Source: Alphaproteobacteria bacterium (lineage in GTDB: Bacteria; Pseudomonadota; Alphaproteobacteria; Rs-D84). Taken from it: a DNA stretch of 34,822 nucleotides. The notes below the pieces were generated by a model. The model did not search any database. It had not been told where the DNA came from and saw only the letters and a list, made by a program, of their open reading frames with translations. The stretch lies in assembly GCA_016285415.1 (NCBI GenBank), contig JAEEQU010000001.1, forward strand, positions 1 through 34,822, given 5' to 3'. Shown piece after piece: positions 1 through 34,822 of the stretch (its first letter is position 1; each line of letters starts with the position of its first letter). The position numbers and the translations under genes were made by a program.

Positions 1-226
1 ATATATCTGGTGTAATCAAATTTACTGTTTCGAATACAATTCCTGCTTTTTTAAAATTATCGGTAAAATTTGGAATATATTTTTCTTTCGTTTTTTTTAT
101 TTTTTCTACACCACCAGGTATATAAACAATACTTTTCATATCTTTCAGTTCGGCTTTAAGCATATCGCCCAATCCGTGTCCAAAAATATTGTTAACATCA
201 AACCCACTACAATAATATCTTGTCAT
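1..226 (-). CDS. Hypothetical protein, first 75 codons only (gene continues past the left edge); weak resemblance to S51 peptidase E / GATase1-like proteins
   Basis: Absent from the ORF track because the window edge truncates it. The reverse complement of 224-226 is ATG, with AAGAGG (235-240) 8 nt upstream. It reads MTRYYCSGFDVNNIFGHGLGDMLKAELKDMKSIVYIPGGVEKIKKTKEKYIPNFTDNFKKAGIVFETVNLITPD with no stop down to position 1. Confidence 0.45.
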   Translation of the reverse strand, partial: MTRYYCSGFDVNNIFGHGLGDMLKAELKDMKSIVYIPGGVEKIKKTKEKYIPNFTDNFKKAGIVFETVNLITPDI

Positions 227-240
227 TATATAAACCTCTT

Positions 241-280
241 TTGACAATTTAATTCTAAATGATATATTGCTGTTTTTCAA
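241..280. promoter_or_regulatory. Overlapping divergent sigma70-like promoters
   Basis: Plus strand: TTGACA (241-246), 16 nt, TATATT (263-268). Minus strand: TTGAAA (275-280 rc), 17 nt, TAGAAT (252-257 rc), upstream of the truncated minus-strand gene. Confidence 0.4.
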
Positions 281-326
281 TAATAATAAAACACGAGTTT
301 CGCCCACACACCTCAACCAAAAATTC

Positions 327-353
327 AACCGGCATTTTGCCGGTTTAATTTTT
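327..353. terminator. Terminator-like hairpin with flanking T/A runs inside the leader of the deaminase gene
   Basis: AACCGGC (327-333), loop ATTTT, GCCGGTT (339-345), then TAATTTTT. Two more hairpins follow: GCGCA/TGCGC at 359-376 and AGAAAA/TTTTCT at 382-405. Confidence 0.4.
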
Positions 354-446
354 GGTCTGCGCACGGATCGTTGCGCGCCCAAGAAAAACACTTGCGGAAT
401 TTTCTGACAGAATTTAAAATCTGGACAATACAGTACAAGGAATATC

Positions 447-1001
447 ATGACACAAAACAAATATCAAAACATTATCGCTAATGAAGAAGTTAATCAAAAC
501 AAACTGGACCGCGCCGATGCAATTATTTCCGAACTTTACCACAAAATGCCTAAATATATCGCCAATGGTCACGGACCTTTTTTAGCCGCAATTTATGACA
601 ATGACGGAAATTTAATTGCAGAATCGGCGAACAGTGTTCTATCAGACAAATGCAGCAATAATCATGCGGAAACAAATGTAATTCGCGCCGCCGAAGAAAA
701 ACTTGGTACACACGATTTATCAAAATACAATTTATCGCTGTATATAACCGCCGAACCATGCATGATGTGCATCGGCGCAATTATGTGGTCGGGAATTCGC
801 GCCGTTTATTATGGTGTTCCATCCAAAACCGTTCAGAACATTACCGGATTTGATGAAGGGTTCAAGCCAAAATGGTTGAATGAATTTGCAGCACGCAATA
901 TTACTGTATATGGAAATATTGCACCCGAATCTGGTGAACGCGTATTGCGCGACTATGTCACCAATGGCGGGACCATATACAAACCAAAACGAACATATTA
1001 A
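447..1001 (+). CDS. CMP/dCMP-type zinc deaminase (nucleoside / guanine / tRNA-adenosine deaminase-like)
   Basis: Carries the HAE motif (NNHAETNVIRAAEE) and the PCxxC motif (AEPCMMCIGAI) with the spacing typical of the cytidine deaminase fold. AAGGA lies 7 nt before the ATG. Confidence 0.85.
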   Translation: MTQNKYQNIIANEEVNQNKLDRADAIISELYHKMPKYIANGHGPFLAAIYDNDGNLIAESANSVLSDKCSNNHAETNVIRAAEEKLGTHDLSKYNLSLYITAEPCMMCIGAIMWSGIRAVYYGVPSKTVQNITGFDEGFKPKWLNEFAARNITVYGNIAPESGERVLRDYVTNGGTIYKPKRTY

Positions 1002-1900
1002 TAATATATGTCAATCGGAACTTCGTGTCCGGTGCAAAAATCTATAAAGAAATTAACAAATGCACGAACCTTTGGCGATTCGGCAATTTCGGTTCGACAA
1101 ACACATTGAGTTTCCATTTCATATTCAAAATCTAAATTTTTCAAGCAAACCAGATTTTTACTACTTTCTTCAAACCACGACGGGAAAACCGTAATGCCAT
1201 CACCATCATTGACCAAACGATATATCAACGCCAACGAATCGGATGTTGTATTTAAATGTTTTGCACGTTTTATAATACTTTGATATTCTGGCAAATTCAT
1301 ATAACGATAAACCATGCACAAATCATGGTTTTCAAGCAAATCATTTATGTTTTTGGGGGCACCATGTGTGGATAAGTATTTCTTACTGGTATAAAATTTC
1401 AAATGCGTTTTAAATTTAAATAATACCGTTCCATGAATGTTTGTATGCAATTTTGGTTTAATAATCAAAATGTCCATATTTGATATATCTGGCTCTTTTC
1501 TCATCAGTAATTCCAAACGGATTTTTGGATATTTAGCATAAAATTCAGATAAATCTTTCATTATAAAACTGCCAAATAATCCCTCTTCCGTCCATACAGA
1601 CATAGAACCAGACAAAGAATTTATATCAACAAAATTTTCTGCAATTTTATTAAGTAATTCTTCTATGGCACAGATATCACTATATATAAGCTGAGCAGAA
1701 TTTGTTGGTTGGCTGCCATCAAAACTGCGGTTGATAAGTTTAGTATTAAATCTGTCTTCTAAATTTTTGACCAATTGCGATAAATTAGAACTCTTGATGC
1801 CGTTTTCACTGGCGGCGACTTGAATACTACCCTTATCAACTACCTCCTTTAACGCAAGCAATTCTTTTAATAAAATTATCTTTGATTTTAATGTTGACAT
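998..1900 (-). CDS. LysR-family transcriptional regulator
   Basis: N-terminal wHTH (LKEVVDKGSIQVAASENGIKSSNLSQLVKNLEDRFNTKLINR), about 300 aa, with a C-terminal substrate-binding-like region. Its stop overlaps the deaminase stop by 4 nt (convergent genes). Confidence 0.8.
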   Translation of the reverse strand: MSTLKSKIILLKELLALKEVVDKGSIQVAASENGIKSSNLSQLVKNLEDRFNTKLINRSFDGSQPTNSAQLIYSDICAIEELLNKIAENFVDINSLSGSMSVWTEEGLFGSFIMKDLSEFYAKYPKIRLELLMRKEPDISNMDILIIKPKLHTNIHGTVLFKFKTHLKFYTSKKYLSTHGAPKNINDLLENHDLCMVYRYMNLPEYQSIIKRAKHLNTTSDSLALIYRLVNDGDGITVFPSWFEESSKNLVCLKNLDFEYEMETQCVCRTEIAESPKVRAFVNFFIDFCTGHEVPIDIYY

Positions 1901-1943
1901 ACTTCTATATTATATAGCCAAACATTTTTGTAAACAAAAATAT

Positions 1944-2171
1944 TTAATCGCAGATACATTTTACAAAATCTTCCAGCTTTTTCCCCGTAGAATTTAATAT
2001 TTTTGCAATACTGTTTGTCGAAGGCCACCTTGGTTGGCCATACTTTGACCAACGTTTACTCTTGTTAAATGTTGTCGCATCCAAACCAGAAAATCTTGCC
2101 AACCCAGAACAAGACATGTTATGTTGAAACGCGAATTTATCTATTGCCTGCCATATATCTTGATGCGTCAT
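1944..2171 (-). CDS. Small Cro/C1 (XRE)-type HTH transcriptional regulator
   Basis: MTHQDIWQAIDKFAFQHNMSCSGLARFSGLDATTFNKSKRW...RWPSTNSIAKIL resembles the N-terminal domain of alphaproteobacterial repressor-like proteins. I chose the ATG at 2171 because GGAG lies 7 nt upstream; the track start at 2195 has no RBS. Confidence 0.7.
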   Translation of the reverse strand: MTHQDIWQAIDKFAFQHNMSCSGLARFSGLDATTFNKSKRWSKYGQPRWPSTNSIAKILNSTGKKLEDFVKCICD

Positions 2172-2694
2172 TTTTAACTCCTTTTGTTGTAACACTATCT
2201 ACATTATATTCATTCTCAGGAAATTTGTTTTATCCTGTTTTTATATATCAGACATCTAAAAAAAGGTACAAAAGGAGCATAAATCACATCAACCAGCGCA
2301 GAAAAAATATCATATAAACAATAAGATAATCGCACCGCCCTAGGAATATTGTATTATAAATCTGTAATTTTATGGTATACGTATAAAAAACGGCCTGTAT
2401 ATATTAGGTTTCTAATGTTTTTTCAAGATTTGTTTTTCCATAATAGGAAAAAATCTACTGACGTTATCAACCGCAAAAAATTGGGTTTTAACAACCAAAA
2501 CTAATACCATTTTGGACCATACATTTTATTAAAATGCGACTATTGTTATTCATCAGCAAAATGTTTCCGATTCGAATCCAAGTAGATTTCACAAGTAAAG
2601 AGCATAGAGAAATCATCATAGGGGCGCCACAGCTTTGCTTTAGCATGAGCGTGGGAATTGAGTGAGCCACAACCAAATTTATACAAAAAAGCAA

Positions 2695-3768
2695 CTATTT
2701 TTCATATCCAAGTTTTTGTAACAGATATGGCAATCTGACCGATTCTTGCGTAATATTTGGACATTGTTTTGATAATATCTCTAATCTTTTTGGTAAATAA
2801 TCAACCATTTCTGAATAAAGCTGAATCCATGGTTTGCATTTACCATCACTATAAAAAGGTATCCCAGGCGTTAACTTTTCTACCGGAACCATAAAATCTG
2901 CAGTGCCACCATCATCCAGTGAAAATATAATGTTAATGCTTTCTTTTGATGGTTTTACACAATTTTTTACATCCAAAGAATTTGAAGCATTATCAGAGTG
3001 TATAATTCTGAAATGAGATTCTATATGTTCTTCTGTCGTATCTTGGGCGCCAATACCAAATTCGCGTGCACGTCCCCAACTGCCAAAATTATGCGTTTCT
3101 ATCAAAAACGGAATATCATTCACATAAAGGCCAAAATTATATCTTGTCGGGACATCGGACAACGCCATATCTGAAAGTTTAACCCCATTTTTTGCCAACT
3201 TACAAAACAAATTATTCAACCTATCATAAATTTTATAACTATCCTCATCATTTGGATTATCAGGAATAACGTACGCATCAAAATCAAAATATTCCCGTAA
3301 TTCAGAATTACATATCCGTGATATTAACTTCATATTTGCATCTTCATTAGAATGAAACTTATCAACAGATAACGAAAATTTTATTTTCTTCTTATAATTT
3401 GAAAAATCTATATTATCCAAACTTTCCCACACGATTGAATTGATTGTATTATCTTCGGTCCACAAAGAATTTGTTCTAATATCTAATCTATAATTTCTAT
3501 TTACACACTCTTGAATCAAATTTGGTATATAATCTGCAGAATAATGCTTGTACGCGGTCATAACTTCCCCACCATTGAACCCAATAGAACGGCTAAAGTT
3601 TGGTTCTTGGTCAAATTGATCAAAATAAAACAAAATATCTGAAAGCTTCATAAAATTTTTTGGTTGATGTGGCCCCGCAGACATAAGGCAATGCTGGCAA
3701 AACGCATTACAATACGTTGTTAAAAAAAAGTGCACAGTAAATTTTATCGGCGTGTGTATTTGATTCAT
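2695..3768 (-). CDS. Radical SAM enzyme of unassigned subfamily
   Basis: Has CX3CX2C (TTYCNAFCQHCLMSAG) near the N-terminus and a GGE motif (IGFNGGEVM). No C-terminal Cys cluster is visible, so it does not look like a SPASM/twitch type. TTGACA-16-TATTTT lies upstream on the minus strand. Confidence 0.8.
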   Translation of the reverse strand: MNQIHTPIKFTVHFFLTTYCNAFCQHCLMSAGPHQPKNFMKLSDILFYFDQFDQEPNFSRSIGFNGGEVMTAYKHYSADYIPNLIQECVNRNYRLDIRTNSLWTEDNTINSIVWESLDNIDFSNYKKKIKFSLSVDKFHSNEDANMKLISRICNSELREYFDFDAYVIPDNPNDEDSYKIYDRLNNLFCKLAKNGVKLSDMALSDVPTRYNFGLYVNDIPFLIETHNFGSWGRAREFGIGAQDTTEEHIESHFRIIHSDNASNSLDVKNCVKPSKESINIIFSLDDGGTADFMVPVEKLTPGIPFYSDGKCKPWIQLYSEMVDYLPKRLEILSKQCPNITQESVRLPYLLQKLGYEK

Positions 3769-3882
3769 ATTTTTTGCCTATTACAATCATAAAATACACT
3801 AAAATTTATATTTGTCAAGACAATTGATCATAAACACACATCGTTTCCACCAGCCACAAAGGGTAAAAAATGATATTTTATC

Positions 3883-4449
3883 TTAATTCCACTTTATAAT
3901 CGGCATGATTTCGGGTAATTCGGCACCGGTAAAATGTCCGCGTCCCGAAAACTTATGAACGCGAATATCCGGAATATTTTTTGTTATTTTATCAAAACTG
4001 CTGTTGATATACGGTGCATCATCATCAGAAATCATCAGATCTATACCCTGCTCTGTCTGGGCAACCAAATCATTACTTAAATTTATATCATGATAAAATC
4101 CAAATGGTTGGAAATCTTCCGCATCAATATATGGGGCAACCAAAACAACTTGGCGAACTTTTAATTCTGGGTGTTTTGACAGATATTTCAAAACAAAACC
4201 GCCACCCGCCGAATGTCCAATTAAAACGGTGTCGGCATTAATATCTTGGCTATTCATTATTTTTTCCCATTCGTCATATTTCATAAACAATACGTGTGCA
4301 TGTGGGAAATACGGCCGCTGCATAATTACATCGTGTTCCAGTTCAACGAAAAATTGTAACCAATCTGCCCAACATGCATTTGCATCATAGGTCCGCGTAT
4401 TCCATTCATATTTCGGCCCCATCGCACCATGGCAAAAAACAATATTCAT
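3883..4449 (-). CDS. Alpha/beta serine hydrolase, YdeN/RBBP9-like
   Basis: GHSAGG nucleophile elbow, MNIVFCHGAMG N-terminus, later SDDD and GHF as triad candidates. I chose the start at 4449 because AGGAAGGG lies just upstream. Confidence 0.75.
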   Translation of the reverse strand: MNIVFCHGAMGPKYEWNTRTYDANACWADWLQFFVELEHDVIMQRPYFPHAHVLFMKYDEWEKIMNSQDINADTVLIGHSAGGGFVLKYLSKHPELKVRQVVLVAPYIDAEDFQPFGFYHDINLSNDLVAQTEQGIDLMISDDDAPYINSSFDKITKNIPDIRVHKFSGRGHFTGAELPEIMPIIKWN

Positions 4450-4459
4450 TTCCCTTCCT

Positions 4460-5335
4460 TTATTTTTTGCGGCCATACATTCTGTTAAAGTGTAATGCAT
4501 GCGCGCGTTTTACCTTTCTTAATTCTTGTTCTAATTCATATTGCCATGAAAATATACTGTTTATTTTTAATTTGTGCTTACCTTCCTGATTCAACAGGGA
4601 TGCCGGAACATCGCAATAACCATGTTTTAAATCAGCATAATACCCTGATTTATACTTTGGATCATAATTACATTTATTGGCATAAACTTCGTACAAACAA
4701 AAATCAGCAGGATAATAATGATACAATATTGTAAATTTATGTACACCTGTCTTAAACAGCACACTAAAACACAAAACATCTTTTTTCCCATCAATGTGAT
4801 TAAATGTTCGCTGTGTTAATCTTTTTTTGGCCATATAATCATCGGTATCCGAATCAAATTTAAATTTCTTAATTTTTGCATCTGTATATTCATCGCATTT
4901 AAAATCAACGGTATTCAAAAATAGCATATAATCTAATTTGGCAACTGGACGATACAGCATTTTGCCTACTTTATCTTTATTTTGATAATTCAAGTTATGA
5001 TCCCAAATCGTCAAAGTATTGTCTGCATTAATAACCACAAAAAAATCATCTATCGGACGAATCAACGATTTTTCCGTGCGACCGCCTAACTGTTCTTCCA
5101 GTTTCCAATAATCAACACATGCATTGGCCACGGGTATATTGTACTTTTCGGCCAATGTATACCGACGGCCCATGGTACGATCAGAACGGGCTTGGTCCGC
5201 CGCCGGACATATACTGTACCCATTGATATTACACATCTCGTGGTCGCCAAACAAACCATATAAATCCATATGGGAACCACAATACCAATCGTTTATGATA
5301 AATTCACAATGCGGGATATTTACAAATTCAGACAT
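4460..5335 (-). CDS. Hypothetical protein with a Cys/His-rich N-terminus
   Basis: A 291-aa ORF ending 10 nt before the hydrolase start. I recognise no family. The N-terminus reads IPHCEFIINDWYCGSHMDLYGLFGDHEMCNINGYSIC. Confidence 0.6.
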   Translation of the reverse strand: MSEFVNIPHCEFIINDWYCGSHMDLYGLFGDHEMCNINGYSICPAADQARSDRTMGRRYTLAEKYNIPVANACVDYWKLEEQLGGRTEKSLIRPIDDFFVVINADNTLTIWDHNLNYQNKDKVGKMLYRPVAKLDYMLFLNTVDFKCDEYTDAKIKKFKFDSDTDDYMAKKRLTQRTFNHIDGKKDVLCFSVLFKTGVHKFTILYHYYPADFCLYEVYANKCNYDPKYKSGYYADLKHGYCDVPASLLNQEGKHKLKINSIFSWQYELEQELRKVKRAHALHFNRMYGRKK

Positions 5336-5523
5336 TATTATGCGACCTTACTTTTACTCTCACACTCCCGATACTTATAGTTGTTTTATAGCATAATTTA
5401 CATAAAAATCAATGCAGATATATCAAACCGATTTTTTATATTTTTCCCACAAATTCGCAAAACCATTTTCGGCCTTGTTCGCATCAGACACAATCGCCAA
5501 ATAAGCATAACAATATAATGAAT

Positions 5524-6027
5524 TTATCGGGTCGTTATATCACGACCCTGCTGTTGTTGCAGTGGTGGCAATGGTTGATACTTTACCAAATTTGGATTTG
5601 CCTGTAATACCTGTTGAACACATCTGCCAATGTAATTCGCAACTTTATCCTCTGGGTCACTAAGAGTCGGGTAAATCCACCGCCTTGCCCCCGATGGATA
5701 TTCTTTGATAACCTTGTCTTTTACATACCACTTATACACTGATTCCAGAACCTTAAATATCGTCTCTGGATTTTCCACCTGTTTGTCTTTGAAAATTATT
5801 GTCATCCCAAAATATGACCCTGATCGTCCCTGATACCCCTGAAATGGCCGATTTTGTTCCCCATAGATAAGATAACTATATGCTATATTATTTCCAACAA
5901 GACGTTTAATATCTTTTTTTATTCCAGTATCTGATGTATAAAAACCTTCACAAAGCGCACGCCCAAGATCACTGCACTTTGAAATTTCCTGACCAATTAC
6001 AACCCCATGAACTATTAATTCTGCCAT
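5524..6027 (-). CDS. Hypothetical protein
   Basis: ORF with a GGAG RBS 8 nt before the ATG at 6027 (MAELIVHGVVIGQ...). The C-terminal tail is Gln/Pro-rich. I recognise no family and see no signal peptide. Confidence 0.55.
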   Translation of the reverse strand: MAELIVHGVVIGQEISKCSDLGRALCEGFYTSDTGIKKDIKRLVGNNIAYSYLIYGEQNRPFQGYQGRSGSYFGMTIIFKDKQVENPETIFKVLESVYKWYVKDKVIKEYPSGARRWIYPTLSDPEDKVANYIGRCVQQVLQANPNLVKYQPLPPLQQQQGRDITTR

Positions 6028-6114
6028 TGGTATACTCCGATTATCATTGTTATAATGATGATACCATAAAAATTGCAACTTCTCAACTGCGCATCATGGT
6101 CATATTTTAAAAAA

Positions 6115-6675
6115 CTATTTTACTGGCATCACAAAATACACTTCCGCCTTGCGCGGTGGCAATGCCGTATTCCCCGCATCATAAAACAATTCGCCATCTT
6201 TGTGCACAATTTTTATATTTCCACAACCTATTCCTGTATCGTGTTCGCCGCGCGTATCATTATAGTGCGGATACCGTGTTGAATCGATTACACGCAATTC
6301 CATATTTTCATCATCGTTATTTAATACCTTGTCAACGAACATACAGTGCCCCGCCCCATCGGGAAACACCACAACACAAATACACCGCGGCACTGGTTCC
6401 AACAAGAAATGCCAATATTTAAAATTCTCGCGATTATTATAAACGAAATAAAAATCCTGACAGAAAAATCTGTTTATCTTAATAAAATCATTTGCCCGCA
6501 AAAAATGTCGTAATTCCACCAATGCCCGACGATACCCCATTTGAAACAGACACCAATATACAAACCCACTGCAATCCATATGAAATGAATTTTTTCCATC
6601 TATGCTATCAATATAATTGGAATGATTATATTCCGATATTATTTTTTGATTTAGAATTTTATCTATAAAATCCAT
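6115..6675 (-). CDS. NlpC/P60-superfamily (papain-like) cysteine hydrolase-like protein, apparently cytosolic
   Basis: HMDCSGFVYW is the catalytic-Cys context typical of NlpC/P60. About 75 aa later come GAGHCMFV and RVIDST, candidates for the His and the third residue. No signal peptide. GGGG RBS. Confidence 0.55.
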   Translation of the reverse strand: MDFIDKILNQKIISEYNHSNYIDSIDGKNSFHMDCSGFVYWCLFQMGYRRALVELRHFLRANDFIKINRFFCQDFYFVYNNRENFKYWHFLLEPVPRCICVVVFPDGAGHCMFVDKVLNNDDENMELRVIDSTRYPHYNDTRGEHDTGIGCGNIKIVHKDGELFYDAGNTALPPRKAEVYFVMPVK

Positions 6676-6704
6676 AGTTTTCCCCGTATAGCACCATCGC
6701 CAAA

Positions 6705-7892
6705 TTATGACATTTTTGCCAATTTTGACGATATATTAAAACTTATTCTTGTGGCCAACACCAGTGCACCACCCATTACCAACAATGACCACCGTAATAT
6801 TTCTATGCCCCCAAACACCCCTATATACAGCAACATAAGCAATACAAGCCAGCGTCCCAACCCCAACGCCATTTCACGTGATGCCATATATTCCGATTTA
6901 TACTTGGCCGCAACCACCGGTGATTGAACAACATTAAACATAATAGTTTCACATATATAACACAGTATATTCATCGCGGTCGCAACCATAAAACAATAAA
7001 TTAAAAATGTTATTTGACTGGGTGCGGCAACAAAAACACATATTCCCGCAACCATCGCCAACACACACATATGCATAACAAATCTAAAATGTCTACGTTG
7101 TGTGTACCGACTGTATAACCAAGATATAAATACCGTACAAATCGCAAATATCGTTGTACAAATACCAAGGTTTAAATCTGTATGGAAAATGTATATCGTA
7201 TACACGGTCACAATTGTATCTATTAAATTTGTCATTCCACGCAGACATTCGGCAAATAACATATTACGAATTATTGGGCATCGGGAAACCCTATGCATAA
7301 ACCCACGCAATTCCAATGGTTCTTTATCTGTTTTATGTACCCCACGAATCATAAACAGCAGTCCAAATTCCATACATATAATGATTACCATAACCTGGGC
7401 CACTTCTACAAATGTTCCAAATGTAATAAATATACCCAATAGTGTCGGTATAATAACTTTGCTGGCATTTTGCCACACACCCTTTATACTATTAAATTTC
7501 GCCATCTTGCTTGGTGCGATTTTTTCGGCCACTATCATGTTATATGGAAAATGATACAAACTCTCGGCAATACCATACATTATACCAACCATAAATAATT
7601 GGTCTATAACCGTATCCCCCAGCACCACCAATGCCATCATAAGAATTGCGTATGCGACCAAATGAATACCAAACACAAATACTTTGTTATACCTTTTACA
7701 AAAATATGATGCGACAAAACTTCCAATCATTAGCGCAAAATATTCCATCAACTTAAATGTAGATACCGCAGTTATATCATTTGTCACCAAACGCATTATA
7801 TATGCGACCAAAAATGCCCCAACAAACATGCCGGTCAATTGATTTAATATAGAAAACACAATTAAAACCCAAGAACCACGGGGCAGACGCAT
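6705..7892 (-). CDS. Polytopic membrane transporter, MFS-like
   Basis: A 395-aa protein that is almost entirely hydrophobic helices (about 10-12), with a central basic loop (HKTDKEPLELRGFMHR). Confidence 0.65.
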   Translation of the reverse strand: MRLPRGSWVLIVFSILNQLTGMFVGAFLVAYIMRLVTNDITAVSTFKLMEYFALMIGSFVASYFCKRYNKVFVFGIHLVAYAILMMALVVLGDTVIDQLFMVGIMYGIAESLYHFPYNMIVAEKIAPSKMAKFNSIKGVWQNASKVIIPTLLGIFITFGTFVEVAQVMVIIICMEFGLLFMIRGVHKTDKEPLELRGFMHRVSRCPIIRNMLFAECLRGMTNLIDTIVTVYTIYIFHTDLNLGICTTIFAICTVFISWLYSRYTQRRHFRFVMHMCVLAMVAGICVFVAAPSQITFLIYCFMVATAMNILCYICETIMFNVVQSPVVAAKYKSEYMASREMALGLGRWLVLLMLLYIGVFGGIEILRWSLLVMGGALVLATRISFNISSKLAKMS

Positions 7893-8056
7893 TTATTCTC
7901 TCTCTTATTAACTATCAGGAATTATATCATAATTCTACACTTTGGTCAAAAGCATGCGATTGATTTGGATTGCGAATTTGACACAAATAAATTTTCTGTT
8001 TCATATTTACTTTATACCATTTTTGTACTAAAATTTATCAAAAAGGGGAAATAAAC

Positions 8057-8248
8057 ATGGCAGGTCAAGATTTCTATGCCACGGCCGTAGATTTAGTCGT
8101 AAAGAATAACAATCCATCAATATCATACATTCAACGCATGTTGAATATTAGCTATAACACAGCTGCTGATTATATGGAAAAAATGGAGGCTACTGGCATC
8201 GTATCCGCCCCCAACCAAGAAGGTAAAAGAACTGTTCTAAAAAAATAA
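8057..8248 (+). CDS. Stand-alone FtsK-gamma-like winged-helix DNA-binding protein
   Basis: QDFYATAVDLVVKNNNPSISYIQRMLNISYNTAADYMEKMEATGIVSAPNQEGKRTVL aligns residue for residue with E. coli FtsK gamma ([58 protein letters not shown]). A GGGGA RBS is present. Confidence 0.8.
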   Translation: MAGQDFYATAVDLVVKNNNPSISYIQRMLNISYNTAADYMEKMEATGIVSAPNQEGKRTVLKK

Positions 8249-9177
8249 TGCCTATCCAAAGACCAGATATTAAAACCGCAAAAAATATACTAGCCGATGC
8301 ATATAAATCGGGACAGATTCCATTTAACGCAAAAATTGTTGAACCATATTGTGACGGGGGTTCTTCATTTGCCTTGCGCTGCATTGATACTGATGGCACA
8401 GAATATGCGGTTCGTTTTCCAAATACAGAACCAATATTAAACAAAATATTGCAAGAAAGCGAAATGTTGCAATTCCTAAATACGCAACATATATCTGAAC
8501 AAAGTGGTCTGGCAATTCCAGAAACACATTATACACCACACGACACGTACCCATTTATATGGCATCAGGCAATCGTTGGACAAACCATATTGCCGCACAA
8601 TTATCATGAATTAAACGAAACACAGAAATCAAATCTCGCTAAAAAAATTGCTGTATTCATGCATGCTATGCATACTTGCAAATTGCCAAATACATCTGGT
8701 AAATCAACAACAGATTTTGTAATTGCGCAAATGAAAGTACACGATTTGGACACACTTGGCAAAAAAATACCTGCACCAATATTACAGAAATATAAAGCAT
8801 TAAATTTAAATACAAATTATCCAGAACGCTTATGTCATTTTGACCTGCATGGTCGCAATATGGCATTAAATCCAAAAACGAAAGATTTAATAGGTATTTT
8901 TGATTTTGGCGACACCAGTGTTCGCCCATGCTTTTTGGATTTTTATAAATTATCATTTATTCACCGCGACCTGACCCGCCGTGTCATAGAAGAATACAAT
9001 AAGATATCTGATATAAAAATAGACATCCGTGATGTTGATTTGGCATATCTTTCTGCTATTGCCTATAGATATCCGCACAGTCAAAATGATGGCATTCTTA
9101 ATAAATCATTGGAAAATTTTGTTCAAGATATAACATCTACAAATACCTTGAATTTAAGTCAAGGCCACAAAATCTAA
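8248..9177 (+). CDS. Aminoglycoside-phosphotransferase-fold (APH / choline-kinase-like) kinase
   Basis: Brenner motif HFDLHGRN and the downstream metal-binding IFDFGD. The ATG shares one nucleotide with the upstream TAA (TAATG). Confidence 0.8.
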   Translation: MPIQRPDIKTAKNILADAYKSGQIPFNAKIVEPYCDGGSSFALRCIDTDGTEYAVRFPNTEPILNKILQESEMLQFLNTQHISEQSGLAIPETHYTPHDTYPFIWHQAIVGQTILPHNYHELNETQKSNLAKKIAVFMHAMHTCKLPNTSGKSTTDFVIAQMKVHDLDTLGKKIPAPILQKYKALNLNTNYPERLCHFDLHGRNMALNPKTKDLIGIFDFGDTSVRPCFLDFYKLSFIHRDLTRRVIEEYNKISDIKIDIRDVDLAYLSAIAYRYPHSQNDGILNKSLENFVQDITSTNTLNLSQGHKI

Positions 9178-9638
9178 TGTATAGACGACTTTAATTCACT
9201 GCGAATTTTCATTAACATTTGGCCCATACGGTTATTTCCACCACGTCCAAAACCACATTTATAACAAACGGCACATGATTTAATCAATATTGCATCACCC
9301 GTGGTTAATAATAATTTTGCGGCATCTTTGTTTTGATTAAACTTTGCACGCAATCCTTTTTCCATAATATCAAATTTCATATCATCAAATCCTATACGGC
9401 GGTTTACCTTGTATTCAGGTGTTTTTGTTAACAGCCGCGCATCATCAGGATTTTCTAAATTTATAATATGACAAAAACGCGAATCGTTCGCATAAAATTT
9501 CATTGCCTGATAATAATGTTCAACGGTTGGGAACACATATTCCTGTCCATCAACGACCATCTTTATCGGAAATGCCGACAGCGGACTAAGGAAATAGTAT
9601 TCACCAACCGGTAAACAAAATTTTATTTCATTTGGCAT
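9174..9638 (-). CDS. NADAR (YbiA / DUF1768) family protein
   Basis: YFLSPLSAFPI...FPTVEHYYQAMKF...AILIKS matches the NADAR signature. Its stop codon overlaps the kinase stop. Confidence 0.8.
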   Translation of the reverse strand: MPNEIKFCLPVGEYYFLSPLSAFPIKMVVDGQEYVFPTVEHYYQAMKFYANDSRFCHIINLENPDDARLLTKTPEYKVNRRIGFDDMKFDIMEKGLRAKFNQNKDAAKLLLTTGDAILIKSCAVCYKCGFGRGGNNRMGQMLMKIRSELKSSIH

Positions 9639-9644
9639 ATATCT

Positions 9645-9857
9645 TTATTTCTTTTCTGACTTTACCAAGCATATCATGCCGATTGCCAGAACGCAAATAA
9701 ATGTTACCATCATCAAAATACCGGCTTCTATACTCATCTGCCAGCCCAAATGGATACCAAACCACATTGGTAATATCCACAGACCCAACGACATAATCGC
9801 GATACAACCGAAACCAAAGAACACCATCAGTTTTGATACATTTGACACTATTTGCAT
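9645..9857 (-). CDS. Small two-helix membrane protein
   Basis: A 70-aa ORF with two hydrophobic helices, an AGGA RBS, and 6 nt of spacing to the NADAR gene. Confidence 0.5.
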   Translation of the reverse strand: MQIVSNVSKLMVFFGFGCIAIMSLGLWILPMWFGIHLGWQMSIEAGILMMVTFICVLAIGMICLVKSEKK

Positions 9858-9875
9858 TTCATTATTCCTTTATAG

Positions 9876-10550
9876 TTAAATTTTCTTTAATGGTTCATGA
9901 CAATCACCCGCGCCATCCTTGGGACAACATGCGAAAACCATCTGCGAAACTTCTTTGAACTTTTCCCCTGCACAGCAACCATATTTATTTGGCTTTGCGC
10001 CATCGCTACACAAACCCTTGGCACGATTTTCTTCTGCCTGGCGCAACTGTTCTGCCTGCTCCGCTTCTATTTCAGCCTGGGTTTTCTGTTCCTCTGGCTT
10101 TTTAGATGGTGCAACCTCTACAGGTTCTGGTGCAACTTCTTCTATTGGTGCGACATCAATTGTAACAAGCGGATTTATGTTATCGTAATTACGCACAGGC
10201 CGACGATTCGCACGTGGCGCACATTGCCGTTGCCGTACCAATAATGCATCCAATTCTTCTTTAAGTTCTGGATGCGCCGCAACATCGGCACGCAATTCGT
10301 TAACACGTTTGTTTATATCGGCACATGTTTCACGTGCTTTAACAGTACGCGTTTCCGTGGTTACAGCAACCTCTTCTTCTACCACTTCTGCTGTATCATC
10401 TTCTTCGTCTTCAGCATCATCGTCAAATTCAAAAAACTCATCAAAATCTTCATCAACTTCTTCAAGTTCTTCGGCAATCGCCATATACGACGCATACGGG
10501 ACTGTCGCAATTGCCAATATTCCCAAAAGCCCTAAGATTTTTATATTCAT
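9876..10550 (-). CDS. Secreted acidic protein with a Cys-rich C-terminus
   Basis: Signal peptide MNIKILGLLGILAIATVPYA, an Asp/Glu tract, a Pro/Glu-rich linker, and a C-terminal CSDGAKPNKYGCCAGEKF...ACCPKDGAGDC. I chose the ATG at 10550 because AGGTG lies 6 nt upstream; the track start is GTG. Confidence 0.6.
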   Translation of the reverse strand: MNIKILGLLGILAIATVPYASYMAIAEELEEVDEDFDEFFEFDDDAEDEEDDTAEVVEEEVAVTTETRTVKARETCADINKRVNELRADVAAHPELKEELDALLVRQRQCAPRANRRPVRNYDNINPLVTIDVAPIEEVAPEPVEVAPSKKPEEQKTQAEIEAEQAEQLRQAEENRAKGLCSDGAKPNKYGCCAGEKFKEVSQMVFACCPKDGAGDCHEPLKKI

Positions 10551-10572
10551 CTTGTACACCTTGGTTCCTATA

Positions 10573-11340
10573 TTATTCTTCTATAACCCTTTGCAGTTCC
10601 ATAATAAAATCAACACCAGGGTTTATAAGTTTTTCAACTTTGTTTATATACTTTTTTGCCTCGTTTTGCATATGCAATTTCTTATATGTATTTACTTTGG
10701 TGCGAATCTCATTCTTGTCAATATCAGAATCATTTATACGCACCCCTTCGGCAATTTGTAATTCATCCAGTGCTTTTTGGGCATATTTCTGCTGATTTTC
10801 TGGGCATCCATTTTCAACCATTTTTGAATATATCTCGGCATTGTGTAAATGGCAGTCATCACAATTTTCAAGTCGTTCCAGTAATGTAGATTCTATTATC
10901 TTACAAGGTTCACTCGTATTTACATCATCTTTACGCAATACATAAAACACACTCATTTCTGCCTGAGCCAGTTCTTTATTTTTATCTCTATTTTCTGGGC
11001 ATCCACTAACAACCAATTTTTCGTAAATTTCCGCATTCCATTTGTGCGAATCTGCGGCATCATATCGCGCATCATTAATATCCGTTACCAAGTTCGCCAT
11101 CAACGCCCTTTCGCGCATTTCACATGGTGTCACTGTTTCCTTGGATTCAACCGCATGTTTTACATGTTCAACCAAACCTGCTTTTTCGGGGCCTTCTGCA
11201 TTTGCATGTTTATTGCCCAAAAAGGTGCCACCAATCATCATCCCGCACAAAAATATGCCACACAGTGCAAGCCATGCGACAATTTTATGTTTGCGCGTAC
11301 AAATATAACATGTTTCACAGGATTTAGTATTGTTCTTCAT
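10573..11340 (-). CDS. Membrane-anchored protein with an internally duplicated Cys-containing module
   Basis: Cytoplasmic CETCYIC, one TM helix, then two copies of PC...NAEIY(E/S)K(L/M)V..GCPEN. A strong GGGGGGAG RBS is present. Confidence 0.6.
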   Translation of the reverse strand: MKNNTKSCETCYICTRKHKIVAWLALCGIFLCGMMIGGTFLGNKHANAEGPEKAGLVEHVKHAVESKETVTPCEMRERALMANLVTDINDARYDAADSHKWNAEIYEKLVVSGCPENRDKNKELAQAEMSVFYVLRKDDVNTSEPCKIIESTLLERLENCDDCHLHNAEIYSKMVENGCPENQQKYAQKALDELQIAEGVRINDSDIDKNEIRTKVNTYKKLHMQNEAKKYINKVEKLINPGVDFIMELQRVIEE

Positions 11341-11365
11341 TTTTCTCCCCCCCGTTTTATTTCAA

Positions 11366-12076
11366 TTATTTAACGACACCGTTTTTAATTGTTATGCGTC
11401 TATCTGCGCGATTCGCCAATGACATATCATGCGTCACAAACAGCATCGCCATTTTATTCTTGCGCACCAAATCAAGCAACAATTCAAATACCGCGACCGC
11501 ATGATTTGGATCCAAACTGCCCGTGGGTTCATCGGCCAACAAAATATCTGGCATATTTGCCAATGCACGCGCAACCGCGGTGCGCTGTTGTTCACCCCCA
11601 GACATTTGCCCCGGTAAATGCGATGCACGATGCGCAACATTTGCGGCCTTTAATAATTTCATTGCGCGCGCAACCGCCACATCTTCGGCGACACCCGATG
11701 CCAACATCGGCAACATAACATTTTCCACCGCCGTAAAATCAGACAATAAATTATGACGCTGATATACAAATCCCATTTTGCGACGACGAATCATTGTACG
11801 CATTTCATCGTTCATTGTATGCACTGGGGTTCCTGAAACCAAAATACTGCCCCCTGATGGTTTATCCAATAATCCAACGCATTGCAACAAAGTTGATTTT
11901 CCAGAACCAGATGGGCCAACAAGTGCGACAATTTCGCCACGGTGCAAATCAAACCCACCACCAGTTAAAATATGTAACGGCTGGCCACCTTCTATAAATG
12001 TCTTTTTTATATCACGCACCGACAGGACGACTTCGCCCTGCTTTGCCCGCGATAAAGAATTTAATATAGATGCCAT
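11366..12076 (-). CDS. lolD: Lipoprotein-releasing ABC transporter ATP-binding protein LolD
   Basis: Walker A GPSGSGKST, signature MSGGEQQR, Walker B LLADEPTG, H-loop VTHD. Adjacent to the LolC/E-type permease. Confidence 0.9.
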   Translation of the reverse strand: MASILNSLSRAKQGEVVLSVRDIKKTFIEGGQPLHILTGGGFDLHRGEIVALVGPSGSGKSTLLQCVGLLDKPSGGSILVSGTPVHTMNDEMRTMIRRRKMGFVYQRHNLLSDFTAVENVMLPMLASGVAEDVAVARAMKLLKAANVAHRASHLPGQMSGGEQQRTAVARALANMPDILLADEPTGSLDPNHAVAVFELLLDLVRKNKMAMLFVTHDMSLANRADRRITIKNGVVK

Positions 12077-12753
12077 TACTTTATTTCCCTTCCATCTTTA
12101 TCCATAATAACACTTTGTTTCTTTTTTTCCAGTACAGAAATTATCTTTTTTGCTGTTTCTGGCGCCAGCACATATCCAACCCGAATTCCATATCCCTTGA
12201 TTTTATCGGACAATTCTTGTTCTCTATCTAACGCCGCATCTATATTAATACCCTGTTGGAAACGGCCACGACAATAATATTCTATTTCTTCTGGGGCAAA
12301 TCCAAATATTGCCCCATACAGAACATCATTGCGTTTATTTTGCACATTTGGCAATTCCGGATTTAATTTAATTATATTTTCATATTCATCTGATAATTTT
12401 TCATCATAACTTTTACTTTTTGATTTTATATAATCAATAACATGTAATCTTGTTTTTTCATCTGGAATATAATTTTTAAACTCTGTTTGAAATCCCCACC
12501 TATCATCTGCATTAAGCATTTCAAAATCAGCAAAAAAACCATACAGTGCAATCTTTTTCATATAATCTGCCTGTGTCACATTATCCGGCATTTTATATTT
12601 GTGAAATAATTTTATATTATTAATACCGATTTTATTTAATTGTTGTTCCAAATCTTTTGCGGACGAATCCCATTCTCTGCCATAGGCATATGAATGCTCT
12701 AACGCAATTTCTGCTAATTTTATTTCAATTGATTTATCCAATTCTTTATTCAT
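12076..12753 (-). CDS. Hypothetical cytosolic protein inserted between lolC/E and lolD
   Basis: A 225-aa ORF whose ATG lies within the last 8 nt of lolC/E (GAGGTG RBS) and whose TAA shares its last base with the lolD ATG. It is very AT-rich and has no signal peptide or TM helix. Confidence 0.6.
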   Translation of the reverse strand: MNKELDKSIEIKLAEIALEHSYAYGREWDSSAKDLEQQLNKIGINNIKLFHKYKMPDNVTQADYMKKIALYGFFADFEMLNADDRWGFQTEFKNYIPDEKTRLHVIDYIKSKSKSYDEKLSDEYENIIKLNPELPNVQNKRNDVLYGAIFGFAPEEIEYYCRGRFQQGINIDAALDREQELSDKIKGYGIRVGYVLAPETAKKIISVLEKKKQSVIMDKDGREIK

Positions 12754-13999
12754 TTCGCAACACCTCTACTGGATCAGTGTTTGCGGCCTTCCATGCTGGA
12801 TAAATTGTTGCCAAGAATGCCAATGCTATCGCAATAACTGCGATACCAATTACAGTTATTGGTTCAAGACGCGATGGCAACTCTGATAAATAATATAGTT
12901 CTGCTGGGAACAAATCACGTCCCGTTACCCATTGGAAAAATTTACGTATCGGTTCAATATAAATTGCGACAACAACCCCCAATGCCGTTCCAAATATCGC
13001 ACCGATAATACCAATACTTGTTCCCGACAAAATAAATATACGCATCATTGAACGACGCGAAACCCCAAATGTCCGCAACACCGCAATATCACGCGATTTA
13101 TCTTTGACCAACATAACAAGTGACGAAACAATGTTAAATGCCGCGACAATAACTATTAACATCAGAATCAAAAACATAACATTTGATTCAACCTGTAGCG
13201 CACCAACAAATCCACGATTCAAATCGCGCCAATCACGCACAACATATCCATCAGGCAATACAGAAATCAATGCATCGCGAACCGAATCTGTATTTTCTAC
13301 ATCTTTTAAGAATAAATCTATGTGTGTTACCGAATTCCCAATATTCAAATATTTCTGTGCCGTTTCCAGTGGCATAAACACATAACCAGAATCATATTCA
13401 TACATTCCCATAAAGAACGATGCTTCAACTGGATATGACATAATTCTTGGCATTGTACCAAATGCGGTTGGTGTCGCACCATTTGCCGAAACCAATGATA
13501 TATTATCACCACGTCCAACACTAAGTTTACGCGCCAATGTTGCACCAACCACCAATTCACCATCACGAATTTCTGTTAGTTTCTTGCCGTATACGCGCGT
13601 TCCAGTTGTTGTTTTTTCCGCCAAATCAGACATACGAATTCCGCGAACCATCGCACCCGAATTATTGCCATCTGCGGTCACCATAACCTGCCCTTCGGCA
13701 ATTGGCACAATAGAAGTTACCGCATTCGCAATTTTTTTGCTTTCGCGCATTTTGCTAATAAGAAAATCGTAATCTGCAATTGCACCATCCTGATGATAAA
13801 CAACAACATGGCCGTTCATCCCAACGATTCGTGATAATAATGTATCGTGAAAGCCACCCATTACCGACATTACAACAATCAATGTTGCCACACCCAACAT
13901 TATACCTATTAGTGAAACCCACGACACCACCGAGCCAAAACCACGTCTTTTGGCGGCCAAATACCTAAATGCAATTTTTCTTTCTAGTTTTGTAAACAT
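12746..13999 (-). CDS. lolC: Lipoprotein-releasing ABC transporter permease, LolC/LolE family
   Basis: KIAFRYLAAKRRGFGSVVSWVSLIGIMLGVATLIVVMSVMGGF N-terminus, a large periplasmic loop and a C-terminal FtsX-type 3-TM bundle. 417 aa. Confidence 0.9.
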   Translation of the reverse strand: MFTKLERKIAFRYLAAKRRGFGSVVSWVSLIGIMLGVATLIVVMSVMGGFHDTLLSRIVGMNGHVVVYHQDGAIADYDFLISKMRESKKIANAVTSIVPIAEGQVMVTADGNNSGAMVRGIRMSDLAEKTTTGTRVYGKKLTEIRDGELVVGATLARKLSVGRGDNISLVSANGATPTAFGTMPRIMSYPVEASFFMGMYEYDSGYVFMPLETAQKYLNIGNSVTHIDLFLKDVENTDSVRDALISVLPDGYVVRDWRDLNRGFVGALQVESNVMFLILMLIVIVAAFNIVSSLVMLVKDKSRDIAVLRTFGVSRRSMMRIFILSGTSIGIIGAIFGTALGVVVAIYIEPIRKFFQWVTGRDLFPAELYYLSELPSRLEPITVIGIAVIAIALAFLATIYPAWKAANTDPVEVLRNE

Positions 14000-14026
14000 C
14001 GTTCACTTCTATTTTATCATACAATA

Positions 14027-15346
14027 TTACTGGCGCAAGTAATTCCGCAACGCATCCCCCGTCAATGGCGCATCGTCCATATCTTCTGGATTAACAATAG
14101 ACACTATACGCGGCGACATAAACACAACCAATTCTGCGAATGGACTAATCAATGTTTCTGGGGTTGTTACAAACGAATGCGTTGGAATACCAATTATAAT
14201 ATAATTGTCACCAACACTGGACGGAATCGCAAACGAAGAAAGTTCACCATTGCTTGTCCGCAATACAATTTTCGCATCTATTTTTTTACGACCCGCAAAA
14301 TCGCTATACTTCGCAGATGCACCAATAATCAGGTCTGTTTCCAATCTTTCTTCTTTACTGCATTGTCCAATATCAAACCGTGATTGCCACCCATCCGGAA
14401 CAACAAAATGCCCCTGAGATACCAATACCACATTTGCCTGTTGCGACAAAAATTCCTGTAATGTTTTGGTGTTTATTTCCGGACCAACAACCAATGTACG
14501 TCCCACAACCCCCGGAATAGACATCTTGATATTCTTTTCCCCAAACGCTGGTAACAAATTCATCCAAATAATTGGATTATCTGTCCGTGGATACACACGA
14601 TAAACATCCATATCCCATGACATCACATATTTCTTGGAAGATATATCGGAAATTATACGTGTAACCTCGCGTTCTGTTTGAAAATTACCCTCAAATATCA
14701 ATGTATTATCCGCCCAATCAACAATCAGATTACGCACATCCGCACCATGCATCGCATCAAGCAACGCCATAACAATTGTATCATTATGTGGCATCTTGAT
14801 TAACCATTTTGCGCGATTAAATAATTTGATTTCGCCAAGCGCCGCATCATATGTGTAATAAACACGTCCCAAACGCGCAATTAAATCTATGGCGTCTGAC
14901 AAATTACCTGATGCAATTGACCCAGAAACCTTTTCTATAACGTGCTCTTGCTCCACAACGGCGATATCTGTTCCTTCTAATAATTTATTTAATGCGGATG
15001 GAACACTTTGCTTTTTAAATTCATAATCTGACACCGTTAAATCAGAAGGTAATTCATCCCCTTTATCTACGCGCACCATTTCTATTTTTTCTTCGGGTAC
15101 AACAGATACAACCGACTGATTATTCCAATCTACCGTGCAACGACGTGGTAATTCCACCGAAAAGCGACGCGCCGTATCTGTGGTTAATGCCGCTTTCTTG
15201 GGAAAAATAGGCACAGAATTTTCATCTATGACTAAATTATCTATTACCTGAACGGTATCATATTCAATTGTATTGGTTTCATTTGGTCCTGTGGCGCACC
15301 CAAACATCACCAATGCAATTAAAACAAAATTTAATAATTTCTTCAT
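14027..15346 (-). CDS. Outer-membrane lipoprotein with secretin-like N-domain and C-terminal features
   Basis: Lipobox LVMFGC. NolW/secretin-N-like block LLDAMHGADVRNLIVDWADNTLIFEGNFQTEREVTRIISDI. YVMSWDMDVYRVY resembles the start of a secretin domain, and the C-terminal AELVVFMSPRIV resembles the conserved secretin end. The ATG at 15346 has a GGGTGA RBS. Confidence 0.45.
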   Translation of the reverse strand: MKKLLNFVLIALVMFGCATGPNETNTIEYDTVQVIDNLVIDENSVPIFPKKAALTTDTARRFSVELPRRCTVDWNNQSVVSVVPEEKIEMVRVDKGDELPSDLTVSDYEFKKQSVPSALNKLLEGTDIAVVEQEHVIEKVSGSIASGNLSDAIDLIARLGRVYYTYDAALGEIKLFNRAKWLIKMPHNDTIVMALLDAMHGADVRNLIVDWADNTLIFEGNFQTEREVTRIISDISSKKYVMSWDMDVYRVYPRTDNPIIWMNLLPAFGEKNIKMSIPGVVGRTLVVGPEINTKTLQEFLSQQANVVLVSQGHFVVPDGWQSRFDIGQCSKEERLETDLIIGASAKYSDFAGRKKIDAKIVLRTSNGELSSFAIPSSVGDNYIIIGIPTHSFVTTPETLISPFAELVVFMSPRIVSIVNPEDMDDAPLTGDALRNYLRQ

Positions 15347-15361
15347 GTTTATCACCCGTTG

Positions 15362-15685
15362 TTATATATTCATTACTTTTTCAAATTCTTCCAATGTCAT
15401 TTCATATATTGGTTTTTGTGATGGTGTTGTCAAACTGCGCACATGTTCAAACTGTGCCTGAAACCTTTCAACAACAGCAACCACATTTGCATCAACATCT
15501 TTTTCTGATTTTAGCAAACGCTGGCCATATTCCACAACAAATTCTAACACATCCGCGGCAAAAAAACGACCAACATAATTTTCCATCGCAATTCCGCCCT
15601 TGTTAACGCATATCGCAGACATAACCTTGGCAGTGCTGTTATAGAAATTCGCTAATTTAATAAAATTATCAACTGTTAATGCCAT
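15362..15685 (-). CDS. Hypothetical protein
   Basis: ORF with a GGGGG RBS before the ATG at 15685 (MALTVDNFIKLANF...), 6 nt upstream of the lipoprotein ORF. I recognise no family. Confidence 0.5.
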   Translation of the reverse strand: MALTVDNFIKLANFYNSTAKVMSAICVNKGGIAMENYVGRFFAADVLEFVVEYGQRLLKSEKDVDANVVAVVERFQAQFEHVRSLTTPSQKPIYEMTLEEFEKVMNI

Positions 15686-15759
15686 CTCTTTTCCCCCAGT
15701 ATTTTTATACATTATAAAAACTATTGCTACCAAAAGGCAATTAAATTATAATAGAAAGC

Positions 15760-16149
15760 ATGAGAATGTTTAAATTATTTTTATTTGCTGGAATATTGGG
15801 ACTTTGCGCATGTTCGTCACCCAACGGGGGCAGCATAGATAACGCCACAATCTTAAATTGGGAAAACGAATCAGTCACAACCGAGCAATTTGTTCGCGAC
15901 CACAAAGCATGTTTGGGAATAACCCAACCATCATATATGCCGCGTTCGCGTCTTGCAAAATTATTATCCCCGAATCAGAGTGCCCGTATGCCCGATTGGG
16001 ACGGTCTGTGGGTAACCTTTCAGTCAAACGAATACCGTGATGTCGGCCAACGCGCATTACTGTCTGTTCCGCGTAACACCACGTCCAAGTCCGTTGGTTC
16101 ATACCGGAAATGTATGTTTAAACGCGGGTATTTATTACGTGCCGTATAA
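15760..16149 (+). CDS. Small lipoprotein
   Basis: Signal peptide with lipobox MRMFKLFLFAGILGLCAC. 129 aa. Confidence 0.6.
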   Translation: MRMFKLFLFAGILGLCACSSPNGGSIDNATILNWENESVTTEQFVRDHKACLGITQPSYMPRSRLAKLLSPNQSARMPDWDGLWVTFQSNEYRDVGQRALLSVPRNTTSKSVGSYRKCMFKRGYLLRAV

Positions 16150-16202
16150 AAATTTGGCATCAAAACTTTCATATTCAATAAAAGTATGATATAATACGCG
16201 AT

Positions 16203-16904
16203 ATGAAACGTAACCTGTGGTTTTGGCTTTATTTTATTGTGGCTATATTGCTTGCAATATACTTTGCAACACGAATCATTATGACATTTATGGGATATGG
16301 CCCAATTGCCAAGGTTAAAAATATACATATTTCTGCCGATACAGAAACCCAGGATTTAACCGCAATTGCGGCCGCAACGGGAATTTCATCGGGAACAAAT
16401 ACACATTCGGTCAATCTTGAATTGGTAAATGCACGATTGCTTACAACACCATGGGTTCGCGAATCGGCGGTTCGGCGATTACCGAACGGAAATTTATCTG
16501 TAAAAATACACCTTTATCGTGCGGTTGCGGCATTGAACGAAGGTAATTATTATTACCCACTTTCCGCCGATGGCAAAAAAATTCAAAAGCCATCCGAAGA
16601 CAAGGCACCGGGAACTGTTGTTTTTCGCGGAAATGTTCCAAAAGATATTGGTGATATAACCAAGGCGGCAACGAATCTTATCAAAGACCTTGATTATCTT
16701 GAATTCATAGATAACCGCCGGTGGAATCTTGTTACAAACGGGGGCATTACGGTAATGTTGCCAGAAAAGGAAATTTCAGATAAAAACAAAGATCCAATCG
16801 CAGCAATCGCGTCTTTGGTGGTGTTGAATAATAAATACAATATTTTAAAGAAAGATATCAAAGTAATAGATATGCGGGATACCGCACGGATTTTGATAAA
16901 ATGA
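16203..16904 (+). CDS. ftsQ: Cell division protein FtsQ
   Basis: N-terminal TM helix, a POTRA-like region with LLTTPWVRESAVRRLPNGNLSVKI, and an ATGA overlap with ftsA. Confidence 0.85.
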   Translation: MKRNLWFWLYFIVAILLAIYFATRIIMTFMGYGPIAKVKNIHISADTETQDLTAIAAATGISSGTNTHSVNLELVNARLLTTPWVRESAVRRLPNGNLSVKIHLYRAVAALNEGNYYYPLSADGKKIQKPSEDKAPGTVVFRGNVPKDIGDITKAATNLIKDLDYLEFIDNRRWNLVTNGGITVMLPEKEISDKNKDPIAAIASLVVLNNKYNILKKDIKVIDMRDTARILIK

Positions 16905-18673
16905 ATATGATAGATTCGGCATTTTTATGTCTTGATATTGGCACATGTGGTGTCCGTGGAATTGCGCACCGCGTACGTAATGCAACCATTGACCGCAGCG
17001 CATATTATTCCATAGATAATTTTGATACGGTTTTTGCATTAAAATCTGTTATTGATGAATTGGAACAAAAAATCGGCATGCGATTTGATAATGCATATAT
17101 AACTGGGAATTTTGGACCATCATTATTTAAACTATCACCACAAAATACGGTATGGCAAAACGAACATAAAATTACACCTGGGGATATAAAATCCCAGATT
17201 GGTAAAATTGATATTCCAGACGGTTTTTATTCAATGCATATTATACCGTTGCGTTATGATACACCAAAAATACGGAATATGTTATCACCTATTGGCCACA
17301 CCGACAGACAGTTAGTATCCGCATTTTCCGCGTTATGTTATGACAGTGAATATATGAGCAAGATTCAAGAATTGTTACGACATGCACATATTCAACCCGC
17401 CGCATTTTATGCCCCACACTTTCTATTACACAGCGCATTTCATGATGTCAAAGAACCAATGATGTTTATTGATATGGGTGCCGAAAATACGACTGTATCC
17501 ATTTGGACCCCACGCGGTTTGGTATGGTACGATGCGCCTGCAATTGGCGGAAATGATTTAACCAGCACAATATCTACGAACCTGGCAATATCATTTTCTG
17601 AATCCGAACGCATAAAACGCAATGTTGCAAACCTTAAATCAAATGATATGGCACGGTTTAGCCCGGCGGACAGCGCATACGCATTTTCCTGTGCGGATGT
17701 TAATGATATTGTAATTCCATTTTACACTGATTTAATTCAACAAATAAAAACAGACGTCACACCACAAATTGAAAAGTATAAACCAACACGAATTATTTTG
17801 ACTGGTGGTGGCGCAAATATTGATGGTTTGGTTGATATGTTGTCGGATGCATTTGACTTGCCAATAAATGTTGGAACCCAAGATGTTGTCGTGCGTGCAT
17901 TGGCCGACTATATATGGCATATCCAAGAACCGCACCGCAAGAAATACTTGGCGCGCATCGCCCGTATTCAACGCTTTACCGATAAATTATCCAATATTTT
18001 CCATATTAAAAAGCGCAAACAAAAACAAAAAATTGTTCCAATTATGCCAAGCACTTTGTGCTTTGATATGAAGGTTCCCGAAACATATACAATGTTTAAA
18101 TCTGCGGGAATAAATGCAATTCATGTTGATATAATGGATGGTCTGTATGTTGATACCATTGCTGGCGGCCTTGATGAATTGCGTCAAATTCGCGCATCAT
18201 GGGATGGGCATCTGCATGTTCATTTAATGACCGAGGCACCAACCGAATGGGCACGTGGCACAATTGATGCCGGTGCCGACACAATCATACTGTCCACTAA
18301 TACGGCGGGGCTTCGCGTTGCAGTTCAAAATGTGCGTGCGGCCAAGCGACGCGTTGGCATTGCCCTTAATCCCGATTCGCCGATATCATTATTAAAAACC
18401 ATTTTACGTGATTTGGACGAAGTAATGATTATGGCGGTTCAGCCCGGCGCGGCGGGCCAGAAATTTGATGCAAGTGTTTTAAAGAAAATAACCGCACTTG
18501 CCGCAACACGTAAAAAATATGGATTAAAGTTTGTAATATCTGTTGATGGTGGAATTACCGATGATGTTGCAAAACTATGCTGGAACGCGGGCGCCGATGT
18601 TTTGGTCAGTGGTTCATACCTTGGCAAAGCAACTGATTTTCCATTGGCGGTTCAATCATTATTAAAAAAATAA
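16901..18673 (+). CDS. ftsA: FtsA (residues ~1-370) fused in frame to a ribulose-phosphate 3-epimerase domain (residues ~382-590)
   Basis: FtsA motifs: LCLDIGTCGVRG, HIIPLRYD, FIDMGAENTTVSIW, GGNDLTST, IILTGGGANIDGL. Rpe motifs: MPSTLCFDM, HVDIMDG, HVHLMT, MAVQPGAAGQ, SVDGG, VSGS. There is no stop codon between the two halves, and I see no SD before the internal ATG at 18044. Confidence 0.8.
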   Translation: MNMIDSAFLCLDIGTCGVRGIAHRVRNATIDRSAYYSIDNFDTVFALKSVIDELEQKIGMRFDNAYITGNFGPSLFKLSPQNTVWQNEHKITPGDIKSQIGKIDIPDGFYSMHIIPLRYDTPKIRNMLSPIGHTDRQLVSAFSALCYDSEYMSKIQELLRHAHIQPAAFYAPHFLLHSAFHDVKEPMMFIDMGAENTTVSIWTPRGLVWYDAPAIGGNDLTSTISTNLAISFSESERIKRNVANLKSNDMARFSPADSAYAFSCADVNDIVIPFYTDLIQQIKTDVTPQIEKYKPTRIILTGGGANIDGLVDMLSDAFDLPINVGTQDVVVRALADYIWHIQEPHRKKYLARIARIQRFTDKLSNIFHIKKRKQKQKIVPIMPSTLCFDMKVPETYTMFKSAGINAIHVDIMDGLYVDTIAGGLDELRQIRASWDGHLHVHLMTEAPTEWARGTIDAGADTIILSTNTAGLRVAVQNVRAAKRRVGIALNPDSPISLLKTILRDLDEVMIMAVQPGAAGQKFDASVLKKITALAATRKKYGLKFVISVDGGITDDVAKLCWNAGADVLVSGSYLGKATDFPLAVQSLLKK

Positions 18674-18675
18674 TT

Positions 18676-19086
18676 TTACCTAATTGTTATTTTTCGACCG
18701 TCATCTAATTCAGTAATATCAATATGTACCGTATCAGCGGGCAACATATCAGATGCGATATCTGGCCATTCAATCAGTGTTATATCATTTTGCACCGCAT
18801 GCCCAAGGCCAATTTCAACCAATTCTGCGACATCTGATATTCTATATAAATCAAAATGTGAGATTTTTGTTTTTCCCGCAATATATGTTTGAACCAGTGT
18901 AAATGTCGGACTTGGCACAACCGTATCCGCGCCACAAAGCGTTTGAATTATTGTTCGTGCAATTTCAGATTTTCCAACACCCAAATCCCCATGCAATGCG
19001 ACCGTCATCGGCTGGTGCAGAGTTTTTGCAAATTCACGCGCCCAGTTTCTTGTCTCGTCAATATTTTTTGTTATAAATGTTTTCAT
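18676..19086 (-). CDS. tsaE: tRNA t6A37 biosynthesis ATPase TsaE
   Basis: GDLGVGKS P-loop, SPTFTLV, HFDLYR. 136 aa. Confidence 0.9.
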   Translation of the reverse strand: MKTFITKNIDETRNWAREFAKTLHQPMTVALHGDLGVGKSEIARTIIQTLCGADTVVPSPTFTLVQTYIAGKTKISHFDLYRISDVAELVEIGLGHAVQNDITLIEWPDIASDMLPADTVHIDITELDDGRKITIR

Positions 19087-19092
19087 ATTTGC

Positions 19093-21081
19093 CTACTCCA
19101 ATAATAACAAATCATCTTCCATTTTGTGAATTGTATCACGAATTTCGGCCGCCGTTTCAAAATCAAGATTCTCGGCCGCCTTGTGCATTTTTTGTGTAAG
19201 TTTTTTGATTTCTTTGCGCATCGTTTCCGCGTCCCAAACACCTTCTTTACTATACAAAAACTTATGCTTTTTATCTGTTTTTTCTTCTTTTTCTTTGACT
19301 TCGTCAAATACGGCCTTGGATATTGTTTTTGGTGTTATACCATGTTCGGTATTATACGCCATTTGTTTTTCACGACGCCGCGCTGTCTCGGAAAGCGCCG
19401 CATTCATAGAATCTGTCATAACATCCGCATACAATATTACACGGCCATTTGCATTTCTTGCCGCCCGCCCAATTGTCTGAATCAGCGACCGCGTTGAACG
19501 CAAGAATCCTTCTTTATCGGCATCCATTATTGCGACCAATTCACATTCGGGAACATCCAATCCTTCGCGCAATAGGTTTATTCCAACCAATACATCAAAT
19601 TTTCCCATACGCAAATCACGTAACAAATCTATACGTTCCAATGTTTCAATATCGCTATGCAAATACCGCGCCCGAACACCATTTTCAACAAAGTAATCGG
19701 TTAATTGTTCCGCCATTTTTTTTGTAAGCGTGGTAACCAACACCCTGCCCTTTATCGCCTTAACCTCTGCCAATAAATCATCAACCTGATTTTTAATTGG
19801 TCGCACAATACATTCTGGATCCAACAGCCCCGTTGGGCGAATAACCTGCTCTGCCACAATTCCACATGATTGTTTCATTTCCCATTCTGCAGGTGTCGCA
19901 GATACAAATATAGTTTGTGGACGCATTGCATCCCATTCATCAAATGTAAGCGGACGATTATCTATGCACGATGGCAACCGGAATCCATATTGCGCCAGTG
20001 TTTCTTTACGCGCCCTGTCCCCACGTGACATTGCTGATATTTGCGGAACCGTTACATGACTTTCGTCTATGAATAAAATCGCATCTTTTGGCAGATACTC
20101 AAACAATGTCGGTGGCGGTTGCCCCGGTGCACGCCCCGATAGATACCGCGAATAATTTTCAATACCGCGACAGGTTCCGGTATTTTCCATCATTTCTATA
20201 TCCATATTTACACGTTCACGCAAGCGCTGTTCTTCTATATATTTCATATTCTCGTGAAAATATTGCAATCTTTCGTTCAAGTCACTGCGTATTTGTCCAA
20301 TCGCCTGAACCACCGATGGCATCGGCGTTGCATAGTGTGTGTTTGGGTACACAACCGCACGGTCAATTTTGAAAAGTTTTGCCCCCGTTAGTGTATCAAA
20401 TTCCCAAATTTCTTCTATTTCATCACCCCAAAACGAAAGTTTCCATGCACGATCCTGACTGTGTGATGGGAATATATCAAGCGTATCACCGCGTACACGA
20501 AAGCATCCACGTTCAAATGCAACATCATTTCGTTTATATTGAATATTAACCAATTCGCGCATAACATCTTCACGACCAATCATATCCCCAACTTTTAATG
20601 CCAATTTCATTTCCGAATATTGTTCTGGGGTCCCAAGTCCATAAATAGATGACACCGATGACACCACAATAACGTCGCGTTCTTCTAACATTGCACGCGT
20701 TGCGCTGTGCCGCATACGGTCCAATTGGTCGTTTATAGATGCATCTTTATCAATATAAGTATCGGTTGTTGGAACATATGCTTCGGGTTGATAGTAATCA
20801 TAATATGACACAAAATATTCAACATGATTATGCGGAAAAAACGACTTCATTTCCGTATACAGTTGCGCCGCCAATATTTTATTTGGCGCCATCAACAATG
20901 CCGGTCGCCCAAGTTCCGCAATAACATTTGCCATTGTAAACGTCTTGCCCGAACCGGTTACCCCAAGCAACACCTGGGACCGACGACCATCTTTGATTCC
21001 ATTAACCAAATCAGATATGGCGGCCGGTTGGTCGCCCATGGGTTTATAATCACTTTCAAGATTAAAAATTTTTTTGTTCAC
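19093..21081 (-). CDS. uvrB: Excinuclease ABC subunit B
   Basis: The N-terminus F.L.S.YKP.GDQPAAI aligns with E. coli UvrB. Also GVTGSGKT, DESH, helicase motifs and the C-terminal UVR domain. It starts with GTG. Confidence 0.95.
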   Translation of the reverse strand: MNKKIFNLESDYKPMGDQPAAISDLVNGIKDGRRSQVLLGVTGSGKTFTMANVIAELGRPALLMAPNKILAAQLYTEMKSFFPHNHVEYFVSYYDYYQPEAYVPTTDTYIDKDASINDQLDRMRHSATRAMLEERDVIVVSSVSSIYGLGTPEQYSEMKLALKVGDMIGREDVMRELVNIQYKRNDVAFERGCFRVRGDTLDIFPSHSQDRAWKLSFWGDEIEEIWEFDTLTGAKLFKIDRAVVYPNTHYATPMPSVVQAIGQIRSDLNERLQYFHENMKYIEEQRLRERVNMDIEMMENTGTCRGIENYSRYLSGRAPGQPPPTLFEYLPKDAILFIDESHVTVPQISAMSRGDRARKETLAQYGFRLPSCIDNRPLTFDEWDAMRPQTIFVSATPAEWEMKQSCGIVAEQVIRPTGLLDPECIVRPIKNQVDDLLAEVKAIKGRVLVTTLTKKMAEQLTDYFVENGVRARYLHSDIETLERIDLLRDLRMGKFDVLVGINLLREGLDVPECELVAIMDADKEGFLRSTRSLIQTIGRAARNANGRVILYADVMTDSMNAALSETARRREKQMAYNTEHGITPKTISKAVFDEVKEKEEKTDKKHKFLYSKEGVWDAETMRKEIKKLTQKMHKAAENLDFETAAEIRDTIHKMEDDLLLLE

Positions 21082-21128
21082 ATTATAGAGTATAATCCAT
21101 TATAATTAAAAAACAAGAGGATGAGAGG

Positions 21129-23606
21129 ATGGCTATTAAACCACATCATAAACATAGAATTATTTGGGCAATACTTATTTTTATTGCTGTTATATTTATT
21201 GGGTTATTAATACTGCCTGCATGTATAAACTTGAACAAAATGCGCGACCGTTTGCAAGAGGCTATTTATACACAAACGGGGGTGGTAACAGATATCAAGG
21301 GTGATATAACATTTGGTATTTTTGGTCATCTGACTCTTGTCGCGCACGAGGTTGATACCCTGCACGGTCACACAAGAAAACTTGCTGTAAAAATACCATT
21401 TTCTGGATTGTTTGACCCTTTTAATACAGACCTTAATGGCGAAATTACCGCGACTGGTGCCGACATAACCCTTACAACACTGGAAACATTAAACCTTAAA
21501 TACGACATGATTGTTCACGATTCTGTTATACGATTCATGAACAAGGATTATTACATCATAGATGGGGTATTTAAGGGTGGAACCTTTAACGGTCTCGTTC
21601 GTACTGGCCAGCATAAATATGACATACGATTTAATGCCAAAGAATTCACAATTAAAAATAAAAACGTAGATTTGAATATTCACGGTGAATTATATCCATC
21701 CGGTGCAGCCAGTGGAACCATGGAAATATCCACAACAAAGATAAATTCTTGGTTTGAATTTGATGAGCCAAAATTAACAAGACGTGTCACGCTTTCCACT
21801 AATTTTTGGTGGGATGGGGGATACGGTTTTCGCTTTTTTGATATGACCGCTAATAGTGTTCATGGAAACATAGACCTTGATCCAACTGGCTGGACAACAA
21901 TAAATTTATTTTCGGACGATACTGATTTTGATTTTTCTTTTTTGGCACATCCCACAAGTCTACTTAAAGACACACGTATGAACGTAGATTTTTCTGGAAA
22001 TTTAAAATTTGAAAATCGGGATTTGAATCATGTCAAACTTGATATCGTTGGCACCGAACAATATATTCAGGTAAATAAAGTTGTCGCCGACGAAACAACC
22101 TTTACTGGTGGCACCGTAGATAAAAATGGTGCACACGAAGTCATGATAAAAACAATTATTGACGGCACCCCTGTTCAATGTATGTTTTCTGGCACCCTAG
22201 ATAAATGGGAATGCCAAAAATTTAAATATGGAATACTTAGCGGGACAATAAAGTCCGATAAAAAATCTGTCACCGCAACCATTTCATCAAATTCAAGTAT
22301 CACGCTTGCGGAACTTGGTGATTACACGTCACGCCTTGGCAACAAGAATTTAAATATCAAATTCAAATTTGCAAATATGGGCGGTCGGTTAATTTCTGAT
22401 AAACGCGGAACAAGTATACAATACGATTATGTATATGGTCAAAATCTGCGCTGGGCGAACCCACACATAAAATTACTGCCTGAATTTATGATGCAAGATG
22501 TAGGCAATATTATATGGACAAATAAAACAATGTCGTTCATCCCAAATTCTAATGAATGGTCATTAACCTTGCAAGATAACTTCTTTTATTTGACTGGCGA
22601 CAGTATAAAAAAATGGTTTCCAAAATTTGATTTACGCGCAGTAAATGATTTTGCATATGTTGCATCTGGATTTTATAATGACAAAGGCGACATTTCTGAT
22701 TTAACGGTAAAAATTGGTGGTCATGTATTCACCGGCAGTTCAAATGCAAAATCTATAACATTGCACACCGATAATTTAACACTTGATACTTTCTTAAATA
22801 AAAATTTCTTTGACCACTATGAAGAAATGGAATTTTTGGCGAATGCCCCCATACTTATTCCATTTGATTTTAACCGCAATATATACATTAGTGCCGACAC
22901 ATTATCATACGATCAATATACCTACAAGAACTTTGTCTATGCGTTGAAATCAGGCACACAGACATTTTCTATTACCGATAGTTCACGTGGCAATTTATTG
23001 GCAACAATCATACGTGAACATTCTGACTATGATATATTCTTGCAGTTAAATCGTTTCGTTATAAATGGCGAATTATTAACCAAAAGTTTCCCATTAAATA
23101 TATCTGACACAATGATAACTGCAGAAATGCAATTACACACATCTGGTCATATCGCACACGACATTTGGTACAATATGGCAGGTGACATGGATTTAACATT
23201 TGAAGGTGGATATTTGGACGGCATTGGATTAGATGAATTTTATGCAAACGCCACGAACCTATCACGACTTAATGTAGAAGATTATATAATACGCGCACTG
23301 GAAAGTGGCGATACCAGAATTAAAAATATGCGCGTCATTGGAAAATATGAACATGGCAATTTTGAAACCACAACACCATTTACAATTTCTGTTCGCCACG
23401 CAGATATTATTGGCGCATTAAATATTACCGATAATTTAATGACCAGCCAATTAAGTATATCTATGCGCGCAACTGCGCCAGACCCTGTTACTGTATCTGT
23501 TGCAATTGCACCAAATAATTCTCGCAGTTATTCCCTTGGCGAAATCACACAATATTTTGACCCGCCATTTATGCGTGAATTTATTAAAACACATGATAAG
23601 TTTTAA
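21129..23606 (+). CDS. AsmA-family outer-membrane biogenesis protein-like
   Basis: N-terminal anchor helix followed by an AsmA-like start (LQEAIYTQTGVVTDIKGDITFGIFGHLTLVAHEV). It is 825 aa and looks beta-rich. The assignment rests on architecture only. Confidence 0.55.
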   Translation: MAIKPHHKHRIIWAILIFIAVIFIGLLILPACINLNKMRDRLQEAIYTQTGVVTDIKGDITFGIFGHLTLVAHEVDTLHGHTRKLAVKIPFSGLFDPFNTDLNGEITATGADITLTTLETLNLKYDMIVHDSVIRFMNKDYYIIDGVFKGGTFNGLVRTGQHKYDIRFNAKEFTIKNKNVDLNIHGELYPSGAASGTMEISTTKINSWFEFDEPKLTRRVTLSTNFWWDGGYGFRFFDMTANSVHGNIDLDPTGWTTINLFSDDTDFDFSFLAHPTSLLKDTRMNVDFSGNLKFENRDLNHVKLDIVGTEQYIQVNKVVADETTFTGGTVDKNGAHEVMIKTIIDGTPVQCMFSGTLDKWECQKFKYGILSGTIKSDKKSVTATISSNSSITLAELGDYTSRLGNKNLNIKFKFANMGGRLISDKRGTSIQYDYVYGQNLRWANPHIKLLPEFMMQDVGNIIWTNKTMSFIPNSNEWSLTLQDNFFYLTGDSIKKWFPKFDLRAVNDFAYVASGFYNDKGDISDLTVKIGGHVFTGSSNAKSITLHTDNLTLDTFLNKNFFDHYEEMEFLANAPILIPFDFNRNIYISADTLSYDQYTYKNFVYALKSGTQTFSITDSSRGNLLATIIREHSDYDIFLQLNRFVINGELLTKSFPLNISDTMITAEMQLHTSGHIAHDIWYNMAGDMDLTFEGGYLDGIGLDEFYANATNLSRLNVEDYIIRALESGDTRIKNMRVIGKYEHGNFETTTPFTISVRHADIIGALNITDNLMTSQLSISMRATAPDPVTVSVAIAPNNSRSYSLGEITQYFDPPFMREFIKTHDKF

Positions 23607-23607
23607 A

Positions 23608-23638
23608 CAAAAACCGCCCAAAATATTGGGCGGTTTTA
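23608..23638. terminator. Bidirectional intrinsic terminator between the asmA-like gene and aspS
   Basis: AAAAA-CCGCCCA-aaatat-TGGGCGG-TTTT. Confidence 0.8.
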
Positions 23639-23658
23639 TATAAGTATAAGGTCATTAT

Positions 23659-25428
23659 TTAGTTCTTTTTACGAACCTGAATATGAACATCACGCAGTTG
23701 CTGTTCGGTAACCTCGTTCGGTGACCCCATCAGCAAGTCCTGACCACGTTGGTTCGCGGGGAACGCAACGATTTCACGCAAACTGTCACCATTGCCCAAT
23801 ATTTCCGAAACCACGCGTTCAATACCAAATGCACAACCGCCGTGTGGTGGCGCACCATATTGGAACGACGTGTACAGACCCGAGAAGTTCTTTTCCACCG
23901 CTTCTATTGGGTATCCCGCAATTTCAAAGCATTTTTTCATAACTTCTGGGTTATAATTACGCAAACCGCCACTGCAGATTTCAATACCGTTTAATACCAT
24001 ATCAAACTGCGCTGCCTTAATCGTAAATGGATCACGCGTAGACAGTTCTTCCAATGTCGCCAACGGATACGAGAACGGGTTATGTGTGAACATTGGCGCG
24101 CCACCACGTTCTTCATCGGGTTCAAAGAACGGGAAATTATCAACCCAACAGAACGCAAAATCACGCGGTTTAACCAATCCCAAATCCGCACCCAATTTAT
24201 TACGCAATTTACCCGCCGCCTTGGACGCGGTGTCTACATTATCACAGATAAAGAACAATGATGCATTGTCACCGGCAATTTCGTGCAATTTTGCAATGCG
24301 TTCTGCATCCAATTTTTTGGCAACTGGTCCTTTGGCTTCATCCGCGAAAACAATATACCCAAGTCCGCCCAGTCCCAGTTCTTTAACCGCATATTCACCA
24401 AGTTTATCAAACCATGAACGCGGTTTGTCCGCACTGTTTGGTGCCGGAATTGCACGCACAACCGAACCATTTTCAACTGCACTTGCAAAGATTCCAAAAT
24501 CAGATCCGCGGAATATTTCGGTTACATCGCTAATCAAAATTGGATTACGCAAATCTGGTTTATCAGATCCATATTTCAACATTGCATCATCAAATGAAAT
24601 ATGTGGAATTTCAGGATATACATTTGCATCTGGGGCAAATGTTTTCACCATTTCTGGAATAACCGCTTCGCCGACCGCCTGAATATCTGGCAAATCAACA
24701 AACGACATTTCCAAGTCCAATTGATAAAATTCCAACAACCGATCCGCACGCAAATCTTCGTCACGAAAACATGGTGCGATTTGGAAATAGCGATCAAACC
24801 CGGCCACCTGTAATAACTGTTTAAACATTTGTGGGGCCTGGGGCAATGCATAGAATTTTCCATGATGCAAACGCGATGGCACCAAGAAACTGCGCGCACC
24901 TTCGGGTGAATCCGCGGTAAGCAATGGTGTCTGGAATTCCGAAAATCCCAAATCCCACATTTTATCGCGCAACCATTTCATCATTTTATTACGCATCAAA
25001 ATATTGTAATGCAATTTTTCACGACGCAAATCCAAGAATCTGAATTTATAGCGCAATTCTTCACTGGTGTCATCATCGCCAAATACCTGGAAAGGTAAAA
25101 CTTCGGCAGATGTTAAAACATCCCATTTTTCAACACTTATTTCAATTTCACCGGTTGGAATTTTTTCGTTTATTTGGGACGCATCACGCGCAACAACCTT
25201 ACCAACAACCTGCAGAACAGATTCTGGACGCACGCGTTCCAAATCGTCGTTTCCACCGTCAATAACAATCTGGGTAATTCCGTAATTATCGCGCAAGTCA
25301 ATAAACAACAACGACCCATGGTCACGTTTACGATGCACCCATCCCGACAGGGTTACAGTTTCACCAACATTTTTCGCGGTCAGTTCCCCGCAAGTATGTG
25401 TTCTATACTTTGATTTCAGTGATAACAT
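23659..25428 (-). CDS. aspS: Aspartyl-tRNA synthetase (bacterial type)
   Basis: 589 aa with an OB-fold N-terminus, class II motifs (FRDEDLRADR, GGLRNY, GFGIERV-like CAFGIERV) and the bacterial insertion domain. Confidence 0.95.
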   Translation of the reverse strand: MLSLKSKYRTHTCGELTAKNVGETVTLSGWVHRKRDHGSLLFIDLRDNYGITQIVIDGGNDDLERVRPESVLQVVGKVVARDASQINEKIPTGEIEISVEKWDVLTSAEVLPFQVFGDDDTSEELRYKFRFLDLRREKLHYNILMRNKMMKWLRDKMWDLGFSEFQTPLLTADSPEGARSFLVPSRLHHGKFYALPQAPQMFKQLLQVAGFDRYFQIAPCFRDEDLRADRLLEFYQLDLEMSFVDLPDIQAVGEAVIPEMVKTFAPDANVYPEIPHISFDDAMLKYGSDKPDLRNPILISDVTEIFRGSDFGIFASAVENGSVVRAIPAPNSADKPRSWFDKLGEYAVKELGLGGLGYIVFADEAKGPVAKKLDAERIAKLHEIAGDNASLFFICDNVDTASKAAGKLRNKLGADLGLVKPRDFAFCWVDNFPFFEPDEERGGAPMFTHNPFSYPLATLEELSTRDPFTIKAAQFDMVLNGIEICSGGLRNYNPEVMKKCFEIAGYPIEAVEKNFSGLYTSFQYGAPPHGGCAFGIERVVSEILGNGDSLREIVAFPANQRGQDLLMGSPNEVTEQQLRDVHIQVRKKN

Positions 25429-25615
25429 TTTTTCGCCTTTTCTCTTTGGGCGACAAAAACAGATTGGTCTTTGGCACCCATTTGGTTAAACATATTTCGG
25501 GGCGCATAAAATCAGCTATGCGCGGTGCCACCCGAATTTATCACTTTTTTGCTTTTGGATTTGGCTCCGTGGTTGTTGGTCACATCAACGCCGCCACCAA
25601 TAAACTGTTTGAGAT
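25429..25615 (-). promoter_or_regulatory. T-box-like leader RNA of aspS
   Basis: On the minus strand, GGGUGGCACCGCG (25533-25521) matches the T-box core GGGUGGNACCGCG exactly. The fold is CGGG / bulge UGGCACC / GCGCAUA-loop-UAUGCGC / CCCG (25534-25498). An upstream hairpin loop exposes GAU and GAC. Confidence 0.65.
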
Positions 25616-25644
25616 ATTTTATAACGATTTTTTTCAATTTGCAA
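25616..25644 (-). promoter_or_regulatory. Sigma70-like promoter of the aspS leader
   Basis: Minus strand: TTGCAA (25644-25639), 17 nt, TAAAAT (25621-25616). Confidence 0.5.
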
Positions 25645-25685
25645 GGTTATTGTAATTTTACGCCCTGCCCCGCAATTTTGCGCAT

Positions 25686-25711
25686 AAAAAAACCGGCATG
25701 CGCCGGTTTTT
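25686..25711 (-). terminator. Intrinsic terminator after the DUF805 gene
   Basis: AAAAAAA-CCGGC-atgc-GCCGG-TTTTT immediately after the stop at 25713. Confidence 0.75.
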
Positions 25712-25712
25712 A

Positions 25713-26129
25713 TTATTTACGTGCTGCACCGAACCTGTTTTTCTTAGCATCTCCCTCACTTGCCATGAACACCAACAGTACAATCCAGCCAACTATTGGC
25801 AACAACGCCCACAACACATTCCAATTTGACCGATTTGTATCGTGCAAACGACGCGCCGCCAAACAGAACCCCGGCACCAATGTCGCGCACCACCATACCA
25901 TAGACACAAGCCAATCAAGCGATTTAAAGAATGTATATATCGCATCAGAATTATAAATAATTCCACAAAATGTTCCCACAAAATTCAAGCAAAACGATAT
26001 AACAAACGGGATAAGGAAATAGTAAAACAAAACCACCCACCAATATTCACTGCGCCGTGCGCGACCCCATCCAGTATAATCAACCCAAAAATTCTTTAAT
26101 GCAAACCCCAGTGTTCCAGTATTAGCCAT
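25713..26129 (-). CDS. DUF805-family inner membrane protein
   Basis: GRARRSEYWW and RRLHDTNRSNW signatures, four TM helices, AGGAG RBS. Confidence 0.85.
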   Translation of the reverse strand: MANTGTLGFALKNFWVDYTGWGRARRSEYWWVVLFYYFLIPFVISFCLNFVGTFCGIIYNSDAIYTFFKSLDWLVSMVWWCATLVPGFCLAARRLHDTNRSNWNVLWALLPIVGWIVLLVFMASEGDAKKNRFGAARK

Positions 26130-26269
26130 TTTTTCTCCTTTTTGTCTTATGTAAACTTATTTGCACGACGCATTTATGATTTCTCTTGGAATATTATACT
26201 GCAATCAGTTGATATTATCAACAAATAACATACCACTCAAATACACTAAAATTTATGAAGAATTTTATA

Positions 26270-26343
26270 TGGTGCCCTAAGCAAGAATCGGACTTGCGAC
26301 TCGTCCTTACCAAGGACGTGTTTTACCACTAGACTATTAGGGC
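26270..26343 (-). tRNA. tRNA-Thr (anticodon GGU), CCA encoded
   Basis: Reverse complement: GCCCTAA TA GTCT AGTGGTA AAAC A CGTCC TTGGTAA GGACG AGTC GCAAG TCCGATT CTTGC TTAGGGC A CCA. It has a 7-bp acceptor stem, 5-bp anticodon and T stems, and one C-A mismatch in the D stem. The T loop reads TCCGATT rather than TTCRANN. Confidence 0.75.
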
Positions 26344-26363
26344 TACTTACAAATCACCCCCCG

Positions 26364-26391
26364 ATTATACGCAACACCACGTAAAAATCAA
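26364..26391 (-). promoter_or_regulatory. Promoter of tRNA-Thr
   Basis: Minus strand: TTGATT (26391-26386), 16 nt, TATAAT (26369-26364), followed by a G-rich discriminator CGGGGGG. Confidence 0.6.
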
Positions 26392-26407
26392 GTAAAAAGC
26401 ATTTTGT

Positions 26408-26438
26408 AAAAAAGTTCTCTAATTTGAGAACTTTTTTT
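26408..26438 (-). terminator. Intrinsic terminator after the pal-like gene
   Basis: AAAAAAGTTCTC-taattt-GAGAACTTTTTT overlapping the stop codon. Confidence 0.75.
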
Positions 26439-26823
26439 ATTTAATAGTAATATCAACACGACGATGTTCTTCGTATGGCTCTCCCCGTTCGGTTCCATGC
26501 CACTTGATTTTAATACGATCCTTGGCAACACCTTTTTTTACCAAATGACTACGAATTTTTTCTACACGGCGTTTTGACAGGTCCATATTATATGCATCAC
26601 GACCTGTTTCATCGGCATATCCATTTAGTTCAATTGTTTTGAAACGGTGCCCCGCCATGTATATTGCCCCATCATCCAGCTGCGTCAAAGAATCCGGCAA
26701 GATTTCTACAGAATTGTGTTTAAAGAACACTGGTGCCTTGGCATTTCGTTCGTGCCTCGCACAATCCCCAGCGCACGCCACCAACCCCAGTGCCAATAAA
26801 CAACATACGAAAATATTTTTCAT
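26437..26823 (-). CDS. OmpA-family peptidoglycan-binding lipoprotein (Pal-like)
   Basis: Lipobox LGLVAC. OmpA_C motif NGYADETGRDAYNMDLSKRRVEKIRSHLVKKGV. Confidence 0.85.
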   Translation of the reverse strand: MKNIFVCCLLALGLVACAGDCARHERNAKAPVFFKHNSVEILPDSLTQLDDGAIYMAGHRFKTIELNGYADETGRDAYNMDLSKRRVEKIRSHLVKKGVAKDRIKIKWHGTERGEPYEEHRRVDITIK

Positions 26824-26890
26824 ACACGAATCCTTTTGATTATTTTTTATATGGGGATTTTACCAAGCCCCATATAATCTATCATATACA

Positions 26891-27931
26891 TCACATGCCA
26901 AGTCCAAATGTCACACCTGCACGGAACGCCCAATCTTTTGTGCCGGCATATGATGCACCAAGATTCATCAACACATGATCATTAAAGTAATGGAATCCAC
27001 CAAGTGCAACACCAACACGGTCAGAATATATACCCGTACCAACAGACAATTGGGTATTTCCACAATCACGCGCATTTGGCACCAACGCCGATAAAGCGGA
27101 CATTGCGGCTAACCCACTTTTCATACTATATTCAACCTTGTGTATATCGTGTTCAACATCACGAATATTGGCATCTAAACTACGAACTGCATCACTTAAA
27201 CTGGTTGCCGCAGATATATACTTTGTTCCTGAAAAATCCATATCACCAATTAAGTTACCTGTTGTATTAAACGCGGTGGACAAATCTGTTGCAACCGCAT
27301 TATTGATTGCAGTATTAGATGATGTCAATGCCATACGATTACCGATAACCGCGTCTATCATATCCAAATCTGATGTTAAATCGTTCCCAGACAAATTGCC
27401 GTTGGTGTTGGCAACATTATGATAATCACCAATAACCGTATCTATCGCGGTCAAATTCTGATTCACTGTATAGGTCAAACCCACAACATTTGTGCTGGTT
27501 ACCGCGGTACCAACATTACTTGCCACCTGATTAACCGCACCCATCAGATTGGTGGCGCTAACATTGTTTTGATATTTTACCGCACCATTATTTACGATGG
27601 TTGCTGACCATGTGCCATCGGCTGCAAATGTTCCACCCATTGCACTTGCCACATTTGTTGCCAATGCATCAACCGCATTTGTAATATCGGTATTTGTTCC
27701 ACCAAACGCGTTGTTTGTAATTGACCCAAGCGCACCCATGGCATCCAACGCATCTTGCAGGCCGGCCGTATCAGAAATCGCAAGACCTGTTACATCAACT
27801 GTTGGCTGTTCTGTGAATGCGGTATCCGTTGAATCTTTTCCACCCGACGTTGTTAAAACCGTAGCCATCGCAGCGTTGCCAACAACAAATGACAACACAA
27901 CAATAGAACTAACTAAACAAAGTTTCTTCAT
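26891..27931 (-). CDS. Short YadA-type trimeric autotransporter adhesin
   Basis: Signal peptide, Asn/Thr/Ala-rich stalk, and a C-terminal four-strand anchor GLAAMSALSAL...QLSVGTGIYSDRVGVALGGFHYFN...LMNLGASYAG...AFRAGVTFGLGM. Confidence 0.8.
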   Translation of the reverse strand: MKKLCLVSSIVVLSFVVGNAAMATVLTTSGGKDSTDTAFTEQPTVDVTGLAISDTAGLQDALDAMGALGSITNNAFGGTNTDITNAVDALATNVASAMGGTFAADGTWSATIVNNGAVKYQNNVSATNLMGAVNQVASNVGTAVTSTNVVGLTYTVNQNLTAIDTVIGDYHNVANTNGNLSGNDLTSDLDMIDAVIGNRMALTSSNTAINNAVATDLSTAFNTTGNLIGDMDFSGTKYISAATSLSDAVRSLDANIRDVEHDIHKVEYSMKSGLAAMSALSALVPNARDCGNTQLSVGTGIYSDRVGVALGGFHYFNDHVLMNLGASYAGTKDWAFRAGVTFGLGM

Positions 27932-28284
27932 TTCTTACCCTTTTGATTTTTTGCTTCTTGTGAAACTTGCTGAATTGGGCGGCAAACCGATACGGCCAAC
28001 GAAATATTACGCGCGGTTACATCATCTGTGAATTCAAGAATATTTGTATGTGGGCGAGTACGCAATTCTTTTGAAAAACGTGCAAAGACACGTACTTCTT
28101 TATCACTTAACCTGTTATCAATAATATTGGAAAAACACGCGCAATCCATTCCACCCCCTGGCAAACACTGGGATTTTAATGACCGACGCACGCGCCAATT
28201 AGATGTCGCAGACAACAATATTATTACTAACAGGCAGACAAGCCCAGCACATACATACAACATGTTTTTCTTTGATAGTTTCAT
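27928..28284 (-). CDS. Small membrane-anchored protein co-transcribed with the adhesin
   Basis: A 118-aa ORF with one N-terminal TM helix, a GGAAGG RBS and an ATGA overlap with the adhesin start. Confidence 0.55.
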   Translation of the reverse strand: MKLSKKNMLYVCAGLVCLLVIILLSATSNWRVRRSLKSQCLPGGGMDCACFSNIIDNRLSDKEVRVFARFSKELRTRPHTNILEFTDDVTARNISLAVSVCRPIQQVSQEAKNQKGKK

Positions 28285-28441
28285 TTGTGACCTTCCTTTG
28301 TTTTGCCCGAATTCACGGGGATTTTATATATTAAACCCCACCTACGTGAGAAACTTTACCCAAATCCAAAGCGCAGGTCAAGATATAATCACCCCCAAAC
28401 AATGTTGTGCCCAATAAAACAAATTATATTTTAATATATTG

Positions 28442-29149
28442 TTAATCTATACGCATTTTGCGTAAAATAATTTTATGCTCATCAGATACACGATATGATT
28501 CTATTGCCTTTTGAATTGCGCGATTATGCGTCCATGGGTCCAATGTCCTGCCCTTAAAATACGGCAAAATATTATTCCATTGTTTTGCCGCAGCGGTCGC
28601 AAAATACCACGCACGCATCATATTTATATAATATTCATCTGATTTTATATTGGCGACCATATCTGAATATTTTGTGTCAAATTTATCGTCCAAAAAATAC
28701 CGCATTAAACATAGTACCGCAAACCGCACCGTATAGATATGTTTTGATTTAATCCATTTTTTTATAAACGGCAATAATTTATCTGCATTTTTTACAAATA
28801 CCCGTGGCGACATTTGGTCACATGTGGCCCAATTATCAACGTATGGCAAAAAAGTATCCACCGCAGATGCGGCCAAATCAAAATCACGAATATCAGAAAT
28901 TATAAATGCATGCAGTTGGTTTTCTTCAAAATACCCATGTGGCATATTTTTAAGAAATTCTGCCGAATTATCACACATATTGCGTGCCATTGCACGCAAC
29001 GCGGGCGTTCGCACACCGATAACACGCGCCACATCAATGGTTGGAATTAACCCTGACTGAAAATCACGATATGCCACATCTTGTAATGCATACAGTGATT
29101 TTACTATATCGGTTTGTACACTTTTTATTCCAGGTTTTCTTTTATCCAT
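28442..29149 (-). CDS. DNA alkylation repair protein (AlkD/AlkC-like HEAT-repeat glycosylase family)
   Basis: YRDFQSGLIPT...VIGVRTPALRAMARNM, FEENQLHAF, VDNWATCDQMSP. Confidence 0.8.
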   Translation of the reverse strand: MDKRKPGIKSVQTDIVKSLYALQDVAYRDFQSGLIPTIDVARVIGVRTPALRAMARNMCDNSAEFLKNMPHGYFEENQLHAFIISDIRDFDLAASAVDTFLPYVDNWATCDQMSPRVFVKNADKLLPFIKKWIKSKHIYTVRFAVLCLMRYFLDDKFDTKYSDMVANIKSDEYYINMMRAWYFATAAAKQWNNILPYFKGRTLDPWTHNRAIQKAIESYRVSDEHKIILRKMRID

Positions 29150-29643
29150 TTTTCAACCGCATCACGCGCATTGGCAACATTTGAACCATACAGCGCCAAT
29201 CCGTTTTTAATTTTTGCGCCTTTTAACATATTCTTTAAATCTTCAACACTTTCCCCCAGATTTGAACCTTCGTGCGTAACAAACGGCATAATTATTTTTC
29301 CTGTAAAATCATACCGTTCTAAAAATGTAAAAATTGCCATTGGGTATGTTCCCCACCATACTGGGCCACCAACAAAAATCACATCATATTCTGACAAATC
29401 ACCGGTCGGTATTTTTTTTAGTGTTGGACGCGCACCTTTGTTTTTTTCCTGTTTTGCGATATCGGTACATTCGTTATAGTCATTTGGATATTCATTTTTT
29501 GTTTCTATTTTAAAAATATCTGCATGCATAATATCACGAATATATTCGGCAACAACCTCGGTATTACCCTTAACCAAATTAACAATTCCACCACCGAACC
29601 AATTCTGACCAGTATGTGAAAAATATACAACCAATGACTTCAT
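29125..29643 (-). CDS. Flavodoxin-like protein
   Basis: MKSLVVYFSHTGQN FMN-binding start, 172 aa, GGGGGAAG RBS. It overlaps the downstream alkD-like start by 25 nt. Confidence 0.8.
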   Translation of the reverse strand: MKSLVVYFSHTGQNWFGGGIVNLVKGNTEVVAEYIRDIMHADIFKIETKNEYPNDYNECTDIAKQEKNKGARPTLKKIPTGDLSEYDVIFVGGPVWWGTYPMAIFTFLERYDFTGKIIMPFVTHEGSNLGESVEDLKNMLKGAKIKNGLALYGSNVANARDAVEKWIKENLE

Positions 29644-29808
29644 TTATCTTCCCCCTTTTTCCATGCAATAATACACAATTTCAAAAAAAGTTTTAATAAA
29701 AATTTTACTTGCCACCAATGCCTTGATATATGGGTCAAAAAATGATATAATATTGGCTGGCGGGGTATGCCATATTTTACCCTTAATAAAGGAAAGGAAA
29801 CAGTAACA

Positions 29809-32800
29809 ATGTCAAAAATATATACCGAAGCAGAATTACAACATTTCTTGGATTTGTATGCCGATGACCTAACACGCATTGATGCAATTGCCACAGCGAC
29901 CGAGTTTTTAAACGATTTTGTAAAAGAAGAAGCGGATATTGAAGAAAGTGCATATAAAGAAAGTGATATTTTTGACAAAATCATCAAAACATTTTGCGGC
30001 ACCCCCCTACCAGACGGTGGCATAAAACTTAATGAACTGGGTGCCCAGGCGCTTGCGCGGTACGAATCAATTATTAATCGTGCTGCAACAATCGCGAACA
30101 AATCAGATCCAAACGATATTTACCAATTTACATCTGACCAAAATCAAATTATGTTTAATTTGGTAACATTGTCTGTATATCGTGACATGAAATTGGTTGA
30201 TCCGTCTGTTGATGCCAACAAAATGACACCCGGCCAAGTCGCAGATTTAATTGATTCCGTCAATTTAACCGATGATCAGCGCAAAGAATATTCCAACAGA
30301 TTCATTGACCTTATATTAAAAACACCAGATTTGTTTGAAAAAACGCCACCCAAGATATTAACAGATGCATACATTTTTGTACGCGAACAACTTATGGCGA
30401 ACCGAACCGACAAAGATTTGGAAAATCGGTTTAAAATCTTGGCCCAGCGCATAGATTTCCTTATAACTGGATTCGCACAAAAAATAAATTATTTTTATTC
30501 CGACCCGTCAAACATCGCAGATGTATGGGAAGGATATAACAAAATGTGCACGGTACGCAGGGCCGATTTGCGTATTACGAAACATGATAACGACGCAGAA
30601 AAGAAATACAAAGCAGATGTTGACAAGGCCGCACAGGAAACTGTGGAACGTTTGCGCGAAATCGTGGCAATGTATGAATATATGTGGAATTTAAAAGATT
30701 TAAAACCCGAAGACGCCGAAAAATTACAAAAACGCTGGCAAGAACTTTCAGACGCACTGCGGGGTGTTGAATTAACAGATGATATTCTTGCCACACTGGC
30801 ACAATATAAATTCTTGGATGAGAAAGGTGACCCCCTGCCCCAGTTCCTAGATAAAGATGGCAAACCGCAACTTGAATTTAAACCGGGGTATAAGTTAAAT
30901 CCAGATGGTCGGCTTTATCGCGTAATATCATTGGCAAAAACAGATGTCACCATGCAGAACGTCGGTGATTTGGCCACCGCCGTCAAAGATATGAATTTGT
31001 CAGAGGCACTGTCAGACCGTGTTCCATGGAAAGTTGCCGAAATATCACTTGTTGACCGTGCTGTCCAAGGTATAGAAGCAAATCCACATCGTATGCTAGA
31101 ACAAGACGAAGTGGATGCTCTGTGGCAAGAAATAGAAAAAGATGGGGGCAGTATTACTGATGCTGGATACCAGGCCGCCCTTGATGCCCAGGTTAATCAG
31201 GCCGGTGGTTTTGCTGGATTAATGGCGCAACATGTTGGACGTGATAAACCGGTTGTTATGCGTCCATTTGAATCTGTCCAAGATATTGATAAATTGGCGA
31301 AAACACGAACCGAAAAAATTGGTGCCGGGGAACGCAGACAGAAAATTGGTTTCTTTAAACGTATGTTAAAGAATTTCGGCGCCGCCGCGGTGTTTTCCGC
31401 CGGACTAACATTTATTGGCAAGGCAACTGGTATTGCATGGGCGGGCGCAGCAGTTGGAACCACACTTGGTATTGGTAACATGGTATACCAAGGTTTTAAA
31501 TGGCGTCGCGAACAGAAAAAACTTGGCAAACCAAAAGAACAATATGGCCTAAAGGCATATTTTTCTGATAAACGCAATTGGGGACCGGCGATTGCATCGG
31601 GTCTTGGGGTTGCGGCGGTAATTAGTATGGCAACTGGAAATCCAGAATTGGCCGCTGGGTTCGGTATTGGTGCAATGGCTGTTGGTGGTGGATCTGGGGC
31701 GGCAATGACATACAAAGATGCACTTGCCGCTGGTTATACACGTGGTCAGGCATTGGCGGGCGCATTGGGTGTTATGGGCGCAACCGTTGCCGGTGGTTTT
31801 GCGGGACGTGCGGCAATGAACGGTCTTGTCAATTATGTCAACACCAATACAGACAGTACACTGTTCCGCACCGAACACCAAATTGTAACTACACACGAAA
31901 CCACACAAAACCAATATCCTGATGGTTGGATAGAAGGTAATGAACATACACTTTCACAATGGGAAAGCCCACAAATGCTAGAGGCACATATAAATGGCCT
32001 AATGGACGCGGGGTTATCGCATGATGACGCGGTTCGTTATTTACTTGCATGGCATGATGTAACCGATCATAATTTGGGCGGTGGTTATTTTGATAGTATT
32101 GGCATGAATTACAGTGATGTTGCGGCATTACGCGGTTCAATAAACGGCACAATGATAAATCTTACCCCAGAATCCATGTCTGCATTTAACCACTTTAATG
32201 ATTATATATCTGGAACAAATACCGTAAGATATCCGGCGGGTTTATTCCAACCATATCATACACCAATCAGTCATGTTCTGCCCCCGAACGCAACATGGGA
32301 TGCAAATGGGATGCTGGTTCCGGGAAATGATGTTTATTCAACATGGGTTAACTGGGGTGGCGATGGTGTACAACACATACCTGTTATCACCACAGATGTT
32401 AGCAGTGTCTTTACCCCCAATGAACTGATGTTCCCAGCGGGTATCGGCACATTGGGCATTTATGAACCCCGTGTAATCCCCGCTGATTATTTATTACGTA
32501 TGCGTGAACGCACCGGCACAACTGCGGATCACATTGCACAACTGGCGAACGGTGGTAATGGTGGCAATACGGGCGATATGGGTAATACGGGAAATACTGG
32601 TGGTGCAGGTAATACAGGAACCGGTGGCGGAACACCAACACTACCAACTGGTACGGGAACTGGTGGCGGCACCGGTCCAAATCCAACCGATACGGGAACC
32701 GGTGGCGGTACTGGTTCAACCCCAACGGATACAGGAACCGGCAATGGAACTGATCCACAACCCAAAAAACGCGGTTTCTTTGGCAAATTAAAAGATGCCA

Positions 32801-33630
32801 CATACAAAGTTTTACAAACCGGCTATCACGGCTTACAAAGAATACAAAAAGGAGTAAACAAAATGAAAACAGACCACATCAACAATCAAACAGAACGCGA
32901 GCTTGCGCGTCTTGAAGGCGAAAGACAAAAATCCAAAACTTTGGCCGAATTAACTAGGGAACGTTTAGAAGCCTACAAAGACATGGATATTGAAAGCATC
33001 CATGAATCAACATTACGTGAATCCGCCGCATTGGCCGCACTAAACGAAAGTTTGAAAAAACGTTTGGGCGAAAGAAGCTTAAAATTATATGCGGCCTTGA
33101 AAGAAGCTGAAACCCGACAAGATGCAAAAGCAGCTGCAACAATGGCTGCAAGTATACTGGACTACCAGATATTAAAAGCCAAATTAGACGCAATTAAAGA
33201 CATGGGTGATGAAGCAACAGTAAAAGCACTACTTAAGTTAAAAAGAGACATTGAGAAATACGAACAACAATCAGAAATTGATTTAGACGTTGCACGTCAA
33301 AAAGGCCAAAACAAAGTCCAAAGTATCAAAGATGATGGTCGCATTGACCACGCCAGACATGGTGGCTGGTTAAAAAATCTGGCTCAACGAATCAAGGGAA
33401 TTGCTGATAAAACACAAGCCGAGGTCGAAGAAAGGGAGATTGAGACTCACCTTGCAGAACAACGTATGGAACGGGTCAAGACAGAATCTGCAATAGACAT
33501 ACTAAAAGCCGCAACAGAACAAATTGAAAAATTGATGGCAATCCATGAATTTACAGATCAACAAAAACAAGAACTTGCGGCATTGATTCTGCAAGAAGCA
33601 AAAGACAAAATCAAAGGACAAGGAAAATAA
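29809..33630 (+). CDS. Giant orphan protein (1273 aa): helical N-region, glycine-zipper TM cluster, globular region, Gly/Thr/Asn repeat, C-terminal coiled coil
   Basis: A continuous ORF. I chose the ATG at 29809 because AAGGAAAGGAAA lies upstream. There is no N-terminal signal peptide. TM-like segments are encoded at about 31348-31830, the repeat at 32551-32763, and a Lys/Glu/Ala/Leu heptad-like tail from about 32860. Confidence 0.75.
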   Translation: MSKIYTEAELQHFLDLYADDLTRIDAIATATEFLNDFVKEEADIEESAYKESDIFDKIIKTFCGTPLPDGGIKLNELGAQALARYESIINRAATIANKSDPNDIYQFTSDQNQIMFNLVTLSVYRDMKLVDPSVDANKMTPGQVADLIDSVNLTDDQRKEYSNRFIDLILKTPDLFEKTPPKILTDAYIFVREQLMANRTDKDLENRFKILAQRIDFLITGFAQKINYFYSDPSNIADVWEGYNKMCTVRRADLRITKHDNDAEKKYKADVDKAAQETVERLREIVAMYEYMWNLKDLKPEDAEKLQKRWQELSDALRGVELTDDILATLAQYKFLDEKGDPLPQFLDKDGKPQLEFKPGYKLNPDGRLYRVISLAKTDVTMQNVGDLATAVKDMNLSEALSDRVPWKVAEISLVDRAVQGIEANPHRMLEQDEVDALWQEIEKDGGSITDAGYQAALDAQVNQAGGFAGLMAQHVGRDKPVVMRPFESVQDIDKLAKTRTEKIGAGERRQKIGFFKRMLKNFGAAAVFSAGLTFIGKATGIAWAGAAVGTTLGIGNMVYQGFKWRREQKKLGKPKEQYGLKAYFSDKRNWGPAIASGLGVAAVISMATGNPELAAGFGIGAMAVGGGSGAAMTYKDALAAGYTRGQALAGALGVMGATVAGGFAGRAAMNGLVNYVNTNTDSTLFRTEHQIVTTHETTQNQYPDGWIEGNEHTLSQWESPQMLEAHINGLMDAGLSHDDAVRYLLAWHDVTDHNLGGGYFDSIGMNYSDVAALRGSINGTMINLTPESMSAFNHFNDYISGTNTVRYPAGLFQPYHTPISHVLPPNATWDANGMLVPGNDVYSTWVNWGGDGVQHIPVITTDVSSVFTPNELMFPAGIGTLGIYEPRVIPADYLLRMRERTGTTADHIAQLANGGNGGNTGDMGNTGNTGGAGNTGTGGGTPTLPTGTGTGGGTGPNPTDTGTGGGTGSTPTDTGTGNGTDPQPKKRGFFGKLKDATYKVLQTGYHGLQRIQKGVNKMKTDHINNQTERELARLEGERQKSKTLAELTRERLEAYKDMDIESIHESTLRESAALAALNESLKKRLGERSLKLYAALKEAETRQDAKAAATMAASILDYQILKAKLDAIKDMGDEATVKALLKLKRDIEKYEQQSEIDLDVARQKGQNKVQSIKDDGRIDHARHGGWLKNLAQRIKGIADKTQAEVEEREIETHLAEQRMERVKTESAIDILKAATEQIEKLMAIHEFTDQQKQELAALILQEAKDKIKGQGK
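32551..32763 (+). repeat. In-frame imperfect tandem repeat encoding GGNGGNTGDMGNTGNTGGAGNTGTGGGTPTLPTGTGTGGGTGPNPTDTGTGGGTGSTPTDTGTGNGTDPQP
   Basis: Repeated GGT/GGC/ACN/AAT codon units. PTDTGTGGGTG occurs twice, with variants. Confidence 0.8.
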
Positions 33631-33644
33631 ATATAACCCAACAA

Positions 33645-33678
33645 AAAACAAGACCCAAATAAATGGGTCTTGTTTTTA
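33645..33678. terminator. Bidirectional intrinsic terminator after the giant gene
   Basis: AAAAA-ACAAGACCCA-aataaa-TGGGTCTTGT-TTTT. Confidence 0.8.
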
Positions 33679-33690
33679 ACAAAATCACCA

Positions 33691-33723
33691 AAAACAAAAT
33701 CGGGACATGCCCGATTTAATTTT
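33691..33723 (-). terminator. Intrinsic terminator of tRNA-Met
   Basis: Minus strand just after the tRNA CCA end: AAAATTAA-ATCGGG-catg-CCCGAT-TTTGTTTTT. Confidence 0.65.
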
Positions 33724-33798
33724 TGGTAGCGGCGAAGGGATTCGGACCCCTGACCAAAGGATTATGATTCCTCTGCTCTACCACTGAGCTACGCCGCC
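33724..33798 (-). tRNA. tRNA with CAU anticodon (elongator Met or Ile2; not an initiator), CCA encoded
   Basis: Reverse complement: GGCGGCG TA GCTC AGTGGTA GAGC A GAGGA ATCATAA TCCTT TGGTC AGGGG TCCGAAT CCCTT CGCCGCT A CCA. The 1-72 position is a G-U pair, and the anticodon stem lacks the three G-C pairs of an initiator. The T loop reads TCCGAAT. Confidence 0.8.
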
Positions 33799-33817
33799 AT
33801 ATCAAAATGACCGCATC

Positions 33818-33845
33818 ATTATAACAAACATTTTTCCAATTGCAA
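33818..33845 (-). promoter_or_regulatory. Promoter of tRNA-Met
   Basis: Minus strand: TTGCAA (33845-33840), 16 nt, TATAAT (33823-33818). Confidence 0.6.
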
Positions 33846-33955
33846 GAATTTCCATAAAATATATTGCCACTATGAATTTCTTCCGCTTTTTAAGATTTCT
33901 GAATTTATGTAACTTGGTTGTAAATTTTAATAAAATAGTGTATAATACCTATCTA

Positions 33956-34519
33956 ATGAAAAAATTTATTACTATTTTCTTATTATGTATAATTTCGATG
34001 CCCGCGGTCGCATCAAATGGGACGAACCCACTTATGCGGCATCATAAGAACCAATTGTCTTTTTACTTTGGTCAGGGTGTAAACAGCGGTTTTATTGTTC
34101 CACCGCCGACCCAATTTGTTCCATTTTATCTATTAAATCTGCAGTATTCACAATCTGCGACTTTCTTTGGCCTGCCGGCACGACAAACCATAGAATTGGG
34201 GCAAACGATTGGTTTCGCCGATAAATACGGGTGGCATTGGCGCGATTATACTATTCCGATGATACTTATATCTGGGGATGTTTTATTGGCCGATTTTAAC
34301 AAGTTTTATTTTACCGCTGGTGGTGGCGCCGGTCTTCAGGCCCAACAAAACGAACGTCTTGGTGCAAAATTATTATTCCAATTTAAACTGACGGCTGGTT
34401 GGCACATAAATAATAAATGGGGTATGGAATTTGCCATTAAGCATTTTTCAAACGCAAACACCGCACCCGAAAATTATTCTTATGCATTTTACGGACTTGG
34501 GGTAACATACAATTTTTAA
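33956..34519 (+). CDS. Outer-membrane acyloxyacyl hydrolase / lipid A 3-O-deacylase (PagL-like)
   Basis: Signal peptide MKKFITIFLLCIISMPAVA, a beta-barrel-like alternating pattern, HFSNA active-site-like motif and a C-terminal YGLGVTYNF. I prefer the ATG at 33956 to the track start. Confidence 0.65.
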   Translation: MKKFITIFLLCIISMPAVASNGTNPLMRHHKNQLSFYFGQGVNSGFIVPPPTQFVPFYLLNLQYSQSATFFGLPARQTIELGQTIGFADKYGWHWRDYTIPMILISGDVLLADFNKFYFTAGGGAGLQAQQNERLGAKLLFQFKLTAGWHINNKWGMEFAIKHFSNANTAPENYSYAFYGLGVTYNF

Positions 34520-34520
34520 T

Positions 34521-34822
34521 TTACCAATCAATTGGCTTTTGACCATTTGCAACCAAGTATTCATTTGCCTTGCTAAAATGATGACACCCAAAGAATCCCC
34601 TGTATGCAGACAGTGGCGATGGATGTACACTTTTTAAAATCAGGTTTTTATTTGCATCAACAAATTCGGCTTTCTTTTGCGCATATGAACCCCAAAGCAT
34701 ATAAACAACACCACTTTTTTGCGTGGCAATTGCACGAATTACCGCATCGGTAAATTGTTCCCAACCGCGTCCCGCATGCGATGCAGCCAAATGCGCCGCA
34801 ACCGTTAATGTAGAATTTAATA
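34521..34822 (-). CDS. ung: Uracil-DNA glycosylase, C-terminal ~100 codons (gene continues past the right edge)
   Basis: LNSTLTVAAHLAASHAGRGWEQFTD...VYMLWGSYAQKK...HPSPLSAYRGFFGCHHFSKAN...PIDW aligns with E. coli Ung. Confidence 0.9.
   Translation of the reverse strand, partial: LNSTLTVAAHLAASHAGRGWEQFTDAVIRAIATQKSGVVYMLWGSYAQKKAEFVDANKNLILKSVHPSPLSAYRGFFGCHHFSKANEYLVANGQKPIDW

Follow-up and report, generated by a model that had tools for sequence, protein, structure and literature searches.

A gene that joins ftsA in frame to a complete ribulose-phosphate 3-epimerase gene (rpe) is conserved across Candidatus Enterousia and its deeper relatives, and its spread is probably that of the order Rs-D84. 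The representative studied here lies directly behind ftsQ in a window of 34,822 nucleotides, the whole stretch that was analysed (assembly GCA_016285415.1, contig JAEEQU010000001.1), where it forms an ORF of 590 codons with an ATG start and a TAA stop (Table 1). We think it probable, with some reserve, that this is a genuine inherited fusion giving one bifunctional polypeptide of ~66 kDa, in which the FtsA of the lineage is combined with an active, membrane-near Rpe. No internal stop interrupts the ORF, and its 590-residue product matches two Pfam families, FtsA (PF14450, residues 189-328, 45 bits compared to a cut-off of 31.8) and Ribul_P_3_epim (PF00834, residues 383-573, 139.9 bits compared to a cut-off of 21.1), in agreement with the initial annotation, which had read FtsA and Rpe as a single 590-codon frame lacking a stop between the halves. 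A chance ORF is excluded, because 590 codons remain open in DNA of ~38-42% G+C and two curated families are matched. The protein begins with a divergent FtsA fold, followed by an amphipathic basic helix, a Lys/Arg-rich tail and an Rpe TIM barrel. The AF2 model (mean pLDDT 88.8) contains two confident domains that are linked via the helix and the disordered basic tail, but its pTM is 0.62 despite the high pLDDT of each domain, and a fixed interdomain interface is not indicated. All motifs that had been quoted for the FtsA half (LCLDIGTCGVRG at residues 9-20, HIIPLRYD at 113-120, FIDMGAENTTVSIW at 189-202 and IILTGGGANIDGL at 298-310), for the basic stretch (RIQRFTDKLSNIFHIKKRKQKQK at 355-377) and for the Rpe half (HVDIMDG at 408-414, HVHLMT at 439-444, MAVQPGAAGQ at 511-520 and SVDGG at 547-551) were located in the product. 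The result is a new domain architecture built from known families.

Table 1. Features of the ftsA-rpe locus, in positions of the 34,822-nucleotide window.
Feature	Position	Strand	Residues	Basis or remark
ftsQ	16203..16904	+	233 aa	Pfam POTRA_1 and FtsQ_DivIB_C; stop overlaps the fusion start as ATGA
ftsA-rpe fusion ORF	16901..18673	+	590 aa	590 codons plus TAA stop, ATG start
FtsA actin-fold core	16901..17923	+	1-341	PDB profile search, Foldseek, invariant motifs
SHS2/1C-equivalent region	17120..17383	+	~74-161	AF2 secondary structure strand-helix-strand-strand-helix
Amphipathic basic helix, candidate membrane-targeting	17927..17998	+	343-366	AF2
Lys/Arg-rich disordered tail	17999..18034	+	367-378	Helix-to-barrel joint; AF2 pLDDT, charge
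Rpe (beta/alpha)8 barrel	18035..18670	+	379-590	PF00834, NF004076, Foldseek, alignment to 2fli
In-frame ATG within first barrel strand	18044..18046	+	Met382	Start site not conserved
Rpe metal/catalytic residue	18122-18124	+	H408	
Rpe metal/catalytic residue	18128-18130	+	D410	
Rpe metal/catalytic residue	18221-18223	+	H441	
Rpe metal/catalytic residue	18545-18547	+	D549	
tsaE	18676..19086	-		Pfam TsaE; convergent; stop 2 nt beyond the fusion stop
uvrB	19093..21081			Converges on the fusion 3' end

The N-terminal half is a very divergent member of the FtsA family, as its score with the NCBIfam FtsA equivalog TIGR01174 (62.6-64.4 bits, cut-off 175.85) indicates. In a PDB profile search this half matched FtsA best (7q6f, E 7e-15), followed by PilM (4.5e-10) and MreB (1e-8), and when the AF2 model was compared with the PDB by Foldseek the first 19 matches were all FtsA, with target TM values of 0.62-0.74 over 347-391 columns and lower values (0.52-0.60) for PilM. 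The nucleotide-binding motifs of FtsA are present as D12-x-G14-T15 (phosphate 1, DxG), D191-x-G193-xxx-T197 (phosphate 2, DxGxxxT) and G302-G303-G304 (adenosine, GGG); D12, G14, G193, G302 and G303 are invariant across 58 homologues, and D191 and T197 are nearly so. The Pfam domain SHS2_FTSA was absent at E <= 0.01 from all 58 Enterousia-level homologues, including the window protein, whose N-terminal half gave no match to it even at E <= 1 in a sequence-level search. A 1C subdomain in this place is compatible with the secondary structure that AF2 assigns to residues 74-161 and with the structural alignments to FtsA over the full length, and SHS2_FTSA exceeds the Pfam threshold in the aligned region of distant fused members (P0133, 44.4 bits; P0143, 33.2 bits; P0139, 26.1 bits).

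These data also bear on the alternative that an actin-fold ATPase, PilM-like or of another kind, forms the N-terminal half and follows ftsQ by chance, without acting as FtsA. Such a reading could draw on the Pfam PilM_2 match of the fusion (36 bits), on the name 'pilus assembly protein PilM' that NCBI gives to some homologues, on the FtsA equivalog score far below its cut-off and on the missing SHS2_FTSA signal in the window protein, but we regard it as very unlikely. FtsA outranks PilM in the profile search as well as in Foldseek, SHS2_FTSA rises above threshold in fused homologues whose alignment with the window protein runs over the entire length, and the gene always follows ftsQ (in the order ftsI-ftsQ-fusion in the distant locus L027), with no pilN, pilO, pilP or pilQ adjacent to it. 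Moreover, the nearest unfused relatives are canonical FtsA proteins, one of them encoded inside a full dcw cluster with ftsZ: a protein search with the FtsA half of P0133 matched only canonical unfused FtsA, at 21-28% identity, and brought up no close unfused sister of this half.

The C-terminal half is most likely a complete and catalytically active epimerase, as judged from its sequence and modelled fold. Foldseek aligned the barrel to S. pyogenes Rpe (2fli) with a TM of 0.92, an rmsd of 1.4 A and 35% identity, and to nine other Rpe entries with TM values of 0.84-0.93. At the residue level H408/D410 fall on HIDIMDG, H441 on CHLM and D549 on EVDGG of 2fli, so that the intact metal and catalytic positions reported by the initial annotation stand up to comparison with a solved Rpe. 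The four residues are invariant across the 58 homologues and kept in 22 of the 24 sequences of a deep alignment, the exceptions being P0135 and P0140. Among the family models, NF004076 is passed narrowly (165.2-166.3, cut-off 165), the strict rpe equivalog TIGR01163 is missed (150.8-153.3 compared to 212.6 bits), and the model for D-allulose-6-phosphate 3-epimerase scores lower relative to its own cut-off (130 compared to 271 bits).

Joining the two domains is a long helix that begins directly after the FtsA core and is therefore internal, not C-terminal. The initial annotation had likened it to the membrane-targeting helix of FtsA, and the segment is indeed amphipathic and basic in all orthologs: its best 11-residue hydrophobic moment ranges from 0.54 to 0.99 across 24 of 24 sequences, compared to 0.78 for the C-terminal helix of E. 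coli FtsA. Three residues in the first half of the helix, R346, Y349 and R352, are nearly invariant among the 58 homologues, a pattern that suggests a specific protein contact besides the predicted lipid binding. The tail that follows has pLDDT values below 50 at residues 371-375; the 14 residues preceding the barrel motif vary in sequence, and they carry a net charge of +2 to +7 in all 24 orthologs. For the linker dN/dS is 0.06-0.38. Members of the deepest fused clade (P0141-P0145) have a short linker and no helix.

Because the tail is disordered, rich in Lys/Arg, variable in sequence and located exactly where cutting would restore a normal FtsA C-terminus, we considered a precursor that is cut at about residues 367-378, so that FtsA would end in a canonical membrane helix and Rpe would be set free as a soluble enzyme. 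This strikes us as improbable, since the alignment of 24 orthologs displays no conserved cleavage motif and the members of the deepest fused clade lack the helix in their short linker. FtsA and Rpe are not known to undergo processing of this kind.

The DNA of the junction likewise argues for a single translation product. The initial annotation saw no Shine-Dalgarno (SD) sequence before the internal ATG at 18044, and the calculated duplex dG of the 20 nt before this codon, +1.5 kcal/mol where 20 gene starts of the window average -3.5, bears this out. Its accompanying remark that most genes have clear GGAG-like sites was overstated, as a dG of <= -4 is reached at just 10 of these 20 starts. An SD-like site before the barrel is missing from every one of the 24 orthologs (dG -0.7 to +2.2); the codon at the position of 18044 is ATG in 12 of them, TTG in three and TTA, TTC or TAC in nine, and several orthologs have no in-frame start codon at all near the barrel start. 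It is thus highly improbable that the ORF gives rise to two proteins, be it an Rpe initiated at ATG 18044, which would be almost complete as Met382 lies at the barrel start, or an FtsA-only product formed by slippage on the A-rich linker DNA, in which the longest A-run (2-7 nt) is not conserved. The missing SD sites and the unconserved start codon led us to reject separate translation from within the ORF, and the short, variable runs to reject ribosome slippage on poly-A.

The fusion is not peculiar to one assembly. An uninterrupted fusion ORF of 589-598 codons occupies 23 of 23 orthologous loci, drawn from 23 further genomes at species level, which belong to Candidatus Enterousia and to uncultured Alphaproteobacteria of the gut related to it, and at least 120 protein clusters (588-598 aa, 58-93% identity to the fusion), which come from 24 GTDB species representatives of rumen, human, chicken and deer gut, all contain the FtsA and Rpe Pfam domains. 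The comparison of orthologous loci that the initial annotation had proposed therefore shows close relatives with a fused gene and not with two genes. Representatives of clusters formed at 50% identity, 19 of them full-length and 7 spanning the junction, extend the fusion down to ~29% identity. Both halves are under purifying selection, with dN/dS of 0.06-0.15 for FtsA and 0.02-0.13 for Rpe. The gut bacteria that carry the fusion, Candidatus Enterousia and relatives, have very small genomes. Genomes of Rs-D84 measure 0.75-1.0 Mb, and the non-oxidative branch of the pentose phosphate pathway survives in them minus transaldolase (PMC12306168).

Against this background, the chance that a lost stop or an indel introduced by sequencing or assembly joined two genes is negligible. 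Two database entries do call the locus as two genes. In the first (P0136/L025), the split coincides with a scaffold gap of 10 N that has a duplicated segment on either side; in the second (P0137/L031), it stems from a lone in-frame TGA on a contig with a coverage of 2.15x. In both, the frame is unchanged over the whole alignment, and neither was accepted as an ancestral two-gene state. As the fusion is present in all orthologous loci, in one ORF and in independent assemblies from many hosts and studies, an assembly artefact is ruled out, and the true in-frame fusion that the initial annotation had preferred over an indel or a lost stop holds in every orthologous locus examined. The literature searched offered no description of an FtsA-Rpe or FtsA-epimerase fusion and nothing relevant on cell division in Rs-D84, in keeping with the earlier statement that no precedent was known. 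In databases the fusion is mis-annotated and goes by the names 'ribulose-phosphate 3-epimerase' or 'pilus assembly protein PilM' alone, in hundreds of entries.

The surroundings of the gene are conserved as well. The ATGA overlap implies that ftsQ and the fusion are co-transcribed and makes translational coupling probable, and ftsQ adjoins the fusion in all 23 orthologous loci and also in the distant fused loci L027, L028 and L032. On the other side tsaE, whose synteny holds in 20 of the 24 loci retrieved, and uvrB converge on the 3' end of the fusion, as had been noted, and synteny around the locus is conserved. Neither ftsZ nor ddl was found anywhere in the window, which confirms the reported absence of ftsZ downstream of the fusion and of ddl upstream of ftsQ. 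A tblastn search with an E. coli FtsZ query located no ftsZ within +-10 kb of the 24 loci, and ftsZ is absent from the called genes of L026, L027, L030 and L032. A second ftsA or a second rpe was found neither in the window nor within +-10 kb of the 24 loci.

Taken together, we favor the following account of an inherited, bifunctional fusion. The gene would be translated, probably in coupling with ftsQ, into a single polypeptide of ~66 kDa, whose N-terminal 341 residues would serve as the FtsA of the lineage, the actin-like anchor of the division machinery to the membrane. The amphipathic helix of FtsA type would have been retained in mid-protein and would still bind the membrane; after about 12 disordered, positively charged residues it would be followed by the Rpe barrel, whose place would be in the non-oxidative pentose phosphate pathway kept by these reduced genomes. 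The first barrel strand is continuous with the FtsA linker, and the epimerase would hence be held at the membrane and not be free in the cytosol, working tethered to the inner face and partly at the division site. The initial annotation had raised both a tethering of Rpe to the membrane or division site and an internal membrane helix, and these suggestions are plausible. FtsA and Rpe activities would reside side by side in one protein. As to its origin, the fusion may date from the reduction of the genome, when the dcw cluster came apart and ftsZ left ftsA, and may have been kept from then on.

The link between FtsA and Rpe may also have a regulatory or structural purpose. That the barrel contributes to the work of the division protein is a tentative proposal that we consider rather doubtful, and it could take two forms. 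Rpe forms dimers or hexamers in solved structures, and a barrel placed ~12 residues past the membrane helix could, by oligomerising, bring FtsA molecules together in pairs or clusters; alternatively, the binding of sugar phosphate could alter FtsA assembly and tie division to pentose-phosphate status. In favor of a functional link, the fusion and its short linker persist down to ~29% identity, and the barrels of P0140 and P0135 are full-length and in frame though their His/Asp catalytic residues are gone. In P0140, Rpe has become the faster-evolving half: the Rpe/FtsA identity ratio is 0.75, compared to 1.14-2.15 for the 22 further sequences included, as would suit a domain that stayed in place after catalysis was lost. 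Conversely, P0139, P0146 and P0148 have a Tyr in place of the phosphate-1 Asp (D12) of FtsA along with an intact Rpe, indicating that each half can change while the architecture stays. On the other hand, P0140 forms a singleton, its nearest relative sharing 33% identity, and its dead barrel may simply be decaying; the AF2 model (pTM 0.62) bears no sign of a fixed interdomain interface; and neighbouring unrelated genes, once fused, can persist neutrally in reduced genomes. A dead barrel in one divergent lineage hints that the domain is more than a passenger. That the fusion persists as far as ~29% identity and that P0140 and P0135 keep dead full-length barrels both speak against a pure passenger enzyme. 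In a more specific version, which we deem unlikely, the epimerase barrel, about 12 residues away from the membrane helix, would be a structural or sensory module whose oligomerisation or sugar-phosphate occupancy controls the assembly of FtsA at the membrane. If so, this second role would be the reason why the most reduced lineages retain dead barrels, and pentose-phosphate status and division would be hard-wired by a covalent link in an organism whose metabolites may have to come from a partner.

A membrane helix at the very C-terminus is usually considered a requirement of FtsA, and no natural enzyme fusions of FtsA are known. A whole lineage that has long lived with this helix between FtsA and a 23 kDa, normally oligomerising barrel is a natural experiment on what FtsA tolerates or puts to use. 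Should the link prove functional, this would be the first case in which an enzyme of central metabolism is coupled covalently to the division machinery of a bacterium. Since database entries are named just Rpe or PilM, automated reconstructions may overlook FtsA in these organisms, or the putative membrane tethering of their Rpe.

Compared to canonical FtsA (from E. coli, Thermotoga maritima, Staphylococcus aureus and Vibrio maritimus; PDB 7q6d, 1e4f/4a2a, 3wqt and 7q6f), the fusion shares the actin-like fold, the FtsA topology, the nucleotide-binding motifs, the position of the gene directly after ftsQ and the amphipathic basic helix past the core. It departs from these proteins in that its FtsA half is just 14-17% identical to solved FtsA, its helix lacks the usual flexible linker in front and is internal rather than C-terminal, a 212-residue enzyme domain follows the helix, and ftsZ is not downstream. 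PilM, the actin-like ATPase of type IV pili (PDB 2ych and 5eox), also has an FtsA-like fold with a 1C-type subdomain, but the fusion is nearer to FtsA both by sequence (E 7e-15 compared to 4.5e-10) and by structure (TM 0.62-0.74 compared to 0.52-0.60), and its context is ftsQ, with pilNOPQ neighbours absent. With stand-alone Rpe (such as S. pyogenes 2fli, potato chloroplast 1rpx and Synechocystis 1tqj) the fusion has in common the (beta/alpha)8 barrel, the His/Asp/His/Asp residues and the phosphate-binding motifs, whereas its barrel has no N-terminus of its own, the first strand running on from the FtsA linker, and reads PGAAGQ where canonical Rpe has PGFGGQ and VQPG where it has VNPG. Finally, several metabolic enzymes moonlight as division regulators, namely UgtP in Bacillus subtilis, OpgH in E. 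coli, and GdhZ and KidO in Caulobacter crescentus, all of them separate proteins that bind FtsZ reversibly and for which regulatory effects have been demonstrated. Unlike these, Rpe is covalently joined to FtsA; as in their case, an enzyme of central metabolism is physically tied to the early division machinery, an arrangement that could couple division to nutrient status.

Between ftsQ and tsaE lies one reading frame in which Pfam assigns residues 189-328 to FtsA (PF14450) and residues 383-573 to a complete ribulose-phosphate 3-epimerase (Rpe) domain (PF00834, 139.9 bits), and every motif quoted for the protein in the initial annotation is present at its given position. Among the NCBIfam models, NF004076 (rpe subfamily) reaches 165 bits and TIGR01174 (ftsA equivalog) only 62.6 bits where its cut-off is 175.85, indicating that the FtsA half is very divergent. 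The fused gene is followed by tsaE and uvrB, both in convergent orientation; the absence of ftsZ downstream and of ddl upstream, remarked on initially, holds for the whole window. The stop codons of the fusion (18671-18673) and of tsaE (18676-18678) are just 2 nt apart, leaving no space for a terminator, and the relative's locus L025 shows a 15-nt overlap between the two genes.

Features of the ftsA-rpe locus and of other genes in the window
Feature	Coordinates	Strand	Remarks
ABC ATPase	11366-12076	-	beside MacB/FtsX-type permease
MacB/FtsX-type permease	12746-13999	-	adjoins ABC ATPase and orf442
orf442, lipoprotein-like	14027-15355	-	442 aa, conserved, no Pfam match
orf129, lipoprotein-like	15760-16149	+	129 aa, no Pfam match; signal peptide, lipobox-like LCAC; directly upstream of ftsQ, same strand
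ftsQ	16203-16904	+	ATGA overlap with fusion start codon
ftsA-rpe fusion	16901-18673	+	590 codons, ATG start, no internal stops
AsmA-like ORF	21129-23606	+	825 aa; weak N-terminal AsmA match only
Large ORF	29767-33630	+	1287 aa, no Pfam match at E <= 0.001

An indel or a lost stop had been raised as the alternative to a true fusion. A protein search across NCBI, ENA, JGI and Logan assemblies recovered at least 120 protein clusters (588-598 aa, 58-93% identity to the window protein), all with both Pfam domains. When genomes were scanned at one per species, the gene turned up in 24 representatives, which originate from the gut of buffalo, cattle, deer, chicken and human and bear the label Candidatus Enterousia or uncultured Alphaproteobacteria. 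Comparison of orthologous loci, as initially proposed, gave a single uninterrupted frame of 589-598 codons in 23/23 full-length cases. Searched exhaustively, the representatives of 50%-identity clusters gave 19 fused proteins of full length (542-623 aa) and seven junction-spanning fragments, with identities down to 29%; beneath these came ordinary stand-alone Rpe proteins (~215 aa, ~35% identity). Two loci are called as two genes: L025 contains a scaffold gap of 10 N with one peptide duplicated on both flanks, and L031 carries a single in-frame TGA, on a contig with 2.15x coverage, at a variable position occupied by Trp in some orthologs. In neither does the frame shift between residue 1 and about residue 588-590, which, together with the conservation in independent assemblies, rules out an assembly artefact. 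The fusion is real, old and under constraint.

Sequence profiles and the predicted fold identify the N-terminal half as FtsA. A profile of 58 homologues searched against the PDB matched FtsA best (7q6f, 7e-15; 3wt0, 1e-11), ahead of PilM (4.5e-10) and MreB (1e-8), and with the AlphaFold2 model (mean pLDDT 88.8) Foldseek returned FtsA as all top 19 PDB matches (target TM 0.62-0.74; PilM, 0.52-0.60). The nucleotide-binding motifs D12-x-G14, D191-x-G193-xxx-T197 and G302-G303-G304 are invariant or nearly so. The FtsA-specific SHS2 insertion has no sequence-level match in the Enterousia proteins; it exceeds the Pfam threshold in the distant fused members P0133 (44.4 bits), P0143 (33.2 bits) and P0139 (26.1 bits), which align with the Enterousia proteins end to end. 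At the relative's locus L027 the fused gene occupies the ftsA position of ftsI-ftsQ-ftsA, and for the FtsA half of P0133 the nearest relatives without a fusion are ordinary FtsA proteins (397-485 aa), one of them (L034) within a textbook mraY-murD-ftsW-murG-murC-murB-ddl-ftsQ-ftsA-ftsZ cluster. The closest unfused FtsA found (P0325, locus L033; 28% identity to the P0133 half) is encoded apart from ftsQ and ftsZ, beside VirB4, Mito_fiss_Elm1 and DUF2674 genes, and the dcw cluster appears to be broken up on that contig too.

The C-terminal half is predicted to be an intact Rpe, in agreement with the initial annotation: the modelled barrel superposes on S. pyogenes Rpe (2fli) with a TM of 0.92, an rmsd of 1.4 A and 35% identity, and H408/D410, H441 and D549, invariant in the 58 homologues, match the 2fli motifs HIDIMDG, CHLM and EVDGG in the alignment. 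The Rpe profile match starts at residues 379-383, and the internal Met382 comes after P380 (invariant) and I381 (nearly so), so the first barrel strand is continuous with the linker. The Met382-equivalent codon is ATG in 12 orthologs, TTG in three and TTA, TTC or TAC in nine. No ortholog has a Shine-Dalgarno-like site upstream of it (anti-SD duplex dG -0.7 to +2.2 kcal/mol, versus a mean of -3.5 for 20 gene starts in the window), extending what had been noted for the ATG at 18044. Programmed slippage in the linker is unsupported, since its A-runs are just 2-7 nt long and not conserved. Cleavage of the fusion protein within the basic tail preceding the barrel seems improbable, no conserved motif being visible there.

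Rpe is better conserved than the FtsA half in 22/23 fused relatives (Rpe/FtsA identity ratio to the window protein 1.14-2.15), a relation reversed in P0140 (0.75). P0140 (L032, 4568-6295), whose very AT-rich genome shares the local synteny, has lost its metal/catalytic His and Asp along with the PGxxGQ motif, and P0135 has lost the first His, first Asp and last Asp while keeping the second His; both barrels remain full-length and in frame, and both genomes are extremely AT-rich (FYMINK residues, 49-54% of protein). Conversely, the deep fused lineages P0139, P0146 and P0148 carry Tyr for the phosphate-1 Asp (D12) and Asn or His for D191 and keep all Rpe catalytic residues; judging by these substitutions, their FtsA halves may no longer bind or hydrolyse ATP. 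That the barrel is more than a passenger is only suggested by these cases, because they are single representatives and the protein search found no close relatives of P0140.

Candidatus Enterousia, a member of the uncultured alphaproteobacterial order Rs-D84, has genomes of 0.75-1.0 Mb in which glycolysis is incomplete and most biosynthetic pathways are missing, retains MreB, RodA, MrdA and the non-oxidative pentose phosphate pathway minus transaldolase, and is proposed to depend on a partner (PMC12306168). The remaining window genes (MacB/FtsX-type permease and ABC ATPase, AsmA-like protein, OmpA-family protein, PagL, AspRS, UvrB) fit a reduced Gram-negative genome. In the simplest origin, the dcw cluster would have fragmented during genome reduction, leaving ftsZ no longer downstream of ftsA, and rpe would have joined ftsA and been retained; the order orf442/orf129/ftsQ/fusion/tsaE/uvrB, kept across the genus, is consistent with this. 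No ftsZ, second ftsA or second rpe was found within +-10 kb of the 24 loci.

Identity of orf129 across the genus (74-98%) is above that of FtsQ and the FtsA half, and a 124-126-aa ORF holds its position in L025 and the very distant L032; orf129 could encode a partner of the ftsQ-ftsA unit that has gone unrecognised. The permease, ATPase and orf442 stand side by side (11366-15355, minus strand), and a MacB_PCD/FtsX permease paired with a 434-aa unannotated ORF flanks the ftsQ-fusion unit in the distant L026 and L032 (~30% identity), so this neighbourhood predates the genus. The AsmA-like ORF diverges far more quickly than the genes beside it (37-82% identity across the genus, versus 84-99% for adjacent UvrB). 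The 1287-aa ORF, which may encode a large surface or interaction protein, lies where the G+C content of the window is highest (0.41-0.48, versus 0.32-0.45 upstream). An Enterousia-type ftsQ/ftsA-rpe/tsaE/uvrB locus (CAVGNU010000015.1, 56% identity to the window protein) sits in a record titled 'Bacteroides fragilis isolate H07647-L1_cleanbin_000047', probably a mislabelled or contaminated bin.

Both domains belong to well-known families, and their joint architecture is already in public databases, where entries go under "ribulose-phosphate 3-epimerase" or "pilus assembly protein PilM"; full-text literature searches found no description of an FtsA-Rpe fusion, in line with the lack of precedent noted initially. 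The reading we favour, by a modest degree, is a bifunctional protein in which the FtsA of this lineage bears an active Rpe, joined by a very short tether to a membrane-binding helix inside the chain; such a protein would bind the membrane, persist as a single chain and act as an epimerase. In the AlphaFold2 model the FtsA core terminates in a helix bearing the invariant W339, directly followed by a long helix (343-366) and ~12 disordered Lys/Arg-rich residues (pLDDT < 50 at 371-375). The linker varies in sequence and retains its character: dN/dS is 0.06-0.38 (FtsA, 0.06-0.15; Rpe, 0.02-0.13), and the final 14 residues before the barrel motif carry a net charge of +2 to +7 in 24/24 orthologs. 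The deepest fused clade (P0141-P0145) has a shorter linker without the helix. The helix is strongly amphipathic in every one of the 24 orthologs, with a maximum hydrophobic moment over 11 residues of 0.54-0.99, against 0.78 for the E. coli FtsA membrane helix.

Follow-up and report, generated by a model that had tools for sequence, protein, structure and literature searches.

The aspartyl-tRNA synthetase gene (aspS) of a small-genome gut alphaproteobacterium is preceded by a leader that is probably a functional, minimal T-box riboswitch controlling translation. The leader occupies positions ~25611-25429, on the minus strand, of a 34,822-nucleotide stretch of DNA (the window). We place the probability of this reading at roughly 75%. 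Both the binding of tRNA and the ON/OFF logic are what we infer. A T-box-type tRNA-sensing leader had been proposed here from the letters of the window alone (the sequence-only reading). That proposal is now supported by conservation, covariation and anatomy.

T-boxes are considered a Gram-positive device. In the literature that we found, proteobacterial examples are limited to the leuA leaders of two Deltaproteobacteria (PMC2494555), and translational T-boxes were sought by database search in Actinobacteria only (PMC7778990). No prior description of an alphaproteobacterial aspS T-box was present in the literature searched. The architecture is the smallest among those that we found described, and lies in a new bacterial class. 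A conserved alphaproteobacterial T-box widens the known distribution of these elements, and does so into hosts with reduced genomes. Organisms of this type have genomes below 1 Mb and no amino acid synthesis (PMC12306168). The element could also serve as a compact scaffold for engineering.

A T-box discriminator upstream of aspS

All leader features given below are on the minus strand. Positions 25534-25498 read CGGG-UGGCACC-GCGCAUA-(loop)-UAUGCGC-CCCG, upstream of the aspS ATG at 25428. The T-box core, GGGUGGCACCGCG (25533-25521), matches the conserved T-box sequence exactly and is found once in the window. The complete discriminator, or antisequestrator (25496..25536), consists of helix A1, a 7-nt bulge and helix A2, as identified by covariation and RNAalifold. 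In A1, UUCGGG (25536-25531) pairs with CCCGAA (25501-25496). Three of these 6 bp covary in the alignment of 31 sequences (UA/GC/CG, CG/UA and AU/CG/GC). The bulge, UGGCACC (25530-25524), is invariant among copies. The 7 bp of A2 join GCGCAUA (25523-25517) to UAUGCGC (25508-25502); in the same alignment the outer pairs are invariant and the inner pairs covary. Hence, the core, bulge and A2 geometry are as first claimed. Helix A1 also stands, with 6 bp rather than the 4 bp proposed.

The variable base of the UGGN motif is C in 32/32 copies. This C was argued to fit the discriminator base G73 of the tRNA. The argument stands for either ligand considered below, tRNA-Asp or tRNA-Asn, G73 being an identity element of both (PMC9976931). 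Alignment to the Rfam model places an A-rich linker (25537..25556) before the discriminator. The linker ends in the purine string AAGUG-AU-AA (25546-25538), which occupies the Stem III site; Stem III itself is absent. An RRRxG-Stem III-AA motif has been described (PMC7583486).

The leader is conserved and its helices covary

Rarity beyond chance had been claimed for the motif, and this holds. The element recurs at the same site, approximately 100 nt upstream of aspS, in 19/19 of the closest genomes, which are Candidatus Enterousia-like gut and rumen alphaproteobacteria. It also lies upstream of aspS in at least 12 further metagenome contigs. None of 61 more distant aspS leaders (L020-L080) has it. 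A search of the window and loci L001-L099 with our model R1 found one copy per Enterousia-like locus, and no copy in other alphaproteobacterial aspS leaders. We also scanned metagenomes for the pattern, which returned at least 120 loci. Among the matches listed, 12 have the minimal architecture and the others are ordinary T-boxes. All 12 minimal elements are aspS leaders with UGGC; none of the matches listed has this architecture before another gene or with another discriminator base. The AAGUG purine string, the discriminator and the base of Stem I match canonical T-boxes from the same scan.

Four helices were assessed on 31 distinct sequences. Paired cells make up 88.7% of the total and 16 pairs have two-sided changes. 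The covariation score was 0.507 compared with 0.207 for shuffles, none of which reached the observed value (0/500). Registers slid along the alignment scored 0.149 at most. RNAalifold found the same four helices independently. Alignment of the relatives' aspS leaders had been suggested as a check on A1 and A2, and these 31 sequences support both helices.

An ultrashort Stem I displays an Asp or Asn codon

Upstream of the linker is an ultrashort Stem I (25557..25598), defined by alignment, covariation and RNAalifold. Briefly, the lower stem pairs GG (25598-25597) with CC (25558-25557) and the C-stem pairs GGC (25592-25590) with GCC (25565-25563). A K-turn follows, with bulge GUU (25589-25587), sheared pairs G25586.A25566 and A25585.G25567, then U25584.G25568. 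Above it, the 3-bp NC stem (GUG 25583-25581 with CAC 25571-25569) carries a 9-nt terminal loop, ACCAACAAC (25572..25580), delimited by the alignment. This loop holds the specifier triplet AAC, an Asn codon (25577-25575), and then a conserved purine, A25574.

The 31-sequence alignment has two-sided changes at all 6 core pairs of the C-stem. The K-turn U-G-A and opposing A are invariant, the opposing G is present in 29/31 sequences, and the 3b.3n pair is variable (U.G, C.C, C.A or A.A). The NC stem occurs as GUG/CAC, GCG/CGC or AUG/CAU. Both the C-stem and the NC stem are predicted independently by RNAalifold. The codon lies on the 3' side of the loop, a purine follows it and its third base is C, the one preferred there in T-box leaders. 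Between codon and K-turn the spacing is that of L159 and L122, two canonical aspS T-boxes. The layout of Stem I also matches these two loci (GAA-GAC-A-CUCA-G-GA-G) and a further ultrashort element, L180.

The sequence-only reading could identify no canonical Stem I. It was right that the distal part is absent. Conversely, the K-turn that it missed is of textbook form and nearly invariant. A different hairpin had been offered, pairing UUGGU (25600-25596) with ACCAA (25580-25576) and exposing GAU and GAC in its loop. The two strands are complementary in the window but this is conserved in no relative. Furthermore, the GAC (25581-25579) overlaps that hairpin's own stem, and the GAU (25586-25584) is the G-A-U of the K-turn. 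We dropped this hairpin for the covarying model of C-stem, K-turn and NC stem. The wider suggestion of a minimal or ultrashort variant is borne out by the anatomy of Stem I.

Columns 37-40 of the alignment, spanning the specifier, read [G/A]-A-C-A, with A, C and A invariant in 31 sequences. The triplet is GAC (Asp) in 24/32 copies and AAC (Asn) in 8/32, the window among them. AAC appears at no fewer than three (>= 3) separate places on the AspRS tree. The sole variable base of the specifier is the partner of tRNA position 36. A single anticodon difference separates tRNA-Asp (C36) from tRNA-Asn (U36). By homology, the specifier of the window copy would read tRNA-Asn, not tRNA-Asp. The GAC/AAC polymorphism amounts to a natural specificity-swap experiment.

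The synthetase and its possible substrates

The aspS gene (23659..25428, minus strand) encodes a bacterial-type aspartyl-tRNA synthetase of 589 aa (NCBIfam NF001750, 713 bits). Its nearest solved structures are bacterial AspRS. The toggle between Asp and Asn specifiers implies, by inference, a non-discriminating (ND) enzyme. In the N-terminal motif RDHGS the enzyme has His, as does the ND-AspRS structure 4rmf; E. coli has Leu. At what we take to be the second ND marker position the residue is Ser, where ND enzymes have Gly and E. coli has Lys. Neither gatCAB nor asnS occurs within the window. Of tRNA genes, the window and examined loci hold those for tRNA-Thr, Met and Gln only; no tRNA-Asp or tRNA-Asn gene of the clade was found there. 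If the implication holds, the specifier triplet would be a sequence-only predictor of lineages that rely on the AspRS/GatCAB route to Asn-tRNA-Asn.

Transcription start

The promoter noted earlier, TTGCAA and TAAAAT with a 17-nt spacer, is present at 25644-25616 (25616..25644). It resembles sigma-70 promoters and is the only promoter-like site in 25380-25780. Transcription would start near 25609, at the 5' edge of the element. Relatives have TTGCAA...TATAAT/TAGAAT pairs shortly upstream of Stem I. At two loci (L012 and L175) a tRNA-Thr gene ends at most 12 nt before the leader. Such proximity suggests that RNA processing is involved, at least in these two cases.

Expression platform

A hairpin, b:c (25447..25480), separates the discriminator from the ribosome binding site. 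It is formed by UGGGUG-C-CAAAGAC on the 5' side and GUUUUUG-U-CGCCCA on the 3' side, and folding predicts it in 28/29 leaders. In the exception, L014, the Shine-Dalgarno sequence (SD) directly follows the 3' strand of A1 (A1'), which is the classical sequestrator layout. Pairing of b with its own partner averages -12.7 kcal/mol, compared with -10.7 kcal/mol for the strands of other sequences; in 0/2000 permutations was the mean as low as that observed. Within the 5' strand, GGUGCCA (25478-25472) has complementarity to the T-box bulge, and it is similar to the GCCA end of tRNA and SD-like. This segment, singled out by the sequence-only reading, is present, conserved and takes part in predicted alternative folds. 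The 3' strand, being rich in C, could base-pair with the SD region. Downstream lie the SD (GGCGA, 25437-25433) and the aspS start codon (25428-25426). Together these form the predicted target of sequestration (25426..25438).

Predicted folds were compared for the two states. In the window, the minimum free energy fold of the OFF state pairs UUUUUG-UCGCC with GGCGA-AAAAA; the ON state leaves the SD unpaired. Folds forced ON and OFF are nearly equal in energy (means of -30.0 and -29.0 kcal/mol). For 26/29 leaders, the SD is predicted to be more accessible in the ON state (0.73 vs 0.50). The ON-OFF difference, 0.23, was 0.14 with a shuffled SD window, so that the effect is modest and partly generic. 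SD-occluding alternatives are predicted in almost all leaders, with three different OFF topologies.

We considered intrinsic termination and rejected it. No GC hairpin with a U-run lies between the discriminator and AUG, and the only U-run (25459-25455) is the 3' arm of b:c. No U-run follows b:c, so b:c is not a terminator. Hence, the reported lack of a competing terminator is confirmed in the window. The U-run itself, and the UCGCC/GGCGA pair adjoining the SD, are both present as first noted. The only terminator-like site found (25688-25711) belongs to the upstream DUF805 gene. Leader-peptide attenuation was also rejected. The only AUGs are an AUG-UGA and an out-of-frame ORF that could not be conserved given the non-triplet indels.

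Translational control is the most likely output. This was suggested at the outset and remains probable because there is no terminator, the ON and OFF states are nearly equal in energy and the OFF folds occlude the SD. Alternatively, the leader could be a genuine T-box acting on something other than the SD. Such an element might control transcription, by Rho-dependent termination or pausing, or mRNA stability; b:c would then be a processing or stability element. The modest SD-occlusion signal, the three predicted OFF topologies and the RNA processing at L012 and L175 fit this alternative, and most known T-boxes act on transcription (PMC7583486). However, the missing terminator and the layout of L014 speak for SD sequestration. 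So do the sequences flanking the SD, which resemble the 5' strand of the hairpin (GGGUGCCAAAA vs GGGACCAAAA) and in every group show complementarity to the C-rich strands. We consider an output other than SD sequestration unlikely.

For a T-box that controls translation, we propose the following mechanism. Uncharged tRNA would be held at two points, the anticodon and the free 3' end. The anticodon would pair with the triplet in the 9-nt loop mounted on the K-turn. The ligand would be tRNA-Asn(GUU) in the window (AAC) and tRNA-Asp(GUC) in most relatives (GAC). The 3' end of the tRNA, G73-C-C-A, would pair with UGGC of the 7-nt bulge. Binding would stabilise the A1/A2 antisequestrator, allowing b:c to form and leaving the SD and AUG open, so that more AspRS is made. 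With tRNA charged or absent, A1 would open, the freed strands would re-pair and initiation would be blocked. Three OFF routes are predicted. The CCCC of A1' may pair with the SD, the bulge may pair with GGUGCCA and so release the C-rich hairpin strand onto the SD, or the bulge may pair directly with the SD. Because the T-box strands are invariant, covariation does not tell whether the OFF state is direct (A1':SD) or a relay (bulge:b plus c:SD).

Missing modules and the Rfam score

The distal part of Stem I (AG bulge and distal loop, the interdigitated T-loops) is absent, and the 9-nt loop directly caps the 3-bp NC stem. No room is left for further structure, given the promoter-like sites immediately upstream of Stem I. 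Stem II, the IIA/B pseudoknot and the F-box CCGUUA are also absent; Stem I and the purine string are joined by ~16-25 nt of A-rich linker. Known translational T-boxes likewise lack distal Stem I (PMC7583486).

A search with Rfam model RF00230, the check first suggested, fell below family level. The score of 27.3 bits (E = 2e-4 in a 341-nt search) compares with a gathering score of 93, and the discriminator part alone was aligned. The score is low because distal Stem I, Stem II with the pseudoknot, and Stem III are all missing. The model aligns AAGUG / AU / AAAUUC to AAGuG-[Stem III]-AAaUa, with Stem III deleted, at high posterior probability. The same cutoff also misses genuine T-boxes at L179 (62 bits) and L180 (45.8 bits), and with the gathering threshold as cutoff L089 is reported only as RF02447. 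Thus, annotation at Rfam thresholds misses such elements. Canonical T-boxes in L115 (120-125 bits) are aligned with the same Stem III deletion, so the absence of Stem III does not exclude membership of the family. As a novelty, the absence of Stem III was rejected, being common to these canonical, high-scoring T-boxes.

Loss of every auxiliary tRNA-contact module would suit a leader that derives from a T-box and no longer senses tRNA. Such a leader might be kept for AspRS or a K-turn-binding protein, in autoregulation, or for mRNA stability. Consistent with this, where a short Stem I occurs in T-boxes studied so far, Stem II is also required, and tRNA binding by an isolated antiterminator is poor (PMC7583486). 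The weak 3-bp duplex AAC:GUU also counts against tRNA sensing. Furthermore, the element precedes a single gene only, among the matches listed. Conversely, conservation is highest in the parts that would contact tRNA, namely the UGGCACC bulge and the invariant A-C-A of the specifier. The specifier varies only between G and A, and so between two possible AspRS substrates (PMC9976931). The loop displays a codon, with no anticodon-arm mimicry of the thrS kind, and the purine string, which latches onto the tRNA/bulge duplex, is retained. On balance, we think that loss of tRNA sensing is improbable. Finally, chance occurrence of the 13-nt T-box core in intergenic, AT-rich DNA, with which the single copy in the window and the sub-threshold Rfam match might agree, is refuted: GGGTGGNACCGCG occurs once on both strands of the window, where 0.07 matches are expected even with one mismatch allowed, and 31 other sequences carry the element at this site, four of its helices showing compensatory change.

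Current models require either a long Stem I or, where Stem I is short, a Stem II with it; as a tRNA-sensing T-box, the element would do without both modules. Since both anticodon-end recognition modules are lacking, it is a natural test of the minimum RNA needed to read tRNA identity and charging. We tentatively take this further, with rather less than even confidence. The element may be the smallest natural T-box, at ~115 nt from transcription start to antisequestrator end. A 9-nt specifier loop mounted on a K-turn, and a discriminator lacking Stem III, might alone capture tRNA without elbow, Stem II or pseudoknot contacts. A single G/A change might repeatedly have switched the element's target between tRNA-Asp and tRNA-Asn, marking the AspRS of sub-1-Mb gut alphaproteobacteria as non-discriminating. 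GGUGCCA would mimic the tRNA acceptor end in cis, competing with tRNA for the bulge and passing the signal to the SD by a three-helix switch.

Comparison with known systems

The translational ileS T-boxes of Actinobacteria (Mycobacterium and Nocardia; 'class II' in TBDB) share with the aspS element a short Stem I specifier without a distal elbow platform (PMC7583486). PMC7583486 reviews the 'ultrashort' Stem I of Sherwood et al. 2015. Also shared are the basal K-turn, the antisequestrator with UGGN bulge, an aminoacyl-tRNA synthetase target and an output by SD sequestration, which is predicted here. However, the ileS T-boxes keep Stem II (S-turn), the IIA/B pseudoknot and Stem III, all three of which are absent from the aspS element (PMC7583486). 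The aspS element also differs in its alphaproteobacterial host, its predicted ligand (tRNA-Asp or tRNA-Asn) and, in all leaders but one, the extra b:c hairpin between discriminator and SD.

The glyQS T-boxes of Bacillus, Geobacillus and Oceanobacillus are the smallest studied (PMC7583486). They too lack the Stem II domain and have a single-stranded linker from K-turn to discriminator. The base of Stem I is likewise a K-turn, a 3-bp stem and a codon followed by A. In contrast, glyQS T-boxes keep Stem III and a long Stem I, whose interdigitated T-loops dock the tRNA elbow, and they terminate transcription (PMC7583486). Their GGC:GCC duplex has three G-C pairs (PMC7583486), whereas the aspS element would form GAC:GUC or AAC:GUU with no elbow contact.

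The thrS operator of E. coli resembles the aspS leader in being a structured leader of an aminoacyl-tRNA synthetase gene that adjoins the SD. That operator shows an anticodon and is bound by protein, whereas the aspS loop shows a codon and the leader has an NCCA-binding T-box bulge. We rejected an anticodon-mimic operator bound by AspRS. The loop, CUGACAA or CCAACAA, shows GAC or AAC and not GUC or GUU.

An Asn-responsive T-box in Clostridium acetobutylicum reportedly controls an ND-aspS together with gatCAB and asnB, according to Saad et al. The common feature is an AspRS serving tRNA-Asn, as predicted here, under a T-box with an AAC specifier. The C. acetobutylicum T-box is full-size, transcriptional and from a Firmicute; the single-nucleotide Asp/Asn toggle among close relatives is seen here.

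The closest likeness in Stem I is to the aspS T-box of metagenome locus L180. Its ultrashort Stem I, GCC-AUA-GA-U-CCAG-[CUGACA]-CUGG-G-GA-GGC, is nearly identical, with GAC and A in the terminal loop. L180 also has the UGGC bulge and, with no Stem III, the AAGUG...AA purine string. It differs in having Stem II, a pseudoknot with the F-box CCGUUA, and a U-run terminator of the classical kind. In addition, it precedes an archaeal-type AspRS of 447 aa, and scores 45.8 bits with RF00230. The L180 type may be the ancestral or donor form.

The aspS core and its distribution

The window's aspS gene lies on the minus strand at 23659-25428 (NCBIfam aspartate--tRNA ligase, 713 bits). On re-reading, the sequence 5' of it is as the sequence-only reading gave it, with a T-box fold CGGG / UGGCACC / GCGCAUA-loop-UAUGCGC / CCCG at 25534-25498 (minus strand). 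A single copy of the core GGGTGGNACCGCG is present on the two strands of the 34.8-kb window, against 0.07 chance matches expected with one mismatch tolerated. The proposed promoter-like TTGCAA-17-TAAAAT (25644-25616, minus strand) is also present, and is the sole such site in the intergenic region. Between this promoter and the upstream DUF805 gene is that gene's hairpin terminator (25688-25711). The latter is a palindromic GC hairpin between an A-run and a T-run (AAAAACCGGCATGCGCCGGTTTTT) that could terminate either strand. It accounts for weak enterobacterial sRNA matches in an E-value scan.

By AspRS relatives and taxonomy, the window belongs with uncultured gut and rumen Alphaproteobacteria, several labelled Candidatus Enterousia. 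The order Rs-D84 lineage has genomes below 1 Mb and no amino-acid biosynthesis (PMC12306168). The core was found ~100 nt 5' of aspS in 19/19 closest genomes (AspRS identity 74-91%). It was absent 5' of aspS in L020, the next relative (AspRS 68% identical), and from 60 more alphaproteobacterial aspS leaders beyond it. A metagenome scan with a linker-plus-core pattern identified at least 12 additional aspS leaders of the same type. We collected 32 copies; 31, all distinct, were long enough for alignment. Within the window and comparison loci, the element occurs 5' of aspS only.

In two of these loci (L012:2747-2935 and L175:2206-2300) a tRNA-Thr(GGU) gene with encoded CCA ends at most 12 nt 5' of Stem I, and the gap contains nothing promoter-like. 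There, the leader is probably co-transcribed with tRNA-Thr, its 5' end being made by tRNA 3' processing. The window differs; the DUF805 gene and terminator separate the tRNA-Thr gene from the aspS leader.

Four covarying helices and a K-turn

Four helices were first proposed by eye on the 31-sequence alignment. RNAalifold independently predicts the same four. Standard pairs fill 88.7% of cells, compared with 73.2% when 3' partners are shuffled and 34-54% when registers are slid by 1-3 columns. The covariation score is 0.507, against 0.207 for shuffled partners and at most 0.149 for slid registers; 0/500 shuffles attained the observed value. Sixteen pairs changed on both sides (13.6 after shuffling, 6-10 after sliding). 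Alignment of relatives' leaders supports the sequence-only reading of a T-box-type leader, with the motif retained throughout the closest genomes and the helices covarying. With R1, a covariance model built from the alignment, the window element (25611-25493) scores 92.9 bits. Each Enterousia-like locus has exactly one match to R1, and ordinary T-boxes match weakly (26-37 bits).

Stem I is on the minus strand. Its lower stem pairs GG (25598-25597) with CC (25558-25557) and its C-stem pairs GGC (25592-25590) with GCC (25565-25563). A GUU bulge (25589-25587) is followed by sheared pairs G25586.A25566 and A25585.G25567. Above these are a variable non-Watson-Crick pair (U25584.G25568), an NC stem of GUG (25583-25581) with CAC (25571-25569), and the terminal loop (25580-25572). 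The U-G-A and opposing A are invariant in the 31 sequences. The arrangement is that of a textbook K-turn. The sequence-only reading had identified no K-turn and took UUGGU/ACCAA as the specifier hairpin; the conserved 5' domain is instead C-stem, K-turn and NC stem. The base of Stem I is matched in canonical elements retrieved by the metagenome scan, namely the T-box of L115 (GC-UUU-GA-U-AGGG ... AUC-A-CCCU-G-GA-GC) and the canonical aspS T-boxes of L159/L122 (GAA-GAC-A-CUCA-G-GA-G).

A specifier that alternates between GAC and AAC

At the place homologous to the canonical specifier, the loop reads (G/A)-A-C-A, with A-C-A invariant in the alignment. The triplet is GAC in 24 of the 32 copies and AAC in 8 (the window, L001, L005, L011, L085, L110, L137 and L150). 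The AAC copies are scattered over at least three places of a rough AspRS tree. The variable base is the one that would pair with tRNA position 36, the only position at which the anticodons of tRNA-Asp (GUC) and tRNA-Asn (GUU) differ; G73 is common to the two tRNAs (PMC9976931). Hence, UGGC would suit either. Of the internal evidence for anticodon reading of the loop, we consider the G/A toggle the strongest.

The toggle predicts a non-discriminating AspRS. The window enzyme has RDHGS; the same position is His in 4rmf, a mycobacterial Asp/Asn ligase, and Leu in E. coli AspRS. Bernard et al. (2006) reportedly found that this position matters to discrimination. A second marker position is Ser here, matching neither non-discriminating enzymes (Gly) nor the E. 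coli enzyme (Lys). The His is a small hint in accord with a non-discriminating enzyme. No tRNA-Asp or tRNA-Asn genes of the clade were found in the window and retrieved loci.

The Firmicute-type aspS T-boxes of L159/L122 have a GAC specifier yet a UGGU bulge, so that G73 would pair through G.U wobble alone. Hence, Asp T-boxes do not strictly follow the rule matching the bulge to the discriminator base. In L159/L122, AspRS has RDLGG (Leu) rather than RDHGS.

A candidate translational switch

No terminator lies between the discriminator and aspS. The U-run forms the 3' arm of b:c (25480-25447), a conserved hairpin present in 28/29 leaders. Its strands pair better with their own partners than with strands of other sequences (-12.7 vs -10.7 kcal/mol; 0/2000 permutations attain the observed mean). 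Four segments are mutually complementary. Briefly, a is the antisequestrator 3' strand, GCGCCCC; b, GGGUGCC(A/G)AAA, is the complement of bulge UGGCACC and resembles the tRNA GCCA end; c is UUUUUGCNCCC; d is the Shine-Dalgarno (SD) region, GGGACCAAAA-AUG, or GGCGAAAAAA-AUG in the window.

Each leader was folded with the antisequestrator enforced (ON) and with A1 guanines blocked (OFF). Mean energies were nearly equal (ON -30.0 vs OFF -29.0 kcal/mol). Predicted SD accessibility was 0.73 (ON) vs 0.50 (OFF); 26/29 leaders had the higher value in ON. Since shuffling the SD window still left a difference of 0.14, the effect is only partly specific to the real sequence. The alternative folds are of three types: a:d with b:c nested within; bulge:b plus c:d, the predicted OFF fold of the window; and bulge:d. 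L014 has neither b nor c, and its SD is immediately 3' of A1', the classical translational T-box layout.

We propose that uncharged tRNA-Asn (tRNA-Asp in most relatives) would span the specifier loop to the UGGC bulge. This would lock A1/A2, allowing b:c to form and leaving the SD open. Unless stabilised by tRNA, freed C-rich or bulge strands would cover the SD. On balance, we lean towards a translational output.

The b:c loop has a recurrent (A/U)UCC(A/G/U), complementary to the SD core GGGA (window 25466-25461; L004-L019, L170, L190). This motif falls outside the proposed switch models and could make a loop-SD contact.

Relationship to known T-boxes

At its gathering score, RF00230 reports nothing for the window leader. 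This model, proposed earlier as a check, gives the 341-nt region 27.3 bits (gathering 93; E = 2e-4), with the discriminator part alone well aligned. Here, Stem III is deleted in the alignment of AAGUG-AU-AAAUUC to consensus AAGuG-[Stem III]-AAaUa. Canonical T-boxes of L115 align likewise yet score 105-125 bits; hence, lack of Stem III is not unusual. The window leader scores low because it lacks distal Stem I and Stem II/IIA-B; its discriminator is not a poor one. Genuine T-boxes also score under 93 bits (L179, 62; L180, 46), and in this Rfam release several, these two included, go unreported at that threshold. A streptococcal glyQS T-box (L089:9300-9433) is reported solely as 'SpR19 sRNA' (RF02447, 102 bits); that family appears to be the glyQS T-box leader.

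In one form of known T-boxes, a long Stem I docks with the tRNA elbow, and Stem II is present or, as in glyQS, missing; in the other, a short Stem I depends on a Stem II S-turn and pseudoknot. The discriminator comprises Stem III, A1 and A2 (PMC7583486 for all of these). Unlike both forms, the element combines a short Stem I with no Stem II, pseudoknot or Stem III. We did not find this combination described in the literature searched. For Proteobacteria, the recorded T-boxes are the leuA leaders of two Deltaproteobacteria (PMC2494555). The TBDB search for translational T-boxes covered Actinobacteria only (PMC7778990). The element has the bulge fold, specifier plus purine, K-turn and purine string of a T-box. 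It lacks distal Stem I and Stem II and is below the Rfam threshold. Hence, it is better described as a T-box variant than a plain family member. We put the probability that it is a tRNA-sensing T-box at about 0.75.

Among the loci retrieved, the nearest match is in L180, a metagenome contig, where a transcriptional T-box (2273-2622, minus strand of the locus) precedes a gene for an archaeal-type AspRS-like protein of 447 aa. This T-box has an ultrashort Stem I of nearly the same layout, GCC-AUA-GA-U-CCAG-[CUGACA]-CUGG-G-GA-GGC, but Stem II, F-box pseudoknot and terminator are kept. Hence, ultrashort Stem I occurs outside Actinobacteria. The L180 T-box may be an ancestral or donor form.

Other genes of the window

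Three ORFs, 21129-23606 (+, 825 aa), 29767-33630 (+, 1287 aa) and 14027-15355 (-, 442 aa), had no Pfam/NCBIfam match at the thresholds used. They stand among envelope genes for LolC/E, OmpA/Pal-like, YadA-anchor and PagL-like proteins. At 16901-18673 (+), one ORF of 590 aa contains both an FtsA/PilM-like actin-fold region towards its N terminus (residues ~36-330) and, after it, a complete ribulose-phosphate 3-epimerase (residues ~380-587). Either the fusion is an unusual one, or a frameshift or start was missed.
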